This document shows positions 1-64,000 of a DNA stretch of 64,000 nucleotides, one piece after another. Both the position numbers and the translations under genes were made by a program. Location of the stretch: positions 186,001-250,000 of the forward strand of contig NW_025765780.1 of the NCBI RefSeq assembly GCF_003918875.1, read 5' to 3'. Positions within the stretch are counted from its first letter, which is position 1. The number at the start of each line of letters is the position of its first letter. This DNA comes from Haliotis rubra (lineage: Eukaryota). Under the pieces are notes generated by a model. That model was not told where the DNA came from, did not search any database, and worked only from the letters and a program-made list of their open reading frames with translations.

Positions 1-890
1 TCACACAAGAGTCAGAGTTGCGTCGTCATCTAGGCCTCTGTCGCTGGATCTCTCCAGGTGTGGTACACACTCAAGTGTAAGAAGGTTATTTTGATTCAGG
101 CGGCAACCGGCTTGAATATCCCAGGGTTACGAACACACGACGTGGCCAAGGTCAAGACTCCCATGGGACATCGTCTCCACACCGTAACGAAGCGCCCTCT
201 ACTTTTTCAAGTCGCCATCACGCACCCATTACAGGCTAGGTCTGCTCACGTACGACGCCCCCTCTACTGAGTCGTTGTGACGACTTCGCACATACACGCC
301 CAAGCGACCAAATATGACGAGAAAAACACATCATAGGTCCGACGTGGACGCTTTCTAAACTCGTTGTGCCCCAGACAACCGCCTAACCAGCCTGTGTAGG
401 ACACGCGCACGTGCTGCATGCTTTTCCCGCGCGCAAGCCCATGCTCATACACACTTGTTCGCTCGCTCTCGGCTGGACTACGGGTTTTAATAAACTTGGT
501 TGTGACAGCGGTATTGTCATACAAGCAGAAGGATCAGACTGAGTTCGAGCTGGTTTAGATACTGGAAATATAACAGCATTTCGCCAAAGGGGAAGGGACA
601 TTTTCAGTTTTCCGTCTTTATCATCTTTTCCGAATGTATCATTTTGCCAAAGACGGACAATATGAATGGTAAATATTCCTTTAGCAAGCTCACCATTACA
701 AGAATATAAAAAATAAATAATTTTTCAAATTTCGGAAATGCCAAAACTCTTTGATGTGGAAGAATGTTTAGACAAGGTTTCTCTAATCTATGTAATGTGA
801 AAGCACAGTGACAACATCGACAGCAAATAGTGGGCGCATGTAGTTAGTGAAGTGGAGCGCTAAGTACCATGTAAAATGTTGGTTAGACTT

Positions 891-2770
891 AGTACTGTAG
901 TGTCACAGTGTAGCTAATGAAGGATCCCATATCGTACTGTAGTGTCAGTGTAGCTAATGAAGGATCCCAAATCGTACTGTAGAGTCACAGTGTAGCTAAT
1001 GAAGGATCGCATATCGTACTGTAGTGTCAGTGTAGCTAATGAAGGATCGCATATCGTACTGTAGTGTCACAGGGCAGCTAATGAAGGATCGCATATCGTA
1101 CTGTAGTGTCAGTGTAGCTAATGAGGGATCGCATATCGTACTGTGGTGTGGCAGTGTAGCTAATGAAGGATCGCATATCGCACTATAGTGTGGCAGTGTA
1201 GCTAATGAGGGATCGCATATCGTACTGTGGTGTGGCAGTGTAGCTAATGAAGGATCGCATATCGTACTGTAGTGTGGCAGTGTAGCTAATGAAGGATCGC
1301 ATATCGCACTGTGGTGTGGCAGTGTAGCTAATGAAGGATCGCATATCGTACTGTAGTGTCACAGTGTAGCTAATGAAGGATCGCATATCGTACTGTAGTG
1401 TCAGTGTAGCTAATGAGGGATCGCATATCGTACTGTGGTGTGGCAGTGTAGCTAATGAAGGATCGCATATCGTACTGTGGTGTGGCAGTGTAGCTAATGA
1501 AGGATCGCATATCGTACTGTAGTGTCAGCGTAGCTAATGAAGGATCGCATATCGCACTGTGGTGTGGCAGTGTAGCTAATGAAGGATCGCATATCGTACT
1601 GTAGTGTCAGCGTAGCTAATGAGGGATCGCATATCGTACTGTAGTGTCACAGTGTAGCTAATGAAGGATCGCATATCGTACTGTAGTGTCACAGGGCAGC
1701 TAATGAAGGATCGCATATTGTACTGTAGTGTCACAGGGCAGCTAATGAAGGATCGCATATCGTACTGTAGTGTCAGTGTAGCTAATGAGGGATTGCATAT
1801 CGTACTGTGGTGTGGCAGTGTAGCTAATGAAGGATCGCATATCGCACTATAGTGTGGCAGTGTAGCTAATGAAGGATCGCATATCGTACTGTGGTGTGGC
1901 AGTGTAGCTAATGAAGGATCGCATATCGCACTATAGTGTGGCAGTGTAGCTAATGAGGGATCGCATATCGTACTGTGGTGTGGCAGTGTAGCTAATGAAG
2001 GATCGCATATCGTACTGTAGTGTCAGCGTAGCTAATGAAGGATCGCATATCGTACTGTGGTGTCGGCAGCGTAGCTAGCTAATGAAGGATCGCATATCGT
2101 ACTGTGGTGTGGCAGTGTAGCTAATGAAGGATCGCATATCGTACTGTAGTGTCAGCGTAGCTAATGAAGGATCGCATATCGCACTGTGGTGTGGCAGTGT
2201 AGCTAATGAAGGATCGCATATCGTACTGTAGTGTCAGCGTAGCTAATGAAGGATCGCATATCGCACTGTGGTGTGGCAGTGTAGCTAATGAAGGATCGCA
2301 TATCGTACTGTAGTGTCAGCGTAGCTAATGAAGGAACGCATATCGCACTGTGGTGTGGCAGTGTAGCTAATGAAGGATCGCATATCGTACTGTGGTGTGG
2401 CAGCGTAGCTAATGAAGGATCGCATATCGTACTGTGGTGTGGCAGTGTAGCTAATGAAGGATCGCATATCGTACTGTAGTGTCAGTGTAGCTAATGAAGG
2501 ATCGCATATCGTACTGTGGTGTGGCAGTGTAGCTAATGAAGGATCGCATATCGTACTGTAGTGTCAGTGTAGCTAATGAAGGATCGCATATCGCACTGTA
2601 GAGTCACAGGGTAGCTAATGAAGGATCGCATATCGCACTGTGGTGTGGCAGTGTAGCTAATGAGGGATCGCATATCGTACTGTAGTGTCACAGTGTAGCT
2701 AATGAAGGATCGCATATCGTACTGTGGTGTGGCAGTGTAGGTAATGAAGGATCACGCTGAGTACTGTAGT
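891..2770. repeat. Minisatellite, 38-40 bp unit (GTGTAGCTAATGAAGGATCGCATATCGTACTGTAGTGTCA and variants)
   Basis: Directly visible tandem array with interspersed unit variants (…GTAGTGTCA, …GTAGTGTCACA, …GTGGTGTGGCA). The short ORFs here are repeat translations. Confidence 0.97.
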
Positions 2771-3603
2771 GGAATAGTTCTTTCTAAAACTGACTTGGCC
2801 TTGTGTTATAAGATCATATCCCTCTGAAAAACGTTTTAATCGCGCATTAAGGGTACTTGTAAATAACTCAATTATGTTATAGCTCTATACGAATTTGGGT
2901 CAGACTGGTCACCTTTATTTCTATAAATTGATTTTATTGCAAGTGTTAACAAACATTCAGGGTTAATAGCTTCGTCTATAGTTGATGTCATTGTTCAGAA
3001 TGCTGCAGTCATGTGCCTTCCTGTCAAAACTACACTCTTTAAAATCATCTGCACCTTGTTTAGGGGTTCCCTCTTTTTGTTGAAAAAGTCAAAGTAGCTA
3101 GGAATGTCCTGTGATGTTTTCTGTTGTACTTTGTGTTGTCAATGTTCCCCCCAATTCTTTGGGCAAGTGTAATTAATGTTTTTTTCAAAATACGTCTGTT
3201 AGATAATTATCATAATTTCTAATATGCTTGCCCATGACGTTTGGTTAGCTTTTGACTGTAAAGCTATTTTTCTTAAAGCAACGTTTAGCCTTGTTGAACG
3301 TTTTTCTAACCTATGCGCATGAACATTGCCTAAATAGAAAAGATATTCTGCAGATTTTAATCCACTGAACCATGCAATGTACGACGAGAAGGAGTACACT
3401 CAGGTCTGTAGTAGGACATTATGACTAGTAGTTATGAGATTAAACATAAATACTTATGGAAGCGAATAAGGGAACACATGAAAATACAGGTGTTCCTTTA
3501 TTGTTTTCCAGGTTTCTTCACAATGTATGTATTGCACTGCGAGTGCAATTATGGAAATAAAGGAATACTTGTACTTTCATGTGTTCATTTATTCATTTCC
3601 ATT

Positions 3604-4471
3604 AGTATATTACTGTGGTTGATTGGTGTAACTAGTGAAAGATATATACGTAGTAGGCAGTATATTACTGTGGTTGATTGGTGTAACTAGTGAAAGATAT
3701 ATACGTAGTAGGCAGTATATTACTGTGGTTGATTGGTGTAACTAGTGCAGTATATTAAGATGAAAGATATATACGTAGTAGGCAGTATATTACTGTGGTT
3801 GATTGGTGTAACTAGTGAAAGATATATACGTAGTAGGCAGTATATTACTGTGGTTGATTGGTGTAACTAGTGAAAGATATATACGTAGTAGGCAGTATAT
3901 TACTGTGGTTGATTGGTGTAACTAGTGAAAGATATATACGTAGTAGGCAGTATATTACTGTGGTGGATTGGTGTAACTAGTGAAAGATATACACGTAGTA
4001 GGCAGTATATTACTGTGGTTGATTGGTGTAACTAGTGAAAGATATATATGTAGTAGGCAGTATATTACTGTGGTTGATTGGTGTAACTAGTGAAAGATAT
4101 ATACTGTGGTAGTAGGCAGTATATTACTGTGGTTGATTGGTGTAACTAGTGAAAGATATATACGTAGTATATTACTGTGGTTGAGGCAGTATATTACTGT
4201 GGTTGATTGGTGGTTGATTAACTAGTAGTAGTGAAAGATATATACGTAGTAGGCAGTATATTACTGTGGTTGATTGGTGTAACTAGTGAAAGATATATAC
4301 GTAGTAGGCAGTATATTACTGTGGTTGATTGGTGTAACTAGTGAAAGATATACACGTAGTAGGCTGTATATTACTGTGGTTGATTGGTGTAACTAGTGAA
4401 AGATATACACGTAGTAGGCAGTATATTACTGTGGTTGATTGGTGTAACTAGTGAAAGATATCCACGTACTA
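3604..4471. repeat. Minisatellite, 55 bp unit (TATATTACTGTGGTTGATTGGTGTAACTAGTGAAAGATATATACGTAGTAGGCAG)
   Basis: Unit starts recur at 3606, 3661, 3716 and onward; a few units are scrambled near 4100-4230. Confidence 0.97.
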
Positions 4472-6069
4472 GGAGTAACTGGTTTCGCTTACTGTGTGCC
4501 ATGTGACGGGTTATGTTGGACACCAGTGCAGCGTCTGTGTACTGTATAGTCTCTATCCCAACTCAACCGTCACTCAAGTGGAAATACAACCCTGTGGCTG
4601 TTTATGTTGATCCTACAAAAATAACCACATTGCACACGTTGTTGATTGTGTGATACTACCTTTTATCTTGACGTTGTAAATCAGTAAAATAATTATGTTT
4701 GTTACTTCCTTTTTATGGCATACAGCCTGCTTAGGAACAATGCATCACCTGCTGCCCTCGGTCGAATTCCGCGCAGTCAATGGCTATCAGTGATTAATCC
4801 CCTGTGTAGACAACTGAAGGCATCATCAAAGTTGTTACCAGTTATTGGCATAAGTTGAGGAGACGGCAATGAAAGCAAACAGAAAAAGTCAGTAATGCGA
4901 TTGAAAATCCAAGGTGGAAGCGTTAAGACCGGGCTCCGCCCCTAACATTGAAACTGCGCATCACACTAACACATGAAACCCGATTTAATCCCGGAGAGGA
5001 TTTTTTCTTTGGATGGCGATTTAGTCTATCATATTTTGTTGCCTGTTTTACGCGATTTTGGTCTTGTTTTGTGAACAAGCAAGCCTTTAGCAGTAAAACA
5101 TGTGTACTCAGTATGTAGTCCTCTGCTGAATGTCGTGAAAACGATAGTTATATATGTGATAGTTGTTTAGCGTTCACATTGTGGTGAATGTGTACCTGAG
5201 TTACGTTCATTGTTGGAAGATAGCGATTCTAAATTCAATTAACGCATAAAGTGTTTGGACCATTTCCACGATAATGAATGACTGACGGCTGACCGGGCAC
5301 GGGAGCCATTATGGTGTTATTGATCCTCTATAAGTGGCTCGGACAGAGAACAATGTTCACATATTTCTATTGTTTGTTGGATTGAAAAAACGCAACGTTT
5401 CAATAAATATCGACGGCGCAGAATGTTTTCAAATATTTCAAAATTTATCTTTGCTGTTGAAAACACATTATCGCATTTATTGGTGCACAAAACATGATCT
5501 TTTAATCAATTTCTAAATACTGTTCAAACAAAAACATATTATCGTCTGTATTTCAAAGTTGCATAGAAAGGTAGTCAATCAATGTCAAGTAGCAATTGTG
5601 AGTATAGCGACTTTCCTTGTTGGTGGCTATTTCTGACGTGTTTCATGGCCGAGATTTACAGCTTGCTGACATGGAAGAGTTCACACCGATGGACGGAAAT
5701 GTATTGTGAACGAGCAGGATTTATTTCCCGCACCCACGGGTTCAGGGGGTCATATCACACTCAGTTAAAACTTAGTGTTTTCAAACATTGTTTTCCCCTG
5801 AAATGTAAAATTGATTATTTGCAAATAATCAGCATGACGGAATCGACATGACTTGTCTTTTGCACTTCAAAACTGTACCGATAACCTACGCCACAGGCAT
5901 TGGGTTCCTACACCATAGGCATTGGGTTCCTACACCATAGGCATTGGGTTGATATTGCTTCCTTGCCATAGGAGACATAAAGTACGTGATCAAGACTATC
6001 AGTGGTGGAAAAAGGCATGGTGATTGAGGGGGTTGAATCGCTCACATTCTGTGTTGGCCTTAGAGATTA

Positions 6070-6140
6070 GAATGAATGAATGAATGAATGAATGAATGAA
6101 TGAATATCTCTATTCCCTCTAGATTTCAATCCGAACATCA
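6070..6140 (-). mobile_element. 3' terminus of a LINE-like element with (TTCA)n tail
   Basis: (GAAT)n followed by …TTCCCTCTAGATTTCAATCCGAACATC; a near-identical junction occurs at 34150-34225. Confidence 0.55.
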
Positions 6141-6973
6141 AATACATATATATATATATATATACATCAAATATTCGCAACAACATACTCTCAAGGTGGG
6201 TACACACATCTACAGAGCTATATCATGCTATGGTTTGATATGGGAACTCAGGTACCCTCATAGATACCCTCAGGTACCCTCATAGGGAACGGTTCTGGAA
6301 GGGCAATTTAGACGATTAAGTAAAAAAGCCTGGGATGAAACCAGTATTAATTACCAACCCCTTATGAACCATAGTTCCTGTTTTTAACTATTAGATAACA
6401 TTCTGCAAGTGCTACTGTATGACAGAGATATAACTGTGGTGTATAGGAGAAACACCGTCTGCTGCACACAAGCTAACACGTTATTCAATTGTGCTCGTGA
6501 TATAAATTTTAATAATGTAACGTGATGCGTTTTATTTTTGATTGTCAAAATTAATGGTCTACTGTGATTTATCGACCTTCTTGAAAACCGTTAAAATCAA
6601 GAATGACACCCCATGCACGTATATTGGGCTACTACGCTGTGCACGCGCATTCCATGCTTTGTGTTTAGGGGTGGTGATAAAGAGAAACGGTGGTGCTTTC
6701 ATAAAACGTCTATCTTTGTAAAGTTTGTTAACGCTTATACTTCCTATCCAAATTGAAAGTTCAGGTTCCCCTACGTTTTTATGAGTATAGTAAGGATGGA
6801 ATTTAATTAAAGTAACTGAATTATGGATACTCTTGTCTGTGACTGAAACACGTTGTACATTGCACTAAACAGTAGGTCCTGTGCATGTAATTCCGTTCCG
6901 AGTAGATGATAATACATATTTTCTCAAGATATATCAGAGCAAGGATTTTATATGAAGTTACTTTAGTTCCCTC

Positions 6974-7090
6974 ACACTGCTATACACACACAACAATATT
7001 ATTCGGACACTGCTACACACACAACAATCGAACACTGCTACACATACAACAACAACCGAACACTGCTACACATACAACAACCGAACACTG

Positions 7091-7167
<77 letters not shown>

Positions 7168-9170
7168 TCTAACACTGCTATACGCACATAACAAACGAAC
7201 ACTGTTATACACACAACAATCGAACACTGCTCCAAACACTCAACAATCGAACACTGCTATACACACATAGCAAACGAGCAATGTTATACACACAAAAATG
7301 GAACATTTCTATACACACAACAATGGAACACTTCCATACACAGATACAAATCTGACACTGCTATACACACAAAATAATCGAACACTGATATACACACAAA
7401 ATAGTCTAACACTGCTATACACACCACCAATCAAACAGTGATACACACATTCGAGATATACTGCTATACACACACAACAATCGAACACTGCTATACACAG
7501 ACAACAGAACACTGTTATAAACACACAACAATCGGACACTACTATACACACAACAATCGAACACTGATATATACACAACAATCGAACACTACTATACTCA
7601 CAACAATCGAACACTGCTATACACACAACAATCGAACACTACTATACACACAACAATTGAACACTACTATACACACAACAATTGAACACTACTATAATCA
7701 CACAACAAGCTAAGACTGATATACACACAACAATCGAACACTACTATACACACAACTATCGAACGCTGATATACACAATAATCGAACACTCATGCTATAC
7801 ACACATCAATCGAACACTGATATACACACAATAATCGAACACTGATATACACACAATAATCGAACACTGATATACACACAACAATTGAACACTGCTATAA
7901 TCACACAACAATCGAACACTGATATACAAACAACAATCGAACACTACTATACTCACAACAGTTGAACACTGCTAGAATCACACAACAATTGAACACTGAT
8001 ATAGTCACAACAATCGAACACTACTTTACACACAACAATTGAACACTACTATAATCAGACAACAATCGAACACTGATAAACACACATCAATCGAACACTA
8101 CTATACACACAACAATCGAACACTGATATACACACAATAATCGAACACTACTATACTCACAACAATCGAACACTGATATACACACAATAATCGATCACTG
8201 CTATACACACAACAATTGAACACTGCTATAATCAGACAACAATCGAACACTGATAAACACACATCAATCGAACACTACTATACACACAACAATCGAACAC
8301 TGATATACACACAATAATCGAACACTACTATACTCACAACAATCGAACACTGATATACACACAATAATCGATCACTGCTATACACACAACAATCGAACTC
8401 CGCTATACACACAACAATCGAACACTACTATACACACAACAATTGAACACTACTATAATCACACAACCAATCACTGATATACACACATCAATCGATCACT
8501 TCTATACACACAACAATCGAACACTACTATACACACAACAACCGAACACTGATATACACACAATAATCGAACACTACTATACACACAACAATTGAACACT
8601 GCTATACTCACAACAATCGAACACTATTATACACACAATAATCGAACACTACTATACACACAACAATTGAATACTGCTATAATCAGACAACAATCGAACA
8701 CTGATAAACACACATCAATCGAACACTACTATACACACAACAATCGAACACTGCTATACACACAATAATCGAACACTGCTATACATGCAACAATTGAACA
8801 CTGCTATAATCACACAACAATCGAACACTGATATACAAACAACAATCGAACACTACTATACTCACAACAGTTGAACACTGCTATAATCACACAACAATTG
8901 AACACTGATATACATACAACAATCGAACACTACTATACACACAACAATTGAACACTACTATACACACAACAATTGAACACTGCTATAATCACACAACAAT
9001 CGAACACTACTATTCTCACAACAATCGAACACTACTATACACACAACAATCGAACACTGATATACACACAACAATTGAACACTGCTATAATCACACAACA
9101 AGCGAACACTACTATACTCACAACAATCGAACACTACTATTCTCACAACAATCGAACACTGCTATACATA
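6974..9170. repeat. Minisatellite, ~25-26 bp unit (CACACAACAATCGAACACTRMTATA) with embedded (CA)n at ~7093-7165
   Basis: Directly visible tandem array. The His/Thr-rich and Cys/Val-rich ORFs here are repeat artefacts. Confidence 0.96.
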
Positions 9171-11191
9171 CAAGAGTCAAACTGTATGTACACTACATGT
9201 ATACATACATACAGTCGCCATCTATGTGTCTATGTGTGTGTCTGTGTGTGCGATCACAAATGCGCGCGTGTTTTTAAAGAATGTTTAAGGCATTGTAACT
9301 CTGAATCTTTACGCATGGATCTAATATCAGACAAGTTATTTACTAATCTACCCCACCCTGAAGGACATAAAACAGGTTCGTTATTTCTATTGTCCAATTT
9401 AAGGAATATACATCAACAGCATCCATTTGATATGATAAAGTTAGGTTGCTAGGTGGTAGCATAATTATTGTTTTGGATCACAATTTTCTATCCACGGTTG
9501 TTATTGACTGAAGGCGAAAAGTCATCTTTGGAAATGTAACCTACAGAATAGTCGCATGCGAAACAGTGAAGATGGTCACCATGATCTATTGAGGGGAGCG
9601 TCGCTGTTTGCTTCCCCAGCATGGAGACCTTAAGGGATAATACAATGATATGCGGGCAAGTCGATAGTCATGTTAAAAACTACCACTATAAAACTCGAGA
9701 GAAGGTAGCAGCCACTACGTAACTATATAACTTGTTCTTGAAAAAAATATCTTGAATGATCCACTTTACCTTTTGGAAAATATTGTTATGTGTCAATAAT
9801 TACTAATTGTATGCGTGTATATATCCAAAAATATTGCTGTATTTACGCACCATCTGTAGAGCAGTGTCCACACCTCAGCCGAGTAAACAGTTCTTGTTAC
9901 ACTCAGATGACGTTATGCATTGTTACTGGGGATGTACAAATACAAGAAAGACAATATAAATATACTCAGCTTCTGAGTACAGAAGTCTTGTTTTACCCCG
10001 GGGAAAATACAATATTGTTGTTTAATAGGAATATACAACTGCAATCACCGCATTTACATTGTAATAGCGAGAACAGGATGGGCAATAATGCACCTGTACT
10101 GGGTCGGTGTCTTTATTTTTTAAATGTGGAGACAATGGCTATAAAATGATACACACACAATACCTGAAGAGTTTCCAAACGGTGAAGTTTACTTCAAATA
10201 AACACACCTACTTTGCAACGCCTAAAGATTCGCACAAAGACGGAAATTATATTCAGAATGCTGTCTACGCCATTTCTGTATAGGAAAACCCGATGAAAAT
10301 TATGAATTATTGATTTCCCTAATTGACGTCCTATTGCAGTAATAGCCTTAGTGTATGGAACAATACAATTGTAAAATACCGTACTATAACATAATGTGCA
10401 CAGTATCGACCCGTGGACGCTTTCCTAATGGTCCGATGCTAACGTCCAGCACCGCCTATTGCTTTCTTCTCATGACACCAGTCCTGGAGCTGGTGGGGCC
10501 TTTCGATGTGGAATGTTTCTTTTTTTAATGTCGACTGCATTTACACGTTTTAAAAAGTCCTGTTTTGAATTATCTTGTATATTCCCTGCCAGCCGACCTG
10601 GAGAATAATATCGTTCTTTCTGTGTTACATGCTTGCGCCTTAAGCTAATATAGAAGTTAGGACTTTCCCAAACACAGATGTGTCGCTGGTTGCAGTCATC
10701 CATAAAGTTATATCCGTTCTTATTTAGCTACTTAATTTCACCATGATCCAGAACGCAGACATAGATTCAACGCAATTTCAAGATAATCAAAACGCAGCTA
10801 CATATCTATAGTACAGTCTTGCCTTTTAATACATATGCAGGATGACAGTGCACGTTTATAATGATTTCGAAAGCACATGCAGGTGTACTTGAACCTTCCA
10901 CCTTGGTTAAGGAGATAGTTGGTTCGCTTTGTTATACATTTGTCTGTGCTGTCAGAACATATGTTACTATGTCACATATTTCTGTCTCCTGTAATGTATT
11001 AAAACATTGCTCGGACATATTTAAGGCATTACTCGTGGCATACTGTGGCACTTAGTTAAACTCATGTGCCTTGACGAAGTAGATTCAGTAAAGATGTCTG
11101 ATCAGTCACCACAAAGATATTCACTTAGTTTTGACGCAAAACGATGTCTTTTTAAACAATAAAAACTCTTTATAAAACTGATAACACTTGA

Positions 11192-11197
11192 TTTATT
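11192..11197 (-). promoter_or_regulatory. Candidate polyadenylation signal (AATAAA) of the sulfotransferase gene
   Basis: TTTATT on + strand, ~130 nt downstream of the stop codon. Confidence 0.45.
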
Positions 11198-11325
11198 GGC
11201 AAGTAATTTGTTACTCTTGTTCTCAGTTTAGAAATTGCCAGAAATATACATGGAAAAAGCTGAGACACTCACACTCAGAAATAACGCAGTGACGATATCC
11301 AATCGGTGTGCACATATATTTTTTT

Positions 11326-14300
11326 TTATATGTGTACATCACGCCGAAGAGACACGTTCAAATTCAAAAGATGGTCTCTGCTTCTAACGCGTACATAGCC
11401 AAGTTTGTCATACGCCTTCCAACATTCATTGTCGATGATAAGAACATGCTTGTAGTCTATCTTGGTTCGCCATTTAACAGATTCATATTCTGTATTCGGT
11501 CGCACGGCACATGTCATACAGCCGTCGGTTTCATTTCCAGTTGTTAAAGCCTGTACAAATTCATGAAGGCTATCTCTGTATTGAACTTCTATAAAGTCAT
11601 AAACATATTTTATGTTTGAAAACATGTCAGCAACAAGGTCCTCATAAAACAACACTTTTATGTTCTGGGGCCGAGACTTCAGTAAAGTCTTCGTGTCATC
11701 GAAATCGCTTTGTAGTCTTGCGCAGTGATGTCTGGCAATCGATTGCACCATTGACCAATTTCCAAATATTCGTTCTACCTGAGATTTAATGACTGCACGT
11801 GGATCGCGGATGAGATGAATTATCTTGATGTTTAGGCCATTTGTAATCATTTCCCTGGCTGCCTCCATTGGGAAGTTAATAGTTTTGACAGCTGTAAATT
11901 TTGCACGCAAGCATACATCTTTGAGATAACCCATACAAGGATTGATGTCTTCAGAAAACGATGCAGGGTCTCGGAATGCCGTCTTCATACACTTCAGATA
12001 GAGGCTAGAAGATTCACTCTGCCGCTGGTGACCCTGGATGAGCGTCTCAATGGGAAGATCATGGAGGTTACATGTCAGGTAGTTCTTGATGATCGTAATG
12101 GCCTCGGAATTGTAGTTGATAACCTTCCTGCAATATGTAATAAACAGTTAGCAAAATATGTATTTAAAACTCGGCATCGCTTCCCACGATATTATAAAAA
12201 CAACAAACAACCGATAAGACATATGCGAAATTTAACAAGTGATACTCGATCTATATTCATGTACACCAAACTTGTTTGTCTCCTAAGAAGACACACCGAA
12301 ATCTTCGACATCTACTTAGGACCAAATTTGCTATGATGTGTATAAATAGGTATTAAGCACTGATGCAGTGTTCGACGGAGGGAAATACACACAACTGTTG
12401 TCTGGTGGAGATCGGTTGTGTGAAAGGGGCGGTGGGGTAGCCTTCGCTCGTTACGCCGAAGGCCCGGGTTCCATTACCCACATGGGTACAATGTGTGGAG
12501 CCCATTTCTGGTGTCCCCCGCTGTGATATTGCTGGGATATTGGTAAAAGCGGCGTAGAACCATACTCCCTCACTGACTGTAGTGTCAAACTGTTTGAATG
12601 CGTTAAAGGTCCACCCCAACAACACTGCAGTAATTGACAATCAATTATTCTACACTCTTAACTGCGAACGTAAATATAAACAGGAAACATGAAGATAAAG
12701 ACTTTGATAACATATGTGCATTTTAAAGGCGAAAACGATGATGTTAACAAAATAGGAAAAAATAACATTTATTAAACACTTATAAACATGAAGTTGCAAC
12801 TGTAAAGTTTTATCTCTCAGGTGAAATTAACTTCAGATTATGACGTCACTGTTATCGTTTTGGACATGTGCTAGGTGACGCTCATTCAATTTGGAAACAG
12901 TCGGATTTCTTCGCATATGGGGGTTTATTCTAAACTGTGCAACACTCAATCAAGACAACAATAGCGCCTTCAAATGACTTGCATTGATCAATTCCATGGG
13001 TGCAGAACTTTGTTACATTCTGTGACCAGAGTGATGAGAAGACTATTAACTGTATACTAAATGGGGGACATAATGAACTCAAGCATTTCGACTTACAGGT
13101 TTGGATATGTGTGTGTGTGAGTGAGTGAGAGAGAGAGTGAGATTCATAGACCCCCCAACTAGTCATTATTTCGGTATCGAGTACATACAGAAATGTATAT
13201 AGCAGCTATATCCTCGTTCATTCCAGCTTTATGACTGATTGATTACTTGGTATTTCGTGCTGTTCATTTTGTGTACTGCACTTCATGACAATGGCGGAAA
13301 CAACGACACACGCCGACAAACTCACAGGTCAATGTCAGTGTCCACCTTGTGCATTGGTGCAGGCCTGGCACTATAGCCTCATTTAGTCAACTAAATGAAG
13401 TAATAGGTCCCGGGGTAGATCATTCCATATCTGAGGAAGGATTTGGCAGCGCTTAGTTCCTGCAGTGTTGTTTGTGGATGGAGTTGTAAACGTCTCTTTA
13501 TTCCATCCACTACGCGTTCAATGGGTGTCAAATCAGGGGATCTTGCGGGCCAGGGTAGCACATTAAGATTGTTCTGATTAAAATACTTCTGTACAACTCG
13601 AACAACTATTGGTCTGGCATGATCAAATTGACAAGTCACTCCAGGCCCGATTTGTTGCACAAACGGTAAAGCGGCCAAACATGTCATCTCGATACCTTGC
13701 AGCATCCAAGTTCCCCTCAATCACAATCATTGGTGGGATCACTTAATGCAGATGTTATCCCAACCCAAATCCTAACGCCTCCATCTCCAAAATGATCAGT
13801 TTCCAGTACACTTGGTCTGATGTAATTTTCACCTGTTCGCCAGTCCTGCCATGAGTCGCGTCGTCCACATCGCCAGTGTCGTCTTCGCTTACTGAGACGT
13901 GGACATCGATGTTATGGCGTCAGAAATGGCCGTCGCGCTGGGTGTCTTGCGAGGATGTCCTAGACACGAAGACCATGTCTGTCATGGAGCTATCCTCGCA
14001 TCTTCACCGCTGTTGCCAGGTGTTGTAAGGGTTGCTGGAACCTTCTTAGCGGTGCGTGGTTCGAATCCATCGGTCTTGGCGTTGGGTCGTTACTATTGGG
14101 TGGCCACTAAGTGGCGAATGGTCGTTAAATCGACGGTAGATGTCATTCTGCAAGGAGCCAAAATGAAGCATATCTAGCTTTCCATGTCAAATTCCCCGAT
14201 GCGTGGCATTAACCATTCAACCAAAACAATGGTTAGAAGTGATTTTCGAACTTCGTCACAAAGACTGCGTTGAGTGATAATGATACGCATCCTGTTGTCT

Positions 14301-16231
14301 TACCATTTTAAAGTGAACTTTATTTGCCATATTGTTGTCGAATATGTCCCTTTTTTGACTAATAAGTTCAAGTCCAACAACAACTGCTTGGATGCGTTTC
14401 GTAGACCATTTTAACAGACTCTTTCTCTAGTTCACAAAAACATTCACATGATTACCACGTAAAATACCCATGTCACAAAAGCTCTTGCCTTCGAGTATAC
14501 TTGGAGTACACAAACAGTAGTCATTTGGATCAGTGCTTTTCAGAGAGTGTTTGTCCAGACGTTTAATAACTTCAGACCAAAAGACTTTAGAATTTAAACT
14601 AGTGCATAGATAATATTTAGGGCGTGATGGTTGATTGGTTGTTTAACGCTGCACTCAGCAATATTCCAGCTGTAAATAATCGACAATCCAGTGAACAACA
14701 GCATCAGCATCGATCTACGCACTTGGTATGACTTGTGATGACATGTGTCAACCAAGTCAGCGAGTCTGACCACCCGTTAGTCGCCTCTTGCGACAATCAT
14801 GGTGTTACAGGTTAGAAATTACTGAGATAAAAGGCTTGTGAGTCCCCTTGAAACAAGCAAAATAAAACAAATATAAGTCTATTATCCTCAATTATATATT
14901 GAATAAACAAGATTAGAATGAATGACAGTACAAATATCTAATACAATACTATTGGATCACAAATCTAAAATATTGGGTCACATATTTAAACTATTAACTC
15001 ACCGAAGTATTGATATTCCCAGTAAAAACAGATCTACTGATTGAAGATTGTTGATAGCCAGGGGCGTAGCTACCATTGTTTAAAAAAGCCCGGGCTTACA
15101 TATGATTGTTGCTAAAAAGGTTGGGCAAGCCCTCAATACTATCTAAATATAAAGCTTTGCAACCTATCGGGCTTAGACGAAAAACATTGGCTTGCTATGC
15201 GCCTGATAGCTGTTGAAAGTTCAATGTAGACGAGGCCTCTTGAGTTGTCTTGAAGCGTTGATATTAGCAGACAGATTAGCGTAAATCCAAAGTAGTAGTC
15301 ACCCCATATACCTCCTTATATGCCTATTATACAGTTCTCGAGAATTCTAGCAACAGACATCCCACACTACAATCATTTAGAAATTACTGGACTCCCGTCA
15401 TAGCTCACAGCATCCTACTGAAACACCGGAAACAAAGGGGAGATAACTCTAACTTACTCTTAACAGGTGAAATTACACTCAGCGCTTTAAACGTTTGAGA
15501 CCCACAACAACTAAAAGTTAATCAATGCGACATAATTAACAAAAGCACACGCTCATAACAATGGGTTGCTGAAAACCAATTCTTACCCGGATCTTTACGG
15601 ATTAGAGTGTAATATGTTTTACAGTTTGTATTATGTTTTTGTAAAGACTGGTAGGGAAAGTGAATCTCATGAAACCATGTATGTTGACTTACCATTTAGA
15701 TTGAATAAATTCAGTCCTACCTCGTCTGAAGACTTATGGAGGTAACGTCCATGTTGTTTCGGTAGGCTATATTCAGATAATGTAGTGGTTCGTAAATATA
15801 AAAGGCATCTGGGTTGAAGTCAAACATCTTCCCGGCAAATGTTGATCCACTTCGCATGTAAGTGTTCAGGATGACTCGTGTTTGTGGATCCCGCTTGTTC
15901 CAGTCGCCTGATACAAATATTCACGATTAATGAATTTAACCAGTCAATAATCTGTCGTCAGTGAAAATAAATGGAATGCATTTCTGAATAATTCTAAACA
16001 ATACATATATTGTGTCCAATCATTTGTTTGAACAGGCAACACTAAATCACATGTGATTATAAACCTTCAAAGACTTAACATCGGCCCAATAAACATAAAA
16101 TCATCTGATTTCATAACCTGATTTATATTCTCACCATTGGTGACATATCGTAGCGTCAACTGCCAGGTAACTACACATACGACGACTGTAAACACACAGG
16201 TTCTTCTTAAATTGGATCCGGAGCCGGTCAT
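11326..16231 (-). CDS. Carbohydrate sulfotransferase (CHST1/3/5-like, Sulfotransfer_1 family), 361 aa; coding exons 16231-16135, 15907-15721, 12127-11326
   Basis: Exons of 97+187+802 = 1086 nt join in frame across GT-AG introns of phase 1 and phase 2. N-terminal anchor RRTCVFTVVVCVVTWQLTL; 5'-PAPS-binding motif TYMRSGSTF followed by FYIYEPLH; 3'-PB motif IIHLIRDPRAVIKS; later LFYEDLV. Confidence 0.92.
12426..12577 (+). mobile_element. tRNA-derived SINE in sulfotransferase intron
   Basis: GGGGCGGTGGGGTAGCC head, degenerate B box GGTTCCATTACC, body ending GATATTGCTGGGATATTGGTAAAAGCGGCGTA and a (CTCA)-type tail. Same family as 23170-23308. Confidence 0.85.
13330..14210 (-). mobile_element. Decayed Tc1-type transposon
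   Basis: Remnants of the catalytic region (QFDHARP, WPARSPDLTPIERV) and an RPRTA paired-domain linker; many stops and frameshifts; TIRs not confidently located. Confidence 0.85.
14803..15560. mobile_element. Solo LTR (Gypsy-like), 758 bp including nested MITE
   Basis: Termini TGTTA…TAACA (TG…CA inverted ends) with a 4-bp TSD ATGG at 14799-14802 and 15561-15564. Confidence 0.75.
15059..15205. mobile_element. MITE (~147 bp), copy 1
   Basis: Imperfect TIRs CAGGGGCGTAGC…GCTATGCGCCTG, flanked by ATAGC on both sides; second copy at 18338-18481. Confidence 0.8.
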
Positions 16232-17491
16232 CTGCCCCTCTTCTCATCAAACTAAAGGAGAAAACACACAAATCTCTGGCTTAACCAGCAGGCGAAGACT
16301 GGTTGAAAAGTGATAATATTTGTCTGTAACGTGAAGCTGTAGCTGTGATGCACCCAATAATGAGACCATTTGAGCAAAATAGGTCCTACCTGTCCTAGGT
16401 CATGAAAGCAATATGCATACAAATATGTTCGTGAAGCTGTCTCTCATCCGTTACAGATATTATCTTGACGTCAGCTAACAGTTCCAACATGTGTGAGATA
16501 CTGACACACCTGTTGCCGTCTTGTGCAAACAGATTGGTCAACACTGACAGGCAAGCAACTTTTGTAGACAGAGTGGAGGGAACTAAAATAGAGTTAATGC
16601 TCTGTTATTTCAGTCAAAGTGTGTTCTTGATCCAATTGGTAATAAGACTGATTATCTGAAGGAAATGGCTGCAATACACCTCAAGGTATATGATACACAA
16701 AGAATACATCTTACCACAGTATTCACAGGTGCTGTATTAGTTACATCAATATACCGGATCCTGTACACTGTGCAGGCAATATAGCTATAGCTTCACAAAT
16801 ATGCATTTTCAACAACGCCTCGTGAGACCATTCAGGCACTGAACGTGAGTTCGGATACGTTCACAGAAGTGTGCGTGACGGAAACGCTCTTTAAACTGTG
16901 CGAACCTCAGAACTAATTAAAATAAACCCATGCAAACTGACGTTCAGTTCGCATCTGAATGTCACAATGATAAGTTCTTCCTATGAAGTTATCTGTTTCC
17001 GGTGCGGACATTGCAACAATGCTACGAAGTAGGATTCTCATTTCATGGCCTACGGTCCCGTGGTTTCCCTCACTTGTACCTAACGGAAAATAGTTCTTCA
17101 AATATAAACTACAATAGCTGAAAATATTTGAACTTTACAAAAATCCTATTCTCTGAACAAATTGACAAATAGTAAACGAGGTAAATCCCATCCTGAATAC
17201 AGATAACAGGGAAGTGAAACATCACTCGATGAAGTGAGGTAAGGTGAACAGTTAAATACGGATTAACTTATATTGCCAGTGAAGTTTGCAAACAGATGCA
17301 AGTGAAACATGACGGGAATTTACCGTTTAATGTTGAGTTTGTTCAACAGTTATATTGAGACGAACGAGGCCTGAACACTCAAATGGTGTGATCAAATCGG
17401 GAATACGATCGGATAGAGAAGGCTAGTCTCTTGTGTTGTGATGATTCGAACTGTTTCAGATTAAGTGGAATTGACTGCAGTATATTCAATG

Positions 17492-17537
17492 GGGTGCGTT
17501 GAAAACCCTGATGAGTCCTTCCGGCGAAAGTGCACTC
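17492..17537 (+). ncRNA. Candidate (degenerate) hammerhead ribozyme motif
   Basis: CTGATGA (17508-14), stem II GTC/GGC, GAAA (17526-29), enclosed by a 9-bp helix GGGTGCGTT/AGTGCACTC. Stem I and the cleavage triplet are non-canonical. Confidence 0.4.
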
Positions 17538-18337
17538 AATCAATTTCACACAAATAACTGATAAAGTTCACATGCGTGTAAACCCCATATCATATCACGT
17601 GATTACCCATTCAACCAATCAGCATCAAAGAAACAGTGTAAACTTGAAAGCATGAAATATTTATTTCTATGTATATTTTAAAGAGGTAGATCCTTTACAT
17701 TCTGAAAAAGATAATCCAGGTGTGGTTTATTTCAATGAATAAATCAATTTGCAGAGGCTAAAATACTTAGAATGTATATCAAAAAGTGTGGTTTTCCTTA
17801 TGCCATATGGTCATGCCATATAAGCGATCTGAAATCTAAAGATATTTATAGACAAGTCTACGTTCTAGTGTTCTTCAAGGCAACTGAATACTGTACTTAC
17901 TGTAACTGTTTTTTTTATACAGATTACTATTTATTGTAGCGCCTGTAAAATATATTTGAACAATATAGTGACGTTGAGTTGAGTTGCATCCCTTGGTCTT
18001 TGTATTTCCAGTCAAAACATCGTCCATCTGCTCTCGAGCCAATATGAGGAATCTACCACCTCTCCAGGGCCGTTAACAGCTCCTGAAGGGACAGTAGGTG
18101 GAGTCTGGGAATACATGCTGTGACTAGATAGGCGCGAAACTAGGACGATTCGAGGAGTTCCTTGCGTTAACTTGATCTGACAGGGACCTATCGCGACAAT
18201 ATTGTCTGTTTCCACACAGTGATTCCTGGAAACAAGATGTGACATCATGACTCAGAGACGATATTCAAGTGCAGCAAATACTGGTTTTTCAACAATGCTC
18301 TGGGTTTGTGATCGCCAAATAGTTTATCAATGAATTG

Positions 18338-18481
18338 CAGGGGCGTAGCTACCATTATAAAAAAAAGCCCGGGCTTACATATGATTGTTGCTAAAAAGGT
18401 TGAGCTAGCCCTCAATACTGTCTAAATATTAAGCTTTGCAACCTATCGGGGTTACACGAAAACATTGGTTTGCTACGCGCC
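18338..18481. mobile_element. MITE, copy 2
   Basis: Highly similar to 15059-15205 over its full length. Confidence 0.8.
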
Positions 18482-18919
18482 ATCGTGCTTGTTTCAATTG
18501 TGTGTCAACCTTATCTTGAGTTGTTATTTACTGCCTTCACAGTTTGGTTCTGTACCTTGTGTAACATTTCTGAAGACATAATGGTTACGTGTGGATCCAC
18601 AATACGGTCTCAATACAATGAGAGATCAAACAACAATATACAAACAGTTTAATTCCGACAGACGTAATATGTTTACATTAGGTACAATAATAACAGCAAG
18701 TATCAGTCAAAATGGTTAGAAGTCTTACTTTTTCGTCAAACAATTTTTCCATGTCCCGACAAGATCCACGGTATATTAACACAAATAAATCCATTCCATC
18801 ATACGAAAAGTAAAGTACAAAGTACTTCACACAATACTGACATGGCATATTGAATTCCATTTATATTCTCTGCCGACATGGCTCATCCATTCATCACACT
18901 CCCGACCTACATATATATA

Positions 18920-20478
18920 CTACTCAAAACAAGTTACGGGTCATGCGATGTCATCATGTAATGTTATTGATGAGGCTGGTTGCATTATGCATGAATAAAA
19001 CTTTACATTCCGTGTATGGTAGTTTATTCAAAACCATTGCAGAACCATGTGGTAAGGTGTTAAAAAATGAACAAATTGAAACATCGAGTGCTTCACAGAA
19101 GCGCCACCACTGTGCTTGTGGAAGATGATGTTTCATCATGAACAACATTTGCACGTGTTCTGCGTGGGATTAGTGCTGTGCATGCTTATTTTCCCTATAA
19201 AACTTGTAATTGTCGCATTGTTATTGTCACTTGAAATTCAACAATAGCAAGACGTCAACTGAGCATGACAGACAGAGGAAGAGATCTTGCTTGGCTTCAA
19301 GATGGCGAACCTCAACCAGTGTGGCTCAGAGACTAAATGTGAGTCAGAGTGTCATTGGAAGGTTATGACACCGGTTTCGTGTCACTGGAATGCTGAATAA
19401 GCGACCACGTTCTGGCAGGCCTCCATCAACAACTCCTAGAGAAGACCGATACCTGACAAATATGGCCCTCCCACAACGCAGAGTAACTGCCAGACAGTTC
19501 CGTGACCAACTGAGAACTGCCACAAGTACCCTGGTATCTGATCAGACTGTCAGGAACCGACTGACGAGGAACAATCTGCGGGCACGGCGACCAGCAGTAC
19601 GACCACCGCTCCTTCAGCAAGACATGACAGCAAGACATGACTGGTGTAGACACCATGTTCGTTGCCAACGTGCTCAGTGGGCATCAGTTCTTTTCTCCGA
19701 CGAGTCTAGGTTTACTCTACAGTTCAATGATGGTAGAACTCGTGTGTATCGGCGTCCAGGATGGAGGTTTGCTGACGTTAACGTCAACCAACGTTTGCCA
19801 TATGGAGGCGGGGGTGTCATGGTTTGGGGTGCGTTTTCCTTTCATCAAAGGACACCTCTCTATGTCATTAATGGTAACCTGACCGGATATCGCTATCTAG
19901 GGGAGATTATCAGACCCCTCGTTTTGCCATGTTTACAACGTATCGGTGTCGGATCCATATTCCAAGATGACAATGCCCGACCACACCGTGCCCGTGTTGT
20001 GACGGACTTCCTTAAACAGAACAATGTTCAGCACATGGAATGCCAGGCATATTCAGCAGATTTAGCCCCTATGGAACATGCTTGGGACGAGTTAGGACGT
20101 CGGCTTGGTAACAACCACGCCCCTCCAAACAACCGTGCATAACTGGCCCAGTATCTCATTGCAGAATGGCAGGCAATACCCCAAGCCTTCTTCCAACGTC
20201 TGGTGAACAGTATGAGACAGAGTTTTACTGCTTGTCTTACTGCTCGAGGTGTTTACATCTGTTATTAGACCAATGTTGGCGTTTGAATTTTCACTTCTGA
20301 CAGTAGGTCACTTTGACCTTATTGATCAGCAATCACTGACATTCCTGCTGTTTTTGTCTCCCTTTATGGTTATCATGAAATGTTGGCTCGAGTTGTTATA
20401 TGATCGCTACATTTCACTGTTATTTATATTTGTAGTTATGGCCATTAAAAGTTTTGACCCTTAACTTGTTCTGAGTAT
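18920..20478 (+). mobile_element. Tc1-family (DD34E) transposon, near full length, pseudogenised
   Basis: TIRs TACTCAAAACAAGTTACGGGTCA / TGACCCTTAACTTGTTCTGAGTA. ORF 19390-20142 has RPRSGRP, SDESRF, QDDNARPH and SADLAPME, with 34 residues between D and E; stops at both ends of the transposase. Confidence 0.95.
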
Positions 20479-21769
20479 TTAAAGCATGAAGATCTATTTT
20501 AAGAAAGATAAATATATTTGATATTCACTTAATGGAAGCTTTACATATATATGTAACATATCCTCATAATACAATTTAATTTAGAAAGTGTATTTAGAAA
20601 TTGGTCAAATGAAACATATGCTAGATTTTCAGTAACACTTTCTCTGTAAAAATCTTCTGTTGTTTATACAATTCACAACAGACAAATCCGTTCTTCTTCT
20701 CTGAATGTATGTATATCGACTGATGACAAACGAACGTGTTTCAGAAGATAGAAGAACTCTAGTGAGAGCGATCTAGCGAAAGGCAATATGACTTCAAAAC
20801 CGGGCGATAGGTCACTAGGAATGAAGGCACATGTCGATGACCTGACCACACTCGGCAGCATAGGGGCGCATGGTACCTGCATGGATTCCATCAGGAGTTA
20901 CTCTCTCTCTTCCTTCAACTGTTGGTGGTTATTGACACCTGAGCTTTTAAATAAACACACATTCTAACAATATGGTAGTGTGATCACTACTTTGAAGGAT
21001 GAAACCTTACCTACCCTGTCTTCTCCGGCCTATTTGAAATGCCCTTGTATTTAAACGTTATGTTCAGTATATCATATCTCAGCTACGAATATCCTATGCA
21101 GATAAAATCGCTCTTGCTAACAGTAAATAACACTTACGCAATACCACAGTGTACTGAAAATAAATATCTACAGACTCAACTCGGGCCCGAGTACTTCATG
21201 CCTTTCAAGTAATCCATAGCGTAACCGGCATGACATTACACGACACGATGATTGATTGATTCATCAATATTGAAGGTGGCAACTTAGTAATGCACATACA
21301 TGTTGTTAAACCATTACAATTTAAGTTAAGACTTACTTCATTCCGACTTGATATCTTCATTTTCTACTGATCACAATCAGTATATGGATGTTTACATGAC
21401 AAATGCTTTTTCATCGAACTGGTTGTACTCCCTGCATAACTCAGTGATATAACGCTCTGACGGCATTTGTTTTTGTCTTTTTGTTTTTTATTTTTTATGT
21501 CACTATCTATATCACATTACGCCCATATATTTGATTATTTAAAATCTTTCTCCATGCCTGCAATTATCAACGAAATAGTTACCTAATCATTTTAAGAAGT
21601 GAAGTACCAAGCGGTGTTTAATGTCAGACGTCATGCTAAGCACATGGCAGACCGACAATCTGAGAACATAAGCCAATTAGAGTTATCTCCCCATGTCGAT
21701 TCCTCGTGTCCTCGAAAGTGGACTCGAGTCCAGCTGGACCCGACTCGTTGTAACGCACTTTTTTAAGAC

Positions 21770-21935
21770 TGCATAACATTGCCGCACCACCATAGCCAGC
21801 AGTTTCTACAGACGTCTCTCCAACAGAACATATCTGGAATGAAAGACTCGGACAACATTGCCGTACCACCATAGCCAGCTGTTTCTACAGACGTCTCTCC
21901 AACAGAACATATCTGGAATGAAAGACTCGGACAAC
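21770..21935. repeat. Tandem duplication of ~79 bp
   Basis: AACATTGCCG…CATATCTGGAATGAAAGACTCGGAC present twice. Confidence 0.9.
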
Positions 21936-23169
21936 AGGTCCTTAACATACCAGTGACACCATTTTGGTTAACTCAACCTTTGGTTGGCATGATTTGGCAC
22001 AGCATTCACCAGGTTATTTTGAATCATGGCTTCACATCCTGTGTGAACGGTAACGGTGATCACACTGGTCATACTGACATCAGTTACTGACTTGTTCTCT
22101 CTGTGTCTGTGTGTACTACATAGCGGTTGTGGCTAATACACAACATTTACTAGTCGAAATTACGCAATCACGACAACCTTGTTAATGGATAGCGTATTCT
22201 CCGAAATGTTGTCACATTTCACTGACGTCTGCAATGAGCGCAGTAACATCACATCAGAATGTCAGTGATTGGTGAGGCTGACAGATACAGCTGCTCACAT
22301 TGTTCCATCTTAAACCTGACAGTGACGTGGTTACTTAAAGGTACAAGCACACATACAGTCCCATACATTATTCTGTGTGCTTGCCTTCCGTTGCACTCCA
22401 TGGGTTCCTAGATGTAGCTTGTGAGACCGGCGCCTGATCAAAGGGAAGCTACTTTGCACCCAGCGTCAACACGAAAAGGGGTAACAAATCGCTCGCATTT
22501 CATCTAAACCCAGCTGCTTAAGTACACTTAATTATGTAGTTAATGTCTATGGAACTCTTCTGACGACAAAGGTACACAACATGGATGTGTTTTGCTTAAT
22601 TACAATGGCACTGGAGTGCGTGCGTCGGGAGGAAGAGATCATGTTAAAGTATTAGTACAGGATGAGAAGGTAGGCCTGATTCAGGAAGTGGTCAACAGAG
22701 ATCAACTCTAGTCTTGAAAAAAGAAAGGAAGTGTGAATCTGTTGTCCCTCCATGTTAAACTGAAAACGAAGAGAATCAGTTTTCACTCAGTTTTGCCTCT
22801 TTAAAAATGTATTGTCGTCGTTCCCGATGATGTTCTTGGATTTCGGTTCGTTTTACATGGTGTCCTGGTGATGAATGCATCGCTAACTTTCATTTATATA
22901 GATCTCTTGGGTTTCACAATCAAAGCTTCGGATAATGTGTAGAGATATGTCATTTTACGAACGTTTCCCTGAATGCGAAAACAAAACACACCGATTTTCC
23001 ATGGTCGATCGTATGGTTCTGCTGAAGGAATGGCACTGCTTAAGTGTCAATCGACGCCAGATCTATGATAATCATTGATCCTTAAGGATCGTCGGACTTT
23101 TGTATGTTTGTTGTTCAACGCTGTACCAACCTTGTATGTACGTCGTATGTGGGACTTAGTACAGAACTA

Positions 23170-23308
23170 CCGTTCGCGCGTCACGCCGAAGACGCGGGTT
23201 CGATTCCCCACGAAGGGCACAATGTGTGAAGCCCATTTCTGATGCCTCCAGCCGTTATATTGCTGGAATATTGCTAAAAGCGGCGTAGAACTAAACTCAC
23301 TCACTCAC
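23170..23308 (+). mobile_element. 5'-truncated tRNA-derived SINE with TSD
   Basis: B box GGTTCGATTCCC and (CTCA)n tail. Direct repeat TAGTACAGAACTA at 23157-23169 and 23309-23321. Confidence 0.9.
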
Positions 23309-23830
23309 TAGTACAGAACTAACCGATCTCGTTAGTGTGACTTAGTGCCGAACTAATTGTCCTCGTTAGTGGGATCTAGTGCCGTACTAACTGACCTCGT
23401 CGGTGTGACTTGGTGCCGAACTAAACGATCTCGTCGGTGTGACTTAATGCCGAACTAACCGATCTCGTTAGTGTGACTTAGGGCCGAACTAACCTATCTC
23501 GTTTGTGTGACTTAGGGCAGAACTAACCTATCTCGTTTGTGTGACTTAGTGCCGAACTAACCTATCTCGTTTGTGTGACTTAGTGCCGAACTAACCGATC
23601 TCGTTTGTGTGACTTAGTGACGAACCAGCTGATTTCGTTAGTTGTGTTTAGTGCCGAACGAACTGTCCTCGTTAGTGTAACTTAGTGCCGAACTAACCGA
23701 TCTCGTTTGTGTGACTTAGTGACGAACTAACCGATCTCGTTTGTGTGACTTGGTGCCGAACTAACCGATCTCGTTAGTGTGACTTAGTGCCGAACTAACC
23801 GACGTCGTTAGTGTGACTTAGTGCTGACCT
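23309..23830. repeat. Minisatellite, 34 bp unit (GTGTGACTTAGTGCCGAACTAACCGATCTCGTTA)
   Basis: About 15 visible tandem units. Confidence 0.95.
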
Positions 23831-23961
23831 CGCGGATCTTGATTGCCATGAATCTGTCTGAAACATCAGCCCTCCCTGTTCTTCCCCATGGAGGATTTAG
23901 CCTCTAACAGTTCTTCCATCCCTGGCGTAATTAAACACGTATAACTACGATAGAGGAAGAG

Positions 23962-26900
23962 TGAGTGAATGAATGAGTTAATATTTAACGTCACATCGAA
24001 AATATTTCAGCCATATCGTGACGAAAACAATTTATACAATATAAACATGAAAACATTGTGAAGAGTTAAACCTGTCGACGATGGACAGTAAAAATCCTAG
24101 AGTATCACAGATATGAATATAAAACTAGAATGTAACTCTAAAACGTTTTAATTGAAGAAGACAGTACAATATAGAACACGGGCTATAGATCGCCAACAAC
24201 TGAAGGTAGATCATCATACTAGGGTCCATGGGGACTTACAGTGCCTTTGCTACCTGCATAGACCTTAGTTGGATTTAAACCATCCCTTCAGCCGCTGGCG
24301 ATTGCAGGAAGATTTAGCCGAAATTTAAAATAACAAACATACTACGATTAAAAAGTATGGTTGAGCAAAATTGACTTTGAAAGCTTTTGGGACTTACGTA
24401 CCCTCTCAGGAGGACAATAATTTTACGCTACTTCAACCCCCTTTGAGGATACAGCCACAAACAATCTGAGTTGATAATCTGAACTACCAATTATAAAACT
24501 TTCTCTATTTACATAACATATATCAACATTAATTTAACAAATCTATCTCTGTTAAACAATCAATGATTAAATGATATTAAAAAGCCCTTTACTGTTTTGA
24601 TATTGAAATATTTATCCCTTATGATGGAGAATTCAACACAGTCAAGCAGGACATGCTTGACAGTGGTTCTCTCAAAGGGATACAAAACGGAGGATCGTCA
24701 CCTTTTAATAAGTATTTGTGAGTATAACCCGTATGGCCAATGCGACATCGTCGCATAATGACCTACTCAAATCTGGACTGACAATCCAAGTAGGTGTAAC
24801 CAATATAAAGTTTTATTTCATGTAATTTGTTAATACCTACTTGGGTGTCCCGCTTCTTTTGCAATCAGATCACGGATGTAGGTTCTAATGCCAGCTTTGT
24901 AATCAGAGTATGGAAGAAGAAGTGTTGTCACAGATTTATTGAGTGCTACCTTGGCAGCAAGATCAGCCATTGTATTCCCAGAAATGCGAACGTGGCTGGG
25001 TAACCAACAAAAGACGATGTCGCATTGGCCAGTAACAAGCTCATTATACAATTCAATAATTTCTAATAAAAGTGGATGTTTACAAGAAATAACCTGAAGC
25101 CTGAAGACACGAAAGAGAATCGGAAAAGATTATGTATTGTTTATATTTACGGTGTTTAATAATATATGTTGTTAATATGGCGTTAGCTTCTGCTGTGAAA
25201 ATAGAGCTGTTATTTGGTAGTCGAGAAGATATTGTTCAGGATCCAATGACAGTGGCACATGCCACCGCGCCACCATCCTTGGACCCATCTGTTAATAAGG
25301 ATTTGTATGTATTATATTTATTTTTTAATTGATTATATTCTTGTGCATATTGTAATTCATTAGTTTAAGATTTCTTAAACTTTGTCAGAGTTAGGTCAAC
25401 TTCAGGCCTCACCAGTTGCCAAGGAGGAGAAGAAAGAAGACGAGAAGGAGATATATTTTCCAGCTCAATGCAGGCAGCAGAAATGAATGGTTTAATTCTT
25501 GGAACAAGAGAAAGCTTTTTGTTGTATAAATCCTCATAAAGAGGATTGAAAACACAGTTAAATGCAGGATTAGACTCGTTAGAATAGAGTTTTTTTATAT
25601 ACTGTAAAGATAATTTGATACGACGTTGGTTAAGGGATGACTCATCAGCCTCAACATAGAGACTATCAATAGGAGAGGTTTTAAGAGACCCAAGACAAAG
25701 TCTTAGGCCTTGGTGGTGGATAGAATCAAGTAGTTATAGGTTACTTTTGCAGGCTCCACCATATACGATGGAGCCATAATCAAGTTTCGAGCGGACCAAT
25801 GATCGATATAGGTGGAGGAGGGTAGCTTGATCCCCTCCCCACTTTGAGTTGGAAACAACTTTATACAAATCAAGGGCCTTCAGGCATTAAGCTTTAAGGG
25901 ATTTAATATGCGGCAAAAAAGTTAAATGAGAGTCGAAAATTAGACCCAAGAACTTTAAAACCATTTAAAGATAGTTCCGGGTCTTTATGCGGCTTATATT
26001 TTCTACAAAAGTGTAGACAATTAGTTTTAGACTTGGACAATTTAAAGCCGTTTCAAGACACCATTAATTTATTTTATTTAAACACAACTGCAATTGCCGT
26101 TCAATAGTATGCATATTTTTACCACGACAAGAAATATTAAAATCATCCACAAAAAGTGATCCATCGATTGGATCATTTAAAACCTCTGATAAACTGTTGA
26201 TTTTGATACTAAATAAAGTGACAGACAAAATACTGCCTTGAGGGACACCCTGATCCTGATTTTAATGATCAGACAGGGTTGAACCCACTCGGACTTGAAA
26301 TTGCCTGTCTTTTAAAAATTGTGATATAAAAAAGAGGCAAACGGCCTCTCAAACCAAAATCATGTAAGTCCTTCAAAATGCCATGCTTCCAGGTCGTATC
26401 ATTAGCTTTCTCAAGATCAAAGAAAATTGATACAGCATGTTGTTTATTTACTATAACATTTTTAACAAAGGATTCTAAACGTACCAAATGATCAATGGTA
26501 CTACGATTTTTCCTGAAACCACATTGAATATTTGTTATAATGTTATTGGTTTCAAGATACCAAGTTAATCTATTATTCACCATACGTTCCATGGTTTTAC
26601 AAACACAGCTAGTTAGAGATATCGGTCTGTAATTCGACGGATCTGTATGATCCCTGTCAGGTTTTGGTATTGGGACAACAATGGCATTACGCCATGAAGG
26701 AGGAATTCTCCAGACGTCAATTTTTTGGTCAAATATATCTAAAAGTGTCATCAGACATGGTTCAGGTAAGTGTTTCAGTAGCTGGTAATGTATATTTTCA
26801 TCACCCGCTGCAGTGTCATGAGCTTGCTCAAGAGCAGTATGTAGCTCATGTAATGAAAACACTTCATTATGATCTTCACCGTTATTTGATTCGAAATTAA

Positions 26901-29900
26901 GTTTTGTCTTTTCCTGTTGTTTCTGATATCTCTGAAACTCAGGGACATAATTTGCCGATGATGAATTTTTGGCAAGAGTTTCGCCAATTTTATTTGCAAT
27001 TTTAGACTTGTCAGTAATTAAATTATCACCATCTTTAAGATGGTGAACAGCAGATTTTGAACCTTTACCTTTAATTCTTTAAATTACGTTCCATACCTTA
27101 CACATTGGCGTGCGTGAATTAATTTTGGAGACATAATTTCTCCAAGATTGTCGTTTGTTTTGTTTAAAGCTACGACGCGCCTCTGCATTGAGTATTTTAA
27201 ATTCATTTAAGTTATGGACAGTTGGATGGTGGCGGAAATAACGCTCTGCCTCTTTCTGCCACTTTTCTGACTTGTCTACAATCTGTATTAAACCATGGTT
27301 TTCGTACATGTGGAGTCGTAGAGGACTTTGGTATACACTCATCAGCTATTTCATTTAAAACGTCAGCAATAGTGTGAATGGGATCAGTTATATCACTGAA
27401 ACATTCAGGTCGCAGTTTCGATTTACAATAGATATAAAGACCAGTTAGCCTTCGAAAAGTTCCATTTTTTATACGATGGAGAAACAGATGGAGTTATTTC
27501 TGAAAGGATAGTTGGGAAGTGGTCACTTCCACAAAGGTCATTATGAACAGACCAATCAAATTCATTTAGGAGGTTAGATTCCGCAAGAGACAAATCCAGA
27601 GAAGAATAAGTGCCAGTTGCAGGATGCAGATAGGTGCTTCAATCATCATTGAATATACACAGGTCATTATTGGAAATGAAACCTTCAAGTATTTTGCCTT
27701 TAGTATTAGTGTTAGTACTGCCCCAAAGTGGGTTGTGACCGTTTAGGTCACCCATAATAACACATGGTTTCGGAAGTTGATCATAGAGTGATTGAAGATC
27801 AGTCTGTTGAAGTGCCGATGAAGGCGGAATATACAGAGAGCATAATGTAAATGCTACACCCAGAGTAAGTCGCACTGCAACAGCTTAGAGATTGGTGTTA
27901 GGTGTAACAGGGCTGTGAATAACATTCTGTCGTATAAGGATAGTAGAACATCCAGTGGCTCTATCACCTGGAGGGGAAAAATAATGATAGGCTTCAAACT
28001 GACGTAAGCTAAAATTATCTGTCTGTTTCAGATACGTCTCTTTCAGACAGAACGCTGATGGTGTTAAATCCTGGATTAATAGCTGTATTTCATTAAAGTT
28101 TGTCCGTAGTCCCCTACAGTTCCACTGCACGATATGTTTAGATAGACCTATCTTTTAGGTGGATTAATAGGGGATCTACCCCGCACCTTTTTCAAGGGCG
28201 ACAAGCTATGTGCCCTAGAATGGACGTTTTCGGACACGTCCATTTTCTCAAGTGATCCTTATTTGTTAAATAATTTGATTTTATCATCTGGCCCTTTTGG
28301 GGCTCTGCCACTTTGTTTCTTCAAAGAATCTGGCTTCGGTTTGCCTTTGTTTTTAACTATTTGTTGAACATTTGACGTTGATTGAAACCTCTGAGCTGAC
28401 TGAGAAAATGTGTCACGATCATGAAATGGTTGTGCTTGGATTTGGGCCGTGACAGGAGTGATTCCGCAGTTTGTGTAGACATAGCAGGTGACAAAATCTT
28501 AGGAGAATCGGTTTTGAGCCAAGTTAAATTAGTCTGACAGCTTACAGATGATTTGGTTATTGGAGGAGTTGAATCAGACGATGTTTTGGCTATGGATGCA
28601 TAGGTTTCCTTAATTTCAGATCGCAAGACAAGCTTTTTGGCATCAGTAAAACTAATGTTTTGGGTGAACTTTATCTTATTGATCTCCATCTGCTGTTTCC
28701 AGATCGGACAATATTTGGAAAATGATGATAGCCTGGACAGTTGGTACATTTCTTAAAGTCACTGTCACAATCTTCTGTTGTATGTGTCTTCTCACCACAG
28801 TGAGCACACACAACAGACAATGTGCAAGTACTAACACCATGACGAAACTTCTGGCATTTAAAACGCCTTAAAGGATTTGGTAAGTAGGTGTCGACATGAA
28901 TGTGACAATACCCCGCCTTTACTGATCTGGGAACATTTGGAGAGGAAAACGAAAGCAGGTACGTATTAGTCTGAATGGTTTCCTGGTTTTTACGTGTTGT
29001 AAAACGCTTAACGTATGTCAACCCTTGATCTTTCATTTCTGAAACAATTTCAAGTTCAGACATGTCGGCAAGCAATCGATCTCTATCTCTGATGATTCCT
29101 TTACTGGTGTTAAGTGTTCTATGAGGAGATACTGTTACTGGAATGCCGACGAATGTTTCAGTAGTCATCAGGTTAGTAGCCTGTTGTCTTTTGCTGCACT
29201 CTACGAGCAATGCACCTGAAAGTAAACGTTTGATATATTTAACGTCACCGGCAATGCCTTGTATGCCTTTCTGTATTGTAAAAGGGTTCAACTTTAAATC
29301 TTATGTTTTCTTGAGCCTCAATGACGAGAAAACGTGGCCAGTAATCAATTGAAGTGGACAGTCCTTGGTCGTTATCATCTGGATCAGTGTCAAGTGGACG
29401 TTTTTTAAGCCGTGGTTATTGTTAAATGGTTCATCATCCGAGCTCCCCACCCGCCACGGGGTATAATAAAGACAGTGCTAATAACAAGTGGATCTCCGAC
29501 TTGCAGCACCAGGGATTCCCGGATGATATACTCCAGCAGAAAAATTAAAGAATTCAAGTGATAGATCATTTGGCCAAGACTTTTGTCAAAATAAGTTAAA
29601 AGTATCTTGTGAAGTTTCTTGTGAAACACAATAATACTCAGGGCTCGGCATGACCAGCCGATTGGTTGAACCGGGCCCATTCAACCACCCGTCTAGGTGA
29701 AGTAAGGGGCGAAGTGGTGTGTTGTTCCTGGAACCAGTGCCCTCAACCACCAGACTCCCGTCCTCCACCGACACAGGGGCGCAACCTACGGCATCCGGAT
29801 TAGTGGACCCTATATACCCCCGGGTCCACAACGGGGGAAGGGAGGGGGAAGGGGAGTAGCGCTTAGCGTTACCCAGCACCCAGCACGAAGAGGCGGCTCT

Positions 29901-29916
29901 TCACGGATGCCGCGAC
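23962..29916 (-). mobile_element. Full-length, decayed I-group (Nimb-like) LINE with ORF1 and APE-RT-RNase H ORF2
   Basis: 10-bp TSD AGAGGAAGAG (23952-61, 29917-26) and 3' (CTCA/TTCA)n tail. ORF1 (~29430-28150) has three zinc-knuckle remnants. ORF2 (~28135-24540) has QWNCRGL, GDLNGHNPLWG, YRPISLTSC, FFDLEKA, PQGSILS, FVDD and the RNase H motif WLPSHVRISGNTMADLAAK; many frameshifts. Confidence 0.95.
29856..29911 (-). ncRNA. Candidate HDV-like ribozyme at LINE 5' end
   Basis: Minus strand GGCAUCC GUGAAGAGC CGC CUCUUCGU GCU GGGUGCU GG GUAAC GCUAA GCGCUAC. P1 is 7 bp with a G1-U wobble, followed by GG for P1.1, a minimal P4 and J4/2 GCUAA; P2 and P3 carry mismatches. Confidence 0.55.
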
Positions 29917-30547
29917 AGAGGAAGAGCCACCATTAACTGATGAGGGCCGAATAAAGCTAATAAATACCTCTGTATAGGTCCTGAAAGAATATCTTGTAAA
30001 TTCCAAAGTAAAATCAACAATAGGAGTTTTTGTATGTCCTTGAGTCCTTGTATGGATCTGAATCTGAGGTCTCTGTATGTCAAAAGAGATATATTAACGG
30101 GCAATGTTTCTGTTGTCGTGAAAAGAGTTTCCTTCAAACACATGCCGTGTGATAATGATTTAACATTTGTAATAAGTAGAAGTGACGCATAGGCTTGGCA
30201 CTGAGAAATACTCAGACTGTTTCATGTCGTTATGAGTGTTACATGTATGTACGCAAATATCAAATAGGATATGGGGCATTACGATATGAAAGTTATAGGG
30301 GCAAGTTCTGATGCAGGTTCCCTGATATGTATATTCTATCTTATTACGTTATTAGGTGCAGAGTTAACCCCGGTAAAATGCAAAATTCGGGAACTTCTGA
30401 GAGAGACAGAACCGTACCTATCTGACTATAGGTTTAGTTTTATGTCATTACATTTATATGTCAATGCTGGTTTAAAAATTGTAGCTATTCTTTTCATTCA
30501 CACATAACATCCTCAAAATTGCTCCTTCGCACTTTAGGCTACTCGAA

Positions 30548-32200
30548 AATAATAATAATAATAATGTCCACTTGTATGGCGCCGTTTCCACACACTAGTG
30601 TATGCTCATGGCGCCCCGTGTGTAAAGCTAAAAATCTGCAGCAATTGTACAAGTCAGTCATTCGTAATATTTCCTGAAAAGATGGGTCTTCAATGAAGAT
30701 TTGAATAAGTCAAGAGATTTTGCTGTTTTGATGGTTATAGGAAGACTGTTCCACAGTGAAGGAGCAGCATAGCTGAATGATCTGTGACCATAGTTCTTGA
30801 GATTGACAGGGGGTGTTGTTAGGAGGAACTGTTGGTGTAATCTCAGCTGTCGTGGTGGTGTGTACACTGAGATGAGTTCAGAGAGGTACTGAGGCGCTAG
30901 GTCATGTAGACACTGGAACACAATGGTCAAGATCTTGAATTCGATTCTGGCTTGGATGGGCAACCAGTGAAGAGACTTTAGGACACGGGTTATGTGAGAT
31001 CTTTTAGATGTTAGGGATACAATGCGGGCTGCAACGTTTTGGATTTTCTGGAGTTTTGTCAAGTGTGCAGAGCTGAGTCCAAACAGAATGCTGTTTGAAT
31101 AGTCCAGTCTAGATAGAACGAGAGACCTGACGAGAGTATGGTCTGCATCTGTTGTTAAGTTATGGCGAATGTTACTGATAGCTCTCAGGTGGAAGAAGCA
31201 GATTCTTGAAAGATGGTTTATCTGAGCATCAAGTGATAGGCCCTGGTCTATGAACACTCCAAGATCTTTTACGGATGGAGCTAGAGTAATTTCTGCATCA
31301 GCTATTGTGATTTTCTCAGTCGTGATTTTGTTCAGACGATGTTTATTGCCGACAAGCATAGCTTCTGTCTTATCATCGTTCATTTTGAGCATCATAGATG
31401 ACATCCAGGATTTGATGGACTTTGTGCAGATAGCTGTCTTCTCTAGGGAATGTTGAATCTGATTCAGAGCAAAAGAGTCTACCAGCTGAGTATCGTCTGC
31501 AAACGAATGATGAGGAGTGTCATACTTATCGGATATTTCGGTCAAGGATGTCATGTAAAGGAGGAAGAGGATGGGCCCCAGAACAGATCCCTGCGGAACT
31601 CCACATGTGAGATCTGCTGTTGTGGATGAAGACTGCTTTATCAAGACTCTCTGAGTGCGTCCTGTCAGATATGATGAAAACCATCCCAATGCCAACCCGG
31701 TGATGCCCATTTGGTGTTCAAGAAGCTTGAGGAGGATGCTGTGGTCAATCGTGTCGAATGCTGCACTCAAGTCTAGCAATACAAGTGATCCAACATTGCC
31801 ACTGTCTACTGAGCATCTGAGGTCATTGAGCACCCTCAGGAGAACTGTTTCTGTGCTGTGTCTGGGCCGGTAGGCGGATTGGAACTTGTAAAATAGTCGA
31901 TTCTGAGTCAGGTGTGATGACAGTCTGATGTAAACTGCTCTTTCAATCAACTTAGAGATGAAGTTAAGGTTGGAGACAGGTCGGAAATTTTTCAGCACAT
32001 TATTATCAAGGTTATCCTTCTTAAGTGATGGTCTGACAACTGCTTCTTTGAAAACCTCTGGAAATATGCCAGACTGTAAGCTAACATTGACAATCTGGGT
32101 GATGACAGGTAGCAAGACATCCATGTTTTCTAGGACAAGTTTACAAGGCAGTGGATCCAGAGGGCATTGCTTGGTCCTTTCACACTCATTCACAATCCGA
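30548..32200 (-). mobile_element. 5'-truncated L2/CR1-group LINE with uninterrupted RT ORF (30658-32193, 511 aa)
   Basis: FRPVSNLNF, QSAYRPRHSTET, LLDLSAAFDTIDH, PQGSVLGP, FADDTQL, SRLDYSN, LHWLPI and FKSSLKTHLF; short 3' UTR ending in (TTA)n. Confidence 0.95.
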
Positions 32201-32267
32201 AGGAATTAAAAGCTAAATTTTCATGGCCTTAGGTTATTCGGGAGGAAACAATACGTTTATGATTGGA

Positions 32268-32465
32268 CTAGGCTTAATCATCCCCATCTCCTGTTCACTA
32301 CATACCATATATGGTATTCCGAGGGAAAAGATCTGACCTAGGCTCAATCATTCCCATCTCCTGTTCAATATATATCTGGTATTCAGAAGGAAAGATCTGG
32401 CCTTGGATCAATCCCCTCCATCTGCTGTTGAGTATATATGGTATTCAGAGGGGAAAGATCAGCCT
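32268..32465. repeat. Degenerate tandem repeat, ~3 units of 63-70 bp
   Basis: CTAGGCTYAATCATYCCCATCTCCTGTT…GGTATTCMGARGGRAAGATC recurs three times. Confidence 0.75.
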
Positions 32466-32511
32466 ATTGTACTTTATGGGATTTAGAGGCGGGGTTAAAA
32501 AGGGTATTATA

Positions 32512-33995
32512 TACTAGGCACATAAAGAAACTGTGCATACACAAATTTAAAATCTAAATGCATCAAACCTGTGTAGACACAAAAGGATTGAAACTCAGAG
32601 ATTAGTGACATGTATCCAACATGCTTGCACGTGCCACACTCCGTGACGTCAGTTGGTTCGTCCTTGAGACGTGCAATACGTTGTTGCACGTGCATTCCGG
32701 GAAAGAGAAACAGAGCAAATGAATGCCACACAATACTGTCACTTTGGAAAGCCCAACCCCTGCCCTTGCGATCGTTCAAAAAATTAAACGGCTATTGAAA
32801 CGCACGGTATGCCAAGGCTCACGTCTGCACAACGTCATGAGGCCATTGGGATGGTCCGTGGGGGAATGTCTCAACGACAAGTGGCTGCACATTTCCACTG
32901 CCACCGGAACACCATTTCTGCACTGGTGAGACGCTACCAGAACACAAATGACGTCATCGATCGGCCACGTTCTGGACGTCCACGTGTAACAACGCCAAGA
33001 CATGACAGATGGGTAAGGGTGACCCATCTTCGCCACAGGTTTCAGACTGCAGTGATGACTGCCCAAACCATCCCAGGACTTCGCCGTATCCACCCCAACA
33101 CAGTTCGACAACGCTTACGTCATCACGGCCTATCCTGACACAACGTTATCGACAAGCTCGCCGAATGTGGTGCCGAAATCATGTCCGCAGACCCTTGTTT
33201 TGGTGGAGAAATGTTGTTTTTACAGATGAGTCCAGGTTGAACATTTCCCATAGTGATGGACGTCAACGTGCCTATAGACGCGTGGGAGAACGTTATGCAC
33301 AGGCCTGTGTCTCGGAGAGAAATCGCTTTGGTGGTGGCTCCATGATGATTTGGGGTGGAATAACAGCACGCCAAAGAACTCCTTTGGTGATTGTTCAGGG
33401 CAACTTAACTTGTGTGGGCTACAGGGATCAGATTCCTCGACCTGTGGCAATTCCTTTTCTGCAACGTCATGGCCCTGGGTTAACATTCCAACAGGACAAT
33501 GCCCGCCCTCATACGGCAAGGGTTGCTATGGATTTCTTGTACCACCACAACGTTGACTTACTGCCTTGGCCTGCAAATTCACCGGATCTCTCCCCGATAG
33601 AGCATGTTTGGGACGAGATGGATCGACGTCTACGCCGTCTTCCTCATCCGCAAGATAACGTCCTTGACCTTGCAACAGAACTTGAGAGAATCTGGCGTGA
33701 CATCCCACAAGCCTTCCTTGCACGTTTGATAGGCTCTATGCGTCGTCGATGCACTGCTGTTCTCAATGCCGATGGTGGACATACCCGTTATTGAGCTTGT
33801 GACATGGTCGTTTGACCCCTGTCCCGCTCGTGGACTCGTGACGTCATTGTGATTGACTTTTCAATTGAAATTCTCCCGACTTGTTATGGTCTCATGATCC
33901 CTCCATTAAAGTTTATATGTACCTTTGACATTGTTATCGTACTTATCAACTTGGATAATATTTCGACAATGCACAGTTTCTTTATGTGGCTAGTA
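32512..33995 (+). mobile_element. Tc1-family (DD34E) transposon with intact TIRs and TA TSD; transposase 32809-33794 broken by a small deletion/frameshift near 33135
   Basis: 26-bp TIRs TACTAG(G/C)CACATAAAGAAACTGTGCA; motifs MPRL…DRPRSGRPRVTT, TDESRL, QQDNARPH, SPDLSPIEHVW and GGHTRY. Confidence 0.97.
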
Positions 33996-34149
33996 TATGA
34001 TAGGGAGAGTTCATTTCCTTGCCTGTAAAACGTTTCTTAAAGTCGGTATGGAAACACCAAGTGCTATGGTTTATGATGAATGCGGGAGACTCCGACTGTA
34101 CGCCTAAGAAAGTATGCATCTTGATAATCTTGGTTAGAACACGTGGGCA

Positions 34150-34850
34150 GTATGAATAAATGAATGAATGTGAATGAATGAATGAATGAATGTGTTTATT
34201 TCCTCCAGATTTCAATCCGAAGATCATTTACATATGTACATCATATATTCACAGCAACATATTGACAAGACGGGTAAACACATGTACAGAGCAATGGCAA
34301 GGAAGGATCTACAATACACACTTGAGTGAGGATACCATGGAATGCAGGTATTTACAAAATAAGACAATCATACATCTCCATGACATTTCATCTAATTTAT
34401 GTGCTCAGTAACCGGTATTTCACCTCCAGAAAAGAGAGACAGCATTTCATCTTCTGGCAGTAATTCTCTTTGTACAGATACATTGACGTGAAAAAGATCT
34501 GAAAGTTTGGAAAGAACTGATTCCTGTTGTACATATAATGTTCACAATGTAGAATTGCATGACAGTCATAGTCATTACATTGTCTTTCACAGAGTTGGAT
34601 TTGGCTTCATGTGGTTATCGCTAGACAGTTGGCATTAATCTACTCATGAAAGTTCCTGATATGATTCTTATCGTCAGTTGATTGAAGCAGCATCATATTT
34701 AGCAAACTTAGGCAACAGAAATATTCGCATTGTCTTTATACCTTTTAGACAAGTCCTTAATGATTTATCAATACGCTTGTCTCCCTTGAATAGCACACAC
34801 GTTCATCTAACGCTCCTGAGATAAGTGAATTCTATTACATGACAATCCCC
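34150..34850 (-). mobile_element. Degenerate 3' portion of a LINE-like element with (TTCA)n tail
   Basis: Tail and adjacent sequence match 6070-6140. The internal extent is approximate. Confidence 0.5.
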
Positions 34851-34881
34851 ACAACTTTGACTGAAGTTGACACACATCACG

Positions 34882-36160
34882 ATGGGCATTCCTGTCGACG
34901 TTTGGTGAGCCAGAATTGGAAGATTTGTGCCTCCTACGGGCGTGAGACAGATTGAAACAGTGCCACCCTACAACACGACCAGTGAGTGGAAGCCGGCCAT
35001 AGATACAACATGCAGGATTCTGTTTGGATCGCTAATTCTCACTGGGGTGTGTGCTGGATCATTCTTGGGATCTTATGTGAAGGATTTAGAGTATTCTTGG
35101 ATTCCACCAGCGCCTTTGTGTGCTAAAGGAGACTTGTGTGACATATCTGCAAGTGTGACGTCACCATTGTTTACATGGCGAAATCAGGAGACTTTCGGCT
35201 TTGGTGAGGTGAGATGAGGTGAAATTGGCTTGAGAATATTTCGCTCATATGACGACGTGCATGTGTGTGTATGTGTATGTGCGGCTGCTTGTACTAGCCC
35301 AGACTGAAGCTGGTTTTATAGTGCTAGCCCACTGAGATACCATGCCGCAGTGAAGCATGCATACCCCAGTCAGACACATTATACTGACTCCGAGCCGCCC
35401 AGTCCTTAAGGTACCCATTAATGCCGACAAGTACCATATTTTAACGTCTTTTGGTATGACGCGGTCGGGGATCGAACCCGCGACCTTCCTCTCTCTGGGT
35501 GGACGCTCTAACCACTACACCACGGAGGCGGTCCCTCGACTTGGGTACCGTACCCGGTGTGACAGTTTCTCCATCAGTGATCAACCTTGCCGGAGACGTC
35601 GAGCTAAACCCAGGGCCATCTGGAAAGGAACTTGATGATAGGAAATCTGCTATAATAAAGCAGACAAAGGACATCATATCTATTGAAGTGGACATAAAAT
35701 ATTTCAAATCAGAAATGTCAGAGTTAAGAAACAAAGTGAAAACTAGCACGGAGGAACAACAGGAACAACAAGATATAGATCCTCTTATCGAAAGAACAGA
35801 TCGAATGGAAGATTATGTTGGTGATCTTGAATTTCGTATGGAGGATGAGGAAAGACGAGGCCGACAAAACAGCATGGTTTTCTACGGAGTACCGGAGACT
35901 GATTGCCACAACGAAACGTACACCGAGAGTAAGACCAAGGATTTGGAAATCCTCAATGATGCCAGGAAATCAAAGGATTTGAATCCTCTTGTGCCACGTG
36001 ACATTGAAAGGTCTCACCGCATTACGAGTAAAACTTCCAATAAAACCAGGCCCATAATTGTCCGCATGTGCTGTTGGGAGGACAAATGACACTCGATGAA
36101 ACTACGGAGCGTACTGAAGCAGAAAGGTGTCGGCACTGCAAACGACCTCACAAACCACTT
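34882..36160 (+). pseudogene. CR1/L2-group LINE ORF1 remnant: MGIPVDVW*ARIGRF leader, hydrophobic segment, 2A-like motif, coiled coil, L1-type RRM/CTD
   Basis: ATG at 34882 is in frame with ORF 34927-35217; a SINE interrupts the sequence; ORF 35499-36089 has LAGDVELNPGP, a heptad-rich region, RQNSMVFYGVPE, IERSHRI and RPIIVR. Confidence 0.85.
35203..35533 (-). mobile_element. tRNA-derived SINE (different family) inserted in the ORF1 remnant
   Basis: Minus strand GACCGCCTCCGTGGTGTAGTGGTTAGAGCG (A box) … GGTTCGATCCC (B box), central body, CA-rich stretch and (CTCAC)n tail. Confidence 0.88.
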
Positions 36161-36404
36161 CGTAGTGAGAATCCTAATACCAGATTTTACTAAAAAGGGC
36201 ACAAACTTGTTAAAGAGCCCAGGGGGGGGGGACATTCCACGGGATTATCAGGACCGTACCACTCAACAGGATGAACCACCCACGAGACAGCTCCGATCTT
36301 CCTCCCACACTCCCACCAGGGGACTAGGGGTTGGCCAGGGCCTCATGAGGGACAGTAATCCTAGTGATTTTAGGACGCTTCATCAGGATTTCACAGACTG
36401 AAAT

Positions 36405-38185
36405 GACAATATTCAGCACAGTCAAGCAAGACATGCTTGACCGTGATTCTTCCATCACAAGGGATGCAAAACGGAGGCTCCTCACTTTTCAATAAGTATT
36501 CATAAGTATACCTTGTGTGGCCAATACGACATCGTCGTATGATGACCTCTTCAAATCTGGACTGACAATCCAAGTAAGTATAACCAATATAAGGTTGTAT
36601 TGCATGTAATTTATTAATACCTACTTGGGTGTCCCACTTCTTTTGCATTAGATCACGGATATAAAATCTGATCACAGCTTTATAATCAGAGTATGGGATA
36701 AGAAGTGGTGTCACAGGTTTGTTGAGTGCTGCCTTGGCAGCAAGATCGGGCAATGTATTCCAAGAAATGCCAACGTGGCTGGGTAACCAACAGAGGACGA
36801 TATCGTATTGGCCAGTTGCAAGATCATTATATAATTCTATAATTTCTATTAACAGTGGATGTTTACAAGAAAGATTTGTAATAGCCTGAAGGCAAGAAAG
36901 AGAGTCAGAAAAGATGATATATTGTTTATATTTAGGGTGCTTATTAATATATTTAAGAGCTGTAAGTATTGCGTTTGCTTATGCTGTGAAAATTGAACTG
37001 TCATTGGGCAATCTGGAAGAAATTGTTTTGGACCTAATAACCGTGGCACAAGCTACTGCGCCACCATCCTTGGACCCATCTGTAAATAAGGGCTTATATG
37101 TATTATATTTACTTTTTAATTGATTATATTCTTGTTATATTGTAATTCATTAGTTACAGATTTCTTAAACTTTGTCAGCATTAGGTCAACTTCAGGCCGC
37201 ACCAGTTGCCAAGGAGGAGAAGAGAGAAAACGGGAAGGAGATATATTTTCCAGCTCAATGCCGGCAGCAGATAGGAATGGTTTAATTCTTAGCCCAAGAG
37301 GCAGAAAAAGAGAAGCTATTTGTTGTATAAATCAAAGAGGATTGAAAACACAGTTAAATGCAGGATTCGACTCGTTAGAATAGAGTTTTTTTATATACTG
37401 TAATAGAGAGACTATCAATAGGAGAGGTTCTAAGAGACCCAAGACAAAGTCTTAGGCCTTGGTGGTGGACAGAATCAAGTAGTTTTAGGTTACTTTTGCA
37501 GGCTCCACCATATACGATGGAGCCATAATCAAGTCGAGTCGAAAATTAGACCCAAGAACCTTTGATTGGAGTGCCATTTAAAGATAGTTTCGGATCTTTA
37601 TGCGGCTTATATTTTCTACAAAATCATCACAAGGGATACAAAACAGAGGGTCCTCACCTTTTAACAGGTATTCATGAGTACATCTTGCATGGCCAATGCT
37701 ACATCGTCGCATAATGACCTCTTCAAATCTGGACTGACAACCCAAGTAGGTGTAACCAATACAGGGTTTAATTTCATGTAATTTATTGAAACCTACTTGA
37801 GTGTCCCACATCTTTTGCATTATATCACGGATATAAGATCTAATCACAGTTTTGCAATCAGAGTATGGGATTAGAAGTGGTGTCACAGATCTGTTGAGTG
37901 GTGCCTTAGCAGCTAAATCGGCCATTGTGTTACCAGAGATTCCAACATGGCTGGGTAACAAACACAGTACGTTGCCGTATTGACCAGCAAGCCCATTATA
38001 TAATTCAATTATTTCGATTAAAAGTGGTGGTTTGAAAGAGAGAGATTTATAGCCTGAAGGCACGAAAGAGAGTCTGAAAAAAATGATATATGTTTTATAT
38101 TTATTTAAGCGCTGTTAATATGGCATTTGATTCGGCTGTGAAAATAGAACTATCGCCTGGTAATTTTGAAGATATTATTCTGGCT
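36405..38185 (-). mobile_element. Rearranged fragments of the same I/Nimb-like LINE family (RNase H / C-terminal region present twice)
   Basis: Colinear with about 24630-26010 but with internal deletions. 37622-38185 is a second, more diverged copy of the RNase H region. Confidence 0.92.
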
Positions 38186-38782
38186 GATTATAAAGAGAGA
38201 CGATTGGTTTCTCAGTATACAGTTACCTGAATGATCTCAGTACAGTGAGGACACATATAGGAATTGAAAAATCATAAAGGAATTAAAATATTTACAAACA
38301 AGCATCCAAACTTAATGAACTTTGAGGAATTTTAAAAGCAAACGAAAAAGGGAAAGAGGGCACCCATCTGATAATGTTTGGCCTTGGAATGGTGGCAGTT
38401 TTCCGTTTTTATGTGTGGAGACTATATACCTGTGGCAGCTAAACGTGAAAATCATGTTGCAAACTATACCTTTTCAGTGGCTGGTGCATTCTTTTTTATT
38501 CACAAACAAGCGTATTATCAGCTCAGCATTTTCATGTACAATTTCTCTGTCTCCAGATCAACCTTAATATCCTACGGTATGTCAACAATTGAATTTGAAA
38601 AGCATCCTGTCTTCTCATATCCTATATTTTCACATGTTTTGTCACATTCGCGGAAGAAAATCTCTCCTCTCTCGGGTACTGTGTTTTGTGTTTAGTGGTG
38701 TGACTAAAACACCAAATCCGGCAAACATGTTCCTTGAGGTCAGTTTGGAAGACTGCTGTATCACATTACATTCTAATGAGTA

Positions 38783-39097
38783 ATGATAATATCTGGCTAA
38801 TAACAGTACATCATTATTTCCAAGAGATACATGTTACATATGACAGGCAATCCGTATCGATTACATTCATACATACAAACTAGCTCTTTAGTCGTAGTGA
38901 TCATGAAAGTGTACAGTAGTCATTATCTGATTAATAATAGTAGATCATTCTTTCCAAGATATATATGCTACCTATAACAGGCAATCTGAATCTAATACAT
39001 ACATACCTACAACCAGTTTTCAAGTCACAATCACCATGGAAGTGTACAGTAATCATTATCTGAGTAATGATAGTATCTGATTAATAATAGTACATCG
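38783..39097. repeat. Degenerate tandem duplication (~130 bp unit)
   Basis: CATTATTTCCAAGAGATACATG…ACAGGCAATC…CATGRAAGTGTACAGTARTCATTATCTGA repeated. Confidence 0.7.
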
Positions 39098-39299
39098 TCA
39101 TGTAATTATGTCATGTGGGGCCACAATAGGTCCAGGTAATCTTTGCATATTACATATTATTCTGCTAGGAGAGTGTGGAGTGATGACCAAAATGTAAAAA
39201 AGAAGCTTGGTCCGCGTGTGAAAAGGCAATAAATTTACATGATTTTTAGTATCTTTTGATCTCATTTTCGATCTGATTAAAATTTGGTTTAACATCTTT

Positions 39300-41805
39300 T
39301 CTGCTCATAGTGTAAATATTCTTCATTACAATTAGGCAGATTATGTCTAGAGGGTTGTTATTTTTTCCCTTAAAACCAGGTAATGTATTTTACAGTGTTA
39401 ATTCAATATGTCCTTCGCCCAATATTTCAAGCCTTGAGGACAGTTCCGTCCACACTCCCTTCACAAAACTCCACACAAACAATAGGTGCCGTACAGACTC
39501 TCGTGTCTATTTATGAAATATGCATAATGATGTTTCTTTAATTCCAGTCTGTTGTAAATAAGTATTAGTTGTTAAAATATTCTGAGTAATTTTATATTAG
39601 AAATATTCATTTTGGGAAAATCGTCTTCCTAATATTTCTTCTCATTTAAGCTGACCTGTTTTAACAAAGGTAAAGTCGCATAGCATTTGGTAATAATATT
39701 TACTTTTCTTTCCATTTGTCATTAAACTTATATTAAATGGTAAAATAGGATATACTTGTTTATTTTGAAGCATTTTAACAGACATGTTTTTCTTCTTGAA
39801 GTAGTCAAGTACTGCATTCTTAATGCTAAGGTATTCACGAAAATTAGTGTCAATATTGAACTGCTTTTAATATATTCAAGGGAGTGAATGATACCATTTT
39901 GATATATAATATGACTCAAAAATATCATTCCCTTTTCCTCCCATGTCTTGAAACAAACCGGTTGTCCTTCTATTAAGATGCTATAATTACACCATAATGA
40001 TTGGCGTAATATATCCTTTCCCTCAGATACCTTTTGGTGGCCAATGTTTATAAAACTCTGACCATGCTTTCTTTACATCTATCCAAAATTTATTTGTGAT
40101 TTTGGGTAGTATATTTCTGACAATATATTCTCCATCAGCCGTCCATAGCCTTGACAAGTTTGGAATGTATATTGAAGTTTTATGTTTCCATAATGTATCC
40201 TCATTCAATAATCTGTTAATCCACATCAACTTTTGTGCTTCAATAGTATATGTTATAATTGGAACATTAATACCTCCATATTTTAGACTGGAAGTCACTA
40301 CTGCTCTTTTGACCTTGTCTCTTTTTCCCTGCCAGATGAAGTTAAAACATGTATTTTGTAGTACGTCAATTGTGTCATCTGGTGGGGTGGGTACAGTAGA
40401 AAAAAGACGATTTGTTTTTGGTAAAAGTAATGATTTCAGAACAACATTCCTCCCCATAGGTGTAAGTGATCTTAAGGACCACATTTTTTTTATCTCCTTG
40501 TCTATTTTTTCAAGTTTTTCTGTATAATTGATATTTAACAATGAGTCAGGATCTGCATAAAAAATAATGCCTAAAGGTTTGAATTGAGATTGTGACCAAT
40601 CAAGGTTGTACTTTTTGCATAATACGTGTTTAGACCTCTTTTTAGATTCTATCCAGATCAATCTGTGTGTTTTTTCTGCGTTTACCTTGAGTCCTGAAAA
40701 TCTAGCATAGAATTTAAGTGTACTGAGCACTCCATACAGACTTTCATTTCTGTCCCATCTAATAACACTGTAGTTTCATCAACAAATTGAGAGAGAAGAC
40801 TTTCCAAATTACCAATTTTAACACGTTTTATGTTCTTTTAATTTTTTATTAACAGGGCTAGAATTTCTGCACACAGAATAAAGATATACGGCGATACTGG
40901 ATCTCCCTGTCTACAGCCTCTAGAAATTTTGAAGAAAGAACTTCAAAACCCATTTACTAACACGCCCGATTCAACATCATTGAAGGACGTTGAAATCCAT
41001 TTTTGTATAATGTGTCCAGAATTGAAAAACTTTAGTACATTCATTATAAAATGTCTGTCATCCGAGTCAAATGCCTTTTCAAAGTCAATGATAAGCAGTA
41101 ATCCAGGAATTTGGTAGTTCTCTGTATAGTCCATAACATCATAAATCAGGCGCGTTACCTCTCCTATATATCTACCTGGCACAGAACCTTTTTGATCATC
41201 ACTTATGATCAGAGGTAAAATTGGTTGAATTCTGTTTGCAATAACTGCCAAAGCTACCTTGTATGAGGTATTAAGTAGAGTTATAGGGCGCCATGATTTT
41301 AAAAATTGTTTTGGTTTATTTTCTTTGGGTAAACATGTGATTAGACCTTGTTTCTGTTTTACAGATATAGAGCCCCTATCGTAAGCATGGTTTAATGAGT
41401 TAATCAAATATATAGTTTTATCATTCTGCACTAAATCCACCCGGTCCTGGTGATTTATCATTTTTCATATTTTTTAGAGCAGCTAAGCATTCGTCGTATG
41501 TCAATCTTCCTTCTAGTTTTAATACTTCTTCTTCAAGTATTTTTATTTATATTAGTTTCTGAGAAAAGATTTTCAAGATCAATCTGTGTACATTCTTCAC
41601 TTGCATATAGTCTCTTATAAAATGTCCTAGTCCTTATTTATCTATGATTGTTCCATCATTTTTCTCAAGTTTGGTAAAGGATTTATCGAAGAAATTTCTA
41701 GATTCTAATTGCAAAAAGTATTTACTTGGCTTTTCTCCATATTCTATCCATTTTGCTCTAGGTCTTATCAATTATCCTTGAGTTTTTTCCTTCTCTATTT
41801 TATCT
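39300..41805 (-). mobile_element. L1/Tx1-clade LINE ORF2 fragment, decayed
   Basis: GEKPSKYF, WRPITLLNTSYK, IIDFEKAFDS, GCRQGDPVSPYIF, FSGLKVNAEKT and FNFIWQGKRDKVKR; frameshifted. Confidence 0.92.
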
Positions 41806-42350
41806 ATAGTATGACCAGAAATTATTGAGAATTTTAGGAACATGTTTAATTGGATTTCTAGTATAAATAACCTTGACCAGCTATCAAGTGCTTGTTTTCA
41901 TTCAAGAGAGACAACTCCGTTAATCCTTTTTCATCAGTTTGTGAAGAGTTATCCCCCTTTGTTTACTTGCTAGCAGACGACATTTTCAGTGATCCTCAGT
42001 ATGGATGATTTAGAGAAGTGGAAGTTGAGTTTAGAGTATTATAGCAAGGACAGCAGATCAGCTAAAGTGATTTCAAGGTGTTTAGAAAACTTAAGGCTGG
42101 ATATGATTGATAGAGGAATTGTGGCTGTCTGTAAGGAGACAATTAGAACTTAGCTGCATGCAGTGGGTTGGCAGAAAAGTCGAGGAATTCCATCACCGAT
42201 CATGAAACCTGAACAAAAGGAGCGAAGGTTGAACTGGTGCTTACAGCATAGAAATATTAACTGGGACAATGTGATTTTCTCAGATGAAAGTTCTGTGTGG
42301 CTGTTTCCTAATACATTGAAATTCTTGAACATTCTAATACATTGAACATA
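41806..42350 (+). mobile_element. 5' fragment of a Tc1/mariner-superfamily element
   Basis: RRLNWCLQHRNINWDNVIFSDESSVW contains the first catalytic Asp; the element begins at a TA that truncates the L1 fragment. Confidence 0.75.
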
Positions 42351-42535
42351 CATAAATCAATATAGAAAATAATAAATTCAATGAGACAATATCCTATTGT
42401 AAATGAATTCCACACACAATTTATAAGACCCCGTTTCGCATTTGTGTGGGATGGGTGTAATGTTGAATTATCAACTCGTACAACATGAAAAAAGAACTGA
42501 CCAGAATAGCTCTCCCAGATTATACTTCCCACATA

Positions 42536-43364
42536 TAAACTGATGTGCAAAAGAAAGTACACAGGTTGTGTTTCTTCCAATAAGATAAAAATAACAAAAC
42601 CTTTTGATGAAATAGAAAATGTATGTTGAAGCACACTGCAATACACGTGTTTTATCAGCAAAATGACATTGTAACAATAAACAGCGATGTAGTGATGACC
42701 ACTGCAGACGGTTCCTACGATGCTGGAAGGTCAAGGCCATTCCACGAAGCGGTCGGTAGGCCCATACATGCCAGCAGGGCGAAGTCGTCTTGTCACTGTG
42801 AATCGGCTTACGCGATGACCCAATGATGTGGCTGCTGATGACTTCACCGTCAACATCCAGTTGCGTAGGTGAATAGCCCGCAGAAAGCGATCCTCTTGGG
42901 GGGTTGTGACTCTGGAACGTCCACTTCTGGGTCTATCACATGTCTGGCCTGTCGTACTGAAACGGTTAAACAGCCGAATTATGGTTTGTCTTGTGCAACC
43001 CAATGTCCTTGCAATATCGCTGTTGAAAGCACCCATTTGTGTCATTCCTTTAGCCCGTTCTCGTTGCGCCGACGTCAATCTTGGTATTTCCTCGTGAGAT
43101 TTCTGTCAAGTGATTGTTCAGTCTTCACGACAAACAGGTTTTATACTCTCTGTCAGAAAAGTGCTGGTGCATGGAACAATAATCACAATTTTGCAAAAAT
43201 TCGTGCAAAACACGTATAAATGTTTTTGGTTGCATTTCGGCAAATAAAACATGATGGTTGCGTTCTATACAATCAATGTTTTTCAATAATTTTATTAGTT
43301 AGAACGCATATTTGGGATTGCAACAACAATTACACCTGTGTACTTTCTTTTGCACGTCAGTTTA
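42536..43364 (-). mobile_element. Internally deleted Tc1 element (DNA-binding domain retained, DDE domain lost)
   Basis: 30-bp TIRs TAAACTGAYGTGCAAAAGAAAGTACACAGG. ORF 42731-43078 has an HTH and DRPRSGRSRVTT but no catalytic motifs. Confidence 0.93.
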
Positions 43365-45589
43365 TCTGTATAATGGTAAAGGGTAGGGAAGCCTTCATGG
43401 GAGGAAGTGGAAACGTTGTTGGTCCAAGCAGTAATATTGTCCCAACGTATCTCAAAGACTCCAACTACTGTTAATGTTCCTGGTAAAGAAGTATCTGGAC
43501 AGAAAGTTTGATGATACAGTAAAACTATCTAAAAGGTTAACACTGAAATATCCTGCTACACAATTATTGTTAACTCCTAAAGATCGTAAACCCGTGTTTG
43601 TGTGTGTGTATCATGACAGAATGGTTGCACTTCTTTATCAATGTGCACACCAGGCCACTGGCCCTGTTTAACAGCCGCATTTCCAACATGCAGGAGGGCT
43701 GCAAAACAACCATGTATGTTTTAATCTTAATGAAACGTGTATTACCAGCTTCTACTTTGAGATAAAAGTGTGAATATGAATATGTCAAATGTATTTGTAG
43801 TTATTCTAACCTGTATAGTCATGTTTTGTATGCTCTGTAATTTGGTTCATTGTATTCTGAATGCGTATCTAAAACATTTAGGCTTGCATTTCCTTCTGTA
43901 TTGTTGAGTGAGAAGGGCCTTGTTTGGTTCAGCCCATCGATAGTAATTACTTCTTATGGGTGATCTTCATACAGTATGCAAATAAACGACGTGTGTCGTA
44001 CGAGCCCGTCCTTTGTCCTTGGGACTAGCCCGCGACACACAGAATGTTGTCAGAGTTTCAGTGTTAGTTCCAGAGGCTCTGAGTGTGGCTGGTGATCACA
44101 GTGATTATTGTACACATGTTGTTTGCTGGCAATGTGTTTATGAATCATGTTTTCGTGCTATAATTGCTTGGGCTACTTCTACAGATACACACCTTTTGAC
44201 GTATTATCTTTATGGAGGTCGATCGTCAGCAATCTTTGTAATGAACTGTTTAGGACGCTAACCTCCTCCCATTAGCTGTGTATGTGTTGCATCCCGTCAC
44301 CAGACTTCCGTCAGCTCTTACTTATACCCAAGAATCAAACAACCCAGACTGAGATCACCCAAACTTAAAATGGTGTTAGATAAAGAGGACTTTTTTAACT
44401 TTTGAGTAAGGTATTCAGAATATCTCCCCTGGATTCGTATTATTGGTAATTATGTAGTGAATGAAATAAGTCCCGTCCGACCGAATGAGACGGGCTAGAA
44501 TTTTGGAGGACGATGTAAAGTTACAGCTAGCCAGCCCGATGGTCTGGTAACAAGTTTAGATAACATATTCCATCCCTTCGACTCTGGGTCTTTGAGTCGG
44601 ATTTCTCTGAAAATGACTGTTGTGAGTAGACTGTTACAGTAAATACATGCCCCAGGCTCATTATTCATTGTAACCGAAAGTTGAGTTATTTTCTTTGGAT
44701 TGTCTGGTCTGGTTAAGTCCATTTTGGGCTGGTAACATTTTGAAGTTACCAGCCCTGATGTCTGGCTGGGTATTTGGCTTATTTCATACAATGAATTATG
44801 CCTTTATGGTTCTACAAGTTAGAATGTTTTAACGCATTAGGAAGATAGTCTGAATTACGTTTGAAATTCGTCCCACGATTGCTTGTAGGTGTAAAATTAA
44901 TTCCTCGATTTCGGAGAAAACACCGAGGCTCACGTTTTGTGTACAGTCGTTTTGATCTAGTCAAAGTGTGACTTACTGACGACACTCTTTCTGACAGTCT
45001 CAAAACTTTTGAATTTTCTGCTGATGAATCCATTTAATATCATCATTCATTTTTTTTCAAAAACTTGTGAACCAAACTTACCAATGTTATTAGACAAGCA
45101 CTCGTTCCTTTTCTCTCCTAATCTAAGAAGCAACCGTACCCGCTCCCAGTCTACGTCAAGCAACTGTCGAGCGGCATTGCTGTCCCCGCTTTAACTTGTC
45201 CAAACATAGAGTAGTGCATCCAGTCACGTGCCATTTTGTGTCGGTCGTCTTAACTTCCTTTCGAACCCCCTAAGCCTATAACTGAATCTTTTTTTTAACA
45301 TGAAAGTGTCGACTTACGTTTACAGCTTCTGATTTCTTGTCGAATCGACCATTTTTGGTCCGCGGTTAATTCTTAGTCATGGGGGTTGCCATATTGTTGT
45401 AGGCAGAGACGTGCGCTACGATAGTGATAAACGATCTCTTCGAGGAAATCTCCTCTTGCAAAAACATAATTTCCGGACAATGACTCTCTTTGGGTCTGCA
45501 CCGGAACCATTAAAATAGCTAATAAGCTATATTCAGGAACCTCACTTATCTCAGTACAAGCACTAACAGGCGAAATTCCATTAGAACTA

Positions 45590-48240
45590 AGATGAGAACA
45601 GTTAACTATAAACCTCTGGGCATCGACCCAAACAAACCCCTTAATGAAACAACTTATAAATACCAGTATAAGCCCCAAACTGCAAGCGCTTGCTCGCAAA
45701 CGCCTTTTTCTAACCCCAATATGGCAACCCATAAGAAACCTCAAAACAGTATCTTCACACCTAAACTAACAATTCCCAAAATAAACACAAAACTCTCCTC
45801 ACAAACAAACAAACCGAAACATCGCAAAATAACCCAGGACTAGCTTACATTCATGAACGCTGGCCAAACGTACAAGTTTCGGTACCTACATATCACAACT
45901 CTTCAGACAAACTAAATCATACAGATTCCCTGACAGCCAATCAATATTCACGGCATAATTAACGGGCATAGTAACAGCACTCCATGACCCGCTCGTCAAA
46001 TAACACAATACAATTTCAATTCTAACAGATTCACTCAGCGGGCTTCAAGCAAACAACAACAACAACAAACCCAAATTACCAGTTCATGTTGGATCCCTGC
46101 CAATGTTGGTGTGTTTAGCAACGAACATACTGACAAAGCAGCCAAAGCGGCACTTAAACTTCCAGAAGTTAACTTAAACATACTATTATCTAAAACCGAA
46201 ATCAAAAGCCTATCAAAACAAATCAATCTTCCAAAAGTGGAAAAGTAAATACCAAAATTCAAATTCTAAACAAAAGAAATCAACTCCAAAAATAATTTTA
46301 AAATACCATCATCAATCTAAAAATATACTGAACATCACTGAAAACGCACCACTTATAAAAGTTCAGATTATTAAAGGCACGTGTAAGGAATTGATATTTT
46401 TTGAGTGGATAATAACAGATGGACGACTGACAAAAACAACAACACAGAAAAGACGCTAACTCACTGAAACGTTCCACAGTCAGAAAGGATCAAACACACG
46501 TGGGGTCAAATCGAGAAGTAAATACCGCGTGTGGGCGCCATTTGCATTGACACATGCAGTTCAACGTATCCTCATTGAGTCAATAAGCGTCCGAATAGAG
46601 TTCTTGAGGATGGCATTCCACTTCTGCAGTAGTGCAGCCTCAAGTTCCCGGATGTTTCGCATCTGTTGCCACGAAAGACTTTGACCAATTTCGTCCCACA
46701 AGTGCTCCAGTGATGTGTTGCTGGGCCATGCCAGATACTGCATGGAAAGTCTTCTTGTGTTGTGCGCGTGTGTTGTCCTGTTGAAAAGTATGGACATCTT
46801 GGTGGTGATTGAAGACAGATACGATGTGATTCTGAAGAATCTGCTCACGGTAATAAAGGACATTAACTCCCCCTTAACAGACAGGAAGACACTCCTGTGA
46901 TTGTAATTTATTCCACCCCAGACCATGACACTCCCACCACCCAAAGGTCTGTCTGAACCACACACTCATCAGCATAACGTTCACCACGTCTACGCCAAAC
47001 ACGTAATCGGCCGTCAGCATTACGTAAATGAAGACGTGACTCGTCAGTGACTACCACACCATGCCATTGTTGTAACCTTTACTGGAAATGCCTGCTAGCC
47101 CATTGTATACGCTCATTACGGTGTCTGTCAGTCAGAATTGGTCCAACGTAAGGACGTCGAGCATGGAGCCCTGTAGCGTGTAGACGTACGACGTCGCATG
47201 GAGTCAGCGCTGATGACACCCACGTCAACCTTGAACCAGTGCAGCAGTGCTGGCAGTCGGCAGTGTTCAATCACTGATATGGACAAGGTCAATATGGCGA
47301 TCCTGATGGAGCGTCGTAACACGTTGTTGCCAAGGTCATTGAAGGTCACGGGTGCTGCCTGTCTACTGATTTCGTCTATGAAGCCTAACGATGGTGGAGT
47401 GGCCAAGTCCTAGTTGTCGAGCAATATCCCTGCTGCTGGTGCCAGCCTGAATCATGCCTAGTGCACGTTCTTTCGTGAGGTGTTAACCTCGGCATCTCTG
47501 TCCTCGTTTCACAATCGTTAGTGAAGCAATGAGAATCGGTTCTCATACACCTGCTTTTAATGTCACAGTCAGTGTGACTTCAGAATGAATTTCTTCATTG
47601 CGTGGCTGCTTGTTGATGGATTTTGGAATTAAGAGTCATACTGTGGACAGGAATTTGTTTCTAAAGCATTTTTTCAACTGGACACGCCCTTCGACGTCAT
47701 GTTAGTTATATTCATTGATCATTGTCATGCTGAAATCCATCTTGATGAAAATATGGACAATTTTAGACTGGTGCGTTTTCAGTGATGTTCAGTATATATA
47801 TTAACAGGGCGATGACCAAATCACAAACAGGCAAACATTCCACACAAAATCACATTCCCATCTACATAAAACAAAAAACAACACCAGGAAACAGACAAAT
47901 GCACACACTGCAACGAAACAGAAACGCCTGAACACGTCCTATTACACTGCAAACACTACCAACAACACAAAATAATGATGAAGAGTTTACTGGTCACGAA
48001 GACACATACAATAATACAAACACTCCTAATCCCACTAAAAAGCACCCCCACACTTCAAAGCCGGAGGTATATATCTTATCAAAACTGGCCTTCTCGGTCG
48101 CATATAATACCACATAGCGAAATTGTGCTATCATAAGAAAAACATACAAAAAGAAAACACCTAAACAATCAAAACAGGTACCAAACAAACCATCCCGTAG
48201 CACATCCTCCCTTAAACTTCTGGCAAATTTCCAAAAAAAA
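45590..48240 (+). mobile_element. I-group LINE 3' fragment (RNase H and C-terminal zinc knuckle), interrupted by a Tc1
   Basis: WIPANVGVFSNEHTDKAAKAA at ~46090-46155 and CTHCNETETPEHVLLHC at ~47900-47950; A-rich end. Boundaries approximate. Confidence 0.75.
46326..47794 (-). mobile_element. Tc1-family transposon, decayed, nested in LINE fragment
   Basis: TIRs TACTGAACATCACTGAAAACGCACCA at both ends, flanked by TA; remnants ARRPYVGPIL, TDESR, GGGSVMVWGGI and LEHLWDEI. Confidence 0.95.
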
Positions 48241-49473
48241 ACTTCATACAGATTTAATCATGCAACCTTAACGCCCCATTCAGGTTACCATTTCTTTCGG
48301 TCAAATCGCCCCTCTTTCCATCAAACACTAAATGGCCTGGCGGGCCCGTGTCGGAAAGCGCACGCCAAATCTCCAAATCATCATCCTCACTGCAGAACTT
48401 CATTCTTGTGGTATAAGGTTCTACACTGATATGTGGCATCATAACTGAATAGAGAAGATGGCGTCCATAAAATATATCTGGGATTTTACTGTCATTTTGA
48501 GAATGATACCTCTCGCCAGTATCAGAATGATATGTTTCTTTTGAAGAAGTATTGTGAACTGCTCCAGCCTCTGTGCATCTGAACAAGTGGTGTCATTTTC
48601 CTTTCCATGATAGTTTTCTGTACATCAGTGGTGACCATGGCTTCATCCCTGCAGTCCCTGCAGAAGAGGACAACCTTACTGATCTATAACGCTGATGGCC
48701 CAGGTCACTAGAAATAATCACGGAAACACTCAGCTGAAACAACCAACTAATCAAGACAGTTTGAAACATTAAGCTCACAAATAGACTGAATAATTTTGTG
48801 GAAGCTGCGGTGTCCGAGTGGGTTACATGAATGACCAAGTGTTCTGGCGATTAGGCGCCTGAATCTGAGAGTGTGAGTTCGAATATACCGGATGGAACTC
48901 AACCCATCAACATTACTAGAATCTGTACTTTTCAGAGAAAGTGTAATCCCCAATATAGCTTGTGTTATAGATAATTCATATGTGTTCCCAATGTTCATTT
49001 ATTTCTTCGTTTGCCGTCATGCCTTGTATATTTTTAAATACGAATTAGTGGAGCACGCAAACTATAAAACCTCCAGGCGATCACCGATCAGTTGATCTGG
49101 ACACACGACTACACGCCAACAAACACACCCCTTCCCCAACACACATCCACACATTCGCATTGCACTATTAACCCCCACAACAGACACAGACAACCTGATC
49201 GATAGACAGACGTAATTACATGTCTTCAGTTAGCCACCTCAAGCATTTTGTGATATCACTACTATTGTTCCCCCACGATCCTGTAAACCCCGACCTGTGG
49301 ATACGTCAATGAAACTTTGTGTTTGGATCTGTTGCTTCAGGAAAATATATAATCTTAAGTGACTGTTACAGGGCCCTTTGATATCTAATATATCAAGTCA
49401 AGCCCATTGACGTAGTGAAGTCGTCATGTCGAACACATGTCTGGATACTTCCAGGGTGATGTAAACAAGCAAT

Positions 49474-52400
49474 TAGTCCCTGAGCCAGAACTTGAAAATA
49501 TAGAGTTGACTACCAAATTGTGGGCAAACAGCCACTGTGATTTTCATATAGCTCAAGGTATGTAGTTTATGGAATTACGTGATGGGTACCCCCCATGCCC
49601 AGCTATGTGGGTTTTTGGGCGGCCATTTTTAAAGATGGCCGCCATTTTCTTGAATCCGACTATCTGTCTACAAAAGCTGTGCTACAGCTAAAACTGTAAG
49701 CATTAGACATATAAATGTGGGTGAAATATGATCAGTATTCAATTTCCCACAGTTTGATATGTGACCTGTGAGGGTTCGGCATGATTTTTCTTTTAAATTG
49801 GGAAAAATGTATGACAAAATACGATTTCCCCCTAAAAATGCAGATAATTTGTTAATTTCTGGAAAAATAATGATAACAGAGAGGAGAACTTACATAATTT
49901 AGAACGCCTATGCCTCTAAGTATACATTTGTTCCATTTCATATTTAAATCTAAATTAAACTAGAATGTTAATCAGGTTTAGAACGCAGGTCCCATTTTTC
50001 ACTAAATAGTGTCCTTTCAGTACAAATTGACCATCACTCTCTGAAAACAATGACCAAGCTCAAATTGTAAGCTTGAAGTTAGGATAAAATATGTTCAGTA
50101 TGGATTTTTTTGATATGTAGTTTGTGTGGTTCAGCATGATTATTTTTTTTTAAATTGGGGAAGGTGTATGAAAAAATACGATTTCCCCCTAAAATGCAGA
50201 TGGTCTATTGCTCAAGATATCATCACAGGTGTCAGTATGGGGAAAACAGTTGACAGCAAAACACATACTACTTCCTGGGACTACCAAAACTCTCACAGGC
50301 AATATTGAATTAATGAAGATGAATAATTCTGGACATTCCAGTTCCTATTCAGCTTTAGAAGAAATTGATTAAGCATAAACAAACTCCAGCAAGTTTACTG
50401 TTTGGGCATTTGACAACATTGATAGACAAAAGGAAGTTCTATCTGGAGCAGGAACAACGCATCGTGTGAATGCAGTAATTGTCCAGCCACTAGCTATGTC
50501 ATGCACACACCCAAGACCTGTACCAATCATTCAACAAGAGAGTGAACAGGCGTAATATTTAGCCTTCTAACAAGCTTCTACCCATCTACACTGTTGGGAA
50601 AAAAGAAGTGACCCCCTCCCGTGAAACCTGATTCCAATCTTTCTCAAACTCTCCATAACTCAACCATCTCAGCACAACAACACAATCTGCTATGGATCCT
50701 TGATAGAAACTTTGAACCGTCTGATCAGGTGTTAAAGCCATGGACTGGCTTCAATATATTGTGTAGAGAGGAACCTGATGTGACAGCTGACAATTAAGGC
50801 AATTTACCTACAATCAATGCTCCAGCAACAGAAATCTCGACAGTGCAAGAGATTCTTCGACAGTCCATTGCTATTCAGACTCCGCTTGAGTTGCAGAAAC
50901 TTGCAGTGGTTTTGGATCAAGCTCTATTTGCAAAGGCTACTGAGACAGTATGGAGAGACAATGGACGCTTCAGAAAGGTTGTGCTAATGATGGGCAACTT
51001 TCACACAGTTTGGAATTTGATGTCAATTATTGGGAAGAAGTTTGGTGATGCTGGACCTTGCTGTAGAGTCAGAAATAGTTTCTGAAGGATCGATCAAGAA
51101 AGTATTGGAAGGCAAGCACTACAACCGAGCTGATGTGAAGATGTCTTCACAAACTTACTTATGAAGCAATGATGAGATATGATGAGATTGATTTGGCTGG
51201 TATTTGTGAAATTGCTTCAGCAAACATAGCCAAATATCCAACAACTTGACCTTTTCTTTGATGAGATATGTGAGCTCCATCAATGTTTAAGTCATGAAAC
51301 CCAAAGAGAAATGCCTTGAGAGCAGTTCCCGGATGGAAATCTGCAAATTGTTTTGCGCCCTGAAAGGTGACACCTCGCAGCTTTTTTGATGACCTATTTA
51401 AGATTTGGTTGAAATCTTGCTTGGGCTCATATGTGCAGATAGAGAAGACAATTGTTACATCCACCTCGCTTGTATTCGTGACTTGATACCTTGGTGCTTT
51501 GCCACAAACTATGACAAACTATGCAAGATACCTTCCTGTTTAAAATACACAGATGACTCGGCTCCAAGAAGCATCTCCAGAATTGCACAACCATGTTCAT
51601 AACAAAGGATTTTCAGTTCAGTTTAGCAATACAGATGCTTTAGGACAAATTGCTGTTGACCAAGCCACAGAGAAAACGGTAAACAAAGATACACAAATGG
51701 CCGGTGGATCTCCAGGCTTCAGCATGAAACCAGGAACCGTGTTTCGATACTACCTGACAGCAGAGCACAGAGCTACAGCCCTGCGGCAACGTCATCATGA
51801 AGTGTCTTTCAAATCGCTGTGCCATGCTGACCTGGATAAAACATGAACACAGGAGGACAAATGTGACGTCCAAACACTTGTTGACATTCTCTATAGTATT
51901 TGTTGGAAATCATATAGAACTGATATATATATATCATCAGGGATTGCGGATACATCTCACGTATCATTTGATCTTTTGACTGCACACCAGAAAGGACTAG
52001 ACACATACAACAAATTCCAGGATAAACTAGAGAAGGGGGGGGGGGGGAGGCTTTCATGACACAATGAAGAAACACAACTTGAAAACATTCACTGAAATGA
52101 AGAACAAATCACCAAAAGTTCCTGACAAACACATCGTGTGGAAAGCAGACGAGATAATTTGGAAATATGGGGCTAATTGCCCAAGACCGAAATGGAACAT
52201 GAGAAAAGTCCTCTGTCATCCTTTAGGACCATTGCAATGGTCAATGGCGAATGGTGATGAAACACTAAAAAGACCAACAAAGCCATGCTAGCAAGCCATC
52301 TTGAAAGCAAAGTATCTTCAGCTGAAACCACTCCAAAACAAAGAACTGCGCTTCTTGATGCCATGGCAATCCTCCAGAAGCTTCATGGCGACAACCATAC

Positions 52401-54379
52401 TGTAGATGAGATCTCGGATGCTGCTCTGTCACACATGCTGCGTGCTGGTGTAGACTGTACATGTCAGATGTTGTGTTTGATATTTACAGAGAGAAAACAA
52501 TTAGGTCTACAGAACGCAATATTCGCTGCTCAAGAGAAGGAATTTTGTTCACTAAAATAAAACCATAATCATTGTTTGTCACCTATGGCAATCATTGCAT
52601 CAATCTGACAAAAGATGAGCACCAAGTTGTTGAAGATCTTGAATGCAGCCATGAGGAAGCTGATACTCGATTAGCTTTATACATTAAACATGCCGCTGAA
52701 GACAATTCCACACTTTTTGTGTGTAGTGGATGATACTGATGTCTTGATCATATTTCTCATTCTGGCAACAATCAGCAGCAGCAAAGCCTTCATCAGACGT
52801 GGAACCAGAGCTCGTATCAGACTGGTGGATGTAAGCAAATTTGCTCCTGCTCTAGGGGTTGAGGTGTGTTGTGTTCTAGTTGGATTGCATGCATGGACCG
52901 GTTGTGACCCAGTAAGTGCTTTGTCTGTATAAAGAAATCTCAAGGCTTTGAAAATGATTCTCCAGTATCAAAGGTTTATGAGAGTATGTGTGGAACTTGG
53001 AAGCACCTGGAATCTGACAATGGAAAACTTTGATGAAGTTCAAGCTTTTCGCATGCCAGCTGTACTGTAGAAACGCCAAAGTAAATAGAGTCAAAGAACT
53101 TCGCTATCTCATGTTTCATTATAGAGAAGGTGATGCTGATTCAGGACAGTTGCCATCTTGTGTTGATGCTGTCCTCCGTCCAAACTATCAAGCAGCCATT
53201 TGGAGAAACAGTCTCGAGAGGAATACAAGCGTTCCACATTCCACAGATGGACATGGCTAGGAGAAGGATACCAGTGGGAATTTACTGTTCAGCAGTTGGC
53301 AGACTGCTCCGATATGTCAAATTGTAATGACAACCATGATGACAACAACAATAATGATGATGATAACTGCAGTGATGATGATGATAATGATGATGATGAT
53401 GATGATGATTATAGTCGTTAACCACTGGTGACAATCAGAAATATAAAATCAATGTGTAAGGCTTATTACATTGTAAACATCTCATTGACTCAAACCACTT
53501 GTTGTGATTTTGTGACGATTTGGTATTTAGAGAAAGGTATTTGGAAGGAAGCACAATCCATTGAAAAACATTTAAACTTTAAGACAGAACCATAATCATG
53601 TTTCTCTGTTCATCTCTCTAAACATAATGTTTGAATGTAATGTACAAAAATAAATTGTGTATGTCTAAGTTATTGGTATGTCTATTTTTGTAACATTTTT
53701 TCAAAATAAAAATATACAATGATGTACAAATCCTTGCAATTAGATATAAAAATGTGTGAAATTCAATACTGAACAGATTTTATCCTAACAGAACCTACTT
53801 CAAGCTTATAGTTTGACCTGGGTCATTGTTTTTAGAGGCTGATGGTCAAATTTGACTGAAAGGACGCCATTTAGTGAAGACTGGGACCTGCGTTATGAAC
53901 CTGATAAAAAGTATGTTTTAAATTAGATTTAAATATCAAATGGAACCAAATGTATACTTAGGCTTTCTAAATTATTTTAGTTCTCTCTGTTATCAATGTT
54001 TTCCAAGAAATTAACAAATTATCTGCATTTTTAGGGGAAAATCGTATTTTGTCATACATTTTTCCCAATTTTAAAAACAATAATCATGCCGAACCCTCAC
54101 AGATTACATATCAAAATATGGGAAATTGAATACTGATCATATTTCACCCCACATTTATATGTCTAATGCTTATAGTTTAAGCATAGATTTTTTACACAAA
54201 TGGTCAGATTCAAGAAAAGGGCGGCTTTCTATAAAAATGGCCGCCCAATACCCATTTAGCTGGGCATGTGGGATGTCCATCACGTGATTCCATAAACTAC
54301 ATACCTTAAGCTATATGAAAACCATAGTGGCTGTTTGCCCCACAATTTGGTAGTGAAATCTCATCTGGCTCATTGACTA
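49474..54379 (+). mobile_element. 4.9-kb DNA transposon with ~630-bp TIRs and 3-bp (AAT) flanking repeat; decayed large ORF (~50200-53280); superfamily unassigned
   Basis: 49474-~50107 is the inverted copy of ~53759-54379, with termini TAGTC…GACTA. ORF remnants FDNID, GAGTTH, PWTGFN, LPTINAP, DQALF, GNFH, HEEADTRL, DDTDV, LHAWTGCD and NYQAAIWR. Confidence 0.9.
53325..53410. repeat. (GAT)n/(AAC)n microsatellite at the 3' end of the transposon ORF
   Basis: Directly visible. Confidence 0.9.
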
Positions 54380-54859
54380 AATTAAAAATCACTGACTCCC
54401 GTGCTTGATGTTTGTCCCTACTCATCTAAGGTCTGTATTCCAGAAAGTGTTTAAGTAATATGAGATGCCTACACATTTGTTATTCTAAAGTTTTCTCAAA
54501 TAACACGAAATTCCTACTAGGAAATCCCACAAAGAAAACTGAAGGAGAACCTTTGCAATAAGACCTCACCGGAATATGACAACATTCTCAAACCTTCTCT
54601 GGTTCATGTTTTATGGGCCGGTTACATCACGTGTGCGCTGTTTGAAGCATGGCAGAGAGTCTTGTACTGTGGTGTCGGGTAGTGGAATGACACACTGTAT
54701 GACACATGTTTCTGGAACCTAAATTGCTGCAGATTGAACATTTTGGAATTGTAGTCCTATCTTCCCGAGGGACATATATTTGCTGCAGATTATCAGGCTA
54801 TCTAAAGTTTAGACTTAGCTCACCATAACGTTTAGGCGCAATGACCTATTATATGTTAT

Positions 54860-55920
54860 ATACTCTGCAAAAAACGTAACGAAAAAGTAGTTTACAGATG
54901 TATAATTAATGTATGATATAATTAATAAACAGATCATTGTAAATTGTTCAGCTATCATGAGTTAAGTCATTTGCGAGTCCCCTGTTCTCAATATCAGAGT
55001 CAAGAACTGCCTGGTATAGTCGCCCTATGGAATCAGTCAGATTACGAATTGTGTGAAGGGGAATGATCAACCACTCTTCCTGCAACGCTTGTGCCAACTG
55101 GTGGAGGTTCCCAGATATGTTCGATGAGGTTTAGATCTGGAGACCTTAGTGCTTTCATTTTCGATTCCTTAGAAACGCCGTTGTCAGTCTTGCCTTGGGC
55201 GTCAAGTGTTGTGTTGAAGCATTATATGTGTTTGTTGCATAATGGGAAGGGCTTCTGGACGAAAAGCTTCATCTGTGCAACGTTGTGCCATTAATTTGCC
55301 CTGTACGTGTAGCACGCGTGTTCTACCTGTCGGTAAGATGGCGGCCCAAATCGTCACCAAATCTGAGACAGTTCTTGAATGCAGTTTTGAATATAACGTT
55401 CCCCACAACCACTGTAAACACACGACCCATAACTAAACAAAACAAGTCCCCGTCGCTGTTGTGGCCATACTCTGTGTCTTTGACACCATTGGCGTCAAAG
55501 ACGACGATGCTGATCTGGATCCCGGATCTGGGTAGGTTGTTAACGTGATGGTGCTTGGCGATACGTGGAACAACCTGACTACGACCGCAACCAAGTCGCC
55601 TGTCTTCAGTCGACCGAAGGTGTTGTTGCATTGAGCTTCTGTCAGTTTTGGCATGCTTCCACTTTCGATTTGCGATACTGTGATGACAGACAAATACAAA
55701 TAGAAATCTATCGTTTCCATAGCCCAACAATTCATGTTGCACGGGTTAACTGAGTCTCACGAATGTCTAAGGTGGTCGAAGTGAACTTCTTCAAAGATAA
55801 CGCGTTGGGATACTTTATCAGTAACACGAAAGCATACGGTATACTATAAATGAAACATTGGATACTCTACTTTCAGGAACTCTACTTGTTACTACCGTTG
55901 CCCCTTTTGATGAACATATC
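54860..55920 (-). mobile_element. Highly decayed Tc1-type element
   Basis: MPKLTEAQ… start at ~55654, PRSG linker, LQHNT and PDLNLIEHIW remnants. Boundaries approximate. Confidence 0.75.
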
Positions 55921-57030
55921 AAAGAAATATAAAGAAGTTGCTAGGTGATACAAACGAACGGAACAAGTAACTTTGCTTCATGCAATTTAAGCATTCTCTT
56001 GAAAATGACAACATCATATCTGATCAATGGTATGATTAATGTTTTATCGTCCTGATGACAAGAACATGGACAAATCCCATAGCTAGTACCTGGAGACAGA
56101 GTTGCATGCCCTAAAATAAGTGTTACAAGCAAGTTGACTATATGACCATCATTTTCCCGTATTCGGGAGTCTCATCTCAGATGTGCAGTTAAACTAAGCA
56201 AGATGTGGCATAGGGGCAAAATAATACGTTCAGCTGGAAGTCAGATGTTGAACTGCCTCAATCGGCTAAGTACGGTTCTACCACTAACTGATAACTGTAG
56301 GTTTGAACCCATTTTCGCCGGATCAGAAGCTGCCGAATTTCCCCACTTTCCAAAATTGAAGAAAGAATTGTATGACAAACTTTTAAAAAATGATGCATTT
56401 TCTGCTTTGGATTTTTCTAACGCAAAGGTGGAAGCTTTCTACACCAGTGGGTCCCAGCATACGGGCGTACAGGCCCGATCAGTTGGGCTTATGTTGAACT
56501 ATAATCAACACAGTCAAACTTCAGAACTCCAATATATGTGCAGCTGGTGCTTGATTTATCGAACGTACTGTTATGGTGAGTTGGTTCATGGCCAATATAT
56601 GTTACAGACGGAGCTTAATGGCAAATGGTATCTCCCTTCTATGTATGTAATTTCCATTATTTAGCATATTGTATAAGAATGGGAAAAACATCGTGTCATC
56701 AGTCACGATCTCTGCTCAATGATCACCAAATGGACCACAACCCGTGTCCACGATATATATACACGTGGAACATTGATAATTATGTTCTGTTCATATTCGT
56801 CTCTCCGGTGTCAATGTTATGGTTGTTACAGTAGTTGGTTCTGTTTGGCTTCACCTTTCTACACATATCCGGATTAGAGGTAATCGATGTGATGACTCAG
56901 CGTATTAAACAACCACCTTATCTAATCGCTACAATCCTACATGACGCTGTTTGCTGCTCCTATTTGCTTTAGGTATCTTCAATGACTTGGAAAAATAATA
57001 TGAGGGCATCAAACCTTACTAAAATAGTGC

Positions 57031-57036
57031 TTTATT
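57031..57036 (-). promoter_or_regulatory. Candidate polyadenylation signal (AATAAA) of neuropeptide gene
   Basis: TTTATT on + strand, ~440 nt downstream of the stop codon. Confidence 0.45.
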
Positions 57037-57472
57037 GTTCACAACAATATGAGTGAATGTACAGTTTTCGAAGATCAGTTCCGACTGTTTAAAACTTTGA
57101 GAATGGTTAAAAGTCTACAATAAGTGCATTCAGCTGAGTAGATGAAGGTTTCACTAAGCGAAATTGATCACACATTAACCCCTTTTGTTACACGAAATAC
57201 TTGTACAAACAAATGTTGTGCTTATGCATTATTATTTTCCTAACTACAAAATGAAATATACGGAGTCCTTATGTGATCAAATATCGACATTTGAATGGAT
57301 GCTTGTATTGACAGTTCATGCACAGTGTTTTGTTGAATTTTGCATATTGCCATCAGTAAAACCTTTGGCAGGAAAAGGTGATATCTACAGAAAGTGGTAC
57401 AAAATGAATTTTTCATTTTTTTCATTCCATTGTATCTCCTGCACAGTCTATTTCAAAGAAAGTCCATGATAT

Positions 57473-58324
57473 CTAACCAAACCGGGCAAACATGCCATAA
57501 CCTATGGGGTCAAACTGCCTCTTCTGTGCCTCTGGAACGCGTTTATATTGGCCTTGGCGAACCCTTGCCACAGCCAACACCTGTTTGAGAAGGTCCGCGA
57601 TGTTGCCACCATCTATGGCCTTCTGAGCGTCCATTTGCCCTTTGTAACCCAATACACGGTACGGGTTGTATCGTTTTCCGAAACTGCCAAAGTTACTTGC
57701 AGCCTCGATGGGATCAAATATTCGTTTCGCGACAAGTTGATCTGACGATTCTTTGTCAGAAAGGCCCGAGTCTGAATCCGCAGAATATTCCTTGTCCTGT
57801 AAAGAACAACATATTATGTCATGTGTTTGTGTTATAAAGCAAGCGTCTTCGTAAAAGAAATTGACCCACAAACAATGTTTGCGAAACACACATAAGACCC
57901 AATCAGTGAGTATAGTGATTTCCTCACTTAATCAGACACTCGCCGTTACTTTCATATATATTTGTGTTACGCTGGATAGGTTAAGACGTGCACATTATCC
58001 GTGCTTGCCATATTCAATATCGGTCATTTACTGTCATCCATAACCTAGTCAACCAAGAAATGCAATCTAGCCATATTATTAAAATAGGACCGACAGGAAT
58101 TGTGTGTCGCGGGCGGCTTTGGCTCGCTTATGGATCATCCGGGTTAGCAGTAGTCGAAAGTAGATTGACTTATATGATGTCTGGATGACTCCCCCAGCCA
58201 TGAGAGCAGTTTATGCTTTATTACACACCTTTGCATCCAACATTGGGTATCCCGCCACAGTGTTCACTAAGCATAATGCCGCCGCGCCGACCATCAGAGA
58301 TGAATAAATAAAACTGAGACCCAT
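57473..58324 (-). CDS. Neuropeptide precursor (pedal peptide/orcokinin-B-like), 139 aa; coding exons 58324-58229 and 57796-57473
   Basis: First coding exon gives MGLSFIYSSLMVGAAALCLVNTVAG-YPMLDAK (signal peptide-like), then a phase-0 intron (AAG|gtgtgt … ctttacag|GAC). The last exon gives an acidic spacer, KR-IFDPIEAASNFGSF-GKR, a 42-aa segment, KR-VPEAQ-KR and QFDPIGYGMFARF-G-stop. An upstream acceptor at 58382 implies a 5' UTR intron. Confidence 0.9.
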
Positions 58325-61300
58325 TTTACTTTCTTGCTTGCTTCTTTGAACCTTTTGTCGGTTGTTTCGGCAGCTATTTGTCTGAAACAGAAAAATAAAG
58401 AATCCAACAAAAGGTATTTAATAGCAAATCTTAAAGGCAATAGTATAATGCCATATAAACATCCATTGCGAAAACGAAGATGTTTTTGTCTTAAAGCTCT
58501 CAGAAATAATCTTTGTCATTTTCCGTTAGTTGAAAGATATGATCGGAAGTTTGGCGGTCGCTATAGTCTTAGCCACAGGCTTTTCATCTTTTTTTTGACC
58601 AACTGAGAGAGAGAAGTGCTAAAAGCAACTGATAACAACGATCTTTAGTTTCAAAGAGTACAATGACGTTTTGGCTATTCCACGTTTCAGGACACGACTT
58701 TGAAACGTGATACTTTTAAATGGCTGATTACATACGCTTAAAGCCTGATTACTATGATGAAGACCGTCTTTTGATGTGAAACTTCAAGTCCATTGGTGTG
58801 AATTTAATTTGGACTCATTGTATGTCTCATGAAAGATTGTTATGCAAGGCTCGTATCGTGCTGTGCGTCGTGCAAATCTTTTAGAATGGACAATTTTGAT
58901 CTCATCCATTTCAAGCAGCACATGCTTCCTGGTTGCTTCATGATTATATATGCATTCATGCATGTTGTTTTAAATGCCAATAATATTAGAACTCTGGATT
59001 CGAAAAGGTGTCTAGCAGGTTCGGACAGACTGTATGTATCCTTTGTCTCCTTGTATACCAGCTGTGTGATCCAGTGAACAGAGCGTCTCTCCGGTGAGAG
59101 GAAGGTGGTAGGGTCGTCAACGTCCTCGCCTTATGGTACTTGTTGACAGCTCGGCTCGGAGTCAGAATACACTGTGTCTTAGTGGAATGTTCACATGAAA
59201 GCATGTTTTAATTGAGTGGGCTGGCTTTATAAAACTGGTAATAGTAGGGGCGAGTGCAACCACGCAGATGTATCAGAGCTAACTGTCAATCAGATCCTGT
59301 TCAAATCTTGGGTTGATTCAAATTGTTTAGTGCTAAACATGCTGCTTGTATTGTATATTCCCCTTACAGTAAAGACGATCGGGATATTGAAAGGGTATTT
59401 CCTAAATACAGCATCTCTGATCAGTACCATGATTCGGTTACGTACTCCAGGAATCCAAGTACTATGTTTTGTATAAAGGTAGTATGATAAGATCTTAGTT
59501 CTAAGGAACCTTCATATTCAGTGCAGCGTCAATCATGGAATAAGTGCATAAGCCACAGTGATAAAATAGAAGTGGGACCAATCATGTCCTTCCAGTGTCA
59601 AAAGATAAATAGATAAATGTTTACAATACGGACATATGCCAAGACACAAGACATCCATCAACGACATCCCCGCCATGTGGCTATAAAATACGACACTAGT
59701 GAACAGACAACAAGTTCTTTACCACAGAGCACACGTGAACAGACAGAACATACCTAAACAACAAGGCACACGTGAACAGACTATTACAATATAACTATGC
59801 TACAAGGTACACGTGTACAGACTATTGCAATATAACTATACTATAATCAATCAGTATCCTGACAACAGACGTTGACAAGAGTGTAACTCGTCACAGCAAG
59901 AACATAAACTAACTTCACGCTACAATGAACGTCAATCTAACTTGTGTGAACAAACTTTTAAGAGAAAGAAGCAGTCAGGTAAAAGAATGTGCCTGACAAA
60001 ACCTTACTCTGTATGCAAAAACTGAACACAATTGGAAGTGTTGAAGTACCCAACTTTAATCTATGCAAGAACCAGTAAAACATCTTGAAAAACCGACGTT
60101 GTGATGAACCTTCGTATGGAACTAGTGACGAAGCAGACGTAAAAGAAAGAGGAAATAATACAAACATAACTGTCCAACTCTAGCTGTCCATATTGTTAGA
60201 AGTAATTACAGGGGTAAAGGCGTGATAGAAGTATGCCTCACACTATCGGCCCGTTTTTCAATTATTTTGTGTCAGCATCAAACCATAACATACTTGAATA
60301 GATACATGTACCGATGCCGGGACTAATTCAATTCTGCCAAGAAGCGGTAAGACTTAACCAACAGACACCACCTGCAGATTCTGCTAAACATCCCCCCGAT
60401 GATCAACACCGAGACGTTTGTTCACAATAAGAAAAAGGGATGGTGATTACTGAAGTTACTGAATGGTGTTAAATTTTCCCTTCTCCCAAATATCTGACGG
60501 TCACGAAGCCCAATGGACTCTATATTCAATAACGTAAGGCAGCACCTGCGGCGACTTGTGGTTTAAGGCCAAGTTAAGACACGTTCTCTGTAACTACATG
60601 TAATTAGACACACGCTTATTAGACATTGTTATTGTCCTTTTAAAGCGATTATGTGAGTTCCGTTCTCACTGTAACTTAAGCTCTTAAGTGGTAAGAGGGA
60701 TAATACGATTAGCTACGATTGGCTAACTCCCCTGTACTAAAATAGCCATGTCTACTGAGATGCTACACACTTTTGTTGTGCATGAACTTGATGTATCGAC
60801 AGTCCGCCTTAATCTTCTCGTAGTTCACCAACATAGACCTTAAATGTTTGCACAATCTTTGTAATATTCAAACTCTCTAATCCATGTTGATTTAAGTTTT
60901 GTTTCTGTCCGAGTGTTCAGTGTTCAGCTCTTATGATCTTGTGTTAACACATTCCATGCTTGTTATTCTGAAGTATCTACGTTGTCCCATCAAAGGCAAA
61001 CAATTGTTCCATATTTACTTTGCTGCACAATGATGAATTTCGACCGTATCACTTCAAACACAGTACCTCAGGGTAGCCTTTGGCGAGTTACAGCCAAGTG
61101 ATATCACAATTTGGTTGGAGGAAGATTTCCTTCAAAATCACGCCGATTTAAAGTACACCTCCCACTGTCATTTACCCCAAGCTATATCAACTGTTGACTT
61201 GTATACTAGAGAATCGGCTGCTCAACCCAGCGGAACCCATCAAGAGACATTCACCGGTACACTACACACAGTCACTGTACACGGATTTGAAACTTTGTTT

Positions 61301-62904
61301 CTTCTTCACATATTTCTACATGAAAATCATTTCGATGAGTATTTGCCAAACAAATCCATCTGTGTATCACGTGACGGGATTATCATATTGTCCTTGTATC
61401 ATACTTCACATCTGTTTTCTTCAGGGGGAGATGCCCATCGGGTATTACACAGATCTTAATTTGTTTAAATGATGTTGAAACAAACAACCGGAAAGATTTC
61501 TAGAGGAATTTAGAGATGCTATTGCTATTAGCAACACGACCTCCGGAATTACGCCCACAAGTGGAAGCAATAGAAAGCGAAGTTGAAACCATCAGCTCTA
61601 AATGCAACCATCTTGAACATGAATTGTGGCAATACGATCTGATTGTCGGACCGGTTAAGTCAGTGTCATATGAAGTGGTGTAATTCTTGTTACTGAAACT
61701 AAGAACACAACGTTTAGTCATTAGCCTGGTCAGTGTCACAACAAATTCATTGACGAAAAGCACTGGTACCTTTTAACAGGACAAAGAGAGACACGCCCTA
61801 TAAGAGTGTCACAACTCAGGAATCTGTGTAACCGAGTGTGTGACCCCACCTGCCTTGTCCCAAGTGTCAGCCAAAGATTGGCACAACTAACTTTACCGTT
61901 GGTTCTGGTCCAGTGGTATGACTCGGCCAGTGTCACGCAAGACGTATAGGGGAGACGTGTGTAGACGAAACAGTCCCTGACAGTACCGTTACGGTGTGAT
62001 GTTAGTTAGTATCTATCCCAACATGTATCGTTTGTGAGCAAGCGTTTATCTGGCTGCAAAGTGGCATTAAATCCTTGCGTTCCACAGATATTAGAACATT
62101 TACTTAAACGGCGACGTCCCTGTACCGCCCGTCATTTATATTGTCTTTTACTATTATCAGTTATGTTTTCCTGTGAGTTGTGAAGCCACGCAATACCGTT
62201 ACACAAACGTCGCACAATGCTCACGTGGACGTGAGTGGACCCTTGCACGTCCACCAGAGCTGTCCAGGCGAAACCTTTACTTATCTGTGAACAGTGGACT
62301 GCCTAGGCTATGAAAATGCTATCTACACCAAGCTAGACTTGCCGAATCATGACGTTGACCTTAGCGTATCGATAAAGCCCAGGTGATGTGCTCCCTTACC
62401 CGGTCGCCTACAGTTCTTTGCCCAGTTGTGCCACGAGTCGGCGAACTATTAATTTGGTAGTTTACTATAGATTCCGTAGATGCACTAGTAGATGGTTGTG
62501 CTGCGTACATGGTGTCACGACCCCTGACAAATATAGATGGTGTTCACATGGTAGCACAGGGGCAGGTTTCATGCTCCCAACACACACACAAACGCCCCCG
62601 GGAATATTTATGTTTAAATAATAACATTATAGTCTGGGTAATGTCTTTATGAATATGTATTGATGGGTGCACAATTAGACATTAAGATCTATTTTATTGA
62701 ACACCATATATAGCACAAATCTATTTTCCGTTCGTGCGAATGATATGAAACTTACGAACTGGATGCCGGTAATCAGGCCGACTGTGTGAGCGCCAGTGAC
62801 AGGGGACATATCATAATTTACTTTGTTATGTTTCAATGTGACCACAAATGTTAAAGACAATGATTTAATTTCTTATCTAAGTCGACTGCAGCGTCATGTG
62901 CAAC

Positions 62905-64000
62905 AACCTTGCAACAACACTCATCCCCTCCGTCCCATTACAACCCCCCTACTACAACATCCATCCCCTCCGCCCCATTACAACCCCCCTACAACACCGC
63001 CCACCCCGTCCGTCCCAATACAGTATCCCTAAAACACCACCCATCCCCTCCGCCCCATTACGACAACAATACTACACCAACCATCCAACAACCCAACAAC
63101 AACACTCGTTCCCTCCGCCCCATCATGGCAACAACCCTTTAACACCACCCACCCCCTCTGTCCCATCACGGCAACAACCCTTTAACACAACACACCCCTC
63201 CGCCCCATCACGGCAACAACCTTTAACACAACACACCCCTCCGCCCCATCACGGCAACAACCTTTAACACAACACACACCCTCCGCCCCATCACGGCAAC
63301 AACCTTTAACACCACACCCACCCTCCGCCCCATCACGGCAACAACCTTTTAACACCACCCCCCCTCCGCCCCATCACGGCAACAACCCTTTAACACAACA
63401 CACCCTCCGCCCCATCACGGCAACAACCTTTAACACAACACACACCCTCCGCCCCATCACGGCAACAACCTTTAACACCACCCACCCCCTCCGCCCCATC
63501 ACGGCAACAACCTTTTAACACCACCACCCCCTCCGCCCCATCACGGCAACAACCCTTTAACACAACACACACCCTCCGCCCCATCACGGCAACAACCTTT
63601 AACACAACACACCCTCTGTCCCATCACGGCAACAACCCTTTAACACAACACACCCCTCCGCCCCATCACGGCAACAACCTTTAACACCACCACCCCCCTC
63701 CGCCCCATCACGGCAACAACCTTTTAACACCACCACCCCCTCCGCCCCATCACGGCAACAACCCTTTAACACAACACACCCCTCCGCCCCATCACGGCAA
63801 CAACCTTTAACACAACACACCCCTCTGTCCCATCACGGCAACAACCCTTTAACACAACACACCCCTCTGCCCCATCACGGCAACAACCTTTAACACAACA
63901 CACCCCTCTGTCCCATCACGGCAACAACCTTTAACACCACCCACCCCTCCGCCCCATCACGGAAACAACCTTTAACATCCCCCTCCGCCCCATCACGGCA
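62905..64000. repeat. Minisatellite, 41-44 bp unit (CCCTCCGCCCCATCACGGCAACAACCTTTAACACAACACAC), runs off window end
   Basis: Directly visible; degenerate at the left edge and homogeneous from ~63150. Confidence 0.97.

What the first reader, a model, noticed from the sequence alone, without database searches (positions are those of the whole stretch)
49474..54379. Long-TIR DNA transposon whose ORF fuses a transposase-like region to a FEN1/XPG-like nuclease region
Seen: ~630-bp TIRs with TAGTC…GACTA ends, AAT on both flanks, and an intronless decayed ORF of roughly 3 kb. The N-terminal half has acidic/His motifs (DNID 50412, GAGTTH, DQAL 50915, GNFH 50993). The C-terminal half has HEEADTRL (52650), DDTDV (52729) and LHAWTGCD (~52885). 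Known: the ordered triad EAD…DxD…GxD is the metal-binding signature of FEN1/XPG/5'-nuclease-fold enzymes. Inference: the element couples a putative strand-transfer domain with its own flap-type nuclease. This architecture and terminus/TSD pattern fit none of Tc1 (TA), hAT (8 bp), piggyBac (TTAA) or classical CACTA ends. I have seen similar motif sets in uncharacterised invertebrate proteins but cannot assign a superfamily. This is the best candidate for a poorly described system in the window.
Basis: partly seen in the sequence, partly recalled or inferred. Interest (0 to 1): 0.7.

Follow-up and report, generated by a model that had tools for sequence, protein, structure and literature searches.

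The report
Decayed Academ (AcademX) DNA transposon copy

Summary
Window 49474-54379 is a 4.9-kb element with ~630-bp terminal inverted repeats, TAGTC...GACTA ends and an AAT/AAT target-site duplication. Its ORF is broken by at least 13 stops and 7 frame changes. Eight of nine copy pairs, across four related families in this genome, have perfect 3-bp duplications.

The two-domain reading also holds. Intact paralogues (1195-1619 aa) align with both halves of the broken ORF. AlphaFold models of the closest one have pLDDT of about 91.
- The N-terminal half is an RNase H-like DDE transposase with a helical insertion. Its best structural match is the P-element transposase (Z 10.1).
- The C-terminal half is a FEN1/EXO1/XPG/XRN-type 5' nuclease (Z 9-12). 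All seven acidic residues and the gateway Lys/Arg are conserved.

It is not an unassigned system. The literature describes the AcademX lineage of Academ as nuclease-encoding with 3-4-bp duplications. Of about 49 curated bivalve Academ-1 consensus sequences, 45 start with TAG and 13 with TAGTCC, the same terminus as here.

The window copy lacks the N-terminal ~390 residues and the C-terminal CXC tail, so it is a dead, probably non-autonomous derivative. Minor new points:
- Academ is abundant and partly intact in this genome, which earlier scan notes call abalone.
- Pfam DUF6589 appears to be the Academ transposase core.

The parts
49471..49473 (.). Left target-site duplication, AAT
   Evidence: matches 54380-54382
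49474..50108 (+). Left terminal inverted repeat. The terminus is TAGTCCCTGAGCCAGA. Near the tip it carries 13-14 nt that the right end lacks.
49617..49645 (.). Palindromic GGCGGCCAT / ATGGCCGCC motif pair inside the left TIR. A mirror copy lies at 54219-54245. Candidate protein-binding site.
   Evidence: (D4)
50108..50201 (+). Partial internal duplication of a TIR segment (copy of about 49753-49837)
   Evidence: D2, D9, I6, I11, I13
50241..53275 (+). Decayed ORF with at least 13 in-frame stops and at least 7 frame changes. It is collinear with residues ~391-1472 of 1554-aa intact relatives.
50241..51900 (+). Transposase core (RNase H-like DDE). First D is in DNID at 50412, second D in DQAL at 50915, E in DQATE at 51658. 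GNFH is at 50993. The helical insertion domain lies between the second D and E.
52300..53275 (+). FEN1/XPG/EXO1-like 5'-nuclease domain. Acidic motifs: LLDAM 52351, VVFD 52470, EEAD 52653, DDTD 52729, TGCD 52897.
53336..53415 (+). Asp/Asn-rich low-complexity tail (GAT/AAT repeats). It sits where full-length relatives have the Cys-rich CXC domain.
   Evidence: (D1)
53759..54379 (-). Right terminal inverted repeat. On the minus strand the terminus reads TAGTCAATGAGCCAGA.
54380..54382 (.). Right target-site duplication, AAT

Best explanation
Window 49474-54379 is an old, dead copy of an Academ-superfamily DNA transposon of the nuclease-encoding lineage (AcademX in Kojima's terms, DNA/Academ-1 in RepeatMasker style). 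Full-length members encode one protein of about 1550 aa with four parts: an N-terminal Cys/His-rich region presumed to bind DNA, an RNase H-like DDE transposase core with a large helical insertion, a FEN1/XPG/EXO1-type 5' nuclease, and a C-terminal CXC cysteine cluster. Shown here: the element structure, the 3-bp TSD, both folds, and the conservation of the catalytic residues. Inferred: the DDE core nicks the 3' ends at the TAGTCC termini and joins them to target DNA with a 3-bp stagger. Also inferred: the built-in structure-specific 5' nuclease cuts the other (5', non-transferred) strand or the branched junction. This would supply in cis the second-strand cleavage that other transposons achieve by hairpin formation or with a separate nuclease such as TnsA in Tn7. 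The window family has lost the N-terminal ~390 residues and the CXC tail. Its copies are ~80% alike, so it was probably a non-autonomous derivative moved in trans long ago.
For: Element anatomy and 3-bp TSD. TSDs were AAT, TAT, TTT, AGT and TAA, with one TAT/TAG mismatch. Three intact paralogous elements in the same genome share TAGTCC termini and 3-bp TSDs: L060 TAA, L059 TTA, L058 CAT. Both halves of the window ORF align collinearly to intact 1195-1619-aa ORFs and to ~1550-aa proteins from amphioxus, corals, a sea spider, fish and molluscs. Nuclease half: the model has pLDDT 91.8. Foldseek top hits are all XRN1/2, FEN1, EXO1, GEN1, XPG, T5 D15 or T4 RNase H, at probability about 1.0. In VIA-align the top 17 chains are all 5' nucleases (Z 12.3-6.9), then a drop to about 6. 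The family profile hits only human EXO1 in PDB sequences, on the VFD..K..R and GCD..GxGK motifs. D45, D86, K94, R101, D188, D212, D214 and D270 are invariant in 78 sequences. Transposase half: the model has pLDDT 90.9 with RNase H topology, and D141, D305 and E561 are invariant. The best structural match is P-element transposase at Z 10.1 over 365 residues, followed by ISCth4, Hermes, Tn5, RAG1 and integrases. Academ assignment: AcademX encodes a nuclease and makes 3-4-bp TSDs. Of about 49 curated Academ-1 consensus sequences, 45 start TAG, 21 TAGTC, 13 TAGTCC and 1 TAGTCCATG. Curated Academ elements average 5565 bp.
Against: No named Academ protein or profile (Repbase, or the Yuan & Wessler alignment) could be compared directly. 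Kojima 2020 and Yuan & Wessler 2011 are not held. Protein-level membership therefore rests on architecture, TSD and termini. Pfam's XPG_N and XPG_I models do not hit any member, so 'XPG-like' rests on fold and motifs. The structures were predicted for the paralogue L058 (30-52% identical to the window pieces) and not for the broken window ORF itself. The role of the nuclease in transposition is pure inference; nothing here shows which strand it cuts.
Confidence: 0.88

Rival explanations
1. The element belongs to a new, undescribed superfamily of DNA transposons that independently fused a DDE transposase to a flap nuclease.
For: Pfam gives no significant family for the window pieces or for the intact paralogues L058-L061. 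Database homologues are all 'hypothetical'. No reference Academ protein could be aligned here.
Against: The defining combination is already published for AcademX: a nuclease in the transposase ORF plus 3-4-bp TSDs. Curated Academ-1 consensus sequences share the TAGTC(C) terminus. The size range also fits.
Confidence: 0.05
2. It is a divergent member of the P-element superfamily, whose transposase is the best structural match.
For: Drosophila P-element transposase is the top VIA-align hit (Z 10.1, 365 residues aligned). It also has the best TM-score among the Foldseek transposase hits.
Against: The TSD is 3 bp here, whereas the P superfamily makes 8 bp (established knowledge). No THAP or P-element Pfam domain is found. 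Sequence identity in the structural alignment is 9%. P transposases are not known to carry an XPG-type nuclease.
Confidence: 0.03
3. Same family, different job for the nuclease. It does not cut the donor's second strand. It acts after strand transfer, trimming 5' flaps or resolving the branched intermediate or gap during repair, or it degrades nucleic acid 5'-to-3' as XRN does.
For: The highest structural scores are to XRN1/XRN2 and EXO1, which are processive 5' exonucleases, and not to XPG itself. FEN-type enzymes act on 5' flaps and junctions (established knowledge).
Against: Nothing here discriminates between the two roles. The Z-scores for XRN1, EXO1, GEN1, FEN1 and XPG all lie within about 3 units.
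Confidence: 0.35
4. The ORF is a domesticated host gene and not a transposon gene.
For: Many homologues in databases are annotated as ordinary uncharacterised proteins.
Against: The window copy is bounded by TIRs and a TSD, is multi-copy and is riddled with stops. The intact paralogues also sit between TIRs that are 97-100% identical, with TSDs.
Confidence: 0.01

Closest known systems
Academ superfamily, AcademX lineage (RepeatMasker class DNA/Academ-1): Kapitonov & Jurka 2010; Kojima 2020
   Same: Shared features are a single ORF joining a DDE transposase to an XPG-type nuclease, 3-bp TSDs, 5'-TAGTC(C) termini as in curated bivalve Academ-1 consensus sequences, a multi-kb size and an animal distribution.
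   Different: The window family is a truncated derivative. It lacks the N-terminal ~390 residues and the CXC tail, and it has unusually long (~630-bp) TIRs. The host is a gastropod, whereas a recent survey found Academ almost confined to bivalves among molluscs.
Drosophila P-element transposase (PDB 6p5a)
   Same: [quoted passage not shown]
   Different: P makes 8-bp TSDs and has a THAP DNA-binding domain and a GTP-binding insertion domain (established knowledge). None of these is found here. Sequence identity is 9%.
FEN1 / EXO1 / GEN1 / XPG (Rad2 family) and XRN1/2 5' nucleases
   Same: The fold matches (Z 9-12). The ordered carboxylates are D, D, E-x-D, D-x-D, D. The gateway Lys and Arg lie 8 and 15 residues after the second Asp. 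A GxGK helix-turn-helix follows the last Asp.
   Different: The domain is too divergent for Pfam XPG_N/XPG_I. It is fused to a transposase and is not a free repair enzyme. Its substrate is unknown.
Tn7 TnsA/TnsB two-nuclease transposase
   Same: The logic is analogous by inference: a DDE enzyme for the 3' ends and a second, unrelated nuclease for the 5' strand (Tn7 described in PMC3627910).
   Different: TnsA is a restriction-enzyme-fold protein encoded separately. Here the second nuclease has a FEN/PIN-like fold and is fused in cis. The role is untested.
AcademH lineage
   Same: It belongs to the same superfamily according to the literature.
   Different: AcademH encodes a helicase in place of the nuclease and makes 9-10-bp TSDs. 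No helicase is present in the elements studied here.

Membership tests
Academ (AcademX / Academ-1) | DDE (RNase H-like) transposase | tested here: met
   The model has pLDDT 90.9 with RNase H topology. D141, D305 and E561 are invariant. Structural hits are DDE transposases.
Academ (AcademX / Academ-1) | XPG-type nuclease encoded with the transposase | tested here: met
   The two halves are collinear in one ORF in the window copy and in intact relatives. The 5'-nuclease fold is supported.
Academ (AcademX / Academ-1) | 3-4-bp target-site duplication | tested here: met
   Eight of nine pairs have perfect 3-bp TSDs.
Academ (AcademX / Academ-1) | Termini like named Academ references | tested here: met
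   Of about 49 curated '#DNA/Academ-1' consensus sequences, 45 start TAG, 36 TAGT, 21 TAGTC, 13 TAGTCC and 1 TAGTCCATG. The window element has TAGTCC / TAGTCA.
Academ (AcademX / Academ-1) | Significant protein similarity to reference Academ transposases (Repbase, Yuan & Wessler profile) | not testable with these tools
   No reference protein or profile is available, and the key papers are not held. Indirect evidence only: the core resembles Pfam DUF6589.
FEN1/XPG/EXO1 5'-nuclease superfamily | PIN-like 5'-nuclease fold with helical gateway and H2TH/H3TH | tested here: met
   Foldseek probability is about 1.0 for FEN1, EXO1, XPG, GEN1 and XRN. VIA Z is 12.3-8.2 for 15 such chains.
FEN1/XPG/EXO1 5'-nuclease superfamily | Seven ordered active-site carboxylates plus gateway Lys/Arg | tested here: met
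   D45, D86, K94, R101, D188, D212, D214 and D270 are invariant, and E185/E186 are at least 90% conserved, in 78 sequences. All the motifs are legible in the window copy. VFD..K..R and GCD align to EXO1.
FEN1/XPG/EXO1 5'-nuclease superfamily | Match to Pfam XPG_N / XPG_I | tested here: not met
   No hit at E up to 0.1-1 in any of 32 members. I therefore call the domain XPG/FEN-like by fold and do not file it as a Pfam XPG member.
P element superfamily | 8-bp TSD; THAP domain | tested here: not met
   The TSD is 3 bp. There is no THAP or P-element Pfam hit.
CMC / EnSpm (CACTA) | CACTA-type termini; Transposase_21/23/24 domains | tested here: not met
   The termini are TAGTCC. No such Pfam hit was found.
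PIF/Harbinger | DDE_Tnp_4 transposase plus a second Myb-like ORF; TWA 3-bp TSD | tested here: not met
   There is no Pfam hit and the element has a single ORF. The TSDs include AGT, CAT and TTT.
hAT | 8-bp TSD; hAT dimerisation domain | tested here: not met
   The TSD is 3 bp. Hermes gives only a weak structural match (E 0.009, Z 7.0). No Pfam hit was found.

The most novel reading that the evidence does not exclude
AcademX transposases could be natural single-chain two-nuclease machines. In this reading the FEN/XPG-like domain makes the 5'-strand cut at the transposon end, playing the TnsA role in cis. This would be a way of liberating a eukaryotic DDE transposon that uses neither a hairpin nor a separate protein, and the 3-bp versus 9-10-bp TSD difference from AcademH would follow from the accessory enzyme. 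The apparently intact abalone elements described here (L059 and L060, with TIRs 97-100% identical) would make it testable.
Probability: 0.4. Interest if true: 0.6.

Novelty: new member of a known kind. Interest (0 to 1): 0.25.

Why it matters
For the scan, it removes a candidate 'unknown system': the transposase plus flap-nuclease fusion is the known AcademX architecture. Four things are still useful.

1. These are, as far as I could find, the first fold-level descriptions of both halves. The DDE core is P-element-like, and the 5' nuclease has a complete active site, though Pfam does not recognise it.

2. Pfam DUF6589 is probably the Academ transposase core. If so, thousands of 'hypothetical' animal and fungal proteins could be annotated.

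3. This genome, which earlier scan notes call abalone (a gastropod), carries many Academ families, some with intact ORFs and near-identical TIRs. A recent survey described Academ as almost restricted to bivalves among molluscs.

4. Those intact copies are natural material for testing what the fused nuclease does in transposition, which is still unknown.

Tried and rejected
- Pfam on ten stop-free pieces of the window ORF gave nothing usable. The only hit was DUF7701 at E 0.029.
- Pfam on four intact paralogues gave nothing.
- All seven sister copies of the window family that I fetched are as decayed as the window copy, so none could stand in as an intact ORF.
- The key papers (Kojima 2020, by DOI and by PMC id; Yuan & Wessler 2011) are not held. 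The first 'Academ' search was swamped by 'academic'. No paper pairs 'Academ' with 'XPG nuclease'. PMC5751038 has no held supplement.
- The C1946 copy with inverted identical flanks might have been a full-length master carrying the missing N-terminal region. It is not: homology again starts near residue 488.
- Cross-check that strong DUF6589 loci are AcademH, i.e. have a helicase nearby. There is no helicase in the 9-10 kb upstream. The result is inconclusive.
- Rejected superfamilies are CMC/EnSpm, PIF/Harbinger, hAT, P and Zisupton/KDZ, on TSD length, termini and absence of their Pfam domains.
- I did not run the large representative-protein search, because the claim does not rest on absence of relatives.
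Full report
**Observation.** The region 48500-55500 contains nine collinear inverted-repeat blocks that join 49474-50108 to 53759-54379 at 80-94% complementarity. These are TIRs of 635 and 621 bp. The left end starts with TAGTCC at 49474, preceded by AAT. On the minus strand the right end reads TAGTCA, ending at 54379, and is followed on the plus strand by AAT. Between the TIRs no frame stays open for more than about 100 codons.

**It is a repeat family with a 3-bp TSD.** The left TIR finds at least 52 matches in the 1.38-Gb genome at 76-87% identity. Aligning the ends shows a sharp boundary at TAGTCC(T/A)TGAGCCAGA in nearly all copies. The left-type end is 13-14 nt longer near the tip than the right-type end.

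TSDs for the six copies with both ends are below. Five of six are perfect, against a chance expectation of 1/64 each.

| Copy | Left / right flank |
|---|---|
| window | AAT / AAT |
| C2322 | TAT / TAT |
| C580 | TTT / TTT |
| C280 | AGT / AGT |
| C2811 | TAA / TAA |
| C598 | TAT / TAG |

All seven sister copies fetched are as decayed as the window copy. The family is old.

**The ORF and its intact relatives.** Pfam finds nothing in the stop-free pieces. A six-frame search of the genome with the piece carrying DDTDV...HAWTGCD finds 83 matches. Several lie in long open frames.

Four of these (L058-L061; 1195-1619 aa) were fetched. The window ORF aligns collinearly with them over both halves. 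Examples are L058 residues 166-1192 and P0002 residues 415-1484. The two-part architecture is therefore conserved and is not an accident of this copy.

A word search with L058 finds 228 proteins of typically about 1550 aa. They come from amphioxus, corals, a sea spider, fish and molluscs. All are 'hypothetical', and some are labelled Tesmin/TSO1-like CXC.

Relative to them, the window element covers only residues ~391-1472. The N-terminal Cys/His-rich region and the C-terminal CXC cluster are missing, and nothing in the TIRs or flanks encodes them. The copy has at least 13 in-frame stops and at least 7 frame changes.

**C-terminal half: a 5' nuclease.** In a 78-sequence alignment the invariant residues, in L058-segment numbering, are listed below. 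E185 and E186 are at least 90% conserved.

| Residue | Motif |
|---|---|
| D45 | IIDG |
| D86 | VVFD |
| K94, R101 | gateway Lys/Arg |
| D188 | EEAD |
| D212, D214 | DTD |
| D270 | GCD |

This is the order and spacing of the seven carboxylates and the gateway Lys/Arg of FEN1/EXO1. That comparison rests on established knowledge of the family (FEN1: D34, D86, K93, R100, E158, E160, D179, D181, D233).

A profile of the whole family hits only human EXO1 among 177,635 PDB sequences. The hit is weak (E 0.04) but lies exactly on VFD..K..R and on GCD..GxGK.

The AlphaFold model of L058:5530-6567 has pLDDT 91.8 and pTM 0.89. Foldseek's top hits are all XRN1/2, FEN1, EXO1, GEN1, XPG, T5 D15 or T4 RNase H, at probability about 1.0.

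The Foldseek-independent VIA search ranks 17 such nucleases first, then falls to Z of about 6 for unrelated folds. The leading scores are Xrn1 Z 12.3, EXO1 11.5, T5 exonuclease 10.2, GEN1 10.2, FEN1 9.4 and XPG 9.3.

Pfam XPG_N and XPG_I do not hit any member. I therefore call the domain XPG/FEN-like by fold and active site. All five acidic motifs are still legible in the window copy.

**N-terminal half: a DDE transposase.** The model of L058:3265-5382 has pLDDT 90.9 and pTM 0.91. Its topology is beta1-beta2-beta3-alpha-beta4-alpha-beta5-alpha, then an all-helical insertion (about 352-537), then a final helix.

The invariant residues map onto this fold as a classic DDE arrangement:
- D141 (DNID) lies on beta1.
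- D305 (DQAL) follows beta4.
- E561 (DQTxEE) lies on the final helix.

Foldseek matches are weak, but they are Hermes, P element, ISCth4, Transib and RAG1. VIA puts the P-element transposase first (Z 10.1, 365 residues aligned). ISCth4, Hermes, Tn5, RAG1, integrases and Argonaute PIWI domains follow.

The ESM Atlas places the core with DUF6589 clusters from Basidiomycota and Cnidaria: 28 of 30 hits, scores 0.96-0.97. Seven of 32 family members reach Pfam PF20231, and one is above the gathering score.

[quoted passage not shown] That is the combination found here.

A direct test was possible with the curated bivalve TE library of PMC10294476. Its held supplement contains about 49 consensus sequences headed '#DNA/Academ-1'.

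| First bases | Consensus sequences (of ~49) |
|---|---|
| TAG | 45 |
| TAGT | 36 |
| TAGTC | 21 |
| TAGTCC | 13 |
| TAGTCCA | 7 |
| TAGTCCATG | 1 |

The window family and three intact paralogous elements have the same terminus and a 3-bp TSD.

| Element | Terminus | TSD |
|---|---|---|
| window family | TAGTCC(T/A)TGAG | AAT (window copy) |
| L060 | TAGTCCATGGGC | TAA |
| L059 | TAGTCCAGGAGG | TTA |
| L058 | TAGTCCATGAGG | CAT |

Curated Academ elements average 5565 bp. The window copy is 4.9 kb and the intact elements are 6.9-7.1 kb.

I could not align a named Academ protein, because the reference papers and Repbase are not available here. That one membership feature remains untested. CMC/EnSpm, PIF/Harbinger, hAT and P fail on termini, TSD length or domains (see the membership table).

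**Mechanism.**
- Shown: a DDE core and a complete FEN-type active site, conserved across animal phyla in one polypeptide, and 3-bp staggered integration.
- Inferred: the DDE core makes the 3'-OH ends and carries out strand transfer. The fused structure-specific nuclease deals with the 5' strand, either by cutting it at the donor (a TnsA-like role, which I favour) or by trimming flaps or junctions after strand transfer. The structural scores do not separate these two roles: XRN, EXO1, GEN1, FEN1 and XPG are all within about 3 Z units.
- The window family lacks the presumed DNA-binding N-terminus. It was probably moved in trans.

**Context and novelty.** Earlier notes of this scan call the genome abalone. 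I did not verify this.

PMC10294476 reports Academ as almost restricted to bivalves among molluscs. Here the nuclease piece finds 83 loci. L059 and L060 have intact ORFs between TIRs that are 97-100% identical, and both families are multi-copy.

The finding is a new member of a known kind, not a new system.

**Limits.** The structures are of a paralogue 30-52% identical to the window pieces, because the tools take no read-through of the broken ORF. No reads tool was used.

Noticed in passing
L060 (G000:C2678:615000-624999) 1108-7965; L059 (G000:C2611:757000-766999) 1538-8667: Two full-length Academ-type elements have intact 1551- and 1619-aa ORFs and ~700-bp TIRs that are 97-100% identical. 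Their TSDs are TAA and TTA. Both families are multi-copy: L060 has copies at 92-98%, and L059 has at least 40 TIR matches at 89-94%. This suggests recent activity in a gastropod, although PMC10294476 describes Academ as nearly bivalve-restricted among molluscs.
   Followed up: partly
G000:C2610:27371-31460, C1295:16326-20374, C336:149473-152184, C1558:1048001-1052107, C2613:22464-26407: These ~4-kb deletion derivatives of the L060 family carry two nuclease-coding fragments head to head. The elements seem to be near-palindromes whose 'TIRs' include the 3' part of the ORF.
   Followed up: no
window 49617-49645 and 54219-54245; L059 1871-1885, 2262, 7924, 8301-8315: A palindromic GGCSGCCAT / ATGGCSGCC motif sits about 145-165 bp inside both TIRs of the window family. 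It is repeated in the TIRs of the otherwise different L059 family but is absent from L058 and L060. About 0.15 occurrences per strand are expected by chance in 64 kb. It may be a transposase-docking site or a promoter element.
   Followed up: partly
G000:C296:66219-67568, C1112:5017788-5019137, C2256:666940-668298, C1298:26962-28329: Pfam DUF6589 hits 43 other loci much more strongly (up to 146 bits), in ORFs of 573-844 aa without the nuclease half. These may be the helicase-encoding AcademH lineage. No helicase was seen in the upstream 9-10 kb, and the downstream side was not fetched.
   Followed up: partly
L003/L008 (G000:C1946:781781 and 788657); L028/L014 (G000:C547:164670 and 134059): Pairs of element ends in opposite orientation share at least 40 bp of the same flanking sequence beyond the TAGTCC terminus. 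This points to inverted segmental duplications, or to insertion into a palindromic repeat, and not to simple insertions.
   Followed up: partly
L035 (G000:C598:97100-106400) 1354-3581 and 5446-7444: The 8.8-kb copy of the window family is enlarged by a nested insertion with long ORFs, the longest 460 aa. It looks like a retrotransposon but was not scanned.
   Followed up: no
full-length relatives, e.g. P0001 residues 1-390 and the last ~80 residues: The N-terminal region has two Cys/His-rich modules, with consensus CIIH...YHRxCRSxFT and CIFCxKxKY...AHYHxSCY, that no Pfam model recognises. The C-terminus is a sub-threshold Tesmin/TSO1-like CXC cluster. Both are probably DNA-binding, and both are missing from the window family.
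   Followed up: no

What the first reader, a model, noticed from the sequence alone, without database searches (positions are those of the whole stretch)
57473..58324. Compact neuropeptide precursor with FDPI-type peptides, one ending in RFamide
Seen: a two-exon ORF that the ORF track does not recover correctly, with a signal peptide, dibasic KR sites and amidation glycines. Predicted products are IFDPIEAASNFGSF-NH2 and pyroGlu-FDPIGYGMFARF-NH2. Known: an N-terminal FDxI motif with a C-terminal Phe is characteristic of pedal peptide/orcokinin-type peptides, whose precursors usually carry many copies. Inference: this gene is atypical in having only two copies, Pro in the FDxI motif, and a terminal peptide blocked at both ends and ending in RFamide. 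It may be a distinct lineage-specific family, might act on an RFamide-type receptor, and could cross-react with anti-FMRFamide antisera.
Basis: partly seen in the sequence, partly recalled or inferred. Interest (0 to 1): 0.7.

Follow-up and report, generated by a model that had tools for sequence, protein, structure and literature searches.

The report
Abalone two-copy amidated pedal-peptide gene
This is a real, expressed abalone gene for a small neuropeptide precursor whose two amidated peptides belong to the pedal peptide/orcokinin kind; the peptides already sit unnamed in a published abalone ganglion mass-spectrometry table, so it is a useful annotation, not a new kind of system.

Summary
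On the minus strand, 58324..58229 and 57796..57473 join through a GT..AG intron into a 139-aa precursor. It has a hydrophobic N-terminus, KR sites and two Gly-extended peptides, IFDPIEAASNFGSF and QFDPIGYGMFARF. The window is Haliotis rubra, and the model equals RefSeq LOC124273344 isoform X2 ("uncharacterized protein"). Orthologues exist in H. rufescens, H. cracherodii and H. asinina. Spliced transcript contigs from two related organisms skip exactly this intron. Supplementary LC-MS/MS tables of a 2019 H. discus hannai ganglion peptidome (PMC6523705) list IFDPIEAASNFGSF-amide, FDPIGYGMFARF-amide and a propeptide spanning the exon junction, but the authors never named the precursor.

An exhaustive HMMER search found, outside Haliotis, only gastropod multi-copy amidated pedal-peptide precursors such as Biomphalaria "Pedal peptide 3". 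Both abalone peptides match their units in register and length, and some of those units also end in RFamide.

It is best read as a two-copy member of the amidated pedal peptide/orcokinin subfamily. A distinct family is not supported. Receptor, function and pyroglutamate are untested. A further 5' exon lies outside the window.

The parts
58229..58381 (-). Exon 2 of the gene (first exon inside the window). It holds 57 nt of 5' leader (58381..58325; read as coding in RefSeq isoform X1) plus codons 1-32 from the ATG at 58324.
   Evidence: The acceptor is tttcag|ACAAAT and the donor is AAG|GTGTGT. The X1 contig starts at 58381 and the X5 contig continues 5' into sequence absent from the window. It maps to L001:22817-22969. 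The ATG context is GTAAAATGG, with A at -3 and G at +4.
58250..58324 (-). Predicted signal peptide, residues 1-25 (MGLSFIYSSLMVGAAALCLVNTVAG), with predicted cleavage before Tyr26.
   Evidence: Hydropathy profile and small residues at -3/-1. This is an inference; SignalP was not available.
57797..58228 (-). Intron of 432 nt, GT..AG, phase 0.
   Evidence: It is skipped in contigs of runs X1 and X5 and present in DNA runs X15 and X17. A peptide spanning the junction was seen by MS in H. discus hannai.
57473..57796 (-). Coding part of the last exon: residues 33-139 plus the TAG stop.
   Evidence: It is identical to P0006 residues 33-139.
57680..57721 (-). Peptide 1, IFDPIEAASNFGSF (residues 58-71). 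It is preceded by KR (57727..57722) and followed by Gly-Lys-Arg (57679..57671), giving a C-terminal amide.
   Evidence: One search gives the coordinates. The amidated peptide is in H. discus hannai Table S7 with score 199 and PEP 4e-7. It scores 20.1 bits against the family matrix.
57545..57670 (-). Basic spacer of 42 residues (YNPY...GQY, pI 9.6), followed by KR, VPEAQ and KR (57544..57518).
   Evidence: The fragment AIDGGNIADLLK was seen by MS. Three of the eight positions that vary between species lie here.
57476..57517 (-). Peptide 2, QFDPIGYGMFARF (residues 126-138), plus the amidation Gly139. The stop codon follows directly.
   Evidence: FDPIGYGMFARF-amide, DPIGYGMFARF-amide and QFDPIGYGMFAR are in H. 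discus hannai Tables S6/S7. It scores 18.1 bits against the family matrix.
57030..57472 (-). 3' UTR of about 440 nt, with AATAAA at 57036..57031.
   Evidence: The X1 transcript contig runs about 70 nt past 57100. The polyadenylation signal was found. The exact 3' end was not determined.

Best explanation
This is the Haliotis rubra gene LOC124273344, a three-exon neuropeptide precursor gene expressed in the nervous system. The 139-aa prepropeptide enters the secretory pathway through an N-terminal signal peptide. Prohormone convertases cut it at four KR sites, carboxypeptidase trims the basic residues, and peptidylglycine alpha-amidating monooxygenase converts the C-terminal Gly. The products are IFDPIEAASNFGSF-NH2 and (Q)FDPIGYGMFARF-NH2, plus an acidic N-terminal propeptide and a basic spacer.

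By sequence, length, register and processing, the two peptides belong to the amidated branch of the pedal peptide/orcokinin family. That branch is called Pedal peptide 3 in Biomphalaria and 'pedal peptide' in Limax and Plakobranchus, where the precursors carry 10-40 copies. The abalone gene is a two-copy member of that branch. It is possibly abalone's only source of such peptides.

Shown: the splice, the transcripts, the peptides and their amidation (in a sister species), and the family-level similarity. Inferred: the signal cleavage site, pyroglutamate formation, release as a neuromodulator acting on a still unidentified receptor, and a myo- or ciliomodulatory role by analogy with other family members.
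For: Gene and splice. RefSeq models exist in four Haliotis species.

Peptides: the supplementary tables of PMC6523705 assign six peptides to one transcript, TBIU004603. These are IFDPIEAASNFGSF-amide, FDPIGYGMFARF-amide, DPIGYGMFARF-amide, QFDPIGYGMFAR (positions 125-136 of a 138-aa product), AIDGGNIADLLK, and AKDKEYSAESESGLSDKESSDQLVA, which crosses the exon junction and ends at the KR site. They were detected in cerebral, pleuro-pedal and branchial ganglion samples.

Family: an exhaustive phmmer search of 1.84 billion representatives returned four hits outside Haliotis. Three are multi-copy FD[RS]I...F-Gly-KR precursors: Pomacea (E 5.5e-12, 17 stretches), an ENA contig protein (3.4e-6) and Bradybaena (6.2e-6). 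The fourth is a spurious TPR protein. P0013 contains four MS-verified Biomphalaria Pep 3 peptides. Family units are 13-14 residues, 91 of 98 are Gly-extended and nearly all end in Phe. The abalone peptides are 14 and 13 residues and align without gaps (FD.I..AS.F..F and FD.IG...F..F). Matrix scores are z 5.6 and 5.7 against shuffles, and with FDxI fixed only 82 and 88 of 100,000 shuffles reach them.

Gene structure and conservation: a phase-0 intron separates the signal-peptide exon from a single peptide-coding exon in both the abalone gene and Biomphalaria Pep 3. Both peptides and all processing sites are invariant in the Haliotis sequences compared, and all 8 variable positions lie elsewhere.
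Against: The copy number (2) is far below the 10-40 copies of the matched precursors. Peptide 2 scores below the range of the family's own 12-residue cores (18.1 versus 28-33 bits, though that matrix is dominated by one species). Similarity is confined to two short units, so convergence cannot be excluded and orthology is unproven: no synteny test was possible. The shared intron layout is common among neuropeptide genes. Having 0 of 8 variable sites in the peptides is not significant on its own (about 0.18 by chance, my arithmetic). MS identifications other than peptide 1 have modest confidence (PEP 0.012-0.045), come from a sister species and were read from supplementary tables. No receptor or bioactivity data exist.
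Confidence: 0.8

Rival explanations
1. It is an independent, Haliotidae-restricted neuropeptide family whose FDPI...F-amide peptides resemble pedal peptides only by convergence or by very old divergence.
For: Full-length relatives were found only in Haliotis. The 42-residue spacer and the N-terminal propeptide match nothing else. Both copies carry Pro in FDxI, which is rare elsewhere (1 of 98 units). There are only two copies.
Against: Both peptides fit the amidated pedal-peptide unit in register, length, C-terminal Phe and Gly-KR processing. The only non-Haliotis HMMER hits of biological sense are that family. The absence of low-copy relatives elsewhere is uninformative, because a two-copy relative with a diverged spacer would give a far weaker whole-protein score and would probably fall below the E-value cut-off in a library of 1.84 billion proteins.
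Confidence: 0.14
2. It is a member of an RFamide family in the strict sense (FMRFamide/LFRFamide-related, or CCK/sulfakinin-type, given that QFD..YG.M..RFamide recalls insect sulfakinin). Peptide 2 would be the functional product and peptide 1 a by-product.
For: Peptide 2 ends in RF-Gly. It has a superficial likeness to sulfakinin (my recollection, not a tool result). NPFF and cholecystokinin precursor clusters appear among the language-model neighbours, at noise-level scores.
Against: Molluscan CCK/SK peptides in the same paper's reference set read ...DFDYGLGGGRF-Gly and ...GDYSLGGGRF-Gly. Peptide 2 has no acidic residue before Tyr and no GGRF. Peptide 1 is not an RFamide, yet it shares the FDPI head with peptide 2 and is the best-supported MS product (score 199, PEP 4e-7). 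There is no repeated short xxRF-Gly unit as in FMRFamide/LFRFamide precursors. No RFamide family was hit by HMMER or Pfam.
Confidence: 0.04
3. It is not a neuropeptide gene. It would be a chance ORF pair or a secreted protein with another role.
For: There is no Pfam family, and RefSeq names it only 'uncharacterized protein'.
Against: Spliced transcripts exist in two organisms. Processed and amidated peptides were detected in ganglia. The gene is conserved across Haliotis. The matrix statistics also argue against chance.
Confidence: 0.01

Closest known systems
Amidated gastropod pedal peptide precursors: Biomphalaria glabrata Pedal peptide 3 (LOC106074337, P0013; PMC5455113), Limax valentianus 'pedal peptide' (1487 aa, 42 peptides; PMC6085721), Plakobranchus 'pedal peptide protein' (P0014), and unnamed Pomacea (P0008), Bradybaena (P0010) and Elysia (P0015) proteins
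   Same: The peptides have the form x-F-D-x-I-...-F-x-x-F-NH2, are 13-14 residues long, and are flanked by KR with a Gly amide donor. Some copies end in RFamide. There is a signal peptide, and a phase-0 intron lies between the signal exon and a single peptide exon (Biomphalaria). HMMER similarity is significant.
   Different: There are two copies instead of 10-42. Pro replaces the usual Arg or Ser in FDxI in both copies. A 42-residue basic spacer lies between the copies in place of short acidic spacers. The precursor is 139 aa instead of 550-1500 aa. Orthology is not established.
Classical molluscan pedal peptide (Aplysia Pep; Haliotis discus hannai pedal peptide A, e.g. PFDSISGSSAFSDFA)
   Same: It shares the xFDSI head, an aromatic residue near the C-terminus, dibasic processing and expression in ganglia.
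   Different: Classical peptides are 15 residues, end in ...GFA...GFM or ...SFN and are mostly not amidated. Their precursors are multi-copy. Abalone has separate genes for PP-A, PP-B and PP-C.
Arthropod orcokinins, echinoderm PP/OK-type peptides (starfish myorelaxant peptide) and nematode NLP-14/15
   Same: They belong to the same superfamily as defined in the literature (PMC5656890 and PMC5814872, abstracts). The N-terminal FD/LD-x-I/L motif with C-terminal aromatic residues is from my own knowledge.
   Different: The phyla are distant. No direct sequence test was run here. Those peptides are generally not amidated (my own knowledge).
CCK/sulfakinin-type peptides
   Same: They have a C-terminal RFamide and come from a two-peptide precursor.
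   Different: The abalone peptide has no D-Y sulfation motif and no GGRF or HMRF tail, and peptide 1 is not an RFamide.

Membership tests
Pedal peptide/orcokinin family, amidated gastropod branch (Pep 3-type) | Secretory precursor with an N-terminal signal peptide | tested here: inconclusive
   The hydrophobic core covers residues 5-20 and V-A-G precedes Tyr26. MS-detected processed peptides imply passage through the secretory pathway. No dedicated predictor was available.
Pedal peptide/orcokinin family, amidated gastropod branch (Pep 3-type) | Peptide units bounded by dibasic sites | tested here: met
   KR precedes both peptides, GKR follows peptide 1 and G-stop follows peptide 2. MS peptides end exactly at these sites.
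Pedal peptide/orcokinin family, amidated gastropod branch (Pep 3-type) | x-F-D-x-I head and C-terminal Phe at fixed spacing (12-13 residues from the F of FD), 13-14 residues in all | tested here: met
   Of the 91 Gly-extended family units, the FD-to-end core is 13 residues in 65 and 12 residues in 19. Peptide 1 has a core of 13 and peptide 2 a core of 12. Scores are 20.1 and 18.1 bits, z 5.6 and 5.7.
Pedal peptide/orcokinin family, amidated gastropod branch (Pep 3-type) | C-terminal Gly giving an alpha-amide | tested here: met
   Gly72 and Gly139. 'Amidated (C-term)' identifications appear in PMC6523705 Table S7. 91 of 98 family units are Gly-extended.
Pedal peptide/orcokinin family, amidated gastropod branch (Pep 3-type) | Many tandem copies per precursor | tested here: not met
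   There are two copies only, and no further FDxI-type coding sequence exists in 64 kb. Copy number is a typical trait, not a criterion of homology.
Pedal peptide/orcokinin family, amidated gastropod branch (Pep 3-type) | Statistically significant sequence similarity to family members | tested here: met
   phmmer E-values were 5.5e-12, 3.4e-6 and 6.2e-6 against a 1.84-billion-protein library. The values are inflated by repeats in the targets.
Pedal peptide/orcokinin family, amidated gastropod branch (Pep 3-type) | Orthology (conserved synteny or phylogeny) with Pep 3-type genes | not testable with these tools
   No molluscan genome collection is searchable here. 10-kb flanks hold no informative neighbours. 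The Pomacea locus is not on record.
Pedal peptide/orcokinin family, amidated gastropod branch (Pep 3-type) | Shared cognate receptor | not testable with these tools
   No paper naming a pedal peptide or orcokinin receptor was found (zero occurrences of either phrase).
CCK/sulfakinin | Acidic residue-Tyr (sulfation) motif followed by G..(G)RF-amide | tested here: not met
   Peptide 2 reads ...IGYGMFARF-Gly, with Gly before Tyr and no GGRF or HMRF. Compare Pinctada ...DFDYGLGGGRF-Gly.
FMRFamide / LFRFamide-related peptides | Several short (4-8 residue) x-x-R-F-Gly units between basic sites | tested here: not met
   There is one RF-Gly end on a 13-residue peptide whose head is shared with a non-RFamide sister peptide.

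The most novel reading that the evidence does not exclude
The abalone lineage reduced an amidated pedal-peptide gene to two diverged copies, and one copy (QFDPIGYGMFARF-NH2) has been recruited as a ligand of an RFamide-type receptor or FaNaC-type channel while its sister peptide keeps the ancestral pedal-peptide receptor. One small gene would then feed two signalling systems and would give a tractable two-ligand entry point for finding the still unknown PP/OK receptor.
Probability: 0.08. Interest if true: 0.6.

Novelty: new member of a known kind. Interest (0 to 1): 0.35.

Why it matters
The work names an abalone gene that RefSeq calls "uncharacterized" in four species, and whose abundant ganglionic peptides sit unannotated in a published peptidome. 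It therefore adds one precursor to the abalone neuropeptide catalogue, which aquaculture research on maturation and spawning draws on. It also shows that the amidated pedal-peptide branch can exist as a minimal two-copy gene. A precursor with just two distinct ligands, one ending in RFamide, is a convenient reagent set for receptor deorphanisation in a family for which I found no named receptor. It is a reminder that some pan-RFamide or anti-FMRFamide staining in gastropods may come from pedal-peptide-type products, a point already made for Limax (PMC6085721). It does not reveal a new kind of signalling system.

Tried and rejected
- Pfam scan of both exons: no family at E up to 10.
- First literature search: 'FDPI' returned only acronym noise. 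A second search without it showed that none of the peptide strings occurs in the main text of any held paper.
- H. laevigata genome paper: no supplements are held, so its 45-precursor list could not be checked.
- Sulfakinin/CCK idea (QFD..YG.M..RFamide): rejected on motif grounds and because peptide 1 shares the FDPI head.
- P0011, a TPR repeat protein at E 9e-4: spurious low-complexity or repeat match.
- ESM Atlas: only generic small neuropeptide-precursor neighbours at scores that shuffled proteins also reach.
- Search for the 5' exon in the window using the X5 loose end: no match. It is explained by exon 1 lying outside the window. Organism B seems to use a different 5' exon from RefSeq X1, which I did not resolve.
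- Synteny: no neighbouring genes within 10 kb in H. rubra, one unannotated neighbour in Biomphalaria, and the Pomacea locus is not on record.
- Word-index searches with the Pomacea and Biomphalaria precursors found no Haliotis long amidated precursor. They also missed abalone's classical PP-A, so this is a weak negative.
- Conservation as evidence of selection: all 8 variable sites lie outside the peptides, but this is not significant alone.

Full report
**1. What is in the sequence**

Read on the minus strand, an ATG at 58324 opens 32 codons (MGLSF...PMLDAK) that end at a GT donor (AAG|GTGTGT, last exon base 58229). A polypyrimidine tract and AG (ttctttacag|GACAAG) open a second coding block at 57796. 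This block runs 107 codons to TAG at 57475..57473. The intron is 432 nt and phase 0.

The product has:
- a hydrophobic N-terminus with V-A-G before Tyr26;
- an acidic propeptide;
- KR-IFDPIEAASNFGSF-GKR;
- a 42-residue basic spacer;
- KR-VPEAQ-KR;
- QFDPIGYGMFARF-G followed directly by the stop codon.

The window has no N runs.

**2. Identity of the locus**

The window is 100% identical to Haliotis rubra assembly GCA_003918875.1, contig QXJH01000018.1. The two exon translations together equal the stored RefSeq protein P0006 (XP_046564533.1, LOC124273344 isoform X2, "uncharacterized protein").

RefSeq carries the same gene in H. rufescens and H. cracherodii (138 and 160 aa) and in H. asinina (139 and 161 aa). 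A Logan-derived exon ORF (P0007) carries the SAESES variant also seen in H. discus hannai peptides.

Exons were searched by reference. Where a full-length query was needed I used the stored protein P0006. The only joining was an equality check inside a script.

**3.

The ATG exon begins at an acceptor at 58381 (tttcag|ACAAAT). RefSeq's gene span is 13.7 kb. The X1 first exon (..CCCATGGTATCA|GTAAGT) lies about 7.2 kb beyond the window's end.

Isoform X1 adds 22 residues from an upstream in-frame ATG in weaker context (C at -3). The MGLSF ATG has A at -3 and G at +4. The extension varies at 5 of 22 positions between species, against 8 of 139 for the main frame. The H. discus hannai peptide numbering fits the short form. 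I take the short form as the functional product, which is an inference.

An AATAAA at 57036 fits the end of a transcript contig.

**4. Expression and splice**

Contigs of four coded runs were laid on 57100-63000. Runs X1 (organism A, about 2% divergent) and X5 (organism B, about 9% divergent) each hold one contig that skips 57796..58228 exactly. The skipped ends are CT..AC on the + strand, which is GT..AG on the gene strand.

The large runs X15 and X17 read through the intron, as genomic DNA would. Contigs cannot give expression level or strand.

**5. The peptides have been seen**

The supplementary tables of the H. discus hannai ganglion peptidome (PMC6523705) assign these peptides to a single transcript, TBIU004603:

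| Peptide | Score / PEP or position |
|---|---|
| IFDPIEAASNFGSF, amidated | score 199, PEP 4e-7, many samples |
| FDPIGYGMFARF, amidated | score 98, PEP 0.012 |
| DPIGYGMFARF, amidated | PEP 0.026 |
| QFDPIGYGMFAR | residues 125-136 |
| AIDGGNIADLLK | PEP 0.038 |
| AKDKEYSAESESGLSDKESSDQLVA | PEP 0.045 |

The last peptide crosses the exon junction and stops at the KR site. Samples are cerebral, pleuro-pedal and branchial ganglia.

The precursor sequence is absent from the authors' file of named precursors and from their "MAP" file. Their 42 precursors were found by BLAST with known queries, and MAPs were named only if differentially abundant. That explains the omission.

The pyroglutamate form was not among the entries I could read. 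The stored Table S7 is cut before the Q entries.

**6. Family**

Pfam gives nothing, and the word-index search found only Haliotis orthologues. The "lineage-specific" claim rests on absence, so I ran the exhaustive phmmer search.

Outside Haliotis it returned four proteins:
- Pomacea canaliculata, 1083 aa, 17 matched stretches, E 5.5e-12;
- an ENA contig protein, 210 aa, E 3.4e-6;
- Bradybaena similaris, 551 aa, E 6.2e-6;
- a TPR protein that is spurious.

The first three are tandem arrays of KR-x-FD[RS]I-...-F-x-x-F-G-KR. Further searches added Biomphalaria LOC106074337, Plakobranchus "pedal peptide protein" and an Elysia protein. The Biomphalaria protein contains four peptides that PMC5455113 sequenced by MS as Pedal peptide 3. 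The Limax "pedal peptide" (1487 aa, 42 peptides, two of them RFamides, e.g. GFDRISGASDFGGF-amide) is the same kind (PMC6085721).

Statistics on the family units:
- Across six precursors, 91 of 98 units are Gly-extended. They are 13-14 residues long and nearly all end in Phe.
- RF-Gly ends occur in three species. Pro in FDxI occurs once.
- The abalone peptides are 14 and 13 residues and align without gaps.
- Position-matrix scores are 20.1 and 18.1 bits. 0 and 1 of 100,000 full shuffles reach them.
- With FDxI held fixed, 82 and 88 of 100,000 shuffles reach them.
- They are the single best k-mers among all six-frame k-mers of the window.
- Peptide 1 falls at the low end of the family's own score range. 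Peptide 2 falls below it.

Biomphalaria Pep 3 and the abalone gene share a phase-0 intron between a signal-peptide exon and one exon holding all copies. This is consistent with common descent but is a common layout.

**7. What is and is not unusual**

Amidation, the 13-14-residue length and an occasional RFamide end are normal for this branch. Two copies, Pro in both heads and a long basic spacer are the real peculiarities.

Abalone's named pedal-peptide genes (PP-A PFDSI...GFA, PP-B ...SSFY, PP-C PIDSIGSGFI) are non-amidated types. No FDRI-type peptide appears in the stored abalone tables, and no long amidated precursor from Haliotis was retrieved (a weak negative). The gene may therefore be abalone's representative of the branch, but orthology is untested.

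Absence of low-copy relatives in other molluscs means little. A two-copy relative with a diverged spacer would score too low to pass the E-value cut-off in a library of that size.

**8. Rivals**

A CCK/sulfakinin or FMRFamide-type reading fails on motifs and on the shared head of the two peptides. The language-model neighbours are generic small neuropeptide precursors at noise-level scores. A chance ORF is excluded.

**9. Mechanism**

- Shown: transcription with the stated splice, cleavage at the KR sites, and C-terminal amidation of both peptides (in a sister species).
- Inferred: signal cleavage after Gly25, partial pyroglutamate formation, and release as a neuromodulator.
- Unknown: the receptor. 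No paper with the phrases "pedal peptide receptor" or "orcokinin receptor" was found.
- By analogy only: roles of pedal peptides in foot muscle and locomotion (cited in PMC6778792) and of the Limax precursor in olfactory centres.

**10. Verdict**

This is a correct and careful first-stage observation. The gene is real and its products are verified. It is a two-copy member of a known neuropeptide family that databases and one peptidome paper left unnamed. It has modest interest as an annotation and as a handy ligand pair for receptor work, and it is not a new kind of system.

Noticed in passing
window 63111-64000 (continues beyond the window end; L001:16983-17198): A 42-bp C-rich minisatellite with at least 21.5 copies at about 90% identity, flanked by a related 40-bp array at 62912-63061. 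It lies inside intron 1 of the neuropeptide gene.
   Followed up: partly
window 49502-50083 and 53794-54361: Two segments of about 580 bp, 85.6% identical in inverted orientation (BLAST). They fit the long terminal inverted repeats of the DNA transposon noted earlier by the scan (s1-339818, 49474-54379).
   Followed up: partly
window ~31720-31800, minus strand: The translated motif ...LLDLSAAFDTIDHSILLKLLEHQMGIT resembles the conserved core of retroelement reverse transcriptases (my recollection). It is probably a retrotransposon fragment.
   Followed up: no
L001:10001-10009 (about 7.2 kb beyond window position 64000) and window 58325-58381: RefSeq isoform X1 starts at an upstream ATG 9 nt before the exon 1 donor and reads the 5' leader in frame, adding 22 poorly conserved residues ahead of the signal peptide. 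This is probably an annotation by-product of an in-frame uATG.
   Followed up: partly
window 58382-58384 (run X5 contig): The organism B transcript contig continues 5' of exon 2 for about 296 nt. That sequence matches neither the window nor the H. rubra X1 first exon (no match within 6 substitutions in L001), which suggests an alternative or diverged first exon.
   Followed up: partly
PMC6523705 Table S7/Table 3 (H. discus hannai), not in this window: Another unnamed amidated peptide, (ST)IFDRMGRFY-amide (the authors' MAP-7, transcript TBIU032784), also has an FD-x-[IM] head and may deserve the same family check.
   Followed up: no
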